A stretch of DNA of 64,000 bases from Candidatus Heimdallarchaeota archaeon (GTDB taxonomy: Archaea; Asgardarchaeota; Heimdallarchaeia; JABLTI01), in NCBI GenBank assembly GCA_018238155.1, contig JABCTZ010000032.1:160001-224000 (forward strand). The letters run 5' to 3'. This document shows positions 1 to 64,000 of the stretch, piece by piece. A program made the position numbers and the translations under genes. Under the pieces are notes generated by a model. That model had not been told where the DNA came from. It saw only the letters and a list, made by a program, of their open reading frames with translations, and ran no database searches. Numbering within the stretch: position 1 is the stretch's first letter; each line of letters starts with the position of its first letter.

Positions 1-342
1 ATTGCTATTCTTTTTGACTTCTTTGACCCATTTTGGCAAGTTTGATAGCGTTTTATTATCTGTGATGTCATAGACCAACATTGCTGCTTGGCACCCTGAA
101 TAAAAACTTGCACGAACTTTGTCGAATTTTTGTTGCCCTGCAAGATCGAAAATTTGATATTGCACGGTAAGATTATCTGACAATTTGATTCTCTTGGTTG
201 CGAAATCGGCTCCGATAGTATAAATATACTCCTTAATTGTAGTTTCCCCTAAATATTTCCTTCTAATACTTGTCTTACCAACAGCAGGGTCACCAATAAT
301 TACAATTTTCCAAATTAATTTTGCCAACTTTATCATTTCCAT
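1..342 (-). CDS. Rab-like small GTPase (3' end runs off the window)
   Basis: Not in the ORF track; translated by hand from ATG at 342: MEMIKLAKLIWKIVIIGDPAVGKTSIRRKYLGETTIKEYIYTIGADFATKRIKLSDNLTVQYQIFDLAGQQKFDKVRASFYSGCQAAMLVYDIT. It has G1 GDPAVGKT, G2/RabF1-like TIGADF, G3 DLAGQ and RabF5-like LVYDIT. Confidence 0.93.
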   Translation of the reverse strand, partial: MEMIKLAKLIWKIVIIGDPAVGKTSIRRKYLGETTIKEYIYTIGADFATKRIKLSDNLTVQYQIFDLAGQQKFDKVRASFYSGCQAAMLVYDITDNKTLSNLPKWVKEVKKNSN

Positions 343-354
343 TTTAACATTAGT

Positions 355-1086
355 TTATAATTTTAGCAGCCCTTTGATTTCTTTCAGTTTCTCATTTTTA
401 ACTTTGATTTCATTTTTTAATTTACTTATTAATTCATTTTGGTCATTTATTGTAATATTCAAATGTTCGACCTTTTCACTTAATGCTTGTAATCTAGCAA
501 TTTTATCTTCCAAAAGATTACTTATTTTTAGAATATTGGCTTCTGTGGCATCAGAATTTGCATTTTTAGTACCTTTTTCAATATGAGCAATTCTTTCTTC
601 TAGTTCTTTTATTAATGCGTTCTTCTCTTCAAGCTCTTCTTGCTTTTGGACGATTTTATCTTGAAAGCTTCTTCCTAATTGATGTTGAACTTCAATATTT
701 TCCTTCTCTTTTTTTCCAGTCATACTTCGTAAACGTCGAAAATCTCTGTCTCTAATTTGCAGTTCTTGCTCGAGATTAGTTCGTTCTAAACCAAAGGAAT
801 GAAGTTTTTCATCAAGAACACCCAGCCGGTTTACCAAAGCTTCAGTAGATTTTGGATCAAGTTCTTCTACATTGTTTTTTGTTTTGGATAACCCATGATA
901 CCACTCAAAGAGAACATCTTGCATAAGTGGATGAAGGTTTTGCCAGTTCGTTGCTACAATGACCCAAAAATGAGCTCCAGGTAGATCTGGATTTATCCTT
1001 TCTGAAGGTGGTTTGATACTTTTAGGATTTCTTCGTTGATATTCGGGAAGTGAATCCCACAAAGTTGAATTTTCGGATGGGTTCAT
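355..1086 (-). CDS. Hypothetical protein with a long C-terminal coiled coil
   Basis: 243 aa; E/K/L/Q-rich heptad pattern over the C-terminal two thirds; small Trp-rich N-terminal domain; stop lies 12 bp before the GTPase start. Confidence 0.8.
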   Translation of the reverse strand: MNPSENSTLWDSLPEYQRRNPKSIKPPSERINPDLPGAHFWVIVATNWQNLHPLMQDVLFEWYHGLSKTKNNVEELDPKSTEALVNRLGVLDEKLHSFGLERTNLEQELQIRDRDFRRLRSMTGKKEKENIEVQHQLGRSFQDKIVQKQEELEEKNALIKELEERIAHIEKGTKNANSDATEANILKISNLLEDKIARLQALSEKVEHLNITINDQNELISKLKNEIKVKNEKLKEIKGLLKL

Positions 1087-1173
1087 GATAAACTCACTCT
1101 TATTTCATGATATTATAGTAATAAGATGGGATGCCCTATAAATTTTGTTTTGTATGATAATTTGAGCCCAATT

Positions 1174-1941
1174 TTACATTAAAATATTGAACGTTTTTTT
1201 AGCATTATTAAGAGTAATTTTTGCTACTTCTTCTTCGTCGATTTCCTTTAGTTTTGCGATTTCTTTTACTGCAAAGATAACGTATCCAGGTTCATTTCTT
1301 TTTAGTTCTGGGAATGGTGATAAATAAGGTGAATCTGTTTCGGTTAGTATATGTTCTATTGGTAAACTCTTTGCAAGTTTGCGATATTTCTTTCTGTTAG
1401 TAACAGCTGTTGGTATAGAAATAAAATATCCTCTATCAATGCACTCTTGTGCAGTTTCAACAGCTCCTGAAAAGCTATGCATTATGACTGGAACTTCTGC
1501 TGCGCAAAGATCTTCAACAGCATCTTCTTCTGCATCTCTGCTGTGAATTACTAAAGGTAATTGTAGTTCATTCGCAAGATCAATAAAACGTTGAAAAGTC
1601 TTGCGCTGTTTCTCTCGTAGATCTTGATCTTTAACCCAATAATAATCTAATCCAACTTCACCTATTGCAACAATATCCTTTTTTTCGCTGTGATACTTCA
1701 TCTGTTCAATTATTAGGTCGATATTTAATTTATGATACTGTGCAGGTGATACTCCTAGAGTAACAAAAATATTTGGAAATTGTCTATGATATTTAATCGA
1801 CTGGATGTAATTCTCCACATTAACAGGTGAATCAATGAAGGCAATAACTCCTTTTTCATCTGCATGTTTCAAAATATCGCTTAATTTTGCACCACGTTTT
1901 AGGATATGGTGTATGTGACAGTGAATATCTATTGCTTTCAT
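1174..1941 (-). CDS. tatD: TatD-family amidohydrolase/DNase
   Basis: IDIHCH, AIGEVGLDYY, PLVIHSRDA, MHSFSG and LTETDSPYL motifs. Confidence 0.95.
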   Translation of the reverse strand: MKAIDIHCHIHHILKRGAKLSDILKHADEKGVIAFIDSPVNVENYIQSIKYHRQFPNIFVTLGVSPAQYHKLNIDLIIEQMKYHSEKKDIVAIGEVGLDYYWVKDQDLREKQRKTFQRFIDLANELQLPLVIHSRDAEEDAVEDLCAAEVPVIMHSFSGAVETAQECIDRGYFISIPTAVTNRKKYRKLAKSLPIEHILTETDSPYLSPFPELKRNEPGYVIFAVKEIAKLKEIDEEEVAKITLNNAKKTFNILM

Positions 1942-1943
1942 GA

Positions 1944-2957
1944 TTAACTCTTCTCGTAATCATTATTTAATCCTAACTTTGTTTTGTCAACTAATAACAT
2001 TAAATGACCAAACCATGTTCGCTGAAAACCTAGCTTCTTATAAAGTTTGATAGCTGGAATATTGCCCTCATCAACTCCTAGAACAACTTCGCTAATTCTT
2101 CGGATCTTCATCCTTGAAATATATTGACTTATCATTTGCCAAGCTATTCGTTTACCACGATATTCAGGTAAAACACCGATTTCTAAAATCATTCCTTTAT
2201 TATTTGTTGTTGCAGTTAACAACCCGGCACATAAATTATCTCTATATTTAGCTATTAAGCAATTTACTTCAAATCCTAATGATTCGAAAATTTCTTTTGT
2301 TCGATTCAGAAAGGATTTTGCAATTAATGGATCTCCAAGGTTTTCAATTTCATGAAGTAAATCTTTTGAATTGCCATATGCTTGACTAATTAGATTAACT
2401 ATATCATTACTAATTTCATTTGAAGAAATTATTTCTATATCCTTATTGAATTCACTTTTCTCTTCAAAAAAAGATGCTGTAGAGCAACTCATTTCTAATC
2501 GATATGATTTACTTTCAAAACCCATTTTTTCAAAAAAGGCCTGATAGATATTGATTTCTTTTTTATTTAGAGCCCAAGATTCTGACCAGATTTCCTTAAT
2601 ACCATTTTCAAAAGCATTCATTGTTCCTTTTTTCACTAATTTTCTGCCTATTCCTTTTCTCTGATATCTTGGATGAAGAAGAGGAAAATGACTTATGATT
2701 TTACTTGTTCCTGAAATAAAATATCTATCAAAACGAATTATACCTGCGGGAAAACCATCTATATATCCAATAAGAAGCTGTTCATCTGAAGTTTTAGCTT
2801 TTAAATCTTCAAGAAAAGACATTTTTACATCATATTCAGTAATATTTTGTCTGCTAAGATATCTCTTCATCCATTTACAACTCTTCATTCCTTTAAGAAA
2901 AATCATTGTCCAGTCATCTGCATGTTCTTCTGAAGCAGAGAAGATTTGTAAATCCAT
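1944..2957 (-). CDS. Tandem (two-domain) GNAT acetyltransferase
   Basis: Two acetyl-CoA motifs (HPRYQRKGIG, VLPEYRGKRIA) with FFEKMGF and AIKLYKKLGF. Confidence 0.88.
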   Translation of the reverse strand: MDLQIFSASEEHADDWTMIFLKGMKSCKWMKRYLSRQNITEYDVKMSFLEDLKAKTSDEQLLIGYIDGFPAGIIRFDRYFISGTSKIISHFPLLHPRYQRKGIGRKLVKKGTMNAFENGIKEIWSESWALNKKEINIYQAFFEKMGFESKSYRLEMSCSTASFFEEKSEFNKDIEIISSNEISNDIVNLISQAYGNSKDLLHEIENLGDPLIAKSFLNRTKEIFESLGFEVNCLIAKYRDNLCAGLLTATTNNKGMILEIGVLPEYRGKRIAWQMISQYISRMKIRRISEVVLGVDEGNIPAIKLYKKLGFQRTWFGHLMLLVDKTKLGLNNDYEKS

Positions 2958-3149
2958 TTTTTCTTCAGCCTATATGTTTCGTATCCGAGACCTTGTTTAA
3001 TTTATTTAATATTCTTTATAATGAAACTTCTTGAATCCTTCTCTCAGTTTGTGTTACTAGTAGCTAACTAACCACTCAGTTTTTAAGGAGGATATATCTC
3101 AATGTTTGTGAGATAGTCAGAATTGCATCAAGAAATGAGGTAAATTAAG

Positions 3150-4289
3150 ATGATCAAATTTGTTGATCCACAAGTTGGAGACGAAGAAAAAAAAGCAGTC
3201 AATGCTGTTATTGATTCTAAATATTTGGCAGAAGGACCTGTTGCTAGAGAATTTGAAAAAATGTACTTAGACTATACTGGAGCGAAATATGCTATTGTAA
3301 CTTCAAATGGTACAACCGCTCTTCATCTTGCAATAGAAGCATCTGGAATTAAACCTGGGGATGAAGTAATAACTACTCCTTTTACATTTATTGCGTCAAG
3401 TAATAGTATTTTATTTAATGGAGCAGTACCTATTTTTGCAGACATTGATCCTGAGACTTATAATCTAGATCCTGAAAAAGTAAAAGAAAAAATAACTAAG
3501 AAAACAAAAGCTATTATGCCTGTACATATCTTTGGTAATCCTTGTGATATGAAAGCATTAAAGGAAATTGCCGATGAACATGATTTAATTTTACTTGAAG
3601 ATGCTTGTCAAGCTCATGGTGCTAAAGTAGATGGTAAACATGCCGGAACTTTGGGCGATGTGGGTTGTTTTTCGTTTTATGCATCAAAGAATCTAACATT
3701 TGGTGAAGGTGGTTTAATTCTAACGGATAATGAAGAATTAAAAGATAGTATCATGTGTTTGCGAAACCATGGAAGAACACCAAAAGGTGGGTATCACCAC
3801 ATTCGCATTGGTTATAATTATCGCTCAAATAATCTGGTAGCTGCAGTTGGCGTTGAACAATTAAAGAAACTGCCAAAAATGCTAGATACACGAAAAAGAA
3901 ATGCCGGAATCTTACAAAAAGAACTAGCGGATTTAAATGGATTTGCTTTACAAAAGGTCCTAAAAGGGCATGAACATGCTTGGTATATAGCTGCGGGAAG
4001 AACGGATAGGAAAGATCTACCTGCAACTAAAATTGTTGAAGAATTAAAAGCTAATGATATTGGCTCGAGACAAATTTATTCTGTTCCTTCTTACAAACAA
4101 CCTGCTTATACTAAAATAAACGATTACTACTACTGGGCAAAATTCGTTAAATTCCCAGATTATAGCAAAGTAAGCTGTCCAATTACAGAACGAATTGGTA
4201 GAGATCATTTTCAAATACCAATTAATCCAGGTGTAACTGAAGAAAATATGTACCATATTGTGGATACATTGCGAAAAATCTTTGGTTAA
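3150..4289 (+). CDS. DegT/DnrJ/EryC1/StrS PLP-dependent sugar aminotransferase
   Basis: SNGTTALHLA, TPFTFIAS, EDACQAHGA, SFYASKNL (PLP lysine) and GEGG motifs. Confidence 0.95.
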   Translation: MIKFVDPQVGDEEKKAVNAVIDSKYLAEGPVAREFEKMYLDYTGAKYAIVTSNGTTALHLAIEASGIKPGDEVITTPFTFIASSNSILFNGAVPIFADIDPETYNLDPEKVKEKITKKTKAIMPVHIFGNPCDMKALKEIADEHDLILLEDACQAHGAKVDGKHAGTLGDVGCFSFYASKNLTFGEGGLILTDNEELKDSIMCLRNHGRTPKGGYHHIRIGYNYRSNNLVAAVGVEQLKKLPKMLDTRKRNAGILQKELADLNGFALQKVLKGHEHAWYIAAGRTDRKDLPATKIVEELKANDIGSRQIYSVPSYKQPAYTKINDYYYWAKFVKFPDYSKVSCPITERIGRDHFQIPINPGVTEENMYHIVDTLRKIFG

Positions 4290-4308
4290 TAAACGAGTAG
4301 AGAATTAG

Positions 4309-4329
4309 TTGCTATTAATTGCATAGCAA
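4309..4329. terminator. Hairpin between convergent genes
   Basis: TTGCTAT-7 nt loop-ATAGCAA between the DegT and iscU stop codons. Confidence 0.4.
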
Positions 4330-4333
4330 TAAT

Positions 4334-4711
4334 TTACTTCTCATTTTTCTTCTTTTGATAATCTTCAATTGCTCTATGTAAGGCATCAACAGCTAAATTA
4401 CTACAATGCATTTTATGTGAAGGTAATCCTTGTAATTCATTAGCAACATCATCTCGAGTCATTGCTAAACCTTCTTTCAATGTTCTTCCTTTTGCCATTA
4501 CTGTTGTCATGCTGCTAGTAGCTATTGCTGACGCACAGCCGAAGGTTCTGAATTTAATATCCTCAATTTTATCCTCTTTAACTTTTATAGTGATTTCCAT
4601 TGTATCCCCACAAACAGGATTGCCTACGATACCTCTTCCATCCGCATCTTCGATTAGTCCAACATTCTGTGGTTTGGAAAAATGTTCCATGACTTTTTTA
4701 CTGTATAACAT
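4334..4711 (-). CDS. iscU: Fe-S cluster scaffold, IscU/NifU N-terminal type
   Basis: GNPVCGD, FRTFGCASAIA and KMHCSNLA (three Cys); directly downstream of iscS. Confidence 0.96.
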   Translation of the reverse strand: MLYSKKVMEHFSKPQNVGLIEDADGRGIVGNPVCGDTMEITIKVKEDKIEDIKFRTFGCASAIATSSMTTVMAKGRTLKEGLAMTRDDVANELQGLPSHKMHCSNLAVDALHRAIEDYQKKKNEK

Positions 4712-4797
4712 TTTTTTTACCTGCTATATTATTTCTTGTCTCATGTTTTAATAAACCAATTCTATTTTTAAAGACTTAAATAGAATATATCTTAATA

Positions 4798-6024
4798 CTA
4801 GTCATGACCTTCATCTTTTAAGCTCATAACAAATTCTTCTGTGTCCTTCCGAAAGGCAGACATTTCTCTTAAACCTTTCACTACTTCTGGAACTATTTTT
4901 AAAACATAATCAATATCTTCATTGGTAGTCCATCTACCAAGAGTTAAGCGTAATGACCCATGTGCAATTTCTGGTCTCAAACCAATTGCTAATAATACAT
5001 GAGATGCACTTAGTTTCTTCGTTGAGCATGCTGACCCTGTTGAAGCATAAATTCCTTGAGCATCTAATCGTAAAATCATTGCTTCTCCTTCAATATATTT
5101 GAAGGAAATATTGGCGTTATGAGGTAGACGTTTCATTCTATGCCCATTAAGTCGCGTATCCTCAACAGTCAAAAAATAGTCAATGAGCTTATCTCTCATT
5201 TTGGTTGACTTTGTCTGTTCTTGTGGTAAATATTTTTCAGCCAATTCTGCTGCTTTGCCCAAACCAACAATTCCTGAAATATTTTCAGTTCCAGATCTGA
5301 ACCCTTTTTCGTGACCCCCACCATGCATCAAAGGTTCTAATCGGATTCCTTGCTTTTTGTAAAGAGCTCCTACTCCTTTTGGTCCATATAATTTATGTGA
5401 GCTCAAGGATAACAAATCAATTCCTAATTCCTCTACATCAACAGGAATCTTTCCAACTGTTTGTACTGCATCTGTGTGAAAGATTGCACCAGCTTCATGT
5501 GTGATTTCAGCCAATTCTTTTATTGGTTCAATGGTACCAATTTCATTGTTAGCGTGCATTATTGAAACTAAAGCAGTTTCTTTTGTAATAGCATTTTTCA
5601 AATCTTCTAAAGAAATTAGACCGAATTCATCAACAGGTAAATACGTAACCTTTATTCCTAATTTTTCAAGATAATTACTTGTGTTAAGAATTGCTGGGTG
5701 CTCAATTTCAGAAGTAATCATGTGCTTCTTTTCGTTTTTTCTGTTTAGCATTACACCTTTGAGTGCAGTATTATCACCTTCAGTTCCACCTGAATTGAAT
5801 ATTATTTCCTTGATTGACTTTGCTCCAATCAAACTTGCAACACGTTCTCTTGCTTGGAGCAAGGCAACATTTGCATTTTGACCAAGAGAATACATTTGAG
5901 AAGCATTACCATATTCTTCTGAAAAGAATTTCAGCATTTCACCCTTGACTTCTGGATCAACTGGTGTCGTTGCACTATTATCCATATACACTTGTCTTAC
6001 TTCTGACACGATACCACACAGCAT
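4798..6024 (-). CDS. iscS: Cysteine desulfurase (start may lie a few codons downstream)
   Basis: YMDNSATT, SGGTEGDN, HTDAVQ, SSHKLYGPKG and STGSACS motifs. Confidence 0.96.
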   Translation of the reverse strand: MLCGIVSEVRQVYMDNSATTPVDPEVKGEMLKFFSEEYGNASQMYSLGQNANVALLQARERVASLIGAKSIKEIIFNSGGTEGDNTALKGVMLNRKNEKKHMITSEIEHPAILNTSNYLEKLGIKVTYLPVDEFGLISLEDLKNAITKETALVSIMHANNEIGTIEPIKELAEITHEAGAIFHTDAVQTVGKIPVDVEELGIDLLSLSSHKLYGPKGVGALYKKQGIRLEPLMHGGGHEKGFRSGTENISGIVGLGKAAELAEKYLPQEQTKSTKMRDKLIDYFLTVEDTRLNGHRMKRLPHNANISFKYIEGEAMILRLDAQGIYASTGSACSTKKLSASHVLLAIGLRPEIAHGSLRLTLGRWTTNEDIDYVLKIVPEVVKGLREMSAFRKDTEEFVMSLKDEGHD

Positions 6025-6227
6025 TTTGTTTTATATATTCAAAGTTTGTTACTAATTATGAAAAGGTGCTGATTCAATTTCTTAAGTTTTTGAACCGTTC
6101 CTCTTTCTAAATGTAACATTTTCTGTTTTATTACTAATTACTGTAAGTTGTTTCAATAAAAATTTTTTTAGCTCTTTTAAGAAATATTTAAACAGCTCTT
6201 AATTATCAATAACAATCAGAAGGAACA

Positions 6228-7535
6228 GTGAAAAAAATGGCTAAATTATCAGATGAGATAATACAGAAGCTGAAAATGTTTTCAGGTTTTTATAGACTAT
6301 CTAGCAAGGAACGCTTACAGAAAATACAGAAAATAATACCAGAACTTAATGATGATGAAGTTTCTCTGTTATTGAATACTGGTTCTTTAGAATTGACTAT
6401 TATTAACAAGATGGTCGAAAATGCTGTTGGATCAATATCCGTTCCTTTTGGACTCGGAGTTAATTTTGTTATCAATAATAAAATATATGCTGTGCCAATG
6501 GCTGTTGAAGAACCTTCAGTAATTGCTGCTGCTAGTAGTGCTGCAAAGCTTACTCTAGAAACAGGTGGTTTTATCACTTCAGCAACTGAACAGATAATGA
6601 TGGGTCAAATTCAATTATTAGAGATTAAAAACCCAGAATTAGCGATATCTTTGATTTCTTCAAACAAAGACCAAATAATTGAAATTGCAAATTCTAATCA
6701 TCCTTCTTTAATTAGTCATGGTGGAGGAGTGAGAGATGTTAAAGGCAAAGTGCTTGAAACTCGAGTAGGAAAAATGGTTATTTGTGAGCTTTTTGTTGAT
6801 TGTTGTGATGCAATGGGTGCAAATGCTGTTAGTGCTATGGCAGAAGAAGTAGCACCATTTCTAGAAGATCTAACAGGAGGAAGAGCTTTATTACGAATAC
6901 TTTCAAATTTATCTGACCTTAGATTAGCTCGTGCATCATGTATAATTCCAAAAGAGAAATTAGGTGGAGAAACAACAGTAGATAATATTGTTGCCGCTTG
7001 TGCTTTTGCAGAAACAGATCCATATAGAGCTGCTACTCACAATAAAGGGATAATGAATGGAATCTCATCTGTTATCTTAGCAACCGCAAATGATACGCGT
7101 GCAATTGAAGCCGGTGCTCATGCATATGCAAGTATAACAGGTCATTATGGTTCTCTAACAAAATGGATTAAAAATGAAATGGGTGATCTTGAAGGCTCAA
7201 TAGAAGTACCCATGGCTGTTGGAATTGTGGGCGGTGCTACCAAAACTAATCCAATTGCAAAGATTGCGCTAAAAATTATGGCGATAAAAAGTGCAAAGGA
7301 ATTAGCTCAAGTTGCCGTAGCTGTAGGACTTGCACAGAACTTAGGTGCGTTACGGGCATTATCTACATCAGGTATAATTAAAGGCCATATGCGCTTACAT
7401 TCGAAGAATGTTGCTATTTCTGCCGGTGCTCAAGGAGAGCTAATTGACACAATTGCACAAAAAATGGTTGAAGAAAAAAATGTCAAATTCTCTCGAGCAA
7501 AAGAACTACTAGTTGAATTGGATGTCAAAAAATAA
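6228..7535 (+). CDS. mvaA: Class II HMG-CoA reductase
   Basis: ENAVG, MAVEEPSVIAA, DAMGAN, THNKGIMNGI, NDTRAIEAGAH and GHMRLH motifs. Confidence 0.95.
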   Translation: MKKMAKLSDEIIQKLKMFSGFYRLSSKERLQKIQKIIPELNDDEVSLLLNTGSLELTIINKMVENAVGSISVPFGLGVNFVINNKIYAVPMAVEEPSVIAAASSAAKLTLETGGFITSATEQIMMGQIQLLEIKNPELAISLISSNKDQIIEIANSNHPSLISHGGGVRDVKGKVLETRVGKMVICELFVDCCDAMGANAVSAMAEEVAPFLEDLTGGRALLRILSNLSDLRLARASCIIPKEKLGGETTVDNIVAACAFAETDPYRAATHNKGIMNGISSVILATANDTRAIEAGAHAYASITGHYGSLTKWIKNEMGDLEGSIEVPMAVGIVGGATKTNPIAKIALKIMAIKSAKELAQVAVAVGLAQNLGALRALSTSGIIKGHMRLHSKNVAISAGAQGELIDTIAQKMVEEKNVKFSRAKELLVELDVKK

Positions 7536-7669
7536 TTTCTAGAAGATGATTACAAAAAACATTTGATTACTGGTAGGTTTTCGACTTTAGTTTTTTTAAA
7601 TAGACAGAATCTACTGTTGGTATAGCTTAGGTAAGATACAATAACTCTAAGCGTTTGGTGTGAAAATAA

Positions 7670-9826
7670 ATGAAAAATTGGAGTAGAATTACTTTAACAT
7701 TTAGTTTGATGGCTCTAGTTTGTATTTCTTTAGCTCCTTCCTCTGTTTTCAGTTGGAAACAAGAAGCAAGCATTTATGCAAACAGACCCAACTTTACTAC
7801 TCATCAATGGTTAGCTTATGAATCAATTCAGCTCTCTCCATCAAGTTCAAGAATACAGTGGATTAGAAATAATCTCTTGGATTTCTGGCATGGTGTAGAA
7901 GCTCCTCATAATTCTGTAATGGCATCATCTTATGCTGTTTCAACAGACGATTATGGCGATATAAATGATTTAATTCTCTATCTTGATGGAAGCGGAACAA
8001 GTGTAACAAATAGCTCACTAGCTGACAGAGCTCAAGATGAATATGATAGTCTTGTAGCTGAACTCGCAAAAGATGAAATGGATGAAGCATTAGCAGCATT
8101 TCATGCAGGTGCGATGACTCATTATATTTCTCAAGCAGGTGTTTGGGGAGCAATTTGGAATGAAACCTTATGGGGTACATTACCAGCAGCAAACTGGACC
8201 TCTTTTGAAAATCAAATAGAAGCAGGTTTAGATGCAAGTAGATTTGATGCTGACCCTGAGGATTGGGTTAATAATCTCTTTACCCTCGCTCCAACAATAA
8301 TTACTCCTGTAAATGCCTATGATGCAGCCGTAGATTTAGCTCAAAATATTCATCCAGTAGCTCAAAGCTTAGGAGATGATTTTGAAAATGATTGGGCAGA
8401 AGTTGGCAATTGGACAACAGCTTACAAAGATGATGTCACAGATTGTTTAACATATTCAGTCGAAGCAATTTATGCTGCTTTAGATCATGCAATGATTTCA
8501 GTTCACTGGAATGGAATCTCTATGAACGATCCAGTGTATACTTATGATAATGAAACAGGTCTTTTTGAAATACCTGAATTTACAGTTACATTTGCAAATG
8601 AAACTGGTAAATACAATTTAACATCTGCAGATGCTGAACTTGCTGAATTTAGACTAATTATTTATCCAGAAAAAGCTTGGGAAGATCCAATTCTTTCTCC
8701 TGAACGTGAGGATTTACAATTCAATGCTGGTACACAGAAATGGTATCATGATGAATATTTGGTGAAAGGAACATCAGCAAACTTGGAACATACAGTTCTC
8801 TATACATTCAAGATGAATCAATCATCTTTAACATGGAGTAATGATTCAGCAATAAAATTCAATGTTGAATATTTCAATATCAATTTGACCAGTATCGTTA
8901 CTTCTTACAATGAAACTTCTAGAAGCGTAAGTATAACTCAGGTAGTTATGGATATATATGAGATTCCTGAAGTTAGGGAATTAGATCCCTCTGAAGTTTC
9001 ATCTGCTCGATGGTATCTCTATACTAAAGGTGAAGGTTCTCAAGTTAGTGAAGCTATCGGAGTTCCTGCTCATGATACAGAAGGAAGACAACCAAATGGT
9101 AATTTAACCTATAATGCTCTCGATGAGTATTGGTATTCACTTGATAATGATATTGGATTGGTCTTTACCGCTGTTTTAGTGCAGTTTTATGTTGTCGTTC
9201 AATTTGAAGTCACTGGTCTTCCTGTAGGATATGAAAAATCGGGCAATTTTGTAGCCGGATGTTTTGCTCAAGACAATGATTACTGGTTTGCAACAAGGGA
9301 TCATCAAATAACCATTTCTGTACCTGAAGTTGTTTTTAACCAAGAGACAAACCTCTTCAGTGTTTACAACATTACTGCCTATTCGGATTACAATAACACA
9401 ATGCTTGGTATCTATGAATTAGCGAATAAAACCATACATGGTCAGGATATTCGGTCATATACTTGGAAAGTGTTCTTGCATGACGGTATTTCTTCAAGTA
9501 TAACTGGTAAGCTTAATTGGAGCAGTGAGCATAATTATTGGTACGTAGAGGATGTTGATGTTTCTTCTTTACCTGATAACAGATATTATCTCTCTGCTAA
9601 ATTAATTAACATGAATGTTAACGTAACCACTTCCCCATGGGGACCACCTTCAAATATTTTCAAAATAAAAAGACCAATGCCGATAATTTATTGGATTCTA
9701 CCTGAATTATTTGTTGTAGGATTTGTAGTGTTATTTGGTTGGTTAGCATGGTGGCGACCAAGACAAAAGAGAATACAAATTGAACTTGAACGTTCACAAA
9801 AAATCGACAAGGGTTTCATGGATTAG
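7670..9826 (+). CDS. Secreted, C-terminally anchored glycoprotein: Zn-phospholipase C/P1 nuclease-like domain plus ~3 beta-rich repeats
   Basis: Signal peptide, predicted mature N-terminal Trp, THQWLA, AMTHYISQ, many NxS/T sequons, C-terminal TM helix and basic tail. Confidence 0.7.
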   Translation: MKNWSRITLTFSLMALVCISLAPSSVFSWKQEASIYANRPNFTTHQWLAYESIQLSPSSSRIQWIRNNLLDFWHGVEAPHNSVMASSYAVSTDDYGDINDLILYLDGSGTSVTNSSLADRAQDEYDSLVAELAKDEMDEALAAFHAGAMTHYISQAGVWGAIWNETLWGTLPAANWTSFENQIEAGLDASRFDADPEDWVNNLFTLAPTIITPVNAYDAAVDLAQNIHPVAQSLGDDFENDWAEVGNWTTAYKDDVTDCLTYSVEAIYAALDHAMISVHWNGISMNDPVYTYDNETGLFEIPEFTVTFANETGKYNLTSADAELAEFRLIIYPEKAWEDPILSPEREDLQFNAGTQKWYHDEYLVKGTSANLEHTVLYTFKMNQSSLTWSNDSAIKFNVEYFNINLTSIVTSYNETSRSVSITQVVMDIYEIPEVRELDPSEVSSARWYLYTKGEGSQVSEAIGVPAHDTEGRQPNGNLTYNALDEYWYSLDNDIGLVFTAVLVQFYVVVQFEVTGLPVGYEKSGNFVAGCFAQDNDYWFATRDHQITISVPEVVFNQETNLFSVYNITAYSDYNNTMLGIYELANKTIHGQDIRSYTWKVFLHDGISSSITGKLNWSSEHNYWYVEDVDVSSLPDNRYYLSAKLINMNVNVTTSPWGPPSNIFKIKRPMPIIYWILPELFVVGFVVLFGWLAWWRPRQKRIQIELERSQKIDKGFMD

Positions 9827-9980
9827 AAACCTTTTCTTTTTCCTTTTTTCTTAATTAAACAACAAAATGTTCTTTTTTTTTAAAGATACTGGAGAACTAA
9901 TACAAAGAATTATTTTAGTAATCGTGTTTTATAATACTAATTACATTATCTAGAGAAATTCTAATTGATAAGGTGATACT

Positions 9981-11765
9981 TTGCTTAAATGGATAAGAAG
10001 ACCTGGAAGAATAAATTTAGTTTATTTTATGCTTATAATTATAACTATGACTACTGTGGCATCTGCAGCTACTGTTCAAGCAGCTACGAATCAATATTTC
10101 TTTCGAATTGACATATTAAGCCAAAGTGATCTACCTACTAAGAATATTGCTAATCTCCTAGCTCAAGAATTAGCTAGGATAAGAATTGATTCAATAATAA
10201 ATTCTAACCCTGCAGGTGCTTTTACAGCTGAGCTTGTATCTCGAAATTTTGATATTGTTTTCAGTGAATTCAAGTGGCCTAATTTTGATGTAGATCCTTC
10301 TGTTTACTTCTCCGAAAGAAGCTCAGGTAATTATTGGGGCTTAGATAGTGAAATGACTGGTGGGGCGTTAAACGAAGAGTTACTTCAATCTGGATTAACA
10401 GAAACTAATCTGGTTGCACGAGAAAATATCTACCATCAATGGCAAGAAAATTTTGTGAATGAGCTTTTGCCTGTAATCCCTTGTTATTCATCTGTAGAAA
10501 CATATGCTTCTTGGGATACTTTGACTGGATGGAATCATGATGAAGGTATCGTTGCATCTTTGCCATATATGGATTGGTCTTCCCCTCATTACGGTCAAAT
10601 AAATGATAGTGTTTTCGTTGATTATTTGGATGATTGGAATAGCCTTAATCCTTTATTCGTAGAAGATGATTTTGTTATTTCTTTAATTGCTGAACCTTTA
10701 TTTAGAGTTGATTATGATAATAATCCAGTTCCAGTTCTTGCTACTGGTTGGGAATTCTCAGAAAATGATACTGTCTTAATAATTTCTCTGCGAGAAAATG
10801 TTTTATGGCAACCTGATAAAGATAATCTTTTTACTAGCGAGTACTTTGACGCAGATGATGTTTTATTTTCAATTTTAGCATATCAAGAAATTTCATTAAA
10901 AGGTTCTTATTTTAATTGGATAGAATCTGTTGAAAAAATAAATAATACCGCAGTGAAGATAACCATTGATGGAGATAAGGATGCTGTCAATAGGCAACCA
11001 TTTGCTCCTGCATTAGTATCTCTGAATAACCTTATTCTACCAGAGCATTATTTGAATGTAAGTGTAATAGATGGATTACCAAATACTTCTAGCTCTGAGT
11101 GGGTGGATTTTAGTCTTTTTGGAATGGGAACTGGCATGTATCATTTTGTTCCAGGGCTATATCACGAAGGTGTTCAAGCAGTTTTATATTCCAATGATGA
11201 TTGGTGGGGTTCAACTTTAAATATTGAACAGTACACTTTCAGATTCCTTTCTACATTAAACACAATTCAGCTAGAATTTCAAGGTGGAAAATTAGATATA
11301 TACAAAGAATATCGAGAAACTGACACCAACTTTGATGTTTCTCCATATCTAAAGAAGACTCGTAATAGTTTTGATATGACCTATATTGGTTTTAACTTAA
11401 AATCATCTTCTTGTTCCGAGATAGGTGATCAAACATTGACAGAAGATGGAACAATGTCAAAAGGGCTTGCTGTAAGGAAAGCAATTGCTTCTTTACTCAA
11501 TAAGAATGATTTTGATGATAAGCTTGAAATCGAATTGATGCTAACTGATTCGCCGTTATCAGTTAGATTTGGTTCTTTTGTTAAATCAGACATAACTACC
11601 TATGAAACAAATTTAGAAAAAGCAAAGGAGTATATGTTAAAAGCCGGCTTTGATCCTGATACAATGACTGCTCCAAGTTTTACTATAATTTCATCAATAA
11701 TGTCTATTTTCATTTTAACAGTTATAGTTAGTCTCAATACAAGAAAAAACAATAAGAAGAGCTAA
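9981..11765 (+). CDS. Family 5 (OppA/DppA-type) solute-binding protein, circularly permuted, C-terminal anchor
   Basis: LNPL, PVLATGWEFS, LRENVLW, ADDVLFS, GTGMY, VRKAIA and EKAKEYMLKAGF motifs; ends in PSF-TM-basic tail. Confidence 0.88.
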   Translation: MLKWIRRPGRINLVYFMLIIITMTTVASAATVQAATNQYFFRIDILSQSDLPTKNIANLLAQELARIRIDSIINSNPAGAFTAELVSRNFDIVFSEFKWPNFDVDPSVYFSERSSGNYWGLDSEMTGGALNEELLQSGLTETNLVARENIYHQWQENFVNELLPVIPCYSSVETYASWDTLTGWNHDEGIVASLPYMDWSSPHYGQINDSVFVDYLDDWNSLNPLFVEDDFVISLIAEPLFRVDYDNNPVPVLATGWEFSENDTVLIISLRENVLWQPDKDNLFTSEYFDADDVLFSILAYQEISLKGSYFNWIESVEKINNTAVKITIDGDKDAVNRQPFAPALVSLNNLILPEHYLNVSVIDGLPNTSSSEWVDFSLFGMGTGMYHFVPGLYHEGVQAVLYSNDDWWGSTLNIEQYTFRFLSTLNTIQLEFQGGKLDIYKEYRETDTNFDVSPYLKKTRNSFDMTYIGFNLKSSSCSEIGDQTLTEDGTMSKGLAVRKAIASLLNKNDFDDKLEIELMLTDSPLSVRFGSFVKSDITTYETNLEKAKEYMLKAGFDPDTMTAPSFTIISSIMSIFILTVIVSLNTRKNNKKS

Positions 11766-11928
11766 TAAATCATTAGCTCAACAACTTTTTTTTTACTTTA
11801 TCTCTGAATTTTCGCTCAAGTAAATTTTTAATCTAAAAAGGATTATTTTTACTAGAAAGTAAAAAGCTTGATAAACAACATTCTTTCAATAAATAAATAG
11901 AAACTAATCAAATGGAGTCAATTGAATT

Positions 11929-12300
11929 TTGTCTACAAAATTTTTAACAAATGAAGAAATAGAAGAGAAAATAAGATTATTTCTTTCTGAACATAGTTAC
12001 CAATTCAACGAGAAAGTTATTGTACAAAAGAGATTAAAAGCAGTAGATTTCGAAGTAATAACATCTGATTCTAAAGTAGCCATTCTTTTATTTCTTTGGA
12101 ATCGCTCTGTTCCATATGATAAGGTATACTATGCTGAAGAATATATGAACAAGTATGAATACGATAAAGTGATTTTAGTAAGTAGACAAATGAGCCCAAG
12201 AGCAAAGGAGATAATTAAAAAAGAGAAATTGCCAATTGAAATAATTTTCGAATCAGACTTTAGAACAATGAAAAGTAGTCCACTATTAGGAAAATTATAG
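11929..12300 (+). CDS. Mrr-like restriction-endonuclease-fold protein, probably inactive
   Basis: E..IRLFL...Y, VDF, W.RSV and K.ILVS..MSPRAKE pattern of Mrr_cat-type domains; TTG start with GGAG upstream. Confidence 0.55.
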   Translation: MSTKFLTNEEIEEKIRLFLSEHSYQFNEKVIVQKRLKAVDFEVITSDSKVAILLFLWNRSVPYDKVYYAEEYMNKYEYDKVILVSRQMSPRAKEIIKKEKLPIEIIFESDFRTMKSSPLLGKL

Positions 12301-12342
12301 TGAATGAAATAAGTAACAATATTTGTTTCTTTTTTTCTTTCA

Positions 12343-12651
12343 TTATTTCTTGGACGCAAGAAGCTCTTTTGCTAATTTTATTGGTATCCTGGGCCAAATT
12401 AGTTCTAATAATGCACCATCACATTTACTACATTTTACTTTTTTCTCAATGAAACCATCATCATAATATTCATATGAACTAGAAATCAATTTTTCACATA
12501 AAATATCAATATTGCATTTTTCACATCGAAAATATTTTTTAGGTTTTGCTATTTTTGGCGGCCAAGTGTATATTGAGCAAGATATACATTGTGAACGACC
12601 ATCACATTGTAAATGATTTCCTCGAACAGTCATATAATCAAATTCTTTCAA
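12343..12651 (-). CDS. Cys-rich zinc-finger protein
   Basis: CISC, CEKC and CSKC motifs; start uncertain (TTG or internal ATG). Confidence 0.65.
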   Translation of the reverse strand: MKEFDYMTVRGNHLQCDGRSQCISCSIYTWPPKIAKPKKYFRCEKCNIDILCEKLISSSYEYYDDGFIEKKVKCSKCDGALLELIWPRIPIKLAKELLASKK

Positions 12652-12807
12652 AGTCTTGAGTATCTAATGTGCACAATCTTTAAACATCTTTTCGGTTACA
12701 GCGAAAATCAAAGCTCCATATGGAGTTTCTTAATAGAAAATTTACCTACTATTCTCTACTGAACCTATTTTAGAGCATTCTTCTTGAAGCTTATTTGATA
12801 CCTATTG

Positions 12808-13041
12808 TTAATCCTCATCGATTTTATCTTTATTAGAGGAAAGATACCAATCTAAATAGTCTTTATTTTTCTTTTTTTGTTCGTACTCTGGATCATCATC
12901 GCTTCGTTTTGAAGCGGCAAAATGTTCGCGCTTCATTTTATCAAACTGATAGCGATTAATAACTAAACCACAAGAGGTGCAAACATAATGTGGTGGATCC
13001 GTTTCCATTTTACCTTTACAACTTGGGCATCTGGGCGCCAT
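12808..13041 (-). CDS. Small zinc-ribbon protein (archaeal hypothetical)
   Basis: CPSC...CTSCG ribbon, C-terminal YLDWYLS; AGGAG Shine-Dalgarno upstream. Confidence 0.85.
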   Translation of the reverse strand: MAPRCPSCKGKMETDPPHYVCTSCGLVINRYQFDKMKREHFAASKRSDDDPEYEQKKKNKDYLDWYLSSNKDKIDED

Positions 13042-13175
13042 TTTTTATTACTCCTTTCTAAGTTGATTCTTCTAATATAAATTGGTTTTTTAAATGGTTA
13101 CTTCATTATTAATAATACTACCATTCAACAAAAAAGAGTTTTGATACAACACAATGAATTGAAATTATTATTGCT

Positions 13176-13607
13176 TCATTTCACTTTCTTCACTTTTTGT
13201 TTTTGAATTAGCCTTATTTTTGGTTTTACAACATTGAGTAGAACGGTAATTTTCTCTTTTAGTTTCCAACAGATTTTATAAAATTCTTCTATATTTTCAA
13301 TACCTTCCAATCTATTAAACATATCAAGAGTCTCAAGAAAAGCTTGTCGTATTTTCCGTTCGGCTCTTACTTGTTTGAGTGTTTCCTTAAAGTCCTCTTT
13401 CCATTTCTGACCGAGTGTTTTATCCTCTAAATTATTTAATAACTTTAGAGTAGCAACGATAAATTCCACATCTGATCTCGCTTTCCAAATTGTATCATAG
13501 AATTTAGTGTATTCTTTAGGATCGAGTTTATCGTAAACCTTCTGAATACCTTTTCGAGCATTATCCAATTTTTGAACAATTTCTTCACTTAATGCCAAAA
13601 CATTCAC
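13176..13607 (-). CDS. Hypothetical helical protein
   Basis: 143-aa ORF downstream of gatD on the same strand; amphipathic helical composition. Confidence 0.7.
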   Translation of the reverse strand: MNVLALSEEIVQKLDNARKGIQKVYDKLDPKEYTKFYDTIWKARSDVEFIVATLKLLNNLEDKTLGQKWKEDFKETLKQVRAERKIRQAFLETLDMFNRLEGIENIEEFYKICWKLKEKITVLLNVVKPKIRLIQKQKVKKVK

Positions 13608-13653
13608 GCCAAAGACAATAATTATTTCTTTTTTTTGATTAGGAGTACTAAAA

Positions 13654-15045
13654 TTATTTCTCTTTTATTAGTAATTTGTCTAATCGTTTGTCAACTTTTC
13701 CTTGAAAAATTAAATAGTCATCAAATCTTTCTCGTTTTGTTATTTCACCGGCTAGATTTTTTTGCATTAACTCCTTTACAAAAGGAATTTCTTTAGTATG
13801 ACCAAGAACCCACATTGCTTTTACTAGTGCAACTTCTGGTAACATATTTGCTAGTGGAATAACACCTGCTTGTAATAATAACCTTCCAGTTTCATACACT
13901 TTCATTCCTACAAATCCCCACAAACATTGCGAGGTCATAAAAATGGGTATGTTCTCATCTTTTGCTCTCTCGATAGAATTTCTTTTGTTCCGATTGACAT
14001 GTCCTAAACCTGTTCCTGCGATAACAAGCCCATGATAACCATTGTCTATGTAATAATCAATTATTTCTGAATTCATTCCCGGATAGCTATAGAGAAGCCC
14101 AACTTTTCCATCGATTTTTGTATCGATTTCAAAATCATTTCGCTTTGGATTACGTTTATTATATTTTACTCCTGTTGGTATGATTTTTCCATTTTCTACT
14201 TTAGCTATTGGAGCTCCACCAATTGTCCGGAAAGCATCTCTTCTACTTGAATGCATTTTTCTAACTCTGGTACCTCGATGGAGTAAATTGTATGTATCAC
14301 CAGACATCCCATGCATACAAACCATTACCTCTGCAATATCTGAATGAACAGCCGCTTGCACACTACTGATCAAATTTAGTGCCGCATCACTTGAAGGGCG
14401 ATCACTACTTCTTTGTGACCCTACCAAAATAATCGGTCTATCAACATTTTTGATCATAAAAGAAAGTGCTGCAGCAGTATAATGAAGAGTATCTGTACCA
14501 TGAGCAATTATAATTCCTTCAGGATCAATCCTGTCAACGTAGTTAGCTATTTCATTTGCAATAGTAGACCAATTTGATGGGACAATGTTTTCACTTAAGA
14601 CTTGAAATAAAGAATGAGTTTCAAGATTAGAAATTGCTTTTAATTCCGGTATGGCATTAAATAACTCTTGAGGAGAGAAAGCAGGAATTACTGCTCCAGT
14701 TGAATAATCAAGTTTTGATGCTACCGTACCTCCTGTACCCAATAAAACCACTGTTGGTTTTTTCAAATCTTTTTCATTCACTTTAACCTGAATTTTAAAA
14801 TTAGGTTTTACTTGCTCAATAACCTCGATTTCTTGTATATTGTCTATTTTTATTCCAATATTATAACCATTTTCTAGTTTGATAACTAAATGTTGATCAT
14901 CATTATGTTCTCCTCTTGGTAGAAGAACTCCCTTAAAAATGCCTTTAGTTGATTTTAGTGTGACTTTTGCCCACACGCTGACTTTTCGCTTTTCAAGCCA
15001 TTCTGCTGCAATTCCATAATATCCGGTCTCAGATTCTTCAGGCAC
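13654..15045 (-). CDS. gatD: Glu-tRNA(Gln) amidotransferase subunit D
   Basis: N-terminal KLENGYNIG domain, GTGGTVASK, HGTDT, GSQRSSDRPSSD and KMHSSRRDAF motifs. Confidence 0.98.
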   Translation of the reverse strand: MPEESETGYYGIAAEWLEKRKVSVWAKVTLKSTKGIFKGVLLPRGEHNDDQHLVIKLENGYNIGIKIDNIQEIEVIEQVKPNFKIQVKVNEKDLKKPTVVLLGTGGTVASKLDYSTGAVIPAFSPQELFNAIPELKAISNLETHSLFQVLSENIVPSNWSTIANEIANYVDRIDPEGIIIAHGTDTLHYTAAALSFMIKNVDRPIILVGSQRSSDRPSSDAALNLISSVQAAVHSDIAEVMVCMHGMSGDTYNLLHRGTRVRKMHSSRRDAFRTIGGAPIAKVENGKIIPTGVKYNKRNPKRNDFEIDTKIDGKVGLLYSYPGMNSEIIDYYIDNGYHGLVIAGTGLGHVNRNKRNSIERAKDENIPIFMTSQCLWGFVGMKVYETGRLLLQAGVIPLANMLPEVALVKAMWVLGHTKEIPFVKELMQKNLAGEITKRERFDDYLIFQGKVDKRLDKLLIKEK

Positions 15046-15219
15046 TATTCATCCTCTCAAAGAGATTCGTTATATATTTTACATCAATTGAATAGATATG
15101 TGTTTCTTTAAATTTTTGATGAAAAACTGCTTAATAATTACTAACAAAGTTTTATATTCTTAATAAGAGAACGGTTTTAGATATCAAGTGAATTGTTCTA
15201 AATAATTGAGGTAAAAGAA

Positions 15220-17157
15220 ATGGTTCAAACAACCAAAGAACATTCAAGTTATGATTATCAAGCTTTAGGTTTGAAGTGTGGTCTCGAACTTCATCAACAA
15301 CTTGAAACTGGGAGGAAATTGTTTTGCAAATGTAAAACTGATTTGCAACTTGATGAACCAATGGCTAGAATAACCAGACATATGAGACCAACTCTTTCTG
15401 AGATGGGAGAAAACGATAAGACTGCATTAATGGAATTTAGAAAAGAACAAATAATTACTTATGAAGTTCATGATAGCACTTGCACATATGAAATTGATGA
15501 AGCTCCTCCTTTTGAAATTGATTCAAATGCAATAGATCTTGCTTTAACAATAGCTCGCTTATTACAAATGGAAATTCTTGATGAATTACATGTAAATCGA
15601 AAACAATACTTAGATGGTTCTATTCCAGCTGGTTTTCAAAGAACAATGATAGTTGGTGTGGGTGGCAAAGTAAAAATCTCAAAGAGAACAATAAATCTTG
15701 ATATGCTTGCGTTAGAGGAGGATTCGTGTAGAGAAATAACTAATATAGGTCGAAATATTGTTTGGCGTGTAGATCGTTTAGGCATTCCTTTAGTAGAAAT
15801 TGTTACTAAAACATTCAATTTAGATGATCCAAATGAAATAAAGGATATTGCCATCGGAATTAGTAGAATTCTTCGTGCAACTGGCAAAGTAAAACGTGGG
15901 TTAGGAACCATTCGTCAAGATTTGAATATCAGCATTGAAAAAGGAGCGAGAGTGGAAATAAAAGGAGTGCAAATTTTAGATATGCTTCCTGAATACATAA
16001 AATTGGAAGTTATTCGACAGCTAACACTGATAGAAATAAAAGAAGAAATGGGGAAACGGAAACTTACAGCAGAACTTTTTAAAAATAATTATCAAGATTG
16101 TAAAGACATTTTCAAAAAAACAAAATGTAAATTCCTTATTACTGCAATAAAAAATAAAGAAAAAATAATGGGAATAAAACTTCCAAGAATGCGAGGTTTG
16201 TTAGAGAAAGAAGTTCAAATTGGAAGATCTTTTGGTAAAGAGCTTGCTGATAGAGTGAAAGTAATTACAGGTTTAGGTGGAATTCTTCATACTGATGAAC
16301 TGCCAAATTATGGTATCACGGAAGAAGAAGTATCAATACTACGTGAAAAATTCAATTGTCAGCAAAATGATGTAATTGTAATAGTTTTAGGAAAGAAAGA
16401 AGATGCAATTAATGCTATAGAAGAAGTACTTACTCGAGTCAAAGAGGCAATTGTTGGTGTTCCTGAAGAAACGAGGCATGCTATTGATGATGGTACAACA
16501 ACTTTTCGAAGATATTTGAGTGGTGCAAGTAGAATGTATCCCGATACTGATTCTTATCCAATAATTATCTCAGAATCTAGAATAAAAAGAATTGAGGATG
16601 AATTACCTGAATTACTCGATAAGAAAGAAGAAAGATATATTCAGAAATACAAATTGCCTGAAGCCGTAGCTAAAAGTTTATCGCTATCTCCAAAAGCATC
16701 TTTATTTGAAGAACTGGTGAAAATTGGCTTGGACCCAACACTCGTAGCAATAACTTTAGATCAAACTCTAAAATCATTAGAACGTGAAAAAGTCCCTGTT
16801 CAGAAAATAACTGCTAATACAATCAAAGCAATTTTTCAACTTCTTATCAAGAAAAAAATTGCTAAAGAAGCTATTCCCCTGCTTTTACGATATCAAGCTG
16901 AACATCCAAAAGAAAAAATAGATGAAGCACTAGCTGCTCTTGGATTAGTTTCAATATCTGAAGAGGAATTGATAATAATTATTGATACTGAATTAAATAA
17001 TAACATTGAATTATTGCAAAGATCTGGAAGTAGAGCAATACGAAAAATCATCGGTTTAGTCATGGATAAAGTACGTGGGAAGATAGATGGAAAAATAGTT
17101 AATGATCTTGTTAAGAAACAATTATCTGATTTGCTGGAAGCAACAAGTGTAGAATAA
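15220..17157 (+). CDS. gatE: Glu-tRNA(Gln) amidotransferase subunit E
   Basis: GLKCGLELHQQL, DGSIPAGFQRT, DRLGIPLVEI, RGLGTIRQDLNISI, RVEIKGVQ and RMYPDTD motifs; divergent from gatD. Confidence 0.98.
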   Translation: MVQTTKEHSSYDYQALGLKCGLELHQQLETGRKLFCKCKTDLQLDEPMARITRHMRPTLSEMGENDKTALMEFRKEQIITYEVHDSTCTYEIDEAPPFEIDSNAIDLALTIARLLQMEILDELHVNRKQYLDGSIPAGFQRTMIVGVGGKVKISKRTINLDMLALEEDSCREITNIGRNIVWRVDRLGIPLVEIVTKTFNLDDPNEIKDIAIGISRILRATGKVKRGLGTIRQDLNISIEKGARVEIKGVQILDMLPEYIKLEVIRQLTLIEIKEEMGKRKLTAELFKNNYQDCKDIFKKTKCKFLITAIKNKEKIMGIKLPRMRGLLEKEVQIGRSFGKELADRVKVITGLGGILHTDELPNYGITEEEVSILREKFNCQQNDVIVIVLGKKEDAINAIEEVLTRVKEAIVGVPEETRHAIDDGTTTFRRYLSGASRMYPDTDSYPIIISESRIKRIEDELPELLDKKEERYIQKYKLPEAVAKSLSLSPKASLFEELVKIGLDPTLVAITLDQTLKSLEREKVPVQKITANTIKAIFQLLIKKKIAKEAIPLLLRYQAEHPKEKIDEALAALGLVSISEEELIIIIDTELNNNIELLQRSGSRAIRKIIGLVMDKVRGKIDGKIVNDLVKKQLSDLLEATSVE

Positions 17158-17165
17158 AGAGCAAT

Positions 17166-17690
17166 TTATTGTGATAGCTTTTTCACATCGATTTTCATTT
17201 TTACTACTCTACCGTATCCTTCATCAGATTCTTCAAGAATGTTTCTTCCTATCATATCATTTACTTTGTCGCGAATAATTCGCCTTGATGAGGTCCCTCT
17301 TTCTTGTTTTACAAGTGCTGTTAGCTGAGAAATATTCTTTGGTCCTTCTCGAGTTAAAACATCTACAATTAACCTCTCAATGGCATCAAGATTGACATCA
17401 GGACGTAATCTCATAATCCATTTTGAGGGGGAGAATATTGTTGCTACATTCGTTACTTCCTGGAATGTCCGTAATAATGCAAGGGTCATATTGAGAGATC
17501 CGGTTGCATCATGTAAATCAGGGCTCATCTCATCAATCTTACTCTCTAAAGCAGAGATTCTTTCAATTGTCATGTCTAACTTGTCATTTAAAGCTTCAAG
17601 AGCACCAAAATTAATTGTTGTCTCTTTTTTCTCTTTGTTCTGTTTTTCTTTATCTGACTTTGACATTTTCTTGCCCTCATTGGAGTCCAA
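17166..17690 (-). CDS. Coiled-coil plus C-terminal winged-helix protein, putative regulator
   Basis: IVDVLTREGPKNISQLTALVKQERGTSSRRIIRDKVNDMIGRNIL wHTH pattern. Confidence 0.75.
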   Translation of the reverse strand: MDSNEGKKMSKSDKEKQNKEKKETTINFGALEALNDKLDMTIERISALESKIDEMSPDLHDATGSLNMTLALLRTFQEVTNVATIFSPSKWIMRLRPDVNLDAIERLIVDVLTREGPKNISQLTALVKQERGTSSRRIIRDKVNDMIGRNILEESDEGYGRVVKMKIDVKKLSQ

Positions 17691-17812
17691 AAGATTGGTT
17701 GATTTACACTTTAATATACTTTAATTACATATTTCTGATATTTAAACCTTTTATTATTCTAAAAACTCAAAGATGTTTCCAATAGAAATTCACAACTTTG
17801 AATTCTAGCTCA

Positions 17813-18184
17813 TTAAATTAAGACTGAAAAGGTCTTTAACTTCTTTCCAGTCTCTTTTTTTGGTTCCGATATTTTATTCTCATCATCATCTGTACTTCTA
17901 GTTCTATTTTTGTTTATTATTTTAAGAAGACCTAATATGCTTCCATAATCCTTAAGCATTGATTGGTATTTCTTGGCAAAACTCTTTCCATCTTTTCTTG
18001 GCATACCATTTTTGACCAATTTACGTTGGATACGGATTCTGAATATTTCTCTCCTACATGGTAGGATAATTAACCTTGGCAAAATTACAAAAGTGAATAT
18101 AATACATGACCAGGTTAATTGTAATGTAATAATGAATATATTCGCTAATTTTTTCCAAAATTTACCACGAGCCATAAAAAACAC
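17813..18184 (-). CDS. Small basic membrane-anchored hypothetical protein
   Basis: N-terminal hydrophobic helix; basic domain with LVKNGMP motif. Confidence 0.7.
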   Translation of the reverse strand: MFFMARGKFWKKLANIFIITLQLTWSCIIFTFVILPRLIILPCRREIFRIRIQRKLVKNGMPRKDGKSFAKKYQSMLKDYGSILGLLKIINKNRTRSTDDDENKISEPKKETGKKLKTFSVLI

Positions 18185-18215
18185 AACCTGCCTTCGCTAA
18201 AACAATTGTTGAAGA

Positions 18216-18542
18216 TTAATCCTCATGTTTCTTTTTGGTATCGATATTTATGTTTTGCATTGCTTTTCCAATGATATTGATTGAATCTGCATATTTATCA
18301 ACCATATTGCGAACCATATCTTCTGGGAGACCTTGCTCTGTAAGGGTTTTGTAAATTGTTCCAATTCCTAAAGCATATTGCTCTGCTGTTTCAGCGGAGT
18401 ATAATGCGTTGAATAATCCCTTTATTAATCCTGGAATTTCTTCATTGATTACTCCAAGGAGCTCTTTAATATCTTCAACAGGGATATCATCGCTATCTTT
18501 CTCAATTTTGATTCTTGTTTCTTTCTTTGTTTCTTCAGGCAT
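18216..18542 (-). CDS. Small acidic helical hypothetical protein
   Basis: IPGLIKGLFNALYS and YKTLTEQGLPED motifs; AGGTGA Shine-Dalgarno upstream. Confidence 0.8.
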   Translation of the reverse strand: MPEETKKETRIKIEKDSDDIPVEDIKELLGVINEEIPGLIKGLFNALYSAETAEQYALGIGTIYKTLTEQGLPEDMVRNMVDKYADSINIIGKAMQNINIDTKKKHED

Positions 18543-18683
18543 TTATTAATCACCTAACTATTTTTAGTGTCTATTATAACATTTAGCTGGTCACAATATA
18601 TGAGTTCATTGGTGAAATGTGCTCAGACAATCTACTAATTAATTCGGTATTCATAATTTTCAATTAATTCTTCCAAAAGTTTA

Positions 18684-19862
18684 TTGAAAACAAAGGTAAT
18701 ACTAAGGAACAATAATTCATTTGATGTGTTGTTAATGGCTGTTCCATTTGTACAAGCAATTCCGAGTATTTTGGCAATTCTCTTTTGTTTAACTATTTTG
18801 ATATTATTAAGTTTGAATTATATTTTGAATAGATTTCTCCCAACATTGTTGTTTATATTATTCTTTGTTGGAATACTTCTTTGGTCAATAACAAAACTTG
18901 TAAGTGTTTTACTTCCAGAAACCACAAGTGTTGATTTTGTATTCTATTGGAAAATAGGTTCACTAACGATATTGATTTTATCATTAGTTGTTATAACCTT
19001 CTTCAGAGATCTCTTAACATATTCAACACTTTCTTACCCCTCTGTAATTGTCTCTTTTTTTGCGGGAATATCAATTGCAGCACTTTGGTGGGGAGATTTT
19101 GTGCAAGTTAACTTTAATACAGCTAGTGGGTGGAATACTGATTATGAACCTGCTTGGTTTTTAGTCATTCTCTTAGTTTATCTTGCGATTGTGTATATAT
19201 TCATGTTTAACTTATTGATTGGTGGATTAGTCAAAGCTACCGTTAAAAAACAGAAAGTTCAGATTTCTCTAATAATAACTGGATTAGCTATTGCCTCCCT
19301 TGGAGGTACAGTGTTTAATTATGTGTTAAATCTAGCTCTCCCAAATTTAGGTGATATGGATTTAATTTTTGTTGTAGTAGGATTTGCTATTGTTGCGGTT
19401 GCATATCTAAGATCTCCGATTCAAATCTATTTTGCTCCTGTAGTTGCTCATCGCTTACTCGTAATAAATAATGATGGACTACCGCTTCTCTCTCATGACT
19501 TTTGTGAACTAGGCGAGGATGCATTAACAATGGATTCCACTCTCATTAGTGGTGCATTATCTGGTGTTGTTAATATTCTTAAAGAAACACTTTCAAGTGA
19601 ATCCGTACCACGTCTTATCCGTCTTGACGATCGGGTATTGCTCATTGAAACTTCTGAATCAGCTCTTTACGCATTAATTGTTGATGATGATTCAATGGTA
19701 TTGCGATCTGCTCTCAAAGATTTTTCGAAGGAATTTGAAAAAGGTTTCAAAGAAGTACTTAAAGACTGGAATGGATTAGTAGATGTTTTTGATGATGCTT
19801 ACACCTTGATTACAGAAGACTTCGCATTCATCTTATCAAGCAAATCAACAACAAAAAAATAG
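18684..19862 (+). CDS. Multi-pass (~7 TM) membrane protein with C-terminal longin-like domain (true start probably ATG at 18735)
   Basis: About seven hydrophobic helices, then LLVINNDGLPLLSHDF...LISGALSGVVNILKE...LRSALKDFSKEFEKGF...WNG. Confidence 0.8.
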   Translation: MKTKVILRNNNSFDVLLMAVPFVQAIPSILAILFCLTILILLSLNYILNRFLPTLLFILFFVGILLWSITKLVSVLLPETTSVDFVFYWKIGSLTILILSLVVITFFRDLLTYSTLSYPSVIVSFFAGISIAALWWGDFVQVNFNTASGWNTDYEPAWFLVILLVYLAIVYIFMFNLLIGGLVKATVKKQKVQISLIITGLAIASLGGTVFNYVLNLALPNLGDMDLIFVVVGFAIVAVAYLRSPIQIYFAPVVAHRLLVINNDGLPLLSHDFCELGEDALTMDSTLISGALSGVVNILKETLSSESVPRLIRLDDRVLLIETSESALYALIVDDDSMVLRSALKDFSKEFEKGFKEVLKDWNGLVDVFDDAYTLITEDFAFILSSKSTTKK

Positions 19863-20136
19863 AAAGAGTGACTTTGGATAATTTCTTTCTCTATGCAATT
19901 TTTGTTTGAAAAAATTGTTCTTTTTGAGCACCTATAATTGCAATATTAAGTAAGATATGGTAAGACATATATTCTATATAATCTCGCAAGTCATTGGATA
20001 CAAAGAAATATTAGTAATTGTTGAAAGAGCTTTGATTAACATTCTATCCAAAAGATTTATAGAATGATATTGAAGCTCGGAGTTCAGTAAATACAAGAAG
20101 ATTTAGTCTCAATTGAAAAACTAGAGGTATTTGTAA

Positions 20137-20595
20137 TTGTCTCAAGAATTTAAAAATTTCCAGCATTTAGTGCGAATTTCCAGCACCGATATCAAAGGAG
20201 ATAAGCAAGTAGTAAATGGCTTAACCTATATTCGGGGTGTTGGTAGCAGATTAGCAGATGTTATCTTGAAAAAAGCAGAGATTCCACACGATGCGTTCAT
20301 AGGTATGCTCACTGATGAGCAAATTAAGAAACTTAATGAAATTATCGCTGATCCAATTAAATTTGGTATTCCATTTTGGTTTGTAAATCACGTTAAAGAT
20401 CGTGTAAGTGGTAAGAACATTCATCTAACTGGAAACGATTTAGCACTTTACGATAGAAATGATATTGATCGTTTGAAGAAATTAAGAACTTATCGTGGTG
20501 TCAAGCATCAAGCGGGCCACAAAGTAAGAGGACAAAGAACCAAGAGCACAGGAAGAGGTGGACGATCCTTAGGTTTTGCTCGAAAGAAATTATAA
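20137..20595 (+). CDS. rps13: 30S ribosomal protein uS13
   Basis: LTYIRGVG, YRGVKHQAGHKVRGQRTKSTGR; TTG start with GAGGT upstream. Confidence 0.98.
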   Translation: MSQEFKNFQHLVRISSTDIKGDKQVVNGLTYIRGVGSRLADVILKKAEIPHDAFIGMLTDEQIKKLNEIIADPIKFGIPFWFVNHVKDRVSGKNIHLTGNDLALYDRNDIDRLKKLRTYRGVKHQAGHKVRGQRTKSTGRGGRSLGFARKKL

Positions 20596-20606
20596 GGTGA
20601 AAAACG

Positions 20607-21404
20607 ATGGGTGATCCAAAAAGAATTAGAAAGAAATATAAAACTCCTCGCCAACCTTTCGAAAGACATCGTATTGATTCTGATTTAGCTCTCATTGGAA
20701 AATACGGTCTAAGAAATATGAAGGCCGTTTGGAAGTTGAATACGTTACTAGCTAATTTTAGAAGCAATGCAAGACGACTTTTAAGTCTCGATGTAGATGA
20801 TCGAAAAATTGGCGAACAAGAATTAATTGGTAGATTACAACGATTAGGTTTATTGGATGCAAAAGCTACCTTAGATAATGTCCTAAGTCTTAAGATTGAA
20901 TCTTTCCTTGAAAGAAGACTTCAAACAATGGTCTACAAAAGCGGTATGGCAACAACACCACATCATTCTAGACAAATGATTGTTCATGGTCATATTATAA
21001 TTGGTGATAAAATAGCAAAATCACCAAGCTATATTGTTCCTGCTGCAGAAGAGAAGCTTATTGTTTTTAACAAACATTCTCCTCTTGCAAAGGAAAGTCA
21101 CAAAGCTTTACCAAGTAATGTTTTCAAAAATAAGAAACCTCAAGCAGATAAGAAGGATTCTAGACGTGGTGACAGACGTGGCGGTAGACCAGGTGATAGA
21201 GGTGGACAAAGAAGACCTCAAAGAACTCCAGGTCCATCTGCTTCAAAAATAGTTGAAAAAGAAAAAGCAGATGTTGATGTAGTGAAAATTGCTATTGATG
21301 CACCTGAAGCAGCAATCCAAAAAGAGGCTAAAAAAGACACTAAAAAAGAGTCCAAAAAAGAACCTCAAAAAGATGCTAAAAAAGAAATCAAAAAAGACAA
21401 GTAG
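20607..21404 (+). CDS. rps4: 30S ribosomal protein uS4 with a ~90-aa low-complexity C-terminal extension
   Basis: MGDPKR, YGLRN, LERRLQT and RQMIVHGHI motifs. Confidence 0.98.
   Translation: MGDPKRIRKKYKTPRQPFERHRIDSDLALIGKYGLRNMKAVWKLNTLLANFRSNARRLLSLDVDDRKIGEQELIGRLQRLGLLDAKATLDNVLSLKIESFLERRLQTMVYKSGMATTPHHSRQMIVHGHIIIGDKIAKSPSYIVPAAEEKLIVFNKHSPLAKESHKALPSNVFKNKKPQADKKDSRRGDRRGGRPGDRGGQRRPQRTPGPSASKIVEKEKADVDVVKIAIDAPEAAIQKEAKKDTKKESKKEPQKDAKKEIKKDK
21318..21401 (+). repeat. Seven degenerate 12-bp tandem units encoding (K/Q)K(E/D)x in the uS4 tail
   Basis: caaaaagaggct aaaaaagacact aaaaaagagtcc aaaaaagaacct caaaaagatgct aaaaaagaaatc aaaaaagacaag, then the TAG stop. Confidence 0.85.
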
Positions 21405-21833
21405 GTGAATTATGTGAGTACTGCACAAGAACCCCCTAAAAAGAGAAGAGTTATCAGAACCGGAATAGTTCACATCTATTCTTCCTACAATGATACAATT
21501 ATCACTGTAACAGATATTACTGGAAGCGAGACAATCTCAAAGCGTTCTGGTGGTATGTATGTTAAAAGCGATAGATTTGAATCCTCTCCATATGCTGCAA
21601 TGAGAGCAGCTTATGATGCAGCAACAGCTGCAAAAGATAGAGGAATAACAAAAATTAATATCGCTGTACGAGCTCCAGGTGGAAATGGTCCTAGAACACC
21701 AGGTCCAGGAGCACAAGCGGCAATCAGAGCATTAGCAAGATCTGGTCTTAGAATCGGACGAATCGAGGAAGTTACTCCTATCGCCCATGACGGCACACGA
21801 AGAGCCGGTGGCAGAAGAGGTAGAAGAGTATAA
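21405..21833 (+). CDS. rps11: 30S ribosomal protein uS11 (start probably GTG at 21414)
   Basis: [21 protein letters not shown] and GGRRGRRV motifs. Confidence 0.98.
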
Positions 21834-21854
21834 TCTATACGGAGCGAAAAAAAC

Positions 21855-22040
21855 ATGGGTCAAACCTATTACACAATGCCAACTTGTTCATGTTGCAACC
21901 GAAAAATCACTCCAGATGATATCGGCTCTGTCAAATTCAGATGCCCTGAATGTGGAGATGTAGTTCATATACGCTGTTCCTTCTGTAGAAAGAAAGAAAT
22001 CGGTTATACTTGTCCTTCTTGTAATTTTGTAGGACCATAA
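21855..22040 (+). CDS. HVO_2753/DUF1610-type double zinc-finger microprotein
   Basis: CSCC, F.CPECG, RCSFCR and Y.CPSCNFVGP pattern. Confidence 0.9.
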   Translation: MGQTYYTMPTCSCCNRKITPDDIGSVKFRCPECGDVVHIRCSFCRKKEIGYTCPSCNFVGP

Positions 22041-22054
22041 AAATAGATAAAAGT

Positions 22055-22074
22055 GAGAGTAAATATTTACTCTC
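22055..22074. terminator. Perfect 20-bp palindrome between convergent genes
   Basis: GAGAGTAAAT|ATTTACTCTC, followed by T-rich sequence. Confidence 0.55.
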
Positions 22075-22118
22075 TAAATATTTTCTTTTTAATAAAACCT
22101 TAATTCTAAAAATGAAAT

Positions 22119-23294
22119 TTAGAGCTGATTAAGACGATTGATCATTTCGTCAATTTGTTCAAGTGATATTGAACCAAAACTCGCTCTAATATAGCCTTCT
22201 CCAGAAGGACCAAATTCTGATCCAGGCACAAGTGCTACTTTTTGTTTTTCAAATATCAACTCACAAATATCCTTTGAATTTGTGAAATCTTTATGCTCTG
22301 TTACTTTAGGAAATGCATAGAAACTTCCTTCTGGAGTGCGACAAGTAAATCCGTCAATACTGTTGAATCCTGAAACAATTTTCTCCATTCGTTCTTTTAA
22401 GGTGTTTCTTAGATAGTTAGTAAATTCATCTCCTTCAGGAGCATTGATGAAATCTCCTAATGCACTTTGTTGTGCTGAGGGAGCATTAGCTACAACAAAA
22501 CTATGCATTTTAGCAATTGGGTCAACTAATTCCTTTGGACCTGCAATGTAGCCTATTCGCCATCCAGGAACACAATAAGTTTTTGAAAAGCTATTAAGAA
22601 GAACGGTTCGTTCATAAGCACCTTTTATTTTTGGAACGCGAATATGTGTTTGATCAGTAAAAATGCATCTTTCATATACTTCGTCAGATAAAATAACTAA
22701 GTTATTATCAATTGCTAAATCGATAATGGGCTTTAATTCTGATTCAGTCATTAACTCTCCTGTAGGATTAGATGGGAAATTTAGGATAATAGCCTTCGTT
22801 TTTTCAGTGATATATTGATCTAAATTGGAAGTATCAATTTTCAGATCATCTGTAGGTTTTAACCAAACAGGTTTTCCTCCTGCAAGAATAACTTGCCTTG
22901 GATAGGTTAGAAAAGAGGGATCAGGTATTAATACCTCATCTCCTGGTCCAATATAAGCCATAAGTGAAGAAAAAATTGCTTCACAACCACTTGCAGTTGC
23001 AAGAATGTCTGTTTCCGGATTATAATCCAAATTGTACCATCGCTTATTCTGTTCGGCGATAGCTTCTCGATATTTGGTAGTTCCTCGAGTTGGAGAGTAA
23101 TAATTATCTCCACCTTCAACAGCTTTTACAAGTGCTTGTATCAAACCATTCGGTGTAGGAATATTTGGTTGACCAATTCCAAGAGAGATAACACCAGGAA
23201 TGCCTTGTGCTCTTGCGAACATTGCTCGAATACCAGAAGGCTTAATTTCATTTAAACGATTAGCTACTTTCATTTTAGTCATTATGAAACCCAC
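22119..23294 (-). CDS. Class I/II PLP-dependent aminotransferase (AspC-like)
   Basis: NFPSNPTG, SDEVY and NSFSKTYCVPGWRIG motifs. Confidence 0.95.
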   Translation of the reverse strand: MGFIMTKMKVANRLNEIKPSGIRAMFARAQGIPGVISLGIGQPNIPTPNGLIQALVKAVEGGDNYYSPTRGTTKYREAIAEQNKRWYNLDYNPETDILATASGCEAIFSSLMAYIGPGDEVLIPDPSFLTYPRQVILAGGKPVWLKPTDDLKIDTSNLDQYITEKTKAIILNFPSNPTGELMTESELKPIIDLAIDNNLVILSDEVYERCIFTDQTHIRVPKIKGAYERTVLLNSFSKTYCVPGWRIGYIAGPKELVDPIAKMHSFVVANAPSAQQSALGDFINAPEGDEFTNYLRNTLKERMEKIVSGFNSIDGFTCRTPEGSFYAFPKVTEHKDFTNSKDICELIFEKQKVALVPGSEFGPSGEGYIRASFGSISLEQIDEMINRLNQL

Positions 23295-23463
23295 AATTAA
23301 ACATCATTAAAAACGAATATTGATTAATAGTATTATTGATTAGTTTTGATGGAATAAAAAGCATTCGACGAGCAAAAACCAAATATAGTCTTTACAATTA
23401 ATTTAAATAAATCTCTAGTTTAGACGAAATATTACATACATATTGACTCGAGGTAAATAAAAA

Positions 23464-24396
23464 ATGAAAATTTTCTCATTTAAAACAAAAGATGGAGTTC
23501 CTCGGTTAGGAACTTTTTGGCATGACAATGAAGTAATTGATATTCTCGAAGCTGATGAAAAACTACCAAAACCTAAATTTGAAAAAGTTAGAGAGATGAA
23601 AGACTTGATCGAATTAGGAGAAAGTGGATTAAAAGATCTTCAAGAATTCATTACTGAACTTAAAGATATTAGCGAGAAAGAAAATGAAATATTTCAAAAA
23701 ATAAAAAGCAATTCATTTTATCCTCTTGCAGAAATTGAATTCCTTCCACCATTAAGAAATCCACAAAAGATAATTTGTTTAGGAAGAAATTTTGCTGAAC
23801 ATGCAAAAGAAGGTGGAAAAGAACCACCAAAAAATCCAATGATCTGGGGAAAGTTTAATTCAGCAATAATTGCCCATCAAGAAAATATTGTTTTACCAAA
23901 GATTTCGAAAACAGTAGACGTAGAGATAGAACTTGTTGCAGTTCTGTCAAAGAAAGGAAAACACATTCCAGAAGAAGAAGCATTAAATTACGTTTTCGGT
24001 TATACAATTGGTAATGATGTTAGTGCAAGAGATTTTCAATATACAGATAAACAATTTACACGTTCAAAAACAATGGATACATTCGCTCCACTCGGTCCAT
24101 GGATAGTTACTCGAGATGAATTACCAGACCCACAAGACCTTGAAATGGAATTAACAGTTAACGGCAAAACATGGCAAAAATCAAATACCAAAAACATGAT
24201 ATTTACAGTGGCTTATATTATCTATTACCTATCAAAATCATTTACATTTGAGCCCGGAGATTTAATCTTTACCGGTACACCTTCAGGTGTTGGTCATTAT
24301 CAAAAACCACCTTCGTATCTAAAAGAAGGAGATATTGTGAAATTGACTATAGAAAATGTTGGGACACTTGAAAACCCTGTAATAAAAGAGAACTAA
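23464..24396 (+). CDS. Fumarylacetoacetate hydrolase family protein
   Basis: KIICLGRNFAEHAKE, DVEIEL, GNDVSARD and GDLIFTGTPSGVG motifs. Confidence 0.95.
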   Translation: MKIFSFKTKDGVPRLGTFWHDNEVIDILEADEKLPKPKFEKVREMKDLIELGESGLKDLQEFITELKDISEKENEIFQKIKSNSFYPLAEIEFLPPLRNPQKIICLGRNFAEHAKEGGKEPPKNPMIWGKFNSAIIAHQENIVLPKISKTVDVEIELVAVLSKKGKHIPEEEALNYVFGYTIGNDVSARDFQYTDKQFTRSKTMDTFAPLGPWIVTRDELPDPQDLEMELTVNGKTWQKSNTKNMIFTVAYIIYYLSKSFTFEPGDLIFTGTPSGVGHYQKPPSYLKEGDIVKLTIENVGTLENPVIKEN

Positions 24397-24432
24397 GACA
24401 AAATCAACCAAAGTTAAAAGGAGAAAGAGTAA

Positions 24433-25389
24433 ATGCCTAGACGACCTGATGCTGAACTAGTTAAAACATCCAAGTTCAATGAATTGATGTTTCATTTTAT
24501 GTTAAAAAGAAATGAGAGTGCTATTTATTTCGATATCCAAGTGGACCTTACTCACACGTTTGAATATCTTGAAGACTTCAATAGAGGTCGTGATGAAAAG
24601 GATAAACTGACCTTATTTCAAATATTCCTTACAGCAGGAGCAAGGACTGTTGCTTTGAGACCAAAAGTGAACAGATTTGTTTCAGGACGTCGCTTATGGC
24701 AAAGAAATAAAATAATCTTTGGTTTCGTCGTAAAGAAAGAGAAAACAGATGAAGGTGAAGAAGTAAATGCAATGATTGAGTTTGATCCATATGACACTCT
24801 TGATATTGTGCAGAAGAGAGTTTCTGCAGTTATCCATGAAGCTCGATATGGTGAGAATCAAAATGAACAGGATGTCAAGTTCATTGGTGCTTTGCCAAGA
24901 TGGATGATGAATCTCTTATTTAAGTATATAATGTGGAGTGATCAAAAAAACTTCGCCCCTTATTCAGTAATAAAGACTACACCAATGTGGGTTACAGTAT
25001 TTATTGCTCATTTAGGTTCTATAAATATGGATGCAGCATACCATCATCTCTTTGAAATAGGAAACGCTGGTTTATTTATCACAATCGGAAAAATTCACAA
25101 AGCTGCTGTTGTAAATCAAAAAACAGAGGAAATTGAAGTCAAAAAAGTAATGAATTGTCGAATTAGTATAGATGATCGCATTGCTGATGGAGCTTATACA
25201 GGTCCTGCTGTTTACATGTTAAGAGATTTAATCGAAAAGCCAGAATTGTTAGTTAATCCTCCTAAGCTCACTCACGAACAATTAGATAAACTGATGCTGA
25301 AAAAATATAAGAAAGAACGATTAGAACGAGAAAAAGCAAGGAAAAAACAGCAAAAAAAGAAAATTAAGAGAAAATCATCTGAACTTTAA
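24433..25389 (+). CDS. Stand-alone 2-oxoacid dehydrogenase E2-like acyltransferase catalytic domain, copy 1
   Basis: RPKVNRF, FIAHLGSI and IDDRIADG (canonical DHR..DG); no lipoyl domain. Confidence 0.8.
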   Translation: MPRRPDAELVKTSKFNELMFHFMLKRNESAIYFDIQVDLTHTFEYLEDFNRGRDEKDKLTLFQIFLTAGARTVALRPKVNRFVSGRRLWQRNKIIFGFVVKKEKTDEGEEVNAMIEFDPYDTLDIVQKRVSAVIHEARYGENQNEQDVKFIGALPRWMMNLLFKYIMWSDQKNFAPYSVIKTTPMWVTVFIAHLGSINMDAAYHHLFEIGNAGLFITIGKIHKAAVVNQKTEEIEVKKVMNCRISIDDRIADGAYTGPAVYMLRDLIEKPELLVNPPKLTHEQLDKLMLKKYKKERLEREKARKKQQKKKIKRKSSEL

Positions 25390-25403
25390 AGGAGTAAGAA
25401 GTT

Positions 25404-26348
25404 ATGCCTAGACGACCTGATGCTGAACTAGTTAAAACATCCAAGTTCAATGAATTGATGTTTCATTTCATGTTAAAAAGGAATGAGAGTACTATTTTTT
25501 TTGATATTCAAGTAGACCTCACTCGCACGTTTGAATTTCTCGAAGATTATAATAAAAATCGCGATGAAAAAGCTAAACTAACCTTATTTCAAATATTGCT
25601 TACTGCTGGAGCAAGAACTGTTGCTTTGAGACCAAAAATAAACAGGTTTGTTTCAGGACGTCGTTTATGGCAAAGAAATCATATTGTTTTTTCATTTGTA
25701 GTAAAGAAAGAGAAAACTGATGAAGGTGAAGAAGTAAATGCAATGGTCGAATTTGATCCATATGATACTCTTGATATTGTGCAGAAGAGAGTTTCTGCAG
25801 CTATCCATGAAGCTCGATTTGACAAAAACCAAAATGAAAAGGATGTTAAGTTCTTTGGTGCTATGCCAAGGTGGATTATAAATCTCATTTTTAAGTATAT
25901 TATGTGGAGTGATCAAAGAAATTTTCCCCTACACCCAATAACAAAAGGTACGCCAATGTGGGCTACAGTATTTATTGCTCATTTAGGGTCCATAAAAATG
26001 GATGCAGCATATCATCATCTCTATGAAGCAGGAAATGCAGGTATATTTCTCACAATTGGCAGAATTCACAAAGCAGCTGTGGTAAATCAAGAAACAGAAG
26101 AAATTAAAGTCAAAAAAGTAATGAATTGTCGAATTGCTATAGATGATCGTATTGCTGATGGTGCTTATACGGGACCTGCTGTTTACATGTTAAAGGATTT
26201 AATTGAAAATCCAGACTCTCTGGTGGATCCACCTGAGCTAACGCACGAACAACTAGACAAATTGATGCTGAAAAAATACAAAAAAGGACGATTAGAACGT
26301 GAAAAAGTAAGGAAGAAACAACATAAACAACAAAAGAAGAATAAATAA
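25404..26348 (+). CDS. Stand-alone E2-like acyltransferase catalytic domain, copy 2 (tandem paralogue)
   Basis: About 50 substitutions versus copy 1 by manual alignment (roughly 80-85% identity); same IDDRIADG motif. Confidence 0.8.
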   Translation: MPRRPDAELVKTSKFNELMFHFMLKRNESTIFFDIQVDLTRTFEFLEDYNKNRDEKAKLTLFQILLTAGARTVALRPKINRFVSGRRLWQRNHIVFSFVVKKEKTDEGEEVNAMVEFDPYDTLDIVQKRVSAAIHEARFDKNQNEKDVKFFGAMPRWIINLIFKYIMWSDQRNFPLHPITKGTPMWATVFIAHLGSIKMDAAYHHLYEAGNAGIFLTIGRIHKAAVVNQETEEIKVKKVMNCRIAIDDRIADGAYTGPAVYMLKDLIENPDSLVDPPELTHEQLDKLMLKKYKKGRLEREKVRKKQHKQQKKNK

Positions 26349-26372
26349 ATGGGTATAAAACAGACCCATTTT

Positions 26373-27968
26373 TCACCAACCAATTGCACAGCCATCTCTT
26401 CTTGGGTCTGACCCTCCAAAGAGAACATTATTTTCATTGTCAATTGCAATTGCTTGAGCACCACCAAAGAACTGTCCTGGTTCAGCTTTTAATTGATGTC
26501 CTTTCATCAATAATTTACCTCGGGCGGTAATATCTATCCCATATTCAAGAGCAACAGAATTATCATCAAAGTGGACAAATCGTGGTGCTTCAATAGCTTG
26601 TTGGACATTCATGCCAAATTCAACCATATTAAGGAAAATTTGCATTTGTCCTTGAGGTTGGACATCACCACCCATACAACCAAAATTCAGCACAGGTAAT
26701 TCGTTTTTTGTAACCATTCCCGGAATAATTGTATTGAAGGGTCGTTTACGAGGTTCGTAAACATTGAGGTGGTTTTCTTCTAGGGAATATAAACTTCCAC
26801 GGTTTTGTAAACAAATGCCAGTTCCTTCTGCAACTAATCCAGAACCGAATCCATTGAATAAACTATTAATAAAAGAGACAACATTTCTATCCTTATCAAC
26901 AACGCTCAAGTAAACAGTATCACCAGAAGACCAATCTAAACCAGGAGTAACATTATTAGCTGCTTTATTTAAATCAATTCTAGCACGTTGTTTCTGGGAA
27001 TATTCCTCGGATAATAATTCTTCAATAGGTAGTTTGTTGAAACTTGGGTCGGAAGCAAAAGTCCTAAGGTCTGCCCAAGCAAGCTTCTTAGCTTCAATAA
27101 GTAAATGCAAATATTGAGCGGAGTTATGAACCATTGAATCTAGCTCAAAACCTTTGATAATATTGAGTTCTAAGAGAGTTGCGATACCTTGTCCATTTGG
27201 TGGATGTTGGAAAACTTCATAATCTTTGTATTTTGAGCTAATAGGATCTACCCATTCTGCTTCAAATGCCGCGAAATCATCCAAGGTAAAGAAGCCATCG
27301 TTATTTGATGTAAAATCAACTATTTTTTTAGCAATTCCACCTTGATAAAATTCTTCTGCGCCACCTTTAGCAATTGCTTTGAAAGATTTCGCAATAGCTT
27401 TTGAATAGAAAACTTCACCAACTCTTGGAGCCCTTCCATTAGGAAGGTAATTCTTTGCTGTTGCTGGATGGTTATTTAATTTCTCTTCGGCGCGATGCCA
27501 AGAGTATCCTACAAGTTCACTTACTGGAAATCCATTTTCAGCATAATAAATAGCCGGTTTGAGAACCTCTTTGAAAGACATAGTACCAAATTTTTCAAGC
27601 GCTTTACTGAAACCGCTAATTGCACCTGGAACACTAACAGAATAAATACCAGTGGTTGGTATTTTGTCAAAACCTTTTTCTTTGAAGTGATCCAAAGTGA
27701 GATTTTTAGGTGACCAACCACTCCCATTTAGGGCATGAATTTTATCATCTTGTTTACTGTGAATAAGAGCAAACATATCTCCACCAATGCCACAGCTCAT
27801 GGGTTCTACAACATTCAAAGTAGTAGCAACTGCGACAGCTGCATCAATAGCATTTCCACCCTTCTTTAAAATATCAATACCAGCTTGAACAGCTAATGGT
27901 TGACTAGATGAAACCATGCCATTTTGACTAATGATCATTGATCGATGTGAGCCACGAATTTCAAACAT
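26373..27968 (-). CDS. ggt: Gamma-glutamyltransferase family (Ntn hydrolase)
   Basis: GGNAIDAAVA, VVEPMSCGIGGD, GDTVYLSVVD (autocleavage Thr), LQNRG and GGSDPRRDG motifs. Confidence 0.95.
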   Translation of the reverse strand: MFEIRGSHRSMIISQNGMVSSSQPLAVQAGIDILKKGGNAIDAAVAVATTLNVVEPMSCGIGGDMFALIHSKQDDKIHALNGSGWSPKNLTLDHFKEKGFDKIPTTGIYSVSVPGAISGFSKALEKFGTMSFKEVLKPAIYYAENGFPVSELVGYSWHRAEEKLNNHPATAKNYLPNGRAPRVGEVFYSKAIAKSFKAIAKGGAEEFYQGGIAKKIVDFTSNNDGFFTLDDFAAFEAEWVDPISSKYKDYEVFQHPPNGQGIATLLELNIIKGFELDSMVHNSAQYLHLLIEAKKLAWADLRTFASDPSFNKLPIEELLSEEYSQKQRARIDLNKAANNVTPGLDWSSGDTVYLSVVDKDRNVVSFINSLFNGFGSGLVAEGTGICLQNRGSLYSLEENHLNVYEPRKRPFNTIIPGMVTKNELPVLNFGCMGGDVQPQGQMQIFLNMVEFGMNVQQAIEAPRFVHFDDNSVALEYGIDITARGKLLMKGHQLKAEPGQFFGGAQAIAIDNENNVLFGGSDPRRDGCAIGW

Positions 27969-28232
27969 TTTGATTACCCTATTTTTCTTCGTCGTTTAAT
28001 TTTTATAGATATTGGTTAAATTAAATATCATAATACTCGGTTTAGAGGTAGTTTTTATTCATATCTAATTCTGAGAAAAAAAACTGTTTCTGATAGTCTA
28101 GTTTCTTTGAGTAAATCAGTTAAGTAATGAAATTGCATCATATACAAAGAAGAAAAATCAGTATGGATTTAATAAAAAACCATTTTTGCCAATTTAAAAA
28201 AAAGAAAAAAGGAATTGATTAAATCCTTATTC

Positions 28233-29522
28233 TTATGGGAGATGAATTCGAAGTCTTAAAGGAGCATGATTTTTAGGTTCCATACTTCCTAACATCAATC
28301 CAACAACCGTACAAAATAGATCAAATACACCTGGAACTTCAGGTCCATATAATGCGGAGATGAAATTATTATAAATATTGTCAAGTATACTGGACATCAT
28401 ATTGGCAGTTGCATCTTCATATGCAACACAGTATGCATTGCCTGTCATGAATTCAGGTTGATAAAAAATATGGGTGTTTTTACAAGATCTACAAATAGTA
28501 AAAAATTCCAATTTGAAATCGGAATCCCATATCTTCACCTGACATTTAATCTCAACAATTTTTCCATTAAAATCAAATTGATCGTCTTCGTAAGCGATAT
28601 TTGAGTTTGAGTAAGTAAGTATTTTATCAATGTCATCTGGATCGATGTTTTGTGCATGTCCATTCTGATCGATTATCTTGATACTGAATGTACCAGCTTG
28701 TTTTTGCCATCCTGTAGAGTCTTTTAGTGAAAGATCGCCGCTACCTGAACTAAAGGTTATATGAATATCTGCTATAGCAAATGAATGATATAACCTCAAA
28801 TTAACTTTGATACTACTCCCATCATTTTCTGTTGGAGATACAAAATCGATTGCTCCCGCAGCTATCTCAACTATTGGTATATGAAGACTTACGTCAACTC
28901 GTTTATAACCGCTAGAATAAACACTTCTAATTTCAGAAACATGGTAAGCTTTTGAAATTTTCAGAGTATAGGTTTTATAATCATACGTTTTTAGATAGAA
29001 TGAATAATAACCTATTGAATTTGTAGAAACTGTTTTTGAGTAACTACCTGTTGGTGATCTCAATTTTACTGTTGCACCGCTGATTTTTGCACCAGTTTCA
29101 GTTTCCTTAATATACCCATAACATTTGAAAACATGTTTACTAACAGCAGTTGCTAAAGAAGCATCTTTTCTATATCTACCTGGAGATGAAAATGACCATG
29201 AAAAAGTTTTATAACTATTCTTTGAAATGGTTAATTTAAAGTTTAAATAAAACTCAACGGTAATCCTAACTGAATAGTAACCTGTTGAACTTGAATAGAC
29301 AGTTTTTGAAATACCCATTTCATTTTCCCTTAAAACAATTTTTGCCCCCGAAATGGCTAAACCAGTACTTGCACTTCTCACATAGCCATAACAAGTAACT
29401 GTTGTACTGCCACTTCCTCCTGGTGGAGGAATTGCTTTAGTATCCATAATACTAACAAATGTAGACACAGCTAAAATTGCTAGAATTAATCCCATAATTT
29501 TGATTTTTGTTGATTTTTTCAT
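28233..29522 (-). CDS. Secreted protein with two carboxypeptidase-regulatory-like beta-sandwich repeats and an unknown C-terminal domain
   Basis: Signal peptide, PPPGGSGS linker, two CYGY...TG..ISGA...GYYS...TISK repeats. Confidence 0.75.
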   Translation of the reverse strand: MKKSTKIKIMGLILAILAVSTFVSIMDTKAIPPPGGSGSTTVTCYGYVRSASTGLAISGAKIVLRENEMGISKTVYSSSTGYYSVRITVEFYLNFKLTISKNSYKTFSWSFSSPGRYRKDASLATAVSKHVFKCYGYIKETETGAKISGATVKLRSPTGSYSKTVSTNSIGYYSFYLKTYDYKTYTLKISKAYHVSEIRSVYSSGYKRVDVSLHIPIVEIAAGAIDFVSPTENDGSSIKVNLRLYHSFAIADIHITFSSGSGDLSLKDSTGWQKQAGTFSIKIIDQNGHAQNIDPDDIDKILTYSNSNIAYEDDQFDFNGKIVEIKCQVKIWDSDFKLEFFTICRSCKNTHIFYQPEFMTGNAYCVAYEDATANMMSSILDNIYNNFISALYGPEVPGVFDLFCTVVGLMLGSMEPKNHAPLRLRIHLP

Positions 29523-29711
29523 TTTACCACTTCTATAAGTTCTATATAATACTTAATAATAAAGTATATAAATATTATTAAATTATCTTTTTTATTATAT
29601 TTTCTAATCGTCAAAGAAATATTCATCTATAGGTAGAGTTAGAGATACCTCAAGAATTTTTATGATAGCAAAAACTCTTTAGCAGTTTGAGAATGTAAAT
29701 AAGTCATTGAC

Positions 29712-30104
29712 TTGGATTTGAAAATCATGATACTTGGAATAGACGTAGTTTTTATACATAGCAAGAATCCAGAATTGATGGCAGATTGGTATCAAGAGAA
29801 ACTAGGATTAGAGATAGAAAATACAACCTCTGATTTAAGTTGGCAAGAATTTGCTTTATCTGAAAAGCGATTTCCAACAAGATTTGCATTAGATTATGGT
29901 GGATCAAATCCTTCGTTAGTTGAACAACAACCAATTATTATATCATTCAAAGTTGCTGATATTCACAAAGCAGTAAATGAATTAGAGAAACGAGGAGTTT
30001 TTTTTCCTGGTTCTCAGAAAGTATTTGATGTAGGACCAACTTTGGTTGCAACCTTTAAGGATCCAGAAGGTAACTATTTGCAAATATCTCAAAGAAAAGA
30101 ATAA
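29712..30104 (+). CDS. VOC/glyoxalase family protein
   Basis: WYQEKLGL, ISFKVADI and FKDPEGNYLQI motifs. Confidence 0.92.
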   Translation: MDLKIMILGIDVVFIHSKNPELMADWYQEKLGLEIENTTSDLSWQEFALSEKRFPTRFALDYGGSNPSLVEQQPIIISFKVADIHKAVNELEKRGVFFPGSQKVFDVGPTLVATFKDPEGNYLQISQRKE

Positions 30105-30118
30105 AAATAAGAGAGTGA

Positions 30119-31213
30119 TTAACGGGTTTTCTTCGTACCCGCAATCATTTTTTCTAAATTTTCAAGACCTTCAGGATGCTTGTCAAAATATCTATGAACT
30201 GGTTCGAGTATTTTCCCAAGGCTTTTAGCAACAGCATTTTTTAAATCAAGTGGATGTAGCTTTCCTTCAACAAAATCCTTCTCAAGATCTGCATAGTTAA
30301 GGTATTCAATATCTCCACCAAATTTTGTAGGGCGTTCGATTTTCATTGTATAACTGTCTCTTACAAAGAGTAAGTGCTCTGAATATTCCATAATTGGATT
30401 TCCCTCAGCAACTTTTGCAGGGCAAAATGCAGTCTTTAATTTTCTTTTAATATCTGTTTCAGTATCGTGAATGAAGATACATGTTTCAGGTTTAGATTTG
30501 CTCATTTTTGCTTCAATTTTAGCCATATCTGGATCCGCATCCGAATCCATTTTGGAACCACTGCCTTTTAATCCAGTAAGTAGTGGAGTATGAATAGCAA
30601 TTGGTTTTGGTTTACCAAGATTCTTAGCACAATCCCGAGCGATCATATGAGCTTTTCTTTGATCCATACCACCAAAAGCAATATCAATATCCATATAGAA
30701 AATATCCGCTGCTTGCATTGCAGGGTAATAAATCCAAGCGCTCTCTACATCTTTCATTCCCATAGCTCTACCCATAATTGGTAATGCACGGAGAACGCGA
30801 TTTAATGAAGTACTTTTTGCCACCTTAATCAAAGTAGCCCAATAATCAGCATCATTAACAATTTCGTTTGACCAGCGATAAGTTACTTTATCCTCAGTGA
30901 GACCGAGTGCTTTGTACCCTTCCTTAAAGTACTCACCGGCAATACGGATTTTATCTAAATCTCCATCAAGCTTGTTATTAACCCAACTGTGCCAATCAGC
31001 AAGAAAAATGGTCATATTTACACCAGCATCCACTAGGTCATGCATTTTCATTGCACAAAGTAAGCCATTACCTATGTGGAGTTTCCCACTGAGCTCGAAG
31101 CCAATGTAAGAATTTGGTTTCTTTTTCCTTTCGAAGAGAGGTTTAATCTCATCTTTTACGACCACTTCTTCAGTATTTCGAGTAATTAATTTTATACGTT
31201 CTTCGATTTTCAT
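30119..31213 (-). CDS. tyrS: Tyrosyl-tRNA synthetase
   Basis: YIGFELSGKLHIG, FLADWHSW, YPAMQAADI, GGMDQRKAH, KMSKS and LHPLDLK motifs. Confidence 0.97.
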   Translation of the reverse strand: MKIEERIKLITRNTEEVVVKDEIKPLFERKKKPNSYIGFELSGKLHIGNGLLCAMKMHDLVDAGVNMTIFLADWHSWVNNKLDGDLDKIRIAGEYFKEGYKALGLTEDKVTYRWSNEIVNDADYWATLIKVAKSTSLNRVLRALPIMGRAMGMKDVESAWIYYPAMQAADIFYMDIDIAFGGMDQRKAHMIARDCAKNLGKPKPIAIHTPLLTGLKGSGSKMDSDADPDMAKIEAKMSKSKPETCIFIHDTETDIKRKLKTAFCPAKVAEGNPIMEYSEHLLFVRDSYTMKIERPTKFGGDIEYLNYADLEKDFVEGKLHPLDLKNAVAKSLGKILEPVHRYFDKHPEGLENLEKMIAGTKKTR

Positions 31214-31370
31214 TTTTTGCCGCTCCTTGGTAGACCAGTTCTAATTGGATACAAATATCAGAAATAACTGACTGATAAGTTTGCGCTTTGGTTATAAATT
31301 CTTTGTTTCAAATTTTATCCTTGTATATTATTTTTAACCACATCTTAAGAAACAACAATATTGAAAGTAG

Positions 31371-33212
31371 TTAATATCTTTCGAAGAAAAATTCCCCACT
31401 TTCTCTTTGTTCACGATCAAGTCTACTACTATGTTTATTTATCCTCGCTCGACCGGTTTCAACATCTCGTCGAAAAGTAATATCAAGCGTTTTCAAAAAT
31501 TCATTCATTCCATCTCTCTTACCAAAAGGACCTACAGTAAAACCACGAACACCCGGTTCTCCTAAAAAGAGAAGGACTCTATCTCCAAGAATATCCGCTA
31601 TTTGCATATCATGTTCAATAGCAATAACTGAAGCATTGTACAATTTTGCTGCATTACGAATAATTCTAGCAACTTTGATACGCTCCTCAACATCAAGAAA
31701 AGCTGCTGGTTCGTCGATGAGATACAAATCTGCTCGTTTTGTAAGACAAGCTGCAATGTAGACTCTTTGAAGTTCTCCACCACTTAATTCTGTAATTGGT
31801 TTATCAAATAGATGTTCTATGCCAAGAGGTTGATAGAAATTCTGTTTGAGCATTTTCTCGCCAGTATATCTCTCAGCGAAGTTCATTATGAATTCATCGA
31901 CTGTGCCTTTATAGTCTCGAGTGATAAATTGTGGTTTGTAAGATACTTGAGCCATAACATTTGCTGAACCTCTATCTGGTTGTAGGATTCCAGCAAGCAT
32001 TTTAACAAAAGTGGTCTTACCGATACCATTCTCTCCTAAAATTACTAATGTTTCGCCTTTGTATACTTCGCCCGGTGACACCTTTAATCGAAACTGGTCA
32101 AATTTTTTCCACAATGTAGTGAATTTAACGTAGATAGGAACGTTAACCCAGGTTCTTTCTTTGACAACTCTTTGGAAGGTAATTGCTTTACTACGAAAAG
32201 TGATGTTCTCTTCCTTCAATCTGCCAGTTAGATAGGCATTTATTCCCGATTTGACACTTTTTACGCCAGAAACAACTCCAAAAGCGTGAGGAGTACCCCA
32301 GAGAGCTTGTATTTGATCACTTAGGTAATCAAGAATAGCAATATCATGCTCTACAACTAAAACTGATTTATTCTTCTTAGCTAATTTTCCGAATAATTTT
32401 GAAAGATTGAGTCGTTGCTTTACATCAAGGAAATTTCCAGGTTCATCGATAAAATAAACATCAGCATCTTTAGATATTGCAACTGCTATTGAGAATCTCT
32501 GACGTTCTCCACCACTGAGATGTTTAAACTCTTTATCAAGCAAAGTTTCTAATTGCAATTCCTTTATTAGTTCCTTTGTATTTCCCAATTCATCTTCTCT
32601 AAGAAGGACTTCATGTATAGTCTCCTTTTCTTGAAGGTAATCCGTTAATACTTGCTCTTTGTAAGCAATTTTAATCTTACCATTTTTAAGAGAATTAAAG
32701 TAAGAACGATGAAGTGAAAGATCAAGTGTAGTGAACATGTCTTTCCAAGTTAAATCTTCTCTTTCATACTCTCCACCATTTGGGATTGTTTTTCCAGAGA
32801 GGATATTTAATACCGTGGTCTTTCCAATACCATTTGCACCAATTAATCCCACAACTTTCCCTTTGGGGAGAAATGGAAGACCGTACAATCGGAAGGCATT
32901 TTCTCCATATTGATGGATCGGTTTTTCTTTTAATTCAACGGGTAAACCAACCATTGAAATTGCGTGGGTTGGGCAAACATTGACACAAATTCCACAAGCG
33001 ATGCATTTTTTGCTGTGAATTCTGGCTTTTTTATGAACTTTATCTGGATAAATAACTTTTCTGCCTTTTTTATTTAGAGGGCAAGTTTTCATACAAACAT
33101 GACCACAAGTTGCTGGTTGACACCTATCTAAGTCAACGATGGGTATTCTTGTTTTTGTTTGTTTCCCAGCAGTTCTTTTAGACATGATATCCGCTCTCCA
33201 AATATAGAGCAA
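31371..33212 (-). CDS. rli1: ABCE1/Rli1 ribosome recycling ATPase (start probably ATG at 33185)
   Basis: N-terminal Fe-S Cys motifs (C...C...C...CP; CIACGICVNVCP), two Walker A GIGKTT motifs, two LSGGE signatures, ITFRRD. Confidence 0.95.
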   Translation of the reverse strand: MLYIWRADIMSKRTAGKQTKTRIPIVDLDRCQPATCGHVCMKTCPLNKKGRKVIYPDKVHKKARIHSKKCIACGICVNVCPTHAISMVGLPVELKEKPIHQYGENAFRLYGLPFLPKGKVVGLIGANGIGKTTVLNILSGKTIPNGGEYEREDLTWKDMFTTLDLSLHRSYFNSLKNGKIKIAYKEQVLTDYLQEKETIHEVLLREDELGNTKELIKELQLETLLDKEFKHLSGGERQRFSIAVAISKDADVYFIDEPGNFLDVKQRLNLSKLFGKLAKKNKSVLVVEHDIAILDYLSDQIQALWGTPHAFGVVSGVKSVKSGINAYLTGRLKEENITFRSKAITFQRVVKERTWVNVPIYVKFTTLWKKFDQFRLKVSPGEVYKGETLVILGENGIGKTTFVKMLAGILQPDRGSANVMAQVSYKPQFITRDYKGTVDEFIMNFAERYTGEKMLKQNFYQPLGIEHLFDKPITELSGGELQRVYIAACLTKRADLYLIDEPAAFLDVEERIKVARIIRNAAKLYNASVIAIEHDMQIADILGDRVLLFLGEPGVRGFTVGPFGKRDGMNEFLKTLDITFRRDVETGRARINKHSSRLDREQRESGEFFFERY

Positions 33213-33317
33213 TGTGCATTTACATCTTTAGTGGATTTAAGTCTAATATTAAATGTAACGATGTAATCAGTAAGTAACAAGAAATTATTTTTATACTGAG
33301 CTAGCAATTTATCATCA

Positions 33318-34226
33318 ATGTCTCAATTTTTTTCATCAAAATGGAGTGTTCCAGCTCATATCACAGGTTTATTTCAAATAGTTGAGAATGAAAATCCGTT
33401 AAAAATGGGTTCTCGTGGTGCTGGTTTCTCGATAAATAATCCAGTTATTACTCAAGCTGAATCTCGTTTAGCTAAAGTAGGTTCACTCAAAGTATTTTTT
33501 AATAGCGTTCTTATTGATGGAAAAGTTAGCGCTGAAGTGGCAAATTCTTTTGATGATTTCTGGAAAGATAAAGAGTTGTTACTTAACCATTCTAGCCAAC
33601 TTCCAACTGAAGCAGGTTTTGGATCAAGTGGTGCAGGTGCTTTAGGTGCTGCTTTTGCTCTGAATGAATTATTCGATGCAAAAAAAGCCAAAGACGAATT
33701 GGGTCAAATTGCTCATCAAGCTGAAGTTAATTGTCGAACTGGTTTAGGTGATGTAATTGCTCAATATCATGGTTTAGCAGAGATTCGATTGGAACCAGGA
33801 GCGCCAGGAATAGGTGTAATTAAACAGCTTGAATGGTCTCTTGATCGAAAAATTCTATCAATATTCCTTGGAACAATGTCAACAAAGGAAATCATCACAA
33901 GCAAATCACATATTGAAATGATAAATAGAACTTCTGAACCATTATTAGAAGAGTTAAAAAATACACCAACAGTAGATAAGTTTGTAGATTTAAGTTATCA
34001 ATTTTCGAAAAAAGTAGGCTTAATGAGTAAGAAAGTTGAAACAATTATTGAAGAACTTCAAGCGAATGGATATTCTTCAAGTATGATTATGATAGGAGAA
34101 TCGATATTTGTTGTCGGTTCTAGTGATGAGTTAAAACAATGTTCCATTTTTCTTAGGGAAAAATATCCAAAAGCACAGTATTGGATAAACTCATTAGCTT
34201 TAACTGGACCAAGTATAGTTAAGTAA
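33318..34226 (+). CDS. pok: Pantoate kinase (GHMP family)
   Basis: PAHITGLF, GSRGAG, GFGSSGAG, AHQAEV and TGLGDV motifs. Confidence 0.93.
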   Translation: MSQFFSSKWSVPAHITGLFQIVENENPLKMGSRGAGFSINNPVITQAESRLAKVGSLKVFFNSVLIDGKVSAEVANSFDDFWKDKELLLNHSSQLPTEAGFGSSGAGALGAAFALNELFDAKKAKDELGQIAHQAEVNCRTGLGDVIAQYHGLAEIRLEPGAPGIGVIKQLEWSLDRKILSIFLGTMSTKEIITSKSHIEMINRTSEPLLEELKNTPTVDKFVDLSYQFSKKVGLMSKKVETIIEELQANGYSSSMIMIGESIFVVGSSDELKQCSIFLREKYPKAQYWINSLALTGPSIVK

Positions 34227-34251
34227 ATAATAGTACTCTAAATAGAAATAG

Positions 34252-35040
34252 GTGATAGTAATGACTGAAATTCCTCCCGATCATCCTCGATTTTTATCTT
34301 TAAAGGAACGACATGGAATTATAGAAGGAATGCATCAAAAGATTGTTGCAGAGGCAGGATTAATTGCTCATGGAAGAGGTGAAGCTTTTGATTATCTACT
34401 TGGCGAAAAAACACCCGAGTATGCTTTAGTACAGGAGAAAGCTGCTGTTGCTCATCTGCTGTTGGCAAAAAATCCTATTATATCTATAAATGGCAATGTT
34501 GTTATTCTCTGCCCTACAGAGCTTGTTGAATTGGCAGAAGAAACTGGTGCAAAATTAGAAGTAAATCTCTTTTATCGAACTACTGAGCGAGAGCAAAATA
34601 TAAAGCAAATATTACTTGATGCAGGTGCTACTGAAATTCTTGGTGTAGATTTAGGTGAAAGTGCAGCAACTATTCCTGAAATAACTCACAACCGACGAAT
34701 AGTGGACCCTGATGGAATTTTCAAAGCTGATGTTGTTTTTGTTCCGTTAGAAGATGGTGATAGAACGATGGCTTTGCGAAAAATGGGTAAAATCGTTCTC
34801 TGTGTTGACCTCAATCCGATGTCGCGAACTTCTGTTTGGAGCAATGTTACGATTGTTAATCACGTTAGAAGAGCTGCTCAAGAGATGGTTGTTATTGCAA
34901 AAGAACTTAAAAACCTCACACGTGAGAAATTAAACGAAATACTTGATAATTACGATAACAATAACATGTTGAAAGATAGTGTTAAGCACATGGCTGAAAG
35001 ACTTTTAACACTTTCACAAGAGAAATTACAGGAGGGTTAG
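34252..35040 (+). CDS. pps: 4-phosphopantoate-beta-alanine ligase (phosphopantothenate synthetase; likely ATG at 34261)
   Basis: IPPDHPR, GLIAHGRGEAFDYLLGEKT, VPLEDGDR and DLNPMSRT motifs. Confidence 0.96.
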   Translation: MIVMTEIPPDHPRFLSLKERHGIIEGMHQKIVAEAGLIAHGRGEAFDYLLGEKTPEYALVQEKAAVAHLLLAKNPIISINGNVVILCPTELVELAEETGAKLEVNLFYRTTEREQNIKQILLDAGATEILGVDLGESAATIPEITHNRRIVDPDGIFKADVVFVPLEDGDRTMALRKMGKIVLCVDLNPMSRTSVWSNVTIVNHVRRAAQEMVVIAKELKNLTREKLNEILDNYDNNNMLKDSVKHMAERLLTLSQEKLQEG

Positions 35041-35042
35041 CA

Positions 35043-35858
35043 TTGCCCAAATTAACTGCATTTGATATTCAAAAAATGAAACAAGAAGGCAAAAAAATTA
35101 CTATGCTAACAGCATATGATTATAGTTTAGCTTCAATATTTGATGAGGCGAAAATCGATATTCTACTTATAGGTGACTCGATGGGTCAAGCAATTTATGG
35201 TGCTTCCACAACTTTAGAAGTAACTTTGAATATGACAATTCGTCATACTCAAGCAGTTGCTCGTGGTGCGGTTAATTATAGTTTGATCATCGCTGATATG
35301 CCATTTCTGAGTTTTGGTTTGACAGTTGATGAAACTGTTGCAAATGCCGGTCGATTGATTAAAGAAGGTCATGCTGAAGCTGTCAAGCTCGAAGGTTCGA
35401 GTGATAATCGAATAAAAGAAATTGAAGCTATGGTCGATATTGGCATCCCTGTTCAAGGTCATATTGGTTTGATTCCTCAATCTGCATACAAATTAGGTGG
35501 ATACAAAGTCCAAGGAAAAAATGAATCCTATTTCTCTGAAGAGCAATTACTATCTGATGCTAAGCGTTTGGAAGATGCTGGTTGTTTCTCTATTATTTTA
35601 GAAGCAATTCCATTGGATGTTGCTAAGAAGATTACTGAGAGTATTTCAATACCTGCTATTGGAATTGGGGCTGGTCCAAATTGTGATGGGCAGGTGCTTG
35701 TTTGTTATGATATGTTGGGATGTACAACGGGTCATAAACCTAAATTTGTTAAACAATACATTGACCTCCATCAAATAATATTAGATGCAGTCAATAAATA
35801 TGCGAAAGAAGTCAAAGATGGCTCTTTCCCATCTTTAGAATATTCTTACGAGGGATGA
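35043..35858 (+). CDS. panB: Ketopantoate hydroxymethyltransferase
   Basis: ITMLTAYDY, LIGDS, ADMPF, VKLEG and IGIGAGPNCDGQVLV motifs. Confidence 0.97.
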   Translation: MPKLTAFDIQKMKQEGKKITMLTAYDYSLASIFDEAKIDILLIGDSMGQAIYGASTTLEVTLNMTIRHTQAVARGAVNYSLIIADMPFLSFGLTVDETVANAGRLIKEGHAEAVKLEGSSDNRIKEIEAMVDIGIPVQGHIGLIPQSAYKLGGYKVQGKNESYFSEEQLLSDAKRLEDAGCFSIILEAIPLDVAKKITESISIPAIGIGAGPNCDGQVLVCYDMLGCTTGHKPKFVKQYIDLHQIILDAVNKYAKEVKDGSFPSLEYSYEG

Positions 35859-35862
35859 AAAA

Positions 35863-36801
35863 ATGTTTCTTGTGTTGGGTAGCGGCAATGTAGGCAGCTT
35901 AATTGGTGGACTTCTTACCCGTGAAGGTTACAATGTTTTCATGATTGGTCGAGAACCTCATATAGCAATCACAGGTGCAAACGGTCTCAAAATTCAAGGT
36001 TTAATAAATAAAAAAATACAACCGATAAATGCAGGTACTTTCGATTATATCTACCCTATTGTGGAGATGCTGAATGAAGAAATAACTTGCATTTTAGTGA
36101 CAACTAAAGCTCATCAAACAAGGCAGGCGGCAGAAGAAATATTACCTATTGTTTGCAAGCACACAACAATCGTTTCAATCCAAAACGGTATTGGTACTGA
36201 AGAAATTTTACAGGAATTGTATCCTGATAATCTAGTTTTACGAGGTGTTACCTCTATTGGTGTTAGCAGACCTAAACCTGGAGTAGTTGAATATTCAGGT
36301 AAAGGTATAACACAAATTGGTTATGCAAATAGTGAGGAGAAAGCAAAAGCAAAATTATTAGTACAATCATTAAATAAATCCGGTTTAGAAGCTGAATTGG
36401 AAATTAATATTCAAGGGGCAGTTTTTACAAAAACAATTGTTAATTGTGCTTTGAATCCTTTGACCGCTATTCATCATGTTAAAAATACTGAAATATTTAA
36501 ACAAAAGAAGCTTAGAGTAAAAGCAACCGCTTTAGCAAATGAAGCTTGGACTGTAACCAAAAAACTTGGGATAAAATTACTGGTGGAAGATCCAGTTGAA
36601 TATGCAATGGATGTTATTAAGAAAACAGGAGAAAATACTAATTCCATGCTATCTGATGTCCAAAATAAAAAGAAAACAGAAATTGACTTTATTACCGGGA
36701 AAATAATTTCTTTCGCAGATGAATTGGAGATTGAAGTGCCACACAATAAAGAAGTATACAAAGAAATACTTGCTATTGAACAAACATATACAGAATTATG
36801 A
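35863..36801 (+). CDS. panE: Ketopantoate reductase
   Basis: GSGNVG, VTTKA, IQNGIG, NCALNPLTA, SMLSD and TEIDFITG motifs. Confidence 0.94.
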   Translation: MFLVLGSGNVGSLIGGLLTREGYNVFMIGREPHIAITGANGLKIQGLINKKIQPINAGTFDYIYPIVEMLNEEITCILVTTKAHQTRQAAEEILPIVCKHTTIVSIQNGIGTEEILQELYPDNLVLRGVTSIGVSRPKPGVVEYSGKGITQIGYANSEEKAKAKLLVQSLNKSGLEAELEINIQGAVFTKTIVNCALNPLTAIHHVKNTEIFKQKKLRVKATALANEAWTVTKKLGIKLLVEDPVEYAMDVIKKTGENTNSMLSDVQNKKKTEIDFITGKIISFADELEIEVPHNKEVYKEILAIEQTYTEL

Positions 36802-36818
36802 AAAAAAGAGGAATATAA

Positions 36819-37988
36819 ATGGAAAAATCAATTTCTGATATCGATCAAAACAAGATTTTGGAAGAGCTAAAGAAAAGACTAGCTTTTGAAAAATCGTACA
36901 ATAAAGTGCTTAGCTCAATGTGCACACCCCCTCTTGAAATTTCACGCTTAATATCTGCTGAATATGCAGAGATAAATTTAGGTGATCCCGGACTTTTCCC
37001 AGAAACCAAACAGATAGAATTTGATGTTCTCAATATTATTGCCAAAATCTTACATGCACCTCAAGAATGGACTGGTTCAATTACTTCTGGCGGAAGTGAG
37101 TCAAATTTATTAGGCTGTTGGGTTGCACGCAATTGGAGTAAAAAAACTAAAGGAATAAAAAATGGTACTTTACTTTTACCTGAATCCGCACATGCTTCAT
37201 TCGAGAAAGCAATAGATATTCTCAACTTAGAATCGAAATGGATACCTCTTACTTCAAAAAATAAACTCGATATAGAGATTCTAAAAGAAGAGCTTGATGA
37301 AACAACAATTGGAATAATAGGAATTGCCGGGGCAACTGGAACAGGTGCTTGTGATGACATCAAAGCTCTAAGTGAAATAGCTCAAGATTCTAACAGTTAT
37401 TTGCACGTAGATGCAGCTCATGGCGGAATGATTTTTCCTTATATGAAAGAAATTGGTAGGCAAGCTCCTGTATTTGATTTTCTGCTGGAAGGTGTAAGTA
37501 GTATTACTTTAGATACGCATAAAATAATGGGTGGTCTGATTCCCGGGGGAAGTATAATTTATCGTTCAAGTGAATTTTCGGATACAATCGCAAAGGGTAT
37601 AACTTACTTGTCTGATTCAACTACAAAACAATTAACGATCACTGGTACACGACCAGGAAATTCTGTTATAGCTTTGTGGGTTTTGTTGAAATATTACGGG
37701 AAGCCGTTCATGATAGATAGAGTTAAGAAAAGTTTTGCTCTAACTGATTACACAGTAAAGAAATTACGTGGAATTTCTTCAATAAGTTTAACTTTTGACC
37801 CAACAATAAATATTATTGGGTTTACAAATACTAAACTGTCTAATGAAAGTCTTGTAGCGAAACTAAAGAAATTTGGTTGGGATCTTTCTTTCTATTCAAA
37901 TTGGACTCGAATGGTAATAATGCCACACTTTTCAATAGAAATGATTGATAAGTTCATTAAAGATTTAGAAAATGTTCTAAAGGAGTAA
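36819..37988 (+). CDS. mfnA: MfnA-type PLP-dependent aspartate/tyrosine decarboxylase, likely the beta-alanine source
   Basis: SSMCT, NLGDPGLFP, SGGSESN, HVDAAHGG, TLDTHK and GTRPG motifs; operon context. Confidence 0.9.
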   Translation: MEKSISDIDQNKILEELKKRLAFEKSYNKVLSSMCTPPLEISRLISAEYAEINLGDPGLFPETKQIEFDVLNIIAKILHAPQEWTGSITSGGSESNLLGCWVARNWSKKTKGIKNGTLLLPESAHASFEKAIDILNLESKWIPLTSKNKLDIEILKEELDETTIGIIGIAGATGTGACDDIKALSEIAQDSNSYLHVDAAHGGMIFPYMKEIGRQAPVFDFLLEGVSSITLDTHKIMGGLIPGGSIIYRSSEFSDTIAKGITYLSDSTTKQLTITGTRPGNSVIALWVLLKYYGKPFMIDRVKKSFALTDYTVKKLRGISSISLTFDPTINIIGFTNTKLSNESLVAKLKKFGWDLSFYSNWTRMVIMPHFSIEMIDKFIKDLENVLKE

Positions 37989-37993
37989 TTCAA

Positions 37994-39238
37994 ATGGCAA
38001 AATTCAAGCCTTCAATTCATAGCTCAAAATTGGAAATTACTAGTTCAAAATCTAATCTCTTAGAGGGGAGAAGAATAGTTATTGGATTAACTGGAAGTGT
38101 TGCTGTAGTAGAAACTGTTCACCTTACTAGATTACTAATGAGAAATGGTGCAGAAGTATTTGCAGCAATGACCAAAGCAGCTATCGAATTAATCCATCCG
38201 AACCTAATTGAATGGGCAACTGGAAATCCTGTGATAACTGAGTTAACAGGTCAAATTGAACATGTTCATCTTTGTGGTGAGCATCCCGACAAAGCAGATT
38301 TACTGCTAATTGCTCCTTCTACTGCAAATACAATCGGCAAAATTGCAAGTGGCATAGACGATACTGTCGTAACTACTTTTGCTACTACCGCTTTTGGTTC
38401 TGGAATACCAATTACAATAGTTCCTGCTATGCATTCAACAATGTATGAGAATCCTATTGTTATTGCTAATATTGAAAAACTGAAGAAAACCGGCATTACT
38501 TTTATTGGTCCAAGAAAAGAAGAAGGCAAAGCAAAGATTGCTACAAATGATGAGATTCTTCAGACTATAATTGGCATTCTAGATAAAAAAAAAGACTACA
38601 AGGGTAAAAGAATCGTTGTAACAGCAGGTCCAACACGTGCTTGGATAGATGACATCCGATTTATTACCAATCCAAGTAGTGGACGAATGGGTATTGAAAT
38701 TGCTCTAGAAGCAGCAAGCAGAGGGGCGGAAGTTACACTTCTTTTAGGTCCAACATCGATAATAGTTCCCAATAAGGACATCAACATTATTTCTATTGAA
38801 ACTGTGGATGATCTCGTTTCAGAAATTAATAAGATGAAAAAAATTGATATTTTCATTTCTGCTGCTGCAATAGGTGATTATCACGTAGAGAAAGAAAGTG
38901 GAAAAATACCGTCACTAAAGAATGAACTTAATCTGAAATTAACACCAACTCCAAAAATACTCAATATGGTTCGTAAGAAATACTCAAAAATTAAGATAGT
39001 TGGTTTCAAAGCAGAAACGGCTATCTCTGAAAAAGAATTAATTTCTCGTGCAGAAAAAAGTATGAAGAAAAACAATCTGGATTTGGTGGTTGCTAATTTA
39101 GTCAATAAACCTCAGCAAGGTTTTGGAACAGTGACAAATGCAGTAATAATAATTAAGAAAGACTCAAGTACTGAGCAAATAGCTTTGACGTCAAAGAGAT
39201 TAATTGCCAGGCACATATTAGATAGACTGGTGTTATGA
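37994..39238 (+). CDS. coaBC: Bifunctional phosphopantothenoylcysteine decarboxylase/synthetase
   Basis: APSTANTIGK, PAMH, TAGPT, RFITNPSSGRMG and VGFKAE motifs. Confidence 0.97.
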   Translation: MAKFKPSIHSSKLEITSSKSNLLEGRRIVIGLTGSVAVVETVHLTRLLMRNGAEVFAAMTKAAIELIHPNLIEWATGNPVITELTGQIEHVHLCGEHPDKADLLLIAPSTANTIGKIASGIDDTVVTTFATTAFGSGIPITIVPAMHSTMYENPIVIANIEKLKKTGITFIGPRKEEGKAKIATNDEILQTIIGILDKKKDYKGKRIVVTAGPTRAWIDDIRFITNPSSGRMGIEIALEAASRGAEVTLLLGPTSIIVPNKDINIISIETVDDLVSEINKMKKIDIFISAAAIGDYHVEKESGKIPSLKNELNLKLTPTPKILNMVRKKYSKIKIVGFKAETAISEKELISRAEKSMKKNNLDLVVANLVNKPQQGFGTVTNAVIIIKKDSSTEQIALTSKRLIARHILDRLVL

Positions 39239-40581
39239 TGGATAGTGAAACCGAGTCATTCGTACGTTTTTTCTTTGCTTGTAAAAAACGCTTTAAAAAA
39301 ATGACCTTAAAAGATTTAGAAAAGTATCAATTGAAAAAAGTTCAATCATTGGTACAATATGTGACAGAAAAATCACCTTTTTTTAAAGCATATTATAAAA
39401 ATCGTGATCTTCTTGATGTCTGGAATTTGCCAACAGTAAATAAGAAGATCATGATGGAGAACTTCACAGAGTACACAACCTTAGGTTTCGAGAAAGAAGA
39501 GCTACTTGATTTTTGTCTTCGAATAGAAAAAGAACAGAATTTTACAGAACGCTTTCATGGTTATAATGTAGCAATGTCTTCTGGAACAAGCGGGAGCAAA
39601 GGGATAGTAATAACTAGTCCTGAAGAAGAAAAATATCTTCAAGCAGCTTTATTTTCTCGTTTTGTCTTTCCAAGAGTACTTCGTATTAAGTGGGCTTTTA
39701 TCCTTCGCATTACGACTCCGGCATTCCAAGTAAGCAGATTTGGTCAGCAGTTAACTCATTTCAACTTGCAATTACCTTTAGAAGAATTAAGAAACAAGCT
39801 ACAGAAATTTCAACCCAATATTCTTTCAGCTCCACCATCTATGTTAAGCATTATTTCTAAGGAAGTGCAAAATGGACGATTGAAAATAAAACCAAAAAGA
39901 ATTATTTCATATGCTGAAGTATTATACCCAGAAGTAAAGACAGTAATTGAAGAAACGTTTGATACACTTGTTCATCAGATATATCAAGGAAGCGAAGGCT
40001 CAATAGCAATGACTTGTAAATATGGTAATTTGCATATCAATGAGGATTTAATGAAAGTGCAATTACTTGATAATGAAGGCAATATGACTGAGATAGGAAA
40101 ACCTTGTCATAAGATGATTGTTACTGATTTGAATAAGATTTCACAACCAATAATAAGATACGAATTGAATGACATCATTACTATCTCACCAGAAAAATGC
40201 TCATGTGGATCTAATTTTAGAGTGATTGAGCAAGTTTTGGGACGAGCAGATGATTTATTCTGGGGGCAAAGAGAAAATATTGCAGATCATCAGTTTATTT
40301 TTCCAGATTACATCCGTAGAGCAATTATTAGCAGTTCAGAAGAAATTAGTGAGTACCAAGCAATTCAAAAAAGTTTGTCTCGAGTAATAATTAGAATACA
40401 ATTTAAAAAATCACCTGAAAACCTAGATGTGATACAACAAAAAATCGCAAATGCAGTTCAAAATGTCTTTTCAAAATACAAATGCATTCAACCATCTGTA
40501 TCTGTGGTTTTAGAGAAACCTGAAAGGCATCCAAAATCACTAAAACTTGTACGAATCAAGCGTGATTTTGATATCATTTAA
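39235..40581 (+). CDS. Adenylate-forming enzyme (PaaK/coenzyme F390 synthetase-like)
   Basis: SSGTSG P-loop, IYQGSEG, HINED, PIIRYELND and GRADD motifs; ATGA overlap with the coaBC stop. Confidence 0.88.
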   Translation: MMDSETESFVRFFFACKKRFKKMTLKDLEKYQLKKVQSLVQYVTEKSPFFKAYYKNRDLLDVWNLPTVNKKIMMENFTEYTTLGFEKEELLDFCLRIEKEQNFTERFHGYNVAMSSGTSGSKGIVITSPEEEKYLQAALFSRFVFPRVLRIKWAFILRITTPAFQVSRFGQQLTHFNLQLPLEELRNKLQKFQPNILSAPPSMLSIISKEVQNGRLKIKPKRIISYAEVLYPEVKTVIEETFDTLVHQIYQGSEGSIAMTCKYGNLHINEDLMKVQLLDNEGNMTEIGKPCHKMIVTDLNKISQPIIRYELNDIITISPEKCSCGSNFRVIEQVLGRADDLFWGQRENIADHQFIFPDYIRRAIISSSEEISEYQAIQKSLSRVIIRIQFKKSPENLDVIQQKIANAVQNVFSKYKCIQPSVSVVLEKPERHPKSLKLVRIKRDFDII

Positions 40582-40694
40582 TTACTTTCTTGATAAATGT
40601 AGGAGTTACGGCAAAATTATAAACAATAAAATCATTGAAAGTAAAGCGTATCTATCTATCTATCTATTACTATCCATAAGGAGCAGTATAACTA

Positions 40695-41681
40695 ATGGCT
40701 GACAATGTACCTTTTCTCGTTATTAATCCAAATGCAAAAGACAAACGATTGGGCAGAAAGTTAGATAAAATTCTCAAATCAGCAAAGAATGCCTTTGGTG
40801 AATTTCAATATGAATTAACAACAAAAATTGGTGATGGTATACCAATTGCTAAGAGAGCTATTTCTGAAGGCTACAAAACACTTGTCTCTGTTGGTGGTGA
40901 TGGCACCCTAAATGAACTAATCAATGTTGCAGCAAAGACAGATGTAAAAGTTGGAATGATCCCAGGTGGTAGTGCGTGTGATTCGCTTAAAACACATGGA
41001 ATTCCAAAAGATTTCGATAGAGCATTTGAGCTTGTTGCAGAAGGATATTACGAACGCTTTCCTGTTGGTCATATGAAAGGAGATACAGAACGCTATTTTA
41101 TAGAGATGGTAAACGGGGGATTTATTGGCGATACAGCGGATGCTCTTGCTAATCGTTATGAATGGGCTAGTGGAGAAATTGCTTACGGATATGTTGCAAT
41201 TAAAGTGATTATGGGATTTAAACCAATACCTACTAAAATTACCATTGATAATAAAATCATAAGAGAATTAAATACTTCTACAATTGCAATTGCATTAACT
41301 GATTGCATCAGTGGTTTTGAATTTATTCCTGATAATCATCCAAGGCGTGATGATTTTGGAATTATATTTTCGCATCACAAGGGATTGAAATTAATAAAAC
41401 TGTTGTTAAAAGCGGCACGAGGAACTCATTTGAAAAACACAGATGACTTTGAACTCCTTCGAGGAAAACATGTTGTCATTGAAAGTGATATTCCACACAC
41501 ATGGGAAAGTGAAGGGGAAATACCCTCAAAGAAAGCAACTCATATTGAAGTTAATTACATCCCTGATGCAGTGAATCTCTTTATTCCAAAAGGATGGAAA
41601 TATGGTAAATCTTCAAAAGAACGAAATGCCGCTAAGAAACGTGTATTGAAGCATCAACAACCATTTCCAAAAAACGATTGA
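40695..41681 (+). CDS. Diacylglycerol/lipid kinase family protein (DAGK/YegS-like)
   Basis: INPNA, VGGDGTLNE and IPGGSACD motifs. Confidence 0.9.
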   Translation: MADNVPFLVINPNAKDKRLGRKLDKILKSAKNAFGEFQYELTTKIGDGIPIAKRAISEGYKTLVSVGGDGTLNELINVAAKTDVKVGMIPGGSACDSLKTHGIPKDFDRAFELVAEGYYERFPVGHMKGDTERYFIEMVNGGFIGDTADALANRYEWASGEIAYGYVAIKVIMGFKPIPTKITIDNKIIRELNTSTIAIALTDCISGFEFIPDNHPRRDDFGIIFSHHKGLKLIKLLLKAARGTHLKNTDDFELLRGKHVVIESDIPHTWESEGEIPSKKATHIEVNYIPDAVNLFIPKGWKYGKSSKERNAAKKRVLKHQQPFPKND

Positions 41682-41682
41682 A

Positions 41683-43350
41683 TTAAGCTGTTAATTTTGA
41701 GGAAGTTTTCACTCTTCCACCCATTTTTTCTATTAAGAAAAATGACAAATAGGAAATAATGAGCAAAATTGCTCCAATAGCACTTCCCTGCCCAAATTGT
41801 CTCACACTTCTTAATTTGAATAATGCTACTGTTAAAGTAGCTATTGAACTGTTTCTTAAATAGAAGAAATTCGCAATAGTAAATTCTCCAATACTCAATC
41901 CAACTGCAAAAGCTAGTCCGGCAACAAGTGCAGGTAATAGTAGTGGTGCATAGATTTTTCTTAATTTGAACCAGAAGGTAGCACCAAGTGTTTTTGCTGA
42001 TTCTTCCATCTCAGGATCAATAGCATTTAACCCATTCATCAATGCTCGAGTAACAAATGGATATCCAAGAAGACCATGACTAATTATAATGAATAACCAT
42101 GGATAATTAATAAAAAATATTGCATTTCCAAAAGCTCGATAAATACCAAGGGAAATTGTCATTGATGATACTGCAAGTGGGAGATAGCTAATCATTTCAT
42201 AAGAAACAGATTTTCTTTCTCTTCGATGTTTTCCTAGAACAGCTATTGTGATAATTGCTAATATTGTTGCAAAACAAGCACTACCGATTGCAAATAGAAG
42301 AGTATTCAAGATTGTGCGTGGAATTGATGTACCTAAATAGCTATTCCTTTCAAGTGAGAATATAGCTGCGTAATTCTCAAATGTAAATTGGCCCGTAGAT
42401 GTTTTAATGAAAGAGTTTATCAGAATACTAATCATTGGTGCTAATTCTAAGGTTAACCCTGCTAAGAAACAGAAAGCAAGCAACCACCCACTGAATTTTC
42501 TAAAGAATGTCTTAAACTCTAATTGCGTTCGTGGGAAAACTGCTGTATTACTTGTTTTCTTTTGTTTTGAGTTTCTGCGCATTAGAAGCAAATAACCAAC
42601 AACATAAGCAATAGTAATTATTAATTGCATTATTGCTAATGCTGCTGCTAGGTTTGTTTCTCCAGTAAAATAACTCGAGTTAATTTCAACTTCAACACTT
42701 CGATAATTACCTGGTGTGCCTAACATTAAGATAATACCAAAACTCAGAAAACAAAAATTGAAAGTGAGCATTGCTGCAGTTAAAATTGGTTGCAAGAATA
42801 ATGGTAAATAGATTCTGAAAAAAGAATGAGTGGAATTGCTCTTCATGGTTTTAGCTGCATCGATAAGGTCACGATCGAAATTTCGATAATAAGCAACAAA
42901 ATAGTGGATGACTAAAGGGATATTATAAAATGCATGAGCCATGATAATGGAAAGTAGAGGGATACCAAATAACCCATTTTCAGAAAAGATATTCAAGAAT
43001 CCCATTCCTACTAATACAGAAGGGAGAACAAATGGTACTGTAAACAATGTTAGAAGGATCTTTCTCCCTGTAAATTCATACTTTCCAAAGAAATAGCCTA
43101 ACGGAATACCAATTAAAAGTGATACAATTGTACTGAGTAGTGCTTGTGAAAGAGTAAATGCAAACAATTTGTAATAATATCCATTGGAGAAAACTTTTCC
43201 AAGATATTGGAAGGTAAAACCAGATTCATCTACAAAGCCATAGATTAGAACTGAAAAAACTGGAAATAGAAGAAATAATGTGATAAGCAATATCGGTGTT
43301 AGAAAACCTACTACTCTAACAATTTTCTTACCTGAATATTCAATTGCCAT
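41683..43350 (-). CDS. ABC transporter permease with duplicated domains (ThiP/FbpB-type)
   Basis: PFVLPS, AHAFYNIPLV and two EAA loops (DAAKTM, ESAKTLGA). Confidence 0.92.
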   Translation of the reverse strand: MAIEYSGKKIVRVVGFLTPILLITLFLLFPVFSVLIYGFVDESGFTFQYLGKVFSNGYYYKLFAFTLSQALLSTIVSLLIGIPLGYFFGKYEFTGRKILLTLFTVPFVLPSVLVGMGFLNIFSENGLFGIPLLSIIMAHAFYNIPLVIHYFVAYYRNFDRDLIDAAKTMKSNSTHSFFRIYLPLFLQPILTAAMLTFNFCFLSFGIILMLGTPGNYRSVEVEINSSYFTGETNLAAALAIMQLIITIAYVVGYLLLMRRNSKQKKTSNTAVFPRTQLEFKTFFRKFSGWLLAFCFLAGLTLELAPMISILINSFIKTSTGQFTFENYAAIFSLERNSYLGTSIPRTILNTLLFAIGSACFATILAIITIAVLGKHRRERKSVSYEMISYLPLAVSSMTISLGIYRAFGNAIFFINYPWLFIIISHGLLGYPFVTRALMNGLNAIDPEMEESAKTLGATFWFKLRKIYAPLLLPALVAGLAFAVGLSIGEFTIANFFYLRNSSIATLTVALFKLRSVRQFGQGSAIGAILLIISYLSFFLIEKMGGRVKTSSKLTA

Positions 43351-43546
43351 CCATTTTCCACCAGTTAGAAAATACTATACCTCATTTATATAAGTCCCTT
43401 ATAAAATAGTTTAGTCTCGCAAGAAAATCAATCAGAAATATGGTAATCTACTCAAAGAGAAGTCCTGAATAAAAAAAGAAAAAACAATTGAATAATTAGA
43501 GAGTTCAAGTATTAAAAAAACAAAAAATGAAAAGAGTGGATAACAT

Positions 43547-44458
43547 TCATTCCATGGGATGAATGAAAGAATTGAAATCAATGATAGTTTCAAAGTTTAC
43601 AATAGCTTTCCCTGGTGTAAAGAGCATTTCAAATTCCTTGTAATCACCAAGTTCGGGATATAATTCGAGTAAATCTAGCAGAACACTTTTGGTTACACTT
43701 TCAGAAGCTCTAGATAATTGTGCCAATCTATCCAAATTTGCAGGTTCTCCTGGTTTGAGGTCTTTGAAAATAATCTTAAAAGCAAGTACAATATTAGATC
43801 GGATAAAATGTTCTATTGAATCAAAACCAAGGAGACGATACAAAATTCTCATTGTATAGGTTCCTTTTCTTTGAATGTAAGCATAAGAACTTTGATTGTA
43901 TGAATTCATAATATCATATTCATAATAATACGCTTTTTGCAACTCCAAGATTGGATCAAATAAATATTCATACATTGTTTTTTGTTCTTCAGCAGTTTTG
44001 TATTTTTTCAAATATTTGAGATATTCAGAGTTATATTTTCCTTTATTGAAATCCTCTTCCAAATTAATACATAATTTATTCATCGTTTTTAGTGGTGTTG
44101 TTTCGAATAGAATCAAAAATGCATATTTCTTCAATCTTTTTCCAAATCTTAAATTCTTTCGAGTTTCAAATAGAATGTCTTGCAAATCTACTAAATCACT
44201 TTTTTCAACAATTGACATAATTTCATTATGTTCCTTCTTGTTTGAATTGTAGATAGCAAGCATTATTAATAGCACTACTAAATAACCTGTTGTAGATAAT
44301 CCGATTAATATTGAAAAAGCTACGTTATAGCCAAGAAAGCCCCATAATAACACCAATAATAAAAATAATAATCCCCATAAAGTTGAAATAAATATTATTG
44401 CAGATCTGAGCGATTTCTGCTGCTTGTGTGTTTCATTATCAAAAAGCGTCGTTTTCAA
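43547..44458 (-). CDS. Two-TM membrane protein with a possible C-terminal winged-helix domain
   Basis: Two N-terminal hydrophobic helices; C-terminal NLDRLAQLSRASESVTKSVLLDLL...LGDY. Confidence 0.7.
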   Translation of the reverse strand: MKTTLFDNETHKQQKSLRSAIIFISTLWGLLFLLLVLLWGFLGYNVAFSILIGLSTTGYLVVLLIMLAIYNSNKKEHNEIMSIVEKSDLVDLQDILFETRKNLRFGKRLKKYAFLILFETTPLKTMNKLCINLEEDFNKGKYNSEYLKYLKKYKTAEEQKTMYEYLFDPILELQKAYYYEYDIMNSYNQSSYAYIQRKGTYTMRILYRLLGFDSIEHFIRSNIVLAFKIIFKDLKPGEPANLDRLAQLSRASESVTKSVLLDLLELYPELGDYKEFEMLFTPGKAIVNFETIIDFNSFIHPME

Positions 44459-44610
44459 TGTTGGTCTCTCTGAGATTTAATACCTCTCTCGGTTATTAAA
44501 CATTTAGAATTTTAACTTTAAACTGAATAAGAAGACTAAAGTTTAAAGAATACAAATATTGAAATGAGTGATACATTGTACAAAATATCGTTAAACAAAA
44601 GGTAAGAATC

Positions 44611-45672
44611 ATGCCCTCCATTGAAGTGAAAAACATCTCAAAAAAGTTTGATGATTCAATAGCAATTCAAGATATTAGTTTTAAATTGGAAGAAGGTAAA
44701 TTACTCACTTTATTAGGACCAAGTGGAAGTGGAAAAACAACTATCCTTCGATTAATCGCCGGACTAATTGAACTTGATACTGGTGAGATATTCTTTGATG
44801 ATATTGATGTAGTTAAAATACCTACAGAAGAACGAAATATTGGATTTGTGTTCCAATCATATGCTCTCTTCCCTCATCTCCCTGTTTCTGAGAATATTGC
44901 TTTTGGTCTTGAAACTAGAAAATGGACAAAAGAGGCTATTATAGTTAGAGTAAAGGAGATGCTAGCTTTAGTTGGGCTTACAGGTAAAGGAAAAAGATAC
45001 CCTAGAGAGTTGAGTGGAGGTGAGAAATCCCGAGTAGCACTAGCTCGTGCATTGGCGCCAAATCCCTCTCTTCTTTTATTAGATGAACCACTATCTGCTT
45101 TAGACATGTCACTAAAAGAGACTTTGAGAGAAACAATAAGAAATATACAACAAAAAATTGGTGTTTCAACCATTTATGTAACTCATGATCAAACTGAAGC
45201 AATGGAAATTTCCGATCAAATCTTGGTTCTTGATCATGGTCAAATTGTCGAGAGTGGCTCACCTCAAGAATTGTATTTAGCGCCCAAGAAGAAATTCACC
45301 GCCGAATTTTTCGGCATAACTAATATCTTGACTGGAAAAGTGACTACAATACATGAGCGTTATTATTTGAACCATTCTTCAGGTAGTATCCTCTTACCAA
45401 AAAATTGGTCTTCTACAGTCGATGAAGAAATAACTATAGCAATTTTTCCACAACATATTATTCTCTCAAATAATACTAAAAAGTTAGACAATGAATTTCC
45501 GGCTATTGTTGTTAGTTCTTCTTTTGGAGGATCCATTGTTTCTGTAATTGTTGAAGTAAATGGTTTTCCATTTGAAATTCAATTTACGAGTTCTCGAATA
45601 AAAAACAAATTCACAGAAGGGGAAAAGCTTTACCTTTCTATTCCTGAATCTTCTATTCTCTTGCTTGAATAA
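44611..45672 (+). CDS. ABC transporter ATP-binding protein (PotA/FbpC/ThiQ-type with TOBE domain)
   Basis: GPSGSGKT, FQSYALFPH, LSGGE, LLLDEP and YVTHDQ motifs. Confidence 0.95.
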   Translation: MPSIEVKNISKKFDDSIAIQDISFKLEEGKLLTLLGPSGSGKTTILRLIAGLIELDTGEIFFDDIDVVKIPTEERNIGFVFQSYALFPHLPVSENIAFGLETRKWTKEAIIVRVKEMLALVGLTGKGKRYPRELSGGEKSRVALARALAPNPSLLLLDEPLSALDMSLKETLRETIRNIQQKIGVSTIYVTHDQTEAMEISDQILVLDHGQIVESGSPQELYLAPKKKFTAEFFGITNILTGKVTTIHERYYLNHSSGSILLPKNWSSTVDEEITIAIFPQHIILSNNTKKLDNEFPAIVVSSSFGGSIVSVIVEVNGFPFEIQFTSSRIKNKFTEGEKLYLSIPESSILLLE

Positions 45673-45702
45673 AATAGATGACAAATAAGAAATAGAATTG
45701 AG

Positions 45703-45723
45703 TGAGTAGAAATTATCTACTCA
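45703..45723. terminator. Hairpin between convergent genes
   Basis: TGAGTAGA-AATTA-TCTACTCA (8-bp stem). Confidence 0.5.
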
Positions 45724-45740
45724 AAAAGTCAATGTATAAC

Positions 45741-46019
45741 TTACAATCTAAATAATTGTAGAGCTTCGATTTCACTTACACCTTCAACTTTCTCTAGAAC
45801 TGATTCAAGGTGATCTTGTAAGCCATCTTGTTCTTCAAAATTGATATCAACAATAAGTGCTACCATTCCAAAAGCAATTGGTCTTTCACCTGAAGCTGTT
45901 ACTTTCATATCTTCAGGTAATGCTTTAATTATTCTTTCTTTTATTACTGCTGGTTTCACGTTTATGTCTTCTGGCAATATTTTGTATGTGCCTACTATTC
46001 TGGTACTTTTTTTAGTCAT
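45741..46019 (-). CDS. ef1b: Translation elongation factor aEF-1beta
   Basis: KILPED, PIAFGMVAL and VEGVSEIE motifs; 92 aa. Confidence 0.93.
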   Translation of the reverse strand: MTKKSTRIVGTYKILPEDINVKPAVIKERIIKALPEDMKVTASGERPIAFGMVALIVDINFEEQDGLQDHLESVLEKVEGVSEIEALQLFRL

Positions 46020-46124
46020 TTTTTTTCATCTCATTTCTTTTTTGAATAAAGGACTTTTAATTAACTAGCTTTTTCTGGTTAATGTTTGCTTTTTCTTCTT
46101 TTCGATATGGTTGAAATTCAATTT

Positions 46125-49100
46125 CTATTCTAGTGGAACAATCGTTAGTTTTACTTTTGTTCCATCTATATCCCAATCTGATGAAATACCATCTTTCTTT
46201 GCGCCAACTTTGATAAGTGTTGATAATGTTTCTGTTTTAATGAACTCTGCCCACTTATTCATAGCATTGGTAATTTTTTCATCACCTTTATAGTAAAGTT
46301 CAATATTTTGAGTGTATTCAAGATTTGCTTCTTTCCTCATAGTTTGTACTCTCCGAACAATGTCTCGGACAAGTCCTTCTTGGATAAGTTTTGGTGTTAA
46401 TTTCGTTTTAATGAAAATCTGTCCACCATCAAAGGAAGCATCTGAATATCCTTCTTTACCACTTGAGATTATATCCAAATATTCTTCGTTAACATCAAAT
46501 ACTCCATCTTCTGTTTCTAGTTTGAAGGAATGTTTCTCTCTTATATCTGTAACCGCTTTCTGAGATTTTTCATCTGAAAGATCTTTAATTGCATTTCCTA
46601 CTACATGAGCATTTTGTTTGAACGCCGGTCCTAGAAGTTTGAATTTTGGTTTTAATTGATAGTTAACCATTTCAGAAAGCTCTACTTGGAATGTAATCTC
46701 CTTTATATTGAGTTCTTCTTTGATTTCTGTTAAAAATTGTTTAGCCATTTTTTGTTGAGCTTCAGAGCAAACAACAATCAATTCTTGTAATGGTAATCTA
46801 ACTTTGATGTTAGCTTTATTTCTTGCAGCTCTACCTGCTTCAACGATAGCAATAGTACAATCCATAGCTTTCTCAAGATGGATGAGGATTGCTTTGGGAT
46901 TTTTCTTTGGAAATGCTTCATAGTGAACGCTCAGCATTTCCTTCTTTTTCTTTCCCTTCTCTAATCTTCTAACGAGATTTTGATATAATTCCTCAGCAAC
47001 AAATGGGATAAAAGGTGCGATGATCTTAGTTATCCTTACAAGAGTTTCATACAATGTAGCAAGAGCGTCTTTTTTATCTTTAGTTATTTCTGAGTTCCAG
47101 AATCTTCTTCGTGATCTTCTGATATACCAATTGCTCAAATCTTCAACAACGAATCTATCAATTGCTGCTGCAGCTTTATGAGATTGGAATTCATCTAAAT
47201 TTTCACTTACAGTAACAACTAAAGAATTCAATTTAGAGATTAACCATTGATCTAAAACTGATCTGTCATTTAATTTACTCTCAATAGTTCTTGGATCAAT
47301 ATCATCAATATTGACATTTGTTACAAAGAAGGAATAGACATTCCAGAGAGTGCTGAAAAATCTTCTTCGTGTATCTTCGATAACTTCATTTGAGAAACGA
47401 GTAGGATTCCAAACCGGCGATGAGAAGAAATACCACCTCATTGGGTCTGCTCCTAAAGTATCATAAACCGAAGAAGGGTTTACAACATTTCCAATATGTT
47501 TGCTCATTTTAACTCCTTTCTTGTCAAGAACATGGCCCATAGTTAGGCAGTTTAAATAAGCCGGTTTATTGAAAACAGCAGTACTAATTGCTAGCAAAGT
47601 ATAAAACCATCCTCTTGTTTGATCAATAGCCTCAGTAATAAAATCTATAGGATAATGCTCTTCGAATTTCTCTTTATTTTCAAAGGGATAATGCCATTGA
47701 GCAAATTGAGATGCACCGGATTCATACCAACAGTCGATTACAAAAGGTTCTCTCTTCATCTTTTTACTACATTCGGGACAGAACAAGTCAATTTCATCTA
47801 TCCATGGTTGGTGTAGCTCGAAATCTTCTGGAAGTTCTTTTTTCATATATGACTTTAATTCTTCCACTCCACCAATACAAACTGTCTTATCACAAGTACA
47901 CATCCAAATTGGCAAAGGTGACCCCCAGAATCGCTCACGGCTGAGTGCCCAATCAACAATATTATCTAAGAAATCACCAAAACGACCGTGTTTCAAATGA
48001 GCAGGAACCCAATTGATTTGTTCATTTGTAGCAAGAATTTGCTCACGCAATGTACTCATTCTAATAAGCCAAGCTTCTCGAGCATAATACATTGTGGGTG
48101 TTTTGCATCTCCAACAAAAACCACTTGTATGTTTTGATGTTTTTTCTGTAATTAAACGCTCATCATCTCTAAGTACTTTAATGATAAGTTTATCCGCATC
48201 TTTAATGAACATTCCAGCCCAAGGAGTTATTTCTTCTGTAAAGGTTCCATTTGTTTTGACGGGTTGTAAGAATGGAAGGTTCTTTTGTAATGCAAGTTCG
48301 TAATCTTCTGGACCAAATGCTGGCGCTGTGTGAACAATACCAGTTCCATCTTCTGTACTAACAAAATCAGCTGTAACTACTCTAAATCCTTTCTTTGCTT
48401 CTTTCGCAGGAAGTTTTGCATATGAGAATAATTGTTCATATCGCATTTCTTCCAAATCTTTTCCTTTCATTTTTTCTATTACTTTATAATCATTATTTGG
48501 AAATATTGTAGAAAGTCTATCTTTTGCGAGAATGTACATTTCATCTTCACGTTGGATTTTAACATAATTGATATCTTTTCCAACTGCGAGACCCACATTA
48601 GAAATTAATGTCCATGGAGTTGTTGTCCAAGCTAAAAAGAAGGTGTTTTTTTCTCCTTCTTTAGTAAACTTAATTGTGATTGATGGATCACTTGTTTCCT
48701 TCAACCCTTGTGAATACTCGTGACTACTTAGAGTTACCTCACATCTCGGGCATGATGGAATTACTTTATATCCTTTAATGAGGAGTCCTTTGTCCCATAA
48801 ATCCTTCAAACTCCACCAGACGGATTCAATATAGTTATCCTCCATGGTAATGTAGGCATTATCCATATCGATCCAGAAACCAACTCGTCTGGTCATCTCT
48901 TCCCAATCGCTAACATATTTCATAACTGACTTTCTACATCTTTGATTGAATTTCTTAATACCATAATCAAAAATTTCGGTTTTTGAATTTAATCCCAATT
49001 CTTTCTCAATTTCAATTTCTACTGGTAGACCATGACAATCCCATCCTCCAATTAGAGGTGAAACAAAGAAACCGTTCATAGATTTATAACGAATATAGAG

Positions 49101-49304
49101 GTCTTTCAAACATCTAGTTAAAACATGCCCTACATGCGGCAAACCATTGGCTGTTGGAGGTCCTTCTAAGAAAATGAACTTTTCATTCCCCTTTCGATTA
49201 TCTCTTAATTTATGATAAACATCTTCTTTTTCCCAGAATTTGAGAATCTTTTTTTCGATTTTTGGAAATTCAACGAATGTTTTTACTTCTTTGAAGATAG
49301 TCAT
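46125..49304 (-). CDS. ileS: Isoleucyl-tRNA synthetase (type 2)
   Basis: GPPTANGLPHVGH, GWDCHGLP, WTTTPWTL, DWALSRERFWG, DQTRGWFY and KMSKH motifs. Confidence 0.98.
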   Translation of the reverse strand: MTIFKEVKTFVEFPKIEKKILKFWEKEDVYHKLRDNRKGNEKFIFLEGPPTANGLPHVGHVLTRCLKDLYIRYKSMNGFFVSPLIGGWDCHGLPVEIEIEKELGLNSKTEIFDYGIKKFNQRCRKSVMKYVSDWEEMTRRVGFWIDMDNAYITMEDNYIESVWWSLKDLWDKGLLIKGYKVIPSCPRCEVTLSSHEYSQGLKETSDPSITIKFTKEGEKNTFFLAWTTTPWTLISNVGLAVGKDINYVKIQREDEMYILAKDRLSTIFPNNDYKVIEKMKGKDLEEMRYEQLFSYAKLPAKEAKKGFRVVTADFVSTEDGTGIVHTAPAFGPEDYELALQKNLPFLQPVKTNGTFTEEITPWAGMFIKDADKLIIKVLRDDERLITEKTSKHTSGFCWRCKTPTMYYAREAWLIRMSTLREQILATNEQINWVPAHLKHGRFGDFLDNIVDWALSRERFWGSPLPIWMCTCDKTVCIGGVEELKSYMKKELPEDFELHQPWIDEIDLFCPECSKKMKREPFVIDCWYESGASQFAQWHYPFENKEKFEEHYPIDFITEAIDQTRGWFYTLLAISTAVFNKPAYLNCLTMGHVLDKKGVKMSKHIGNVVNPSSVYDTLGADPMRWYFFSSPVWNPTRFSNEVIEDTRRRFFSTLWNVYSFFVTNVNIDDIDPRTIESKLNDRSVLDQWLISKLNSLVVTVSENLDEFQSHKAAAAIDRFVVEDLSNWYIRRSRRRFWNSEITKDKKDALATLYETLVRITKIIAPFIPFVAEELYQNLVRRLEKGKKKKEMLSVHYEAFPKKNPKAILIHLEKAMDCTIAIVEAGRAARNKANIKVRLPLQELIVVCSEAQQKMAKQFLTEIKEELNIKEITFQVELSEMVNYQLKPKFKLLGPAFKQNAHVVGNAIKDLSDEKSQKAVTDIREKHSFKLETEDGVFDVNEEYLDIISSGKEGYSDASFDGGQIFIKTKLTPKLIQEGLVRDIVRRVQTMRKEANLEYTQNIELYYKGDEKITNAMNKWAEFIKTETLSTLIKVGAKKDGISSDWDIDGTKVKLTIVPLE

Positions 49305-49522
49305 GATATTTTGACCTCAATTAAAAATTAATGATAATAATCAATTTCTGTTATTACTGGTTTTTGAAAACCTCTCTCGCCATTTTAAAGTTTTTTTGAT
49401 ATTATGATTATCTAAAAAAAGATAAAATATTCTCCTTATTTGTGTTTTTAACCTAAACTAAGTATAATACTCTTGTAATATTATCGAAAGTATTATTTGT
49501 AGTATGAATCTATAATTAGTCT

Positions 49523-49852
49523 ATGTTAGATGAAAATAATCAAATGCCAATTGCAGATCTTTCTACAGAAGAGATTGAAACAACATTCGAAGAATCCGAT
49601 GAAGAAAACATGCTTTTCGAAGAAGAAATTTTTGTAGATTCATCAAGGAAATTTACCTTTCGTTCCTTTCTCAGGATGAGTGGCATAACAATTGTTTTCC
49701 TATTGCTAGCTGCAGTTGTTATGATTATTGGTTTGATTGTATACTATTATACTGCTACTGAAACCTTAAGAAATGCTGGTTTTTGGCTAATCATTGTAGG
49801 AGTAATTGTTTTTCTTTTGACAATTATTTTCGGATTTGAACGAATAGAATAG
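49523..49852 (+). CDS. Small two-TM membrane protein with acidic N-terminus
   Basis: E/D-rich first 40 aa followed by two hydrophobic helices. Confidence 0.7.
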   Translation: MLDENNQMPIADLSTEEIETTFEESDEENMLFEEEIFVDSSRKFTFRSFLRMSGITIVFLLLAAVVMIIGLIVYYYTATETLRNAGFWLIIVGVIVFLLTIIFGFERIE

Positions 49853-49871
49853 CTCTTGATTTAGATCTTTG

Positions 49872-50078
49872 CTATTTGTTGAAATCTTTTTCAGACCAGG
49901 ATGAGAGTCTGATTTGTTCACTTTTACATTTGGGGCAAACAGTTCTCTGAAAAACTATGCCATCTTCTTCTTTTTGAATATATTCTGCTTCTGCGAAGCG
50001 ATGTCCACAATCATTACAAATATACACATCTGGACGCCATACGTCTGTTTGTTCTTTCTTCTTGGACATATTTCTCAC
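49872..50078 (-). CDS. Small zinc-ribbon protein (start probably ATG at 50069)
   Basis: YICNDCGHRF...VCPKCKS; AGGTGA Shine-Dalgarno upstream. Confidence 0.75.
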   Translation of the reverse strand: MRNMSKKKEQTDVWRPDVYICNDCGHRFAEAEYIQKEEDGIVFQRTVCPKCKSEQIRLSSWSEKDFNK

Positions 50079-50280
50079 CTTTCTTCTTCTTCAATATTCT
50101 ATATTAGAACTATAAATCTTATTCAAGAATAACATAATAATAGAAATCAAAATATTACTATTAATATTAAATCACTAAGAAAAACAAAACTTTAATAATG
50201 AAGATATTTTTAAAACAAGAAAGAATTGAAAAAGATGTTAATAGAGCTTTATCTTAGATGTTCGGAGTTGCTCAAATACA

Positions 50281-50706
50281 ATGTCATTATGGAAAAATAA
50301 AACTAACAGAACAATATTGATCTCCTCAATATTTCTAGTGCTTGTTTTAGCCTTAATTATTTTCATATCTGTTTACGATGTAGAGAATGAACCATTAATT
50401 GGTTTAATGTGGTTATTTAGTAATGCTGGTGCAATAATAATTGTCGGACTATTGTTCTGGATACTGTATTTTAATCTTTTACTCCTCGTTGGAAGTATCC
50501 GTGAAAAGATGGATGCACTCCCTGGTTGGACTGAAATTGTCATTTGTGCACTCGTTACATTACTACCTGCAATATTCCTTGGGAATTTTGATAACTTCTG
50601 GAAACCCTGGATTGTTTTTGGTATCACTGCTTTAGGTGTAATCCTAATTTCACTATGGTTCTTAATGAGTTCAACAGAAAGAGAAGAATCACCCACGAAA
50701 TCATAA
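50281..50706 (+). CDS. Four-TM hypothetical membrane protein
   Basis: Four hydrophobic helices; REK...PGWTE loop; GGAG upstream. Confidence 0.8.
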   Translation: MSLWKNKTNRTILISSIFLVLVLALIIFISVYDVENEPLIGLMWLFSNAGAIIIVGLLFWILYFNLLLLVGSIREKMDALPGWTEIVICALVTLLPAIFLGNFDNFWKPWIVFGITALGVILISLWFLMSSTEREESPTKS

Positions 50707-50707
50707 G

Positions 50708-50729
50708 AGATTCACAATTGAATCTTTTT
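50708..50729 (+). terminator. Hairpin plus U-tract after the membrane protein gene
   Basis: AGATTCA-CAAT-TGAATCT followed by TTTT. Confidence 0.55.
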
Positions 50730-50793
50730 CCCCTATTTTTAATAATATCAAGTATATATTGTAAGTAATTTCTTTGTTTCTATTCACTCTTTA

Positions 50794-50808
50794 GGGAAAA
50801 TTTATTTA
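50794..50808 (+). promoter_or_regulatory. BRE/TATA-like promoter for the leader of the SBDS-exosome operon
   Basis: GGGAAAA-TTTATTTA; implies a transcription start near 50832-50835. Confidence 0.5.
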
Positions 50809-50834
50809 CTAATAGATTTCTCATTTCTCTTGTA

Positions 50835-51034
50835 AGACAAAAAACCCCTAAATATCGGTCTTCACTTTGACTGAAAACTGCTATGCGGTATTCGAATTGC
50901 TCTTTAGATTAGACCGAGTCCCAAAATCCTTAATCATCTATTCCCACACATTCGGATTGGATTTTTATGGAATGAACTTTTCATTGGAAAGCTAATAGGG
51001 ATTCCAAGGATGATTTTGTCTGAAGATGGTTAAG
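50835..51034 (+). ncRNA. Candidate structured RNA (long 5' leader or stand-alone ncRNA)
   Basis: Nested helices 50835-42/51014-21, 50846-50/50996-51000, 50855-61/50911-17 and 50923-29/50959-65, plus an 11-bp pairing 50929-39/51024-34. G-U pairs favour the + strand. Confidence 0.5.
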
Positions 51035-51080
51035 TAAGTAAAAATCAACATAAAAGCTGTTTGAAAGGAAAGATGTCAAA

Positions 51081-51818
51081 ATGTCCTATGATTCTGGTGA
51101 AAGAAGGCAATTTATTGATTTAGAGAAAAAAGCTCTTGTTAGATATGTCTATAGAAACCAAAAGTTTGAGATCATTGTTGATCCAGAACTGGCTTTAAAT
51201 TACAAGAAAGGAGCGGATATCCCTCTTTCTGATATAGTTGAAGGCTTTGTTGTTTTTCACAATGCATCCAAAGGCTCGAAAGCTTCAGAAGTTATTTTGG
51301 AGCAAATATTTGAGTCGAACAATAATGAAGAAATTGTTAAGATTATTCTCACAAAAGGTGCATTACAACTTACTCAAGCTCAACGAAAACGTTTACTCAA
51401 AGATAAAGAAGATGCGATTATTAATTTCATTCACATTCATTGTGTTAATCCACAAACAAATAAACCTCATCCTCCTGCAAGAATTGAGGCTGCAATGGAT
51501 GAAGCTGGAGTACATATCGATTATAATCTAGCCCCTGAAATACAGGCAAAAGAAGTTATCAAACAAATTCAAACTATCATTCCAATAAGATTGGAATCCG
51601 TTGTTTTAGCGGTAAAAGTTACTCCTGATTTCACTGGACCTGCTTTTGGTATAGTGTCTGGTGCAGGTGAACTCATTGAAGATCAATGGGGTGATGATGG
51701 GGTTTGGTATGCAAAAGTAGAAATGCCCTCTGGCAAACAAGCTGACTTTCTTGATAAGATTAACGCTTTAACTAAAGGTAAAGCTGAAGTGAAAATTGTT
51801 GAAAGAAAGAGTGAATGA
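51081..51818 (+). CDS. sdo1: Ribosome maturation factor SBDS/Sdo1
   Basis: KFEIIVDP, LQLTQAQR, NPQTNKPHPPARIEAAM and IIPIR motifs. Confidence 0.97.
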   Translation: MSYDSGERRQFIDLEKKALVRYVYRNQKFEIIVDPELALNYKKGADIPLSDIVEGFVVFHNASKGSKASEVILEQIFESNNNEEIVKIILTKGALQLTQAQRKRLLKDKEDAIINFIHIHCVNPQTNKPHPPARIEAAMDEAGVHIDYNLAPEIQAKEVIKQIQTIIPIRLESVVLAVKVTPDFTGPAFGIVSGAGELIEDQWGDDGVWYAKVEMPSGKQADFLDKINALTKGKAEVKIVERKSE

Positions 51819-51862
51819 ATAAATAAAATAACAATTATTATTTAATCTAAGGAGAAAAAAAA

Positions 51863-52612
51863 ATGCCTATATTAATTCAAGATAGATCCATGGTTACTCC
51901 TGGCGAAGTTATCGCTGAAGGAGACTTTTCTATTGGATCTCATGTCTATAGAAGAGAAAAGAAAGTTGTCTCTCAAGTAATAGGTCTCGTAACAATAAAG
52001 GATAACTTTGTAAGTGTAGTCCCTCTTAAAGGAAAATACTTGCCAAGAGTTGGAGATCTTGTTATAGGAGTAGTTACTGATGTTTCTCTTAGTACATGGA
52101 TTGTGGATATCGCAAGTCCATATCCAGGTGTGATGAGAACCTCTATGTCATTAGCAAGACGATTCGATCCAATAAAAGACAAAACAAGGAAAATCTTTGA
52201 TGTTGGTGAAGTACTAGTTGCTAAAGTATTCTCATTCGATCGAACACGCGATCCAATTTTAACAGTTAGACCTGACACTCGTGGTGGAAATTCTCCATAT
52301 CTAGGTAAGCTAAACGGAGGTAGAGTAATTGATGTTAGCCCCTCCAAAATTCCTCGTCTAATTGGTAGAAGAGGAAGCATGATATCAACAATTAAGCATT
52401 TTACAAATTGTAAAATGATTGTTGGTCAAAACGGTCGTGTCTGGTTTAAAGGAAATAACTCTGAAGATGAGTCATTAGTTTTACGAGCAATTGAGAAAAT
52501 TGATCGCGAAGCTCATACTACTGGGTTAACTGATCGAATTAAAGAATTCCTAGAAGAAGCGAAAAAGGAAATGACCTCACCTTCTAAGGAAAACAAATCC
52601 AATAAGAAGTAA
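51863..52612 (+). CDS. rrp4: Exosome RNA-binding cap subunit Rrp4
   Basis: VTPGEVI, YLPRVGDLVIG, PRLIGRRGSM, GQNGRVW and AHTTGLTDRI motifs. Confidence 0.97.
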   Translation: MPILIQDRSMVTPGEVIAEGDFSIGSHVYRREKKVVSQVIGLVTIKDNFVSVVPLKGKYLPRVGDLVIGVVTDVSLSTWIVDIASPYPGVMRTSMSLARRFDPIKDKTRKIFDVGEVLVAKVFSFDRTRDPILTVRPDTRGGNSPYLGKLNGGRVIDVSPSKIPRLIGRRGSMISTIKHFTNCKMIVGQNGRVWFKGNNSEDESLVLRAIEKIDREAHTTGLTDRIKEFLEEAKKEMTSPSKENKSNKK

Positions 52613-52650
52613 AACTCAGAAAAAAACTTAAGCTAATTAGGTGAAATTTA

Positions 52651-53598
52651 ATGACCAAAAATAAAGAAAAAACTGTGTTATTAACCAAAGATGGTATACG
52701 ACATGATGGTCGTAAAAGAGAAGACTTACGAGAAATTTCATTTGAAGTAGGTGTCTTAGATAGAGCTGATGGCTCCTGTCTAATCCAATGGGGACGAAAC
52801 AAGATTTTAGCCGCGGTATATGGGCCTCGTGAATTGCATCCAAAACACATGCAAATGCCTGGTCAAGCATATATTAGATGTGAATACAGAATGGCAACAT
52901 TCTCTGTTCCTAACAGAAAAAGTCCTGCACCAAAGAGAAGAGAAAAAGAAATTTCTAAATTACTCGGTGAAGCTTTAAACCCTGCATTATTTACTTATCT
53001 CTATCCTCGTTCAGTAATTGATGTATTTATTGAAGTATTACAAGCAGATGGTGGTACAAGATGTGCTGCAATTACCGCTGCATCTTTAGCATTAGCTGAT
53101 GCTGGTATACCAATGAAAGATCTAGTCACAGGAGTTGCCGCAGGTAATCTTTCTGAAAAAATAGTTTTGGATCTTGATGATGTTGAAGATAAAGAAGGTC
53201 TTGGTGACTTACCAATTGCTTATCTTCCAAACTTGGAGAAAGTTGTTCTTCTACAATCTGATGGAATATTCACACCAAATCAATATAAAGAAGCTTTAGA
53301 TATGCTTGTTCCTGCTTGTAAGAAGATCTATCAATTACAACGAAAAGCAATCACTGACAAATACTCTCAAATAAATGAGGCTGTTCAGAAAGATTTAGAG
53401 AAAGAGTCAAAAGAAAAATCTGCAAAAGATAAGGACTCTAAAACCAAAGATGATAAGAAAGACAAGAAAGCTGATGATGGAAAGAAATCAAAAGCTTCTG
53501 AGAAGGAAGAGAAAAAGAAGAAAGGCTTAAAGAAATCTTCCAGAAAGAAAGACGATAAAAAACAAGCTTCTAAGGAAAAAGAAGCTAAAAAGGACTAA
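52651..53598 (+). CDS. rrp41: Exosome catalytic subunit Rrp41 with Lys/Asp/Glu-rich tail
   Basis: RHDGR, VYGPRE, YRMATFS and QADGGTRCA motifs. Confidence 0.97.
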   Translation: MTKNKEKTVLLTKDGIRHDGRKREDLREISFEVGVLDRADGSCLIQWGRNKILAAVYGPRELHPKHMQMPGQAYIRCEYRMATFSVPNRKSPAPKRREKEISKLLGEALNPALFTYLYPRSVIDVFIEVLQADGGTRCAAITAASLALADAGIPMKDLVTGVAAGNLSEKIVLDLDDVEDKEGLGDLPIAYLPNLEKVVLLQSDGIFTPNQYKEALDMLVPACKKIYQLQRKAITDKYSQINEAVQKDLEKESKEKSAKDKDSKTKDDKKDKKADDGKKSKASEKEEKKKKGLKKSSRKKDDKKQASKEKEAKKD

Positions 53599-53615
53599 TT
53601 AGGGAGGCAAATACA

Positions 53616-54470
53616 ATGACAAAAAAAGGTCTAATTAGTGTTGTAGAGCGTGAACACATTCTCTCATTATTAAATCATGGTAAAAGAACTGATGGCAGAG
53701 CCTTCGACGAATTCAGAAAGATAACTATTATTCCTGGATACGTTCAAAAAGCAGAAGGATCAGCAATCGCTAAAATTGGCAAAAGCAAAGTAATTGCAGG
53801 TGTAAAAGCACAAATGGGTACTCCATTCCCTGATACACCAAATAAAGGAGTAATTACTACTACTGTAGAATTAGTTCCAGTAGCTGCTCCTGAATTTGAA
53901 TCAGGACCTCCTCGTGAATTTGCCATTGAACTCGCAAGAGTTGCAGATAGAGCAATACGTGAATCAGAAGCAGTATCAAACGAAGATTTGGTGGTATTAC
54001 CAAGTAAATCTGTTTGGATTCTCTTCATTGATATTTATGTGTTAGATCATGATGGAAATCTCTATGATGCATGTGAACTTGCTGCCTTAGGTGCACTATT
54101 AAATACACAAATTCCTGATGTTAAAATAGTCACAAATGAAAAAGGTGAAGAAGTAGTTGAGCTTCTTGAAACAACTCATCCACTAGTAATGAAGCATGTA
54201 CCTATCAGCTGTACTTTCTCAAAAATTGGTGATAATATCATTGTTGATCCAAATTATGCAGAAGAACACATTCAAGACACACGACTTACACTTGCTTTTA
54301 CAGAAGAAAATAAGATTTGTTCCACACAAAAAGGTGAATCTGGAACCTTTTCTGTAGAAGAAATCAAAAAGTGCATTGATATTGCAGCAGAAAGAACGAA
54401 AGACATAAGAAGTCAACTCGATACAATCGTTGACCCACAAGGAAACCCTTGGTCTGAGGAATCCTCCTAA
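53616..54470 (+). CDS. rrp42: Exosome subunit Rrp42
   Basis: RTDGR, PFPDTPNKG, FESGPP, ELARVADRAIRES and DHDGNLYDA motifs. Confidence 0.97.
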   Translation: MTKKGLISVVEREHILSLLNHGKRTDGRAFDEFRKITIIPGYVQKAEGSAIAKIGKSKVIAGVKAQMGTPFPDTPNKGVITTTVELVPVAAPEFESGPPREFAIELARVADRAIRESEAVSNEDLVVLPSKSVWILFIDIYVLDHDGNLYDACELAALGALLNTQIPDVKIVTNEKGEEVVELLETTHPLVMKHVPISCTFSKIGDNIIVDPNYAEEHIQDTRLTLAFTEENKICSTQKGESGTFSVEEIKKCIDIAAERTKDIRSQLDTIVDPQGNPWSEESS

Positions 54471-54511
54471 GACCAAATTATTCCATAAATAATACCAAGA
54501 AGGTAAAATCA

Positions 54512-54802
54512 ATGACTCGAAAAACAAAGAAAGTCGGTTCAACTGGTCGTTTCGGACCTAGATATGGTTCTCAACTTAAGAAACGTGTCCTAAAAATAGA
54601 GCAAGGCATGCATGCTGCTCACAAATGTCCAAATTGTGCTAGTCCAAATGTAAAAAGGAAATCAGTAGGAATTTGGACCTGTAAAAAATGCAAAGCAAGC
54701 TTTGCAGGTGGCGCATGGGTACCAATAACTCCAACAGGAAAATCGGCTTCAAGAACAACAATAAGTTTAGAAGAACAACGACTTGAGAAAGCCAAGAAAT
54801 GA
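54512..54802 (+). CDS. rpl37ae: 50S ribosomal protein eL43 (L37Ae)
   Basis: GRFGPRYG, CPNC and GIWTCKKC...AGGAW motifs. Confidence 0.98.
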   Translation: MTRKTKKVGSTGRFGPRYGSQLKKRVLKIEQGMHAAHKCPNCASPNVKRKSVGIWTCKKCKASFAGGAWVPITPTGKSASRTTISLEEQRLEKAKK

Positions 54803-55452
54803 ATGAACGAGAAATATCTCCCTACGAAAAATTTATGTTAACAACCTCTAGGAAACCTAGCCATAGGACGCGTTCTTTTACGCGTGATTTGGTTAGGGTT
54901 ATTCCTTGGTGTTTTCATTTTACCAGAGGTTCATGCAGTCTAAAAGACTTAGCTGAAGAGTTAACAGATTTAGGTATAAACAGGGTTCTAATTTTACATG
55001 AGAGAAAAGGAAATCCTAGTCTCATTAAATTTTATAAACTTGTAAACGAGAAATTAGAAGAAAGAGAGTATCGTGTGCGAATTAAAGGGATTAGTCTTGG
55101 TCGAGAACTAAGAAATGTTAGATCAATTTTTACTTCTGAATCTAAATTTAGCGTAATTAATCAATCAAAATCTGATTTTGGTGAACAACTCTATACTATG
55201 TTATCAATATTCTTTGATTTTCAGCGCACACGTGCACTACCTCAAGACCCCAATTTCAAAGGAATAGCTATTCTGTATTCTGATACTACAGAAGGACACA
55301 TCAATTTAGTTTTTCAACAAATAGAATCGAAGAAGATGATTGGTCCAAGAATAACTATATCTGATGTCTATTTAGGTAAGAAAGGTGAAGCTATTAGTTC
55401 ATTGATGGACATAATTGGTATTGGAAAAAGAAAAAGACAATCAAAGAATTGA
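54799..55452 (+). CDS. Brix-domain ribosome biogenesis protein
   Basis: TTSRKPSHRTRSF, RGSCSL, ERKGNPS and IGPRI motifs. Confidence 0.9.
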   Translation: MNEREISPYEKFMLTTSRKPSHRTRSFTRDLVRVIPWCFHFTRGSCSLKDLAEELTDLGINRVLILHERKGNPSLIKFYKLVNEKLEEREYRVRIKGISLGRELRNVRSIFTSESKFSVINQSKSDFGEQLYTMLSIFFDFQRTRALPQDPNFKGIAILYSDTTEGHINLVFQQIESKKMIGPRITISDVYLGKKGEAISSLMDIIGIGKRKRQSKN

Positions 55453-55490
55453 TTGTTGTATTTATCTGTTAAAATTCTACTGCTGTTGGG

Positions 55491-55778
55491 ATGATTTTGG
55501 TCGACAATCAAGAGAACAATCATTCATTTAGCTTTATTTCTGAATTAGTAATCAAATCGTTATCTAATAAAGAAATTACAGCTATTTATTCTGCAATATA
55601 TCCAGAAACAACAGTTGAAATTAGTTCAAGAGGAAAAGCAGAAATATTTATCGAAGATGGTATTTGCTTGCGAATGGTTTTTTCTGCTATAGATTTCATT
55701 TCCCTACGTGCAATGGTTAGTTCATATTTAAGATGGATTGATGCAGCAATTTCCTCACTAAATATTGTTGAGTTGTAA
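55491..55778 (+). CDS. pcc1: KEOPS complex subunit Pcc1
   Basis: AIYSAIYPE...SRG...A.DFISLRAMVSSYLRWI; canonical position in the superoperon. Confidence 0.88.
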   Translation: MILVDNQENNHSFSFISELVIKSLSNKEITAIYSAIYPETTVEISSRGKAEIFIEDGICLRMVFSAIDFISLRAMVSSYLRWIDAAISSLNIVEL

Positions 55779-55910
55779 GAAATAAAATCACTTAATGAAA
55801 TACTCCAAGAATACCTAACAAACAACAGAGTGAAAAGATTTTTAATATAAAGCAAATCAAAACAATCAGAAAGAAAGCAATTCTTAATTGCAAGTATAGA
55901 AGGAATAATC

Positions 55911-56093
55911 ATGACTCACGGTTCAGTACAAAAAGCCGGAAAAGTTAGAAACTCTACACCAAAAGTAGAACAAAAACATCATGTTTCTAGGCATCCCCGG
56001 ACAAGAAACAAACATAATTACTTAAAGCGAAATATAAAGGGTATCCCAACTGGACAACAATCAGGCGCAAAGCGTAGAAGAAGAAGAAGATAA
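55911..56093 (+). CDS. rps30e: 30S ribosomal protein eS30
   Basis: HGSVQKAGKVRNSTPKV motif. Confidence 0.95.
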   Translation: MTHGSVQKAGKVRNSTPKVEQKHHVSRHPRTRNKHNYLKRNIKGIPTGQQSGAKRRRRRR

Positions 56094-56230
56094 CTTCTTC
56101 CTCATTCATATATCCTATACGTTTATCCTTTTACGTTCAACATTAGCCTAATTTTAAAAAGATTTAGTGTAACAATGGAAGCAAATTTGTTAGTAAAATT
56201 TTAAGTGTAATCTAAGTTATCTTAGTAATA

Positions 56231-57835
56231 ATGGATGTTTCACTCTTGGAAAAAGAAAAAATATATCGTGAAATATTGGAACAAATTATCGCTTCTCCCC
56301 CCAAAAATCAAAAAGGTCTAGCGAAAATTAAAAGAGCTGCTTGTAAAAAATACTCTCTAAATCATTTTCCAAGAAATAGTGATATCCTAGAATGTGCTAC
56401 TGAAAAGGAACGACCAATAGTTCTTCCAATTTTAATCAAAAAACCGAGTAGAACTCTATCTGGAGTTGCTGTAGTTGCTGTAATGAGTAAACCTTTAGCA
56501 TGTCCACATGGGAAATGTACTATGTGCCCTGGCGGACCGGAGGAAGATAGTCCACAATCATATACTGGTTTTGAACCTGCTGCAATGCGTGGGAAAATGT
56601 TTGAATATGATCCTGAAAAACAAGTTACTGCAAGATTGCAACAATTAGAAGCAATTGGTCATAATACTAGTAAAATTGATTTAATTTTAATGGGTGGAAC
56701 ATTACCTGCTGCTCCATTGGAATATCAAGAATCTTTCATTAAGGGTTGTCTTGATGGTGTTACCAAAAGACATTCCAAAACAATTGAAGACGCAATAGAA
56801 TTTGCAGAAACAAGTGAAAGACGTTGTGTAGGCATAACAGTAGAAACACGACCTGATACTTGTTCAATTGAAAATTTAAAACAGCAATTAAATTGGGGTG
56901 TTACTCGAGTAGAAGTAGGTGTGCAAATAGTTAACGACAAAGTTTACACGAGAATTAATCGTGGACATACTGTGGATGATGTGACCAATGCTTTCAAAAC
57001 ACTACGAGATTTAGGTTTGAAAGTTACAGCGCATATGATGGTTGGATTACCTGGTGTTACTTGGGAAAAGGAACTTGAAAGTTTCAAGACCTTTATGCAA
57101 GATTCTAGATTTACACCTGATGAATTGAAAATATATCCATTGATGCTAATGGAAAACACTAAACTTTATCAAGAATATTTAGCTGGTGACTATGAACCCT
57201 TAACTCATGATGAAACCGTCAAGAGAGTTGCAGAATTTAAAATCAATATTCTACCTAGTATTCGTTTGAAAAGAGTATTACGTGATATTCCTGCTACAAA
57301 GATATTTGCTGGACCGAAGAAAAGTGATTTACGGGAATACGCACAAAGACATTTAGAAGAATCTGGACGAAAATGTCGTTGTATTCGTTGCAGAGAAGTG
57401 GGTCATCAAATTAGGAAAGGTATCAATCCTTCAATTGATGATATAGAATTAATTAGAAGGGAGTATGATGCTTCAGGAGGAAAAGAAATTTTTCTTTCAT
57501 ATGAAGATACTTCTCAAGATATTATTTTGGGATTCTTACGTCTCCGTCATCCATCTGAGGATAGACTCATCTCAGGTGTCGGAGAAAAACCATTTTCTAT
57601 CATAAGAGAACTACATATTTATGGGTCTATTGTGGGAATTGGTTTTAATGCAAAACAAGCTTCAGATTGGCAACACAAGGGCTATGGCTCAAAATTAGTT
57701 GAAGAAGCGGTTACAATATCTCGAGATGAAGAGGGAAGTGAATTGTTGTTAGTAACAAGTGGAATTGGTGTTAGAGAATACTATAAAAAAAGAGGATTTG
57801 GAAAGCTCTATCCATATATGGCTCGAGTTTTGTAA
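56231..57835 (+). CDS. elp3: Elp3 radical SAM/acetyltransferase (tRNA U34 carboxymethylation)
   Basis: RTLSGVAVVAVM, CPHGKCTMCPGG, PQSYTGFEPA, ETRPD, CIRCRE and QHKGYG motifs. Confidence 0.97.
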   Translation: MDVSLLEKEKIYREILEQIIASPPKNQKGLAKIKRAACKKYSLNHFPRNSDILECATEKERPIVLPILIKKPSRTLSGVAVVAVMSKPLACPHGKCTMCPGGPEEDSPQSYTGFEPAAMRGKMFEYDPEKQVTARLQQLEAIGHNTSKIDLILMGGTLPAAPLEYQESFIKGCLDGVTKRHSKTIEDAIEFAETSERRCVGITVETRPDTCSIENLKQQLNWGVTRVEVGVQIVNDKVYTRINRGHTVDDVTNAFKTLRDLGLKVTAHMMVGLPGVTWEKELESFKTFMQDSRFTPDELKIYPLMLMENTKLYQEYLAGDYEPLTHDETVKRVAEFKINILPSIRLKRVLRDIPATKIFAGPKKSDLREYAQRHLEESGRKCRCIRCREVGHQIRKGINPSIDDIELIRREYDASGGKEIFLSYEDTSQDIILGFLRLRHPSEDRLISGVGEKPFSIIRELHIYGSIVGIGFNAKQASDWQHKGYGSKLVEEAVTISRDEEGSELLLVTSGIGVREYYKKRGFGKLYPYMARVL

Positions 57836-57837
57836 GC

Positions 57838-59544
57838 TCATTTGAAGAGTAATAAACTATCTCTGAATTTTTCGGGTTTTTTAAACCCAAGAAGATTAAG
57901 TACAGTTGAAGCAACATTGCTCAATCCAGGTTCGTTTACTTGCGGATTTAATTCGTACTCTCCTTTCCAATTTTTATCAACAATCCAAAAACCGACTGGA
58001 TTTAATGAATGAGCTGTTTTTGTTCTACCATCTTTGAATTTCATCTCTTCACAATTACCATGATCTGCAGTAATAATAGTAATGCCATTTTGTTCATTAA
58101 CAATATCGATTAAATCTTCTAGGCATTTATCAACAACTTTAACAGATTTTACTGCAGCATCAATAACCCCTGTATGACCAACCATGTCACCATTTGCAAG
58201 GTTTACTCTTACAAATTTGAATTTATTACTCTTCAAAATTTCAATAACTTGATTACAAACTTCCACCGCTTTCATTTCTGGATGAATTGGAATCATTTCA
58301 TTTGGTTCAGATTGAATCTCAACATATTCTTCTTGTCCTTCGCATACATAACCTGAACGATTTCCGTTCCAAAAATAGGTTACATGCCCAAATTTATGCG
58401 TCTCAGCAATAGCAAATGAGGTAATACCGTTTGAACAACAATAATCGGAGAGGATATCTGTGATATCTGGAGACTTAACCAAATATCGTTTCGGAATAAA
58501 TTTATCTCCATCATATTGCATTAGCCCCACATAATCTATCTGTGGAAAAACAATTCGATCAAATTTATCAAAATTCTCATCCTCAAAAGCTTGAGTAATT
58601 TGGATTGCTCTATCTCCTCTGAAATTAAAATTAACAACTAAATCATCATCAACGATTTTTCCTACAGGTTGCTCCTTTTCATCTATGATTACAAATGGTG
58701 GTAATGTTTGATCGTTTTTATTTGGAAAACAATTGCGTGCATGTGTTATCGCTTCTTCTGCAGATTTGTAATAGCCTTTGTACCCGTTGACAAGTTCTTC
58801 ATCTTCAATAATACCTCGAACATGAGCATTCCATCCTCTTTGAACAATTTTCCAATCTGATTCATACCTATCCATGGTAACTTGCATTCTTCCTCCGCCT
58901 GAAGCAATTCTATAATCATGCTTTTGGTTGGAATATTTACAATTCATTTCTTCCAATTTAGTTTCTAGAGGATAAATAAATTCTAAAGCAGAGTGAGCGG
59001 AAACATCTCTTCCATCTGTAAGAACATGCACTCTTAGATTTTGTATTTTTGCTCTAGCAAAGCCTTCAATTAAACTAATTAGTTGGGATAAATTGCTGTG
59101 AACATTGCCATCAGATAATAGCCCTATAAGATGAACAGTACTGTTTTTAGCTTGTGCTCTTTTCGTCAGTTTTTCCCAAATTTCAGTTTGAAAAATAGCT
59201 TTGGTTTTAATGGATGCACTGACAAGTTTGGCTCCCTGATCAATTATTTGTCCAGATCCCAAAGCATTATGACCTACTTCGCTATTCCCCATATCATTAT
59301 CAGATAATAAACCAACAGCTGGTCCATGAGCTCTTAGTGAACAATATAACATCCTTTCAGAGCACTCTACAGTTATTTTTTGCAATGTCTTTGGTTTAGC
59401 TAGAAACACTGCATTTCCATCATCTTCTTTGCCTAAACCGATACCATCCATAATGATCAATAGTAGAGGACCCGTTCTACCTGTGAACGACTTTAATTTT
59501 TCAAGTTTATACATAGAATTGTCCAACTTTTCAGTAATTTTCAT
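57838..59544 (-). CDS. gpmI: 2,3-BPG-independent phosphoglycerate mutase
   Basis: MGNSEVGH, LSDGNVHS, DGRD, NFRGDR, DMVGHTG and TADHGN motifs. Confidence 0.96.
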   Translation of the reverse strand: MKITEKLDNSMYKLEKLKSFTGRTGPLLLIIMDGIGLGKEDDGNAVFLAKPKTLQKITVECSERMLYCSLRAHGPAVGLLSDNDMGNSEVGHNALGSGQIIDQGAKLVSASIKTKAIFQTEIWEKLTKRAQAKNSTVHLIGLLSDGNVHSNLSQLISLIEGFARAKIQNLRVHVLTDGRDVSAHSALEFIYPLETKLEEMNCKYSNQKHDYRIASGGGRMQVTMDRYESDWKIVQRGWNAHVRGIIEDEELVNGYKGYYKSAEEAITHARNCFPNKNDQTLPPFVIIDEKEQPVGKIVDDDLVVNFNFRGDRAIQITQAFEDENFDKFDRIVFPQIDYVGLMQYDGDKFIPKRYLVKSPDITDILSDYCCSNGITSFAIAETHKFGHVTYFWNGNRSGYVCEGQEEYVEIQSEPNEMIPIHPEMKAVEVCNQVIEILKSNKFKFVRVNLANGDMVGHTGVIDAAVKSVKVVDKCLEDLIDIVNEQNGITIITADHGNCEEMKFKDGRTKTAHSLNPVGFWIVDKNWKGEYELNPQVNEPGLSNVASTVLNLLGFKKPEKFRDSLLLFK

Positions 59545-59720
59545 TCAAATCATCGTTGCTACTAAAATATTGCTTAAAAACATTTAAGAATATTGATTTT
59601 TATTCTAATAATCCCTTTACTGGAAACAAACTGCATAATAAAGCAAACAAAACTGTAGTAATGCCGCTAAAGAATAATTAATATCTAAGAATTCTTTTGT
59701 AATGAATAGGATTGTAAAAA

Positions 59721-61124
59721 TTGAGTGAAAAAAGGAACATCGAAATAGATGAAACTATCTCAGTTGAAGCAAAAATGAAACCAACCGCTGTACCTGAAAC
59801 AATTATTTTTGAAGAAAAAGAGACTCTTACATCTGAGATCAACGAAGAATCAGCTTTAACACTACCTAAAATTTCACAAAAAAGTGTAGAGCTTTCCGTT
59901 AGAATCGAGACTAGAGATGATTTATCCGGTGTAGCTGTTTTTTCAAAAGAAGATGCAATTAAACTTTCATTACAAGAAAATGACTATGTGGAATTATATG
60001 ATTCTGCAGTTGGCAAATCTGGAGTAATAAAAGCTTGTATTGATGATGAACTCTCGATTGGTTGGATATTAATTGATCAAAATATTTATCATGTCTTCAA
60101 TTTCACAAGCGAGTCATTAAGAGTGAAAGTATTTCAACAAGAACCCTACACAGCGGATAAAGTAACACTTTCCATCAGTTCTTTATCAGGCGATGTTTTT
60201 GACCTAGTGAATGAATTCAGAAATGATAGTAGTTCACTGAAGGAATTTCTGAAAAATTATGTTATTAGAAAAGGTTTAGTGTTAATGTGGAAAGAAAAGA
60301 ATGCTAAAATCAAAATAACTGAAATTCTTCCTGAAATATCTGATGAAGAAGCGATAATTTTCGATTTTAGTAAACCACGAGTTTTAGCTATTATACCTGA
60401 AGGTGGGATAGAATTTAATGCTATTCTTTTAATGGATATCTCAAAATCAATGATCGCTCGAGATTTAGAAGTAATAAATGTCCAACCTGTTATTGAAGAA
60501 ATTAAACACGTTTTTAGATCTGTGCAAGTAGATGCATTTCTCAAAGATTTCAAAGAAGGTAATTACGTAAAAAGAAGATCTGGTGCTGCTTTCGCTGGAT
60601 TGTTATTTTTGAAAGAAAAAGTGAAGCGAGGATTAGATGAAATTATTGGTGTAATTACATTCGCAGAAGAAGCTGAAGTATTGAAATTTGATTATAAACC
60701 ATTCATAAATTCAAAAATAATGTCAAAAGGTGCTGCTGATAGATTTGCCGAGATTATAATAGAAAATGTTGAAGATAAATCAGGTGTTTCAACAAATATG
60801 GCTGGAGCAATAGAAAAATGCCTCTATATTGTAAAACACCTCCCGATACTAAAAAGACGAAATCCTCTACTAGTAATTTTGCTTACTGATGGTTTTGATA
60901 CAAGTAAACGAGTGAAAGAAGCAGTTGAGAAGACTCTGGCTGGAAAAAATAACGTTGTTCTGTATTCAGTCGGAATAGGTCCCTATGTAAATAAACGTGA
61001 ATTGCAAGAGATAAGTGCATTGTGTGGAGGAGAAGTATTCTTACCTGAGAATTTAGAAGAATTGAGTAACTGGTATCAAAATATTGCTCGAGATTTAGCT
61101 ATTCAACTCAGTGAGAATGATTAA
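59721..61124 (+). CDS. Cdc48-N-like (double-psi barrel plus CDC48_2) domain fused to a MIDAS-bearing vWA domain
   Basis: vWA part: LLMDISKSM, STNM, ILLTDG, YSVGIG. The N-terminal part resembles Cdc48 N (LSLQENDYVEL, ADKVTL). No AAA motifs. Confidence 0.8.
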   Translation: MSEKRNIEIDETISVEAKMKPTAVPETIIFEEKETLTSEINEESALTLPKISQKSVELSVRIETRDDLSGVAVFSKEDAIKLSLQENDYVELYDSAVGKSGVIKACIDDELSIGWILIDQNIYHVFNFTSESLRVKVFQQEPYTADKVTLSISSLSGDVFDLVNEFRNDSSSLKEFLKNYVIRKGLVLMWKEKNAKIKITEILPEISDEEAIIFDFSKPRVLAIIPEGGIEFNAILLMDISKSMIARDLEVINVQPVIEEIKHVFRSVQVDAFLKDFKEGNYVKRRSGAAFAGLLFLKEKVKRGLDEIIGVITFAEEAEVLKFDYKPFINSKIMSKGAADRFAEIIIENVEDKSGVSTNMAGAIEKCLYIVKHLPILKRRNPLLVILLTDGFDTSKRVKEAVEKTLAGKNNVVLYSVGIGPYVNKRELQEISALCGGEVFLPENLEELSNWYQNIARDLAIQLSEND

Positions 61125-61324
61125 CAATATCATTCCCGATATTAAGAACTATTATTTCTAAGATCAATTATCTGCATTTTATAACTTACTTTATTGGTGA
61201 TAGGATTTGATAAAATGAAAGAAAAAGAACGGTTTGAAAAGAAGAAATTCTATTTCGATAGAAGAGTATGATTAACTTACAAAAGATGAGATTGAAACCT
61301 CATAAATTGCTTTTCAACATTGTG

Positions 61325-61666
61325 TCAATCCTTCCACACTTGAGCGCCACAATTAGGACATTCTTCATCGTCATAATTCATTTTCCTACCACAAAATTCA
61401 CATTTAGTTGAAGCTGTTTCTTTGCTAGCTTCATCATATTTTTCTTCAAATTTGACATTTGATTCTTTGCCGCGTTTCATTAGAAATCTAATAAGGAAAG
61501 CGAATCCAATAGTCGTTCCAACAATTACAAGTAACACACCAACAAACATAACTATAGCAAATACCCAGAAAGCGGTGAAGATACCTGAAAAAGGCTCTGG
61601 TATTTCAAGAGCATTAACAATAATGTTAAGTAAATTAGTAGTTATCATTGAATTTAGTCCTTTCAA
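61325..61666 (-). CDS. Single-pass membrane protein with a C-terminal zinc ribbon
   Basis: Long TM helix followed by CEFCG...CPNCGA. Confidence 0.8.
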   Translation of the reverse strand: MKGLNSMITTNLLNIIVNALEIPEPFSGIFTAFWVFAIVMFVGVLLVIVGTTIGFAFLIRFLMKRGKESNVKFEEKYDEASKETASTKCEFCGRKMNYDDEECPNCGAQVWKD

Positions 61667-61804
61667 TTAGATGATATATTATATGAATTAAGTTTCTCAA
61701 ATTATTTTAGCTTTTCGCTTTTAAAAAGATAACTAATACATAAAAATTGAATTAAAACCTTTTACAAAAGATATTTAATGGTTTATTTTTCTCCGATAGT
61801 ATCT

Positions 61805-61905
61805 GGATCCGTAGCGCAGTTTGGATAGCGCATCTGCCTCCTAATGTAAAACTATAAACAGGAGAAAGTAGAGGGTCGTGGGTTCAAATCTCACCGGATC
61901 CGCCA
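61805..61905 (+). tRNA. tRNA-Arg(CCT) with a 23-nt intron at 37/38 (61844-61866) and encoded CCA
   Basis: Acceptor GGATCCG/CGGATCC; D stem GCGC/GCGC; anticodon stem TCTGC/GTAGA; T arm GTGGG-TTCAAAT-CTCAC. Bulge-helix-bulge: CTCC/GGAG helix with TA^A and AA^A bulges. Confidence 0.95.
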
Positions 61906-61941
61906 TTTCATTTTTCTTTCTATCTTATTCAGATTTGTAGA

Positions 61942-62595
61942 TTATTTTCTTTTTTTCCCAATTAATGGAATAAGCATACCAACTTTTTTTTGATATTCAA
62001 TATACTCTTCACCAAATTCTTTCACTAAGATTCTCTCTTCATATTTTGCAGTAAAATAATAACCAATTATTCCTAATAAAAGAGGAAATAGAAGATAATT
62101 GAACATTGTTAATGGCAATCCTATGAAGTAATAACAATATGAAGCATATAATGGATGCCTTACAAATCGGAACCATCCTTTCATAGTTAAGCTCTTAGGA
62201 ATCCCCCAAGAAATGGCTTTTGTGCCGCGAGATACCCGACCAATAATGGCGGTTACTGTTCCAAAAGTAACTAATATCATCCCAATAATCTGAAAGAAGA
62301 TTCCTACAAAAGGAATGTCGAAATTAAAATATAATATGAAATTATCCCAATTCAAAAAATGAAGTATAGACCAAAATAAAAAGAATGACCAAAAAACCAA
62401 ACTAGAAAGTACAGTTACAATTTTGACAAAATTTGATTTATCCCATGGAGGATATTCTTTTGCTCCTGTTTTGGTTTTTTCAACTTTTGAATTATAAGTA
62501 ATAATATCTAGTGGAATATGAACTGTCAAGTAAAGCAAAGCATTAGAACCAATGAAAATCGCTAGGAGATTGTAGTCTAACAAAATGGTACACAA
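61942..62595 (-). CDS. Isoprenylcysteine carboxyl methyltransferase/PEMT-family membrane protein
   Basis: FRFVRHPLYA and EERILVKEFGEEYIEYQKKVGMLIP motifs. Confidence 0.9.
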   Translation of the reverse strand: MCTILLDYNLLAIFIGSNALLYLTVHIPLDIITYNSKVEKTKTGAKEYPPWDKSNFVKIVTVLSSLVFWSFFLFWSILHFLNWDNFILYFNFDIPFVGIFFQIIGMILVTFGTVTAIIGRVSRGTKAISWGIPKSLTMKGWFRFVRHPLYASYCYYFIGLPLTMFNYLLFPLLLGIIGYYFTAKYEERILVKEFGEEYIEYQKKVGMLIPLIGKKRK

Positions 62596-62742
62596 CCAAA
62601 TATGAAATAATCTACTAATTAAATATAATTGCTATAATCAGTATTTTTTACTATTCCTCATACCAATACTATAAAAATAACCTCTGATATTTAGTTAAAT
62701 AGAAAAAAATAAACAACACTTTTCTCCCTTGAGGGTTAAGAA

Positions 62743-64000
62743 TTGGAATTTGTAAAAGTATTGTTAGTTGACGATGAAGAAAATCTCTTACAGATTACTA
62801 AACTCTATCTAGAAAAAACTGATAGAAAATTTTTGATATCTATTGCTAAATCAGCAAAAATTGCTCTGAATTTATTAGTCAAGGAACCTTTTGATATTAT
62901 CATATCTGATTACAAAATGCCTGAAATGGATGGATTAGAATTTCTAGCACAAATCAAAGATCAAGGTTACAACATTCCTTTCATTATTTTTACCGGTAAA
63001 GGGCGCGAAGAAGTTGCTATTCAAGCACTTAATCTTGGGGCAGAGTATTATTTACAAAAAGGTGGTGACCCTAAAAGCCAATTTAGAGAATTAATCAACT
63101 TGATTGAAAAATCTGTTGAAAAAAGAAAATCTGATATCTCTGTGAGAAAGAGTGAAGAGAAATTCTCGAAAGCTTTTCAATTTAGTCTAAATGGTATATC
63201 TATTATCCGTTTTAGTGATCAAGTATTCTTAGATGTAAATGAGAACTTCATTAAAACTATGGGTTACTCGAGAGAAGAAATTATTGGCAAAAAGTCAAAT
63301 GAATTGAATATTTGGGCTAGGAAAGAGGATTATGAATTTTATTATAAACAATTAATTGAAACAGGAGAAATATTTGATTTTGAAACATTGATAGTAGGAA
63401 AAAATGGTCGTATTATTCCCTTACAGATTTCTGCAACTTTGATTGATATTGAGGGTGAGTTATGTATTCTCTCAATTAGTAGAGATGTTCTTGAGCTCAC
63501 TAAGGCATTAGAAGATTCAAAAGAAAATGAGATTAAATATCGTTTATTATTTGAAGAATCGCCCATTGCTATGTTTAATCTAAATATGTTTGATGTAAAA
63601 AAACACTTAGAAAAGTTTAAAATTACCGATTCGTCTCAATTTTTCGGTGCAATTAGAATACAGCCATCCTTTTTAACTGAACTAATTTCAATTGTAAAGA
63701 TATTAGCTGTAAATAAAACCGCTTTTGAATTAGTAGGTGCAAATAATAGAAATGAGCTTCTCCAATACTTCAATCATGAATATATTATGAAAAATATTGA
63801 CTTGTATTCAAAATTGATTTTACAATTGCTTTTAGGTAATACTCGTTTTGAGGATGAGATTTCAGTTATTAGTTTGAATGATGAAGCGGCAAAAATAATT
63901 CTTAGAGTGTCATTGGCACCAGGATATGAGAAAACGTGGTCTAAAGTTTTTCTATCTGCAGTAAACGTTACCAAAAGAGCACAAGCAGTGACTAATTTAA
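62743..64000 (+). CDS. Receiver (REC)-PAS-PAS signalling protein, probably a histidine kinase; runs off the window
   Basis: Not in the ORF track; translated by hand from TTG at 62743: VKVLLVDDEE...IISDYKMPEMDGLEFL...FIIFTGKGREEVAIQALNLGAEYYLQKGGDP, then PAS (DVNENFIKTMGYSREEIIGK). The frame is open to the window end. Confidence 0.92.
   Translation, partial: MEFVKVLLVDDEENLLQITKLYLEKTDRKFLISIAKSAKIALNLLVKEPFDIIISDYKMPEMDGLEFLAQIKDQGYNIPFIIFTGKGREEVAIQALNLGAEYYLQKGGDPKSQFRELINLIEKSVEKRKSDISVRKSEEKFSKAFQFSLNGISIIRFSDQVFLDVNENFIKTMGYSREEIIGKKSNELNIWARKEDYEFYYKQLIETGEIFDFETLIVGKNGRIIPLQISATLIDIEGELCILSISRDVLELTKALEDSKENEIKYRLLFEESPIAMFNLNMFDVKKHLEKFKITDSSQFFGAIRIQPSFLTELISIVKILAVNKTAFELVGANNRNELLQYFNHEYIMKNIDLYSKLILQLLLGNTRFEDEISVISLNDEAAKIILRVSLAPGYEKTWSKVFLSAVNVTKRAQAVTNL

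Follow-up and report, generated by a model that had tools for sequence, protein, structure and literature searches.

A candidate structured RNA family upstream of the SBDS-exosome genes in one family of Heimdall-group archaea

The DNA analysed here, referred to as the window, is a 64-kb stretch (G000:C41:160001-224000, G000 being the present genome) of a 4.08-Mb assembly in 46 contigs. Unprefixed positions are counted from its first letter; G labels denote genomes and L labels contigs, L086-L092 being metagenome copies of the RNA locus. A gap of 374 bp, as recorded in the original prediction, lies at 50707-51080 between two plus-strand genes. The upstream one (50281-50706) encodes a 141-aa membrane protein without Pfam or NCBIfam match. 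This protein is syntenic with the RNA and SBDS throughout the family and carries an N-terminal WKNKxNRTIL motif, common to a protein of contig L093 (see below). The downstream gene, SBDS (51081-51818; Pfam and NCBIfam matches), is the first of a gene row that continues with Rrp4, Rrp41, Rrp42, L37ae, a Brix-like protein and Pcc1, and then Elp3, as assigned by Pfam and NCBIfam. The Brix-like product is an rRNA-maturation protein, and the operon has RNA decay and ribosome biogenesis as its theme. The G+C content of the gap is 34%, similar to that of coding DNA, neighbouring gaps having 20-25%. At the end of the upstream gene, direct reading of the plus strand identified an A/T-rich hairpin followed by T5 (50708-50729), in agreement with the terminator-like hairpin proposed behind that gene. 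It was not called by a GC-based terminator scan, a sigma-70/GC-rich scan being uninformative for an archaeon. Most relatives have a T run of 5-8 after the upstream gene, in several behind a short hairpin.

A BRE/TATA-like element predicting a start at about 50833 had been placed at 50794-50808. The element is present on the plus strand, within the DNA of the gap that is best conserved by BLAST (query 71-159), and the covariance-model match to the RNA begins at 50832. The distance from the end of the TATA element to the first base of the RNA is 22-26 nt in the eight homologs where it is measurable, and the closing helix of the RNA, P1, begins at +4 of the predicted transcript. We propose that the RNA is transcribed on the plus strand from this conserved promoter, with a start at ∼50832. 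Just 5′ of the BRE/TATA element, a conserved box, CACTCTTTAGG (50785-50795, plus strand), is kept across the family. A motif scan found it at no other promoter-like site of the genome, nor were further credible sites found there for a regulon sharing either this box or boxB, a conserved hairpin of the RNA described below.

An element of ∼190 nt is located 40-60 nt upstream of SBDS in 12/12 genomes of one Heimdall-group family, f1, and on eight metagenome contigs as well. The covariance model of the RNA, R1, matches the present genome with 170.9 bits (E 1.6e-34); this is the sole credible match, and the RNA is single-copy. A weak second match was rejected as noise, lying inside a dehydrogenase ORF. 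In each of the 11 other family genomes R1 has a match ahead of SBDS (E 1e-17 to 1e-38), as it does in seven of the eight metagenome contigs, which had been located via SBDS proteins 73-87% identical. The remaining contig, L090, is too diverged for R1; its promoter, its helices and their order are the same by eye and by fold. On L088, where another gene in divergent orientation takes the upstream place, the promoter and the RNA are still joined to SBDS. The RNA is always on the same strand as SBDS. Membrane gene, gap (350-420 nt) and SBDS are syntenic in all other members of the genus and in the single genome of the second genus. BLAST recovered the gap in some relatives only, the promoter and the 5′ end being best conserved. 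The comparison of related SBDS upstream regions, which had been suggested as a check, finds an element that is conserved and covarying within one family.

Beyond the family, the search was made with R1 only. Among 71 further genomes of the class, and ∼123 more sampled across the phylum, no match was better than E 3e-4; these weak matches (E ≥ 3e-4) were dismissed as noise, since none adjoins SBDS. The gap ahead of SBDS at 18 loci outside the family measures only 0-205 nt, which is too short for promoter plus RNA. Sequence-pattern scans of the genome and metagenome contigs recovered only the same genomes. On contig L093 (1121-1500; JGI Ga0115863_1010430), from a distant lineage with an SBDS 48% identical, a 380-nt gap precedes SBDS; the gene before this gap encodes a membrane protein of 139 aa with weak homology (E 7e-6). 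R1 does not match this gap, and its fold has a z of +0.13. Contig L092 (ENA scaffold_100318) has 556 nt without a called gene between SBDS and the RNase PH gene (1533-2088), in the place taken by Rrp4 at every other locus; this stretch could be a broken or uncalled Rrp4.

The covariance-model match in the window is 194 nt long (50832-51025, plus strand, as are all features of the RNA given below). Blocks common to the gaps of relatives are the promoter, a start at GUAAGGCAAAAA, two boxes (boxA and boxB) and a closing UUUUUGCU. In the architecture that we propose, P1 would join the 5′ and 3′ ends of the RNA and close two domains that abut without a linker: domain 1 consists of P2 with a variable hairpin, P2a, and the unpaired boxA, and domain 2 of P3, inside which lie P4, a long hairpin of variable sequence, and P5/boxB, a conserved one.

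All the complementary segments listed in the original prediction are present where it had placed them. The proposed closing helix, AGACAAAA/TTTTGTCT, is P1 and is kept with compensatory changes in relatives. Its 5′ strand, AGACAAAA (50835-50842), pairs with the 3′ strand, UUUUGUCU (51014-51021), in which the U run is only four long here; 88.5% of alignment cells are paired and four pairs have double changes. The present genome has an A-U pair where most have G-C, and the helix differs in L087 (GAAAGAAAAAC/GUUUUUCUUUC) and in L089 (CAAAAAAACUCA/UGAGUUUUUUUG). We tentatively regard P1b as a weak extension of P1, with which it is continuous: CCU (50847-50849) pairs with AGG (51007-51009) in 64% of cells, and L089 has CUCA/UGAG instead. 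The TCGGTCT/AGACCGA pairing corresponds to P2 (UCGGUCU, 50855-50861; AGACCGA, 50911-50917), which is likewise kept, with 93.9-98.7% of cells paired and compensatory changes in 4/6 pairs. Relatives have variants such as CAGCC/GGCUG, UCGAUC/GAUCGA and UGGUC/GACCA. Inside P2, the ACTGC/GCGGT pairing is part of P2a (ACUGC-UAU-GCGGU, 50877-50889), variable in sequence and recurrent at a fixed place: most homologs have there a hairpin of unrelated sequence, which is missing in G010 and G011. Domain 1 also contains boxA (50897-50910; consensus UUACUCUUUCGAUU), which is conserved, unpaired and located 5′ of the P2 3′ strand. Its columns are invariant in alignment A2, with variants only in the most distant copies, and no consistent pairing partner for it was found across the homologs.

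Domain 2 departs from the drawing first proposed. P3, which is new relative to that drawing, was identified by RNAalifold and abuts P2 directly: GUCCC (50918-50922) pairs with GGGAU (50998-51002). It is 76-80% paired, with a double change in 6/6 pairs of a 19-sequence alignment, and is represented in G007 by CCCUUGA/UCAAGGG. The previously proposed CCCTA/TAGGG helix is only 56% paired, with 144/500 shuffles as good, and was rejected; its G's belong to P3, where they pair with GUCCC 3′ of P2. P4 (50923-50965) is a long hairpin that every homolog folds at this place from a different sequence; its base, AAAATCC/GGATTTT, had been correctly singled out as a helix, being variable and recurrent at a fixed place. 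Two aligned segments of P4 are 91% and 76% paired, with double changes in 11/11 pairs. The AATGAA/TTCATT pairing did not hold, retaining 6, 5, 4, 4, 2, 2, 2 and 3 of its six pairs across relatives. TTCATT forms part of a conserved hairpin absent from the earlier drawing and newly found here, P5/boxB (CUUUUC-AUU-GGAAAG, 50977-50991), which is nearly invariant within the genus. L091 and L086 retain the P5 stem under an altered loop, and L090 has it rebuilt as UUCUCUUC/GGAAGAGAA. A switch pairing between boxA and the 3′ half of boxB is kept as no more than an idea: it amounts to 6 bp in some lineages, 9 bp in L090 and 3-5 bp or another register elsewhere.

The original prediction further included, as its central feature, an 11-bp pseudoknot between 50929-50939 and 51024-51034, which we rejected. 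This pairing decays without compensation, to 11, 8, 4, 4, 1, 0, 2 and 2 of 11 pairs: complete here, it falls to 8/11 and 4/11 in the two nearest species. The energies of tail-to-P4 duplexes are mostly no better than those of shuffled tails (48/200 for the present genome). Downstream of the RNA, a 55-nt A-rich and T-poor spacer (51026-51080) has a small variable hairpin and includes a Shine-Dalgarno-like AAAGGAAAG (51064-51072); most relatives have GGUGA before the ATG.

Considered by itself, the single sequence folds no better than expected by chance. Comparison with shuffles, proposed earlier as a check, gave no excess of folding: the plus strand has a z of -1.08, with 29/200 shuffles equally good, the bounded 194 nt alone a z of -1.87 and the minus strand a z of +0.39. 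Evidence for structure came from the homologs. RNAalifold on a plain MAFFT alignment, which was not fitted to the model, found P2, P3 and P5. With P1 and P4 added, 86.0% of cells in this alignment are paired, compared with 38-58% for slid partners, and 14 pairs have double changes. In the 19-sequence alignment, which is model-fitted and therefore leans towards R1, 86.3% of 685 cells are paired, compared with 35-56% for slid partners. Double (compensatory) changes affect 26/37 pairs of this alignment and 0/500 shuffles attain any of five measures, counts that are inflated by relatedness since all homologs come from one family. Folded singly, 20 sequences recovered the same architecture, with z of -1.1 to -4.6. 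G-U pairs are many in the 19-sequence alignment, including an invariant one in P5, which fixes the plus strand; the orientation of the promoter agrees with it. Every frame of the RNA region contains stops, and a small protein gene was rejected, no frame being open across 19 homologs. These comparisons establish conservation, covariation, strand, a fixed promoter geometry and linkage to SBDS; that the locus specifies a real structured RNA on the plus strand is, in our judgement, highly probable.

To judge from sequence searches, this ∼190-nt RNA of one Heimdall-group family matches no catalogued RNA family. An Rfam 15 scan of the 64-kb window at gathering scores, a check also foreseen at the outset, reported only a tRNA at 61805-61902 and no family for the RNA. 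The tRNA match covers 98 nt (49.8 bits) for a model of only 71 positions and presumably contains an intron. A permissive Rfam scan of 50600-51200 returned only noise with E > 2, mostly on the minus strand, and Rfam on 11 homolog loci gave nothing at E ≤ 1. The proposal of a hitherto undescribed structured RNA, beginning at the position indicated by the promoter, is thus upheld, by an element that is conserved, covarying and without Rfam match.

Individual RNA classes were also considered. A tRNA-like or T-arm structure was rejected, a tRNA-model match being absent even at E ≤ 10; the bases 3′ of a UUCGA-like pentamer form covarying pairs with the P2 5′ strand, which is distant, instead of pairing within a local stem. 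No likeness to the tRNAs of the genome was found beyond a 12-nt antisense word in the variable P2a. There, 50874-50885 is a perfect antisense match to positions 24-35 of tRNA-Gln(UUG), encoded at G000:C41:228195-228270, 4 kb past the end of the window (blastn-short E 0.013 against 20 tRNAs). This match is probably due to chance, as P2a is different in the nearest species. RNase P RNA was rejected because the genome has a normal archaeal copy elsewhere (G000:C24:104036-104373, 125.5 bits), and a C/D or H/ACA guide because snoRNA models gave only minus-strand matches of 14-20 bits, below their cut-offs of 48-60. A sequence-level search with up to three mismatches found no match of boxA or boxB, sense or antisense, in 16S rRNA or the assembled part of 23S rRNA. 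The 23S match (G000:C1:134052-136836) stops at model position 2717/2987, at the contig end; the 16S gene lies 62 kb upstream on the same contig, and at this distance the two rRNA genes are unlinked.

What is this RNA? We somewhat favour the reading that the mRNA of the SBDS-exosome-L37ae-Brix operon would carry it as a structured 5′ leader, i.e., that it is co-transcribed with these genes, since an oligo-T terminator is absent between RNA and SBDS. The start and end of the transcript and its co-transcription with SBDS are what we infer from the following features. Among 16 homologs, the spacer between RNA and SBDS is 40-59 nt long with T runs of at most three, and no second promoter-like block conserved in it was found. 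The only terminator-like feature is the U run in the P1 3′ strand, 2-8 long overall and 2-4 long in four copies, G000, G010, G011 and L086, which have no T5 or longer from the RNA end to the ATG. P1 pairs past the U run covary (GC/GC versus GAC/GUC), so that the functional RNA extends past this run. T5 also occurs inside the RNA, at 50961-50965 and in the P4 loop of G004 and G005, and must there be read through. The T5-8 run behind the upstream gene in most relatives counts on the same side. Transcription would most likely continue through the 55-nt T-poor spacer into SBDS.

How such a leader might act is a matter of speculation. The two invariant boxes may be recognised by an RNA-binding protein encoded in the operon, or by some other factor, and a factor reading the boxes could conceivably set mRNA stability, premature termination at the P1 U run or the processing that frees the RNA. 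That an operon product exerts feedback is a tentative proposal that we hold to be rather less than probable; it is conceived purely by analogy with the bacterial pnp, rne and ribosomal-protein leaders and with archaeal L7Ae. The fold does not overlap the translation start: it ends at 51021, the Shine-Dalgarno-like sequence is at 51064-51072 and the ATG at 51081. A translational switch is unlikely, as the fold stops short of the Shine-Dalgarno region. A riboswitch-like expression platform, in keeping with the riboswitch-like option of the original prediction, is likewise not supported, the fold ending 59 nt before the ATG with no contact to the Shine-Dalgarno region. A riboswitch is not supported on the grounds that the alternative fold proposed for it, the pseudoknot, is not conserved, that boxA-boxB pairing is inconsistent and that the operon is non-metabolic.

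Alternatively, a separate gene with a promoter of its own could produce the RNA as a small non-coding transcript, ending at or just after the P1 U run and serving in trans as scaffold, guide or decoy; SBDS would then be transcribed from a second, weak promoter in or overlapping the spacer. We consider this possible, though doubtful. The promoter of the RNA is strong and conserved, P1 joins the +4 region to the 3′ end, as is typical of stable RNAs, and the two nearly invariant boxes resemble recognition sites rather than plain structure. The fold is too distant from the Shine-Dalgarno sequence and the ATG for a direct effect on translation, and the spacer, or a stretch overlapping the P1 3′ strand, could conceal a weak A/T-rich promoter for SBDS. 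L088, L089, L090 and L091 have runs of T6-T8 at the P1 3′ strand or directly behind it, and these may terminate a separate RNA. However, the four copies without T5 before the ATG, the internal T5 runs that need read-through, the covarying P1 pairs past the U run and the failure to find a conserved second promoter in the spacer all argue against a separate gene, and no complementary target was found in rRNA or in genome motif scans. Leader and separate RNA could both hold if the leader is processed.

A related and unlikely reading is that the RNA is a stable, lineage-specific partner of the adjoining ribosome-maturation or RNA-decay machinery. SBDS, the exosome cap, L37ae or the Brix-like protein would bind the boxes of the RNA, which would be either set free from the operon transcript or terminated separately. 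If true, archaea closely related to eukaryotes would possess a new class of ribonucleoprotein component.

We also considered that the element might be what remains of a cassette, mobile or of CRISPR origin (an orphaned ARAMP-tail RNA, for instance), that landed before SBDS by chance. Confinement to one family is what an insertion would produce. The RNA is single-copy, however, and occupies the same fixed site in every member of the family, under purifying and compensatory selection, with no Cas7 or Cas5-HD gene adjoining it at any locus. Identity with ARAMP-tail RNA was rejected, the regions upstream of rpl37e (G000:C39:∼63760-63900, plus strand) and ABCE1 (C39:∼46950-47090, minus strand), taken for comparison, being unlike it in sequence and fold and missed by R1 at E ≤ 10. 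These two regions have in common a GC-richer block of ∼110 nt with CUGAGA-type motifs, unrelated to the SBDS RNA. A cassette origin is thus very improbable.

Just as improbable is a regulatory region acting at the DNA level, in which transcription-factor sites, including a CTCTTTAG-type box at -40 and +70, would be the functional elements and the helices incidental. In the present genome the upstream box and boxA do have the 8-mer CTCTTTAG in common. In other lineages both contain ACTCTT, and a 6-8-mer is common to the two in every lineage. This repetition upstream of and inside the RNA could reflect a repeated protein site or coincidence. Compensation in 26/37 pairs and hairpins rebuilt from unrelated sequence are, on the other hand, unexpected for protein-binding DNA, and the G-U pairs are strand-specific. 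Finally, helices arising by chance in A/T-rich spacer DNA, a reading that would accord with single-sequence z of only -1.1 to -1.9 and with three of the originally proposed pairings decaying like neutral sequence, are already refuted, barring alignment artefacts, by the comparative data: the element is conserved throughout the family, it covaries, and 20 sequences independently fold into this one architecture.

Returning to the favoured reading, a leader of the SBDS-exosome operon would stand before genes for core RNA-decay and ribosome-maturation factors that are common to archaea and eukaryotes. An RNA fixed at this operon and supported by covariation offers a concrete handle on how Asgard archaea control their SBDS-exosome genes, and a defined molecule for binding tests with SBDS, exosome cap proteins, L37ae and the Brix-like protein. 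Being restricted to one family, it has limited reach, and for now it is of value as a new, well-defined RNA family rather than as a mechanism. In a limited literature search we came across no description of a long structured leader or dedicated RNA at an archaeal exosome/SBDS operon, of autoregulation of an archaeal exosome operon, or of such an RNA among Asgard non-coding RNAs; an iCLIP study of the Sulfolobus exosome mentions neither autoregulation nor SBDS.

To our knowledge, few cis-regulatory RNAs, and few classes of riboswitches among them, have been described in archaea. The RNA resembles riboswitches built on multi-helix junctions in its conserved unpaired loop and junction nucleotides, its variable peripheral hairpins and its closing P1. 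It differs from them in having no visible expression platform, a non-metabolic gene context and no Rfam match. In bacteria, the leaders of pnp, rne and ribosomal-protein mRNAs are autoregulatory structured leaders of RNA-binding proteins. In archaea, L7Ae binds a k-turn in its own 5′ leader (PMC5539422, PMC6298567). Compared with the L7Ae leader, the SBDS RNA is far larger, with ∼190 nt and five helices; compared with autoregulatory leaders in general, its fold is clear of the Shine-Dalgarno sequence and start codon, and neither a k-turn nor an rRNA mimic was found in it. Like such leaders, it is a conserved structured RNA located between a promoter and an operon of RNA-binding products, and it is probably carried on the same transcript as SBDS, Rrp4, Rrp41/42, L37ae and the Brix-like protein.
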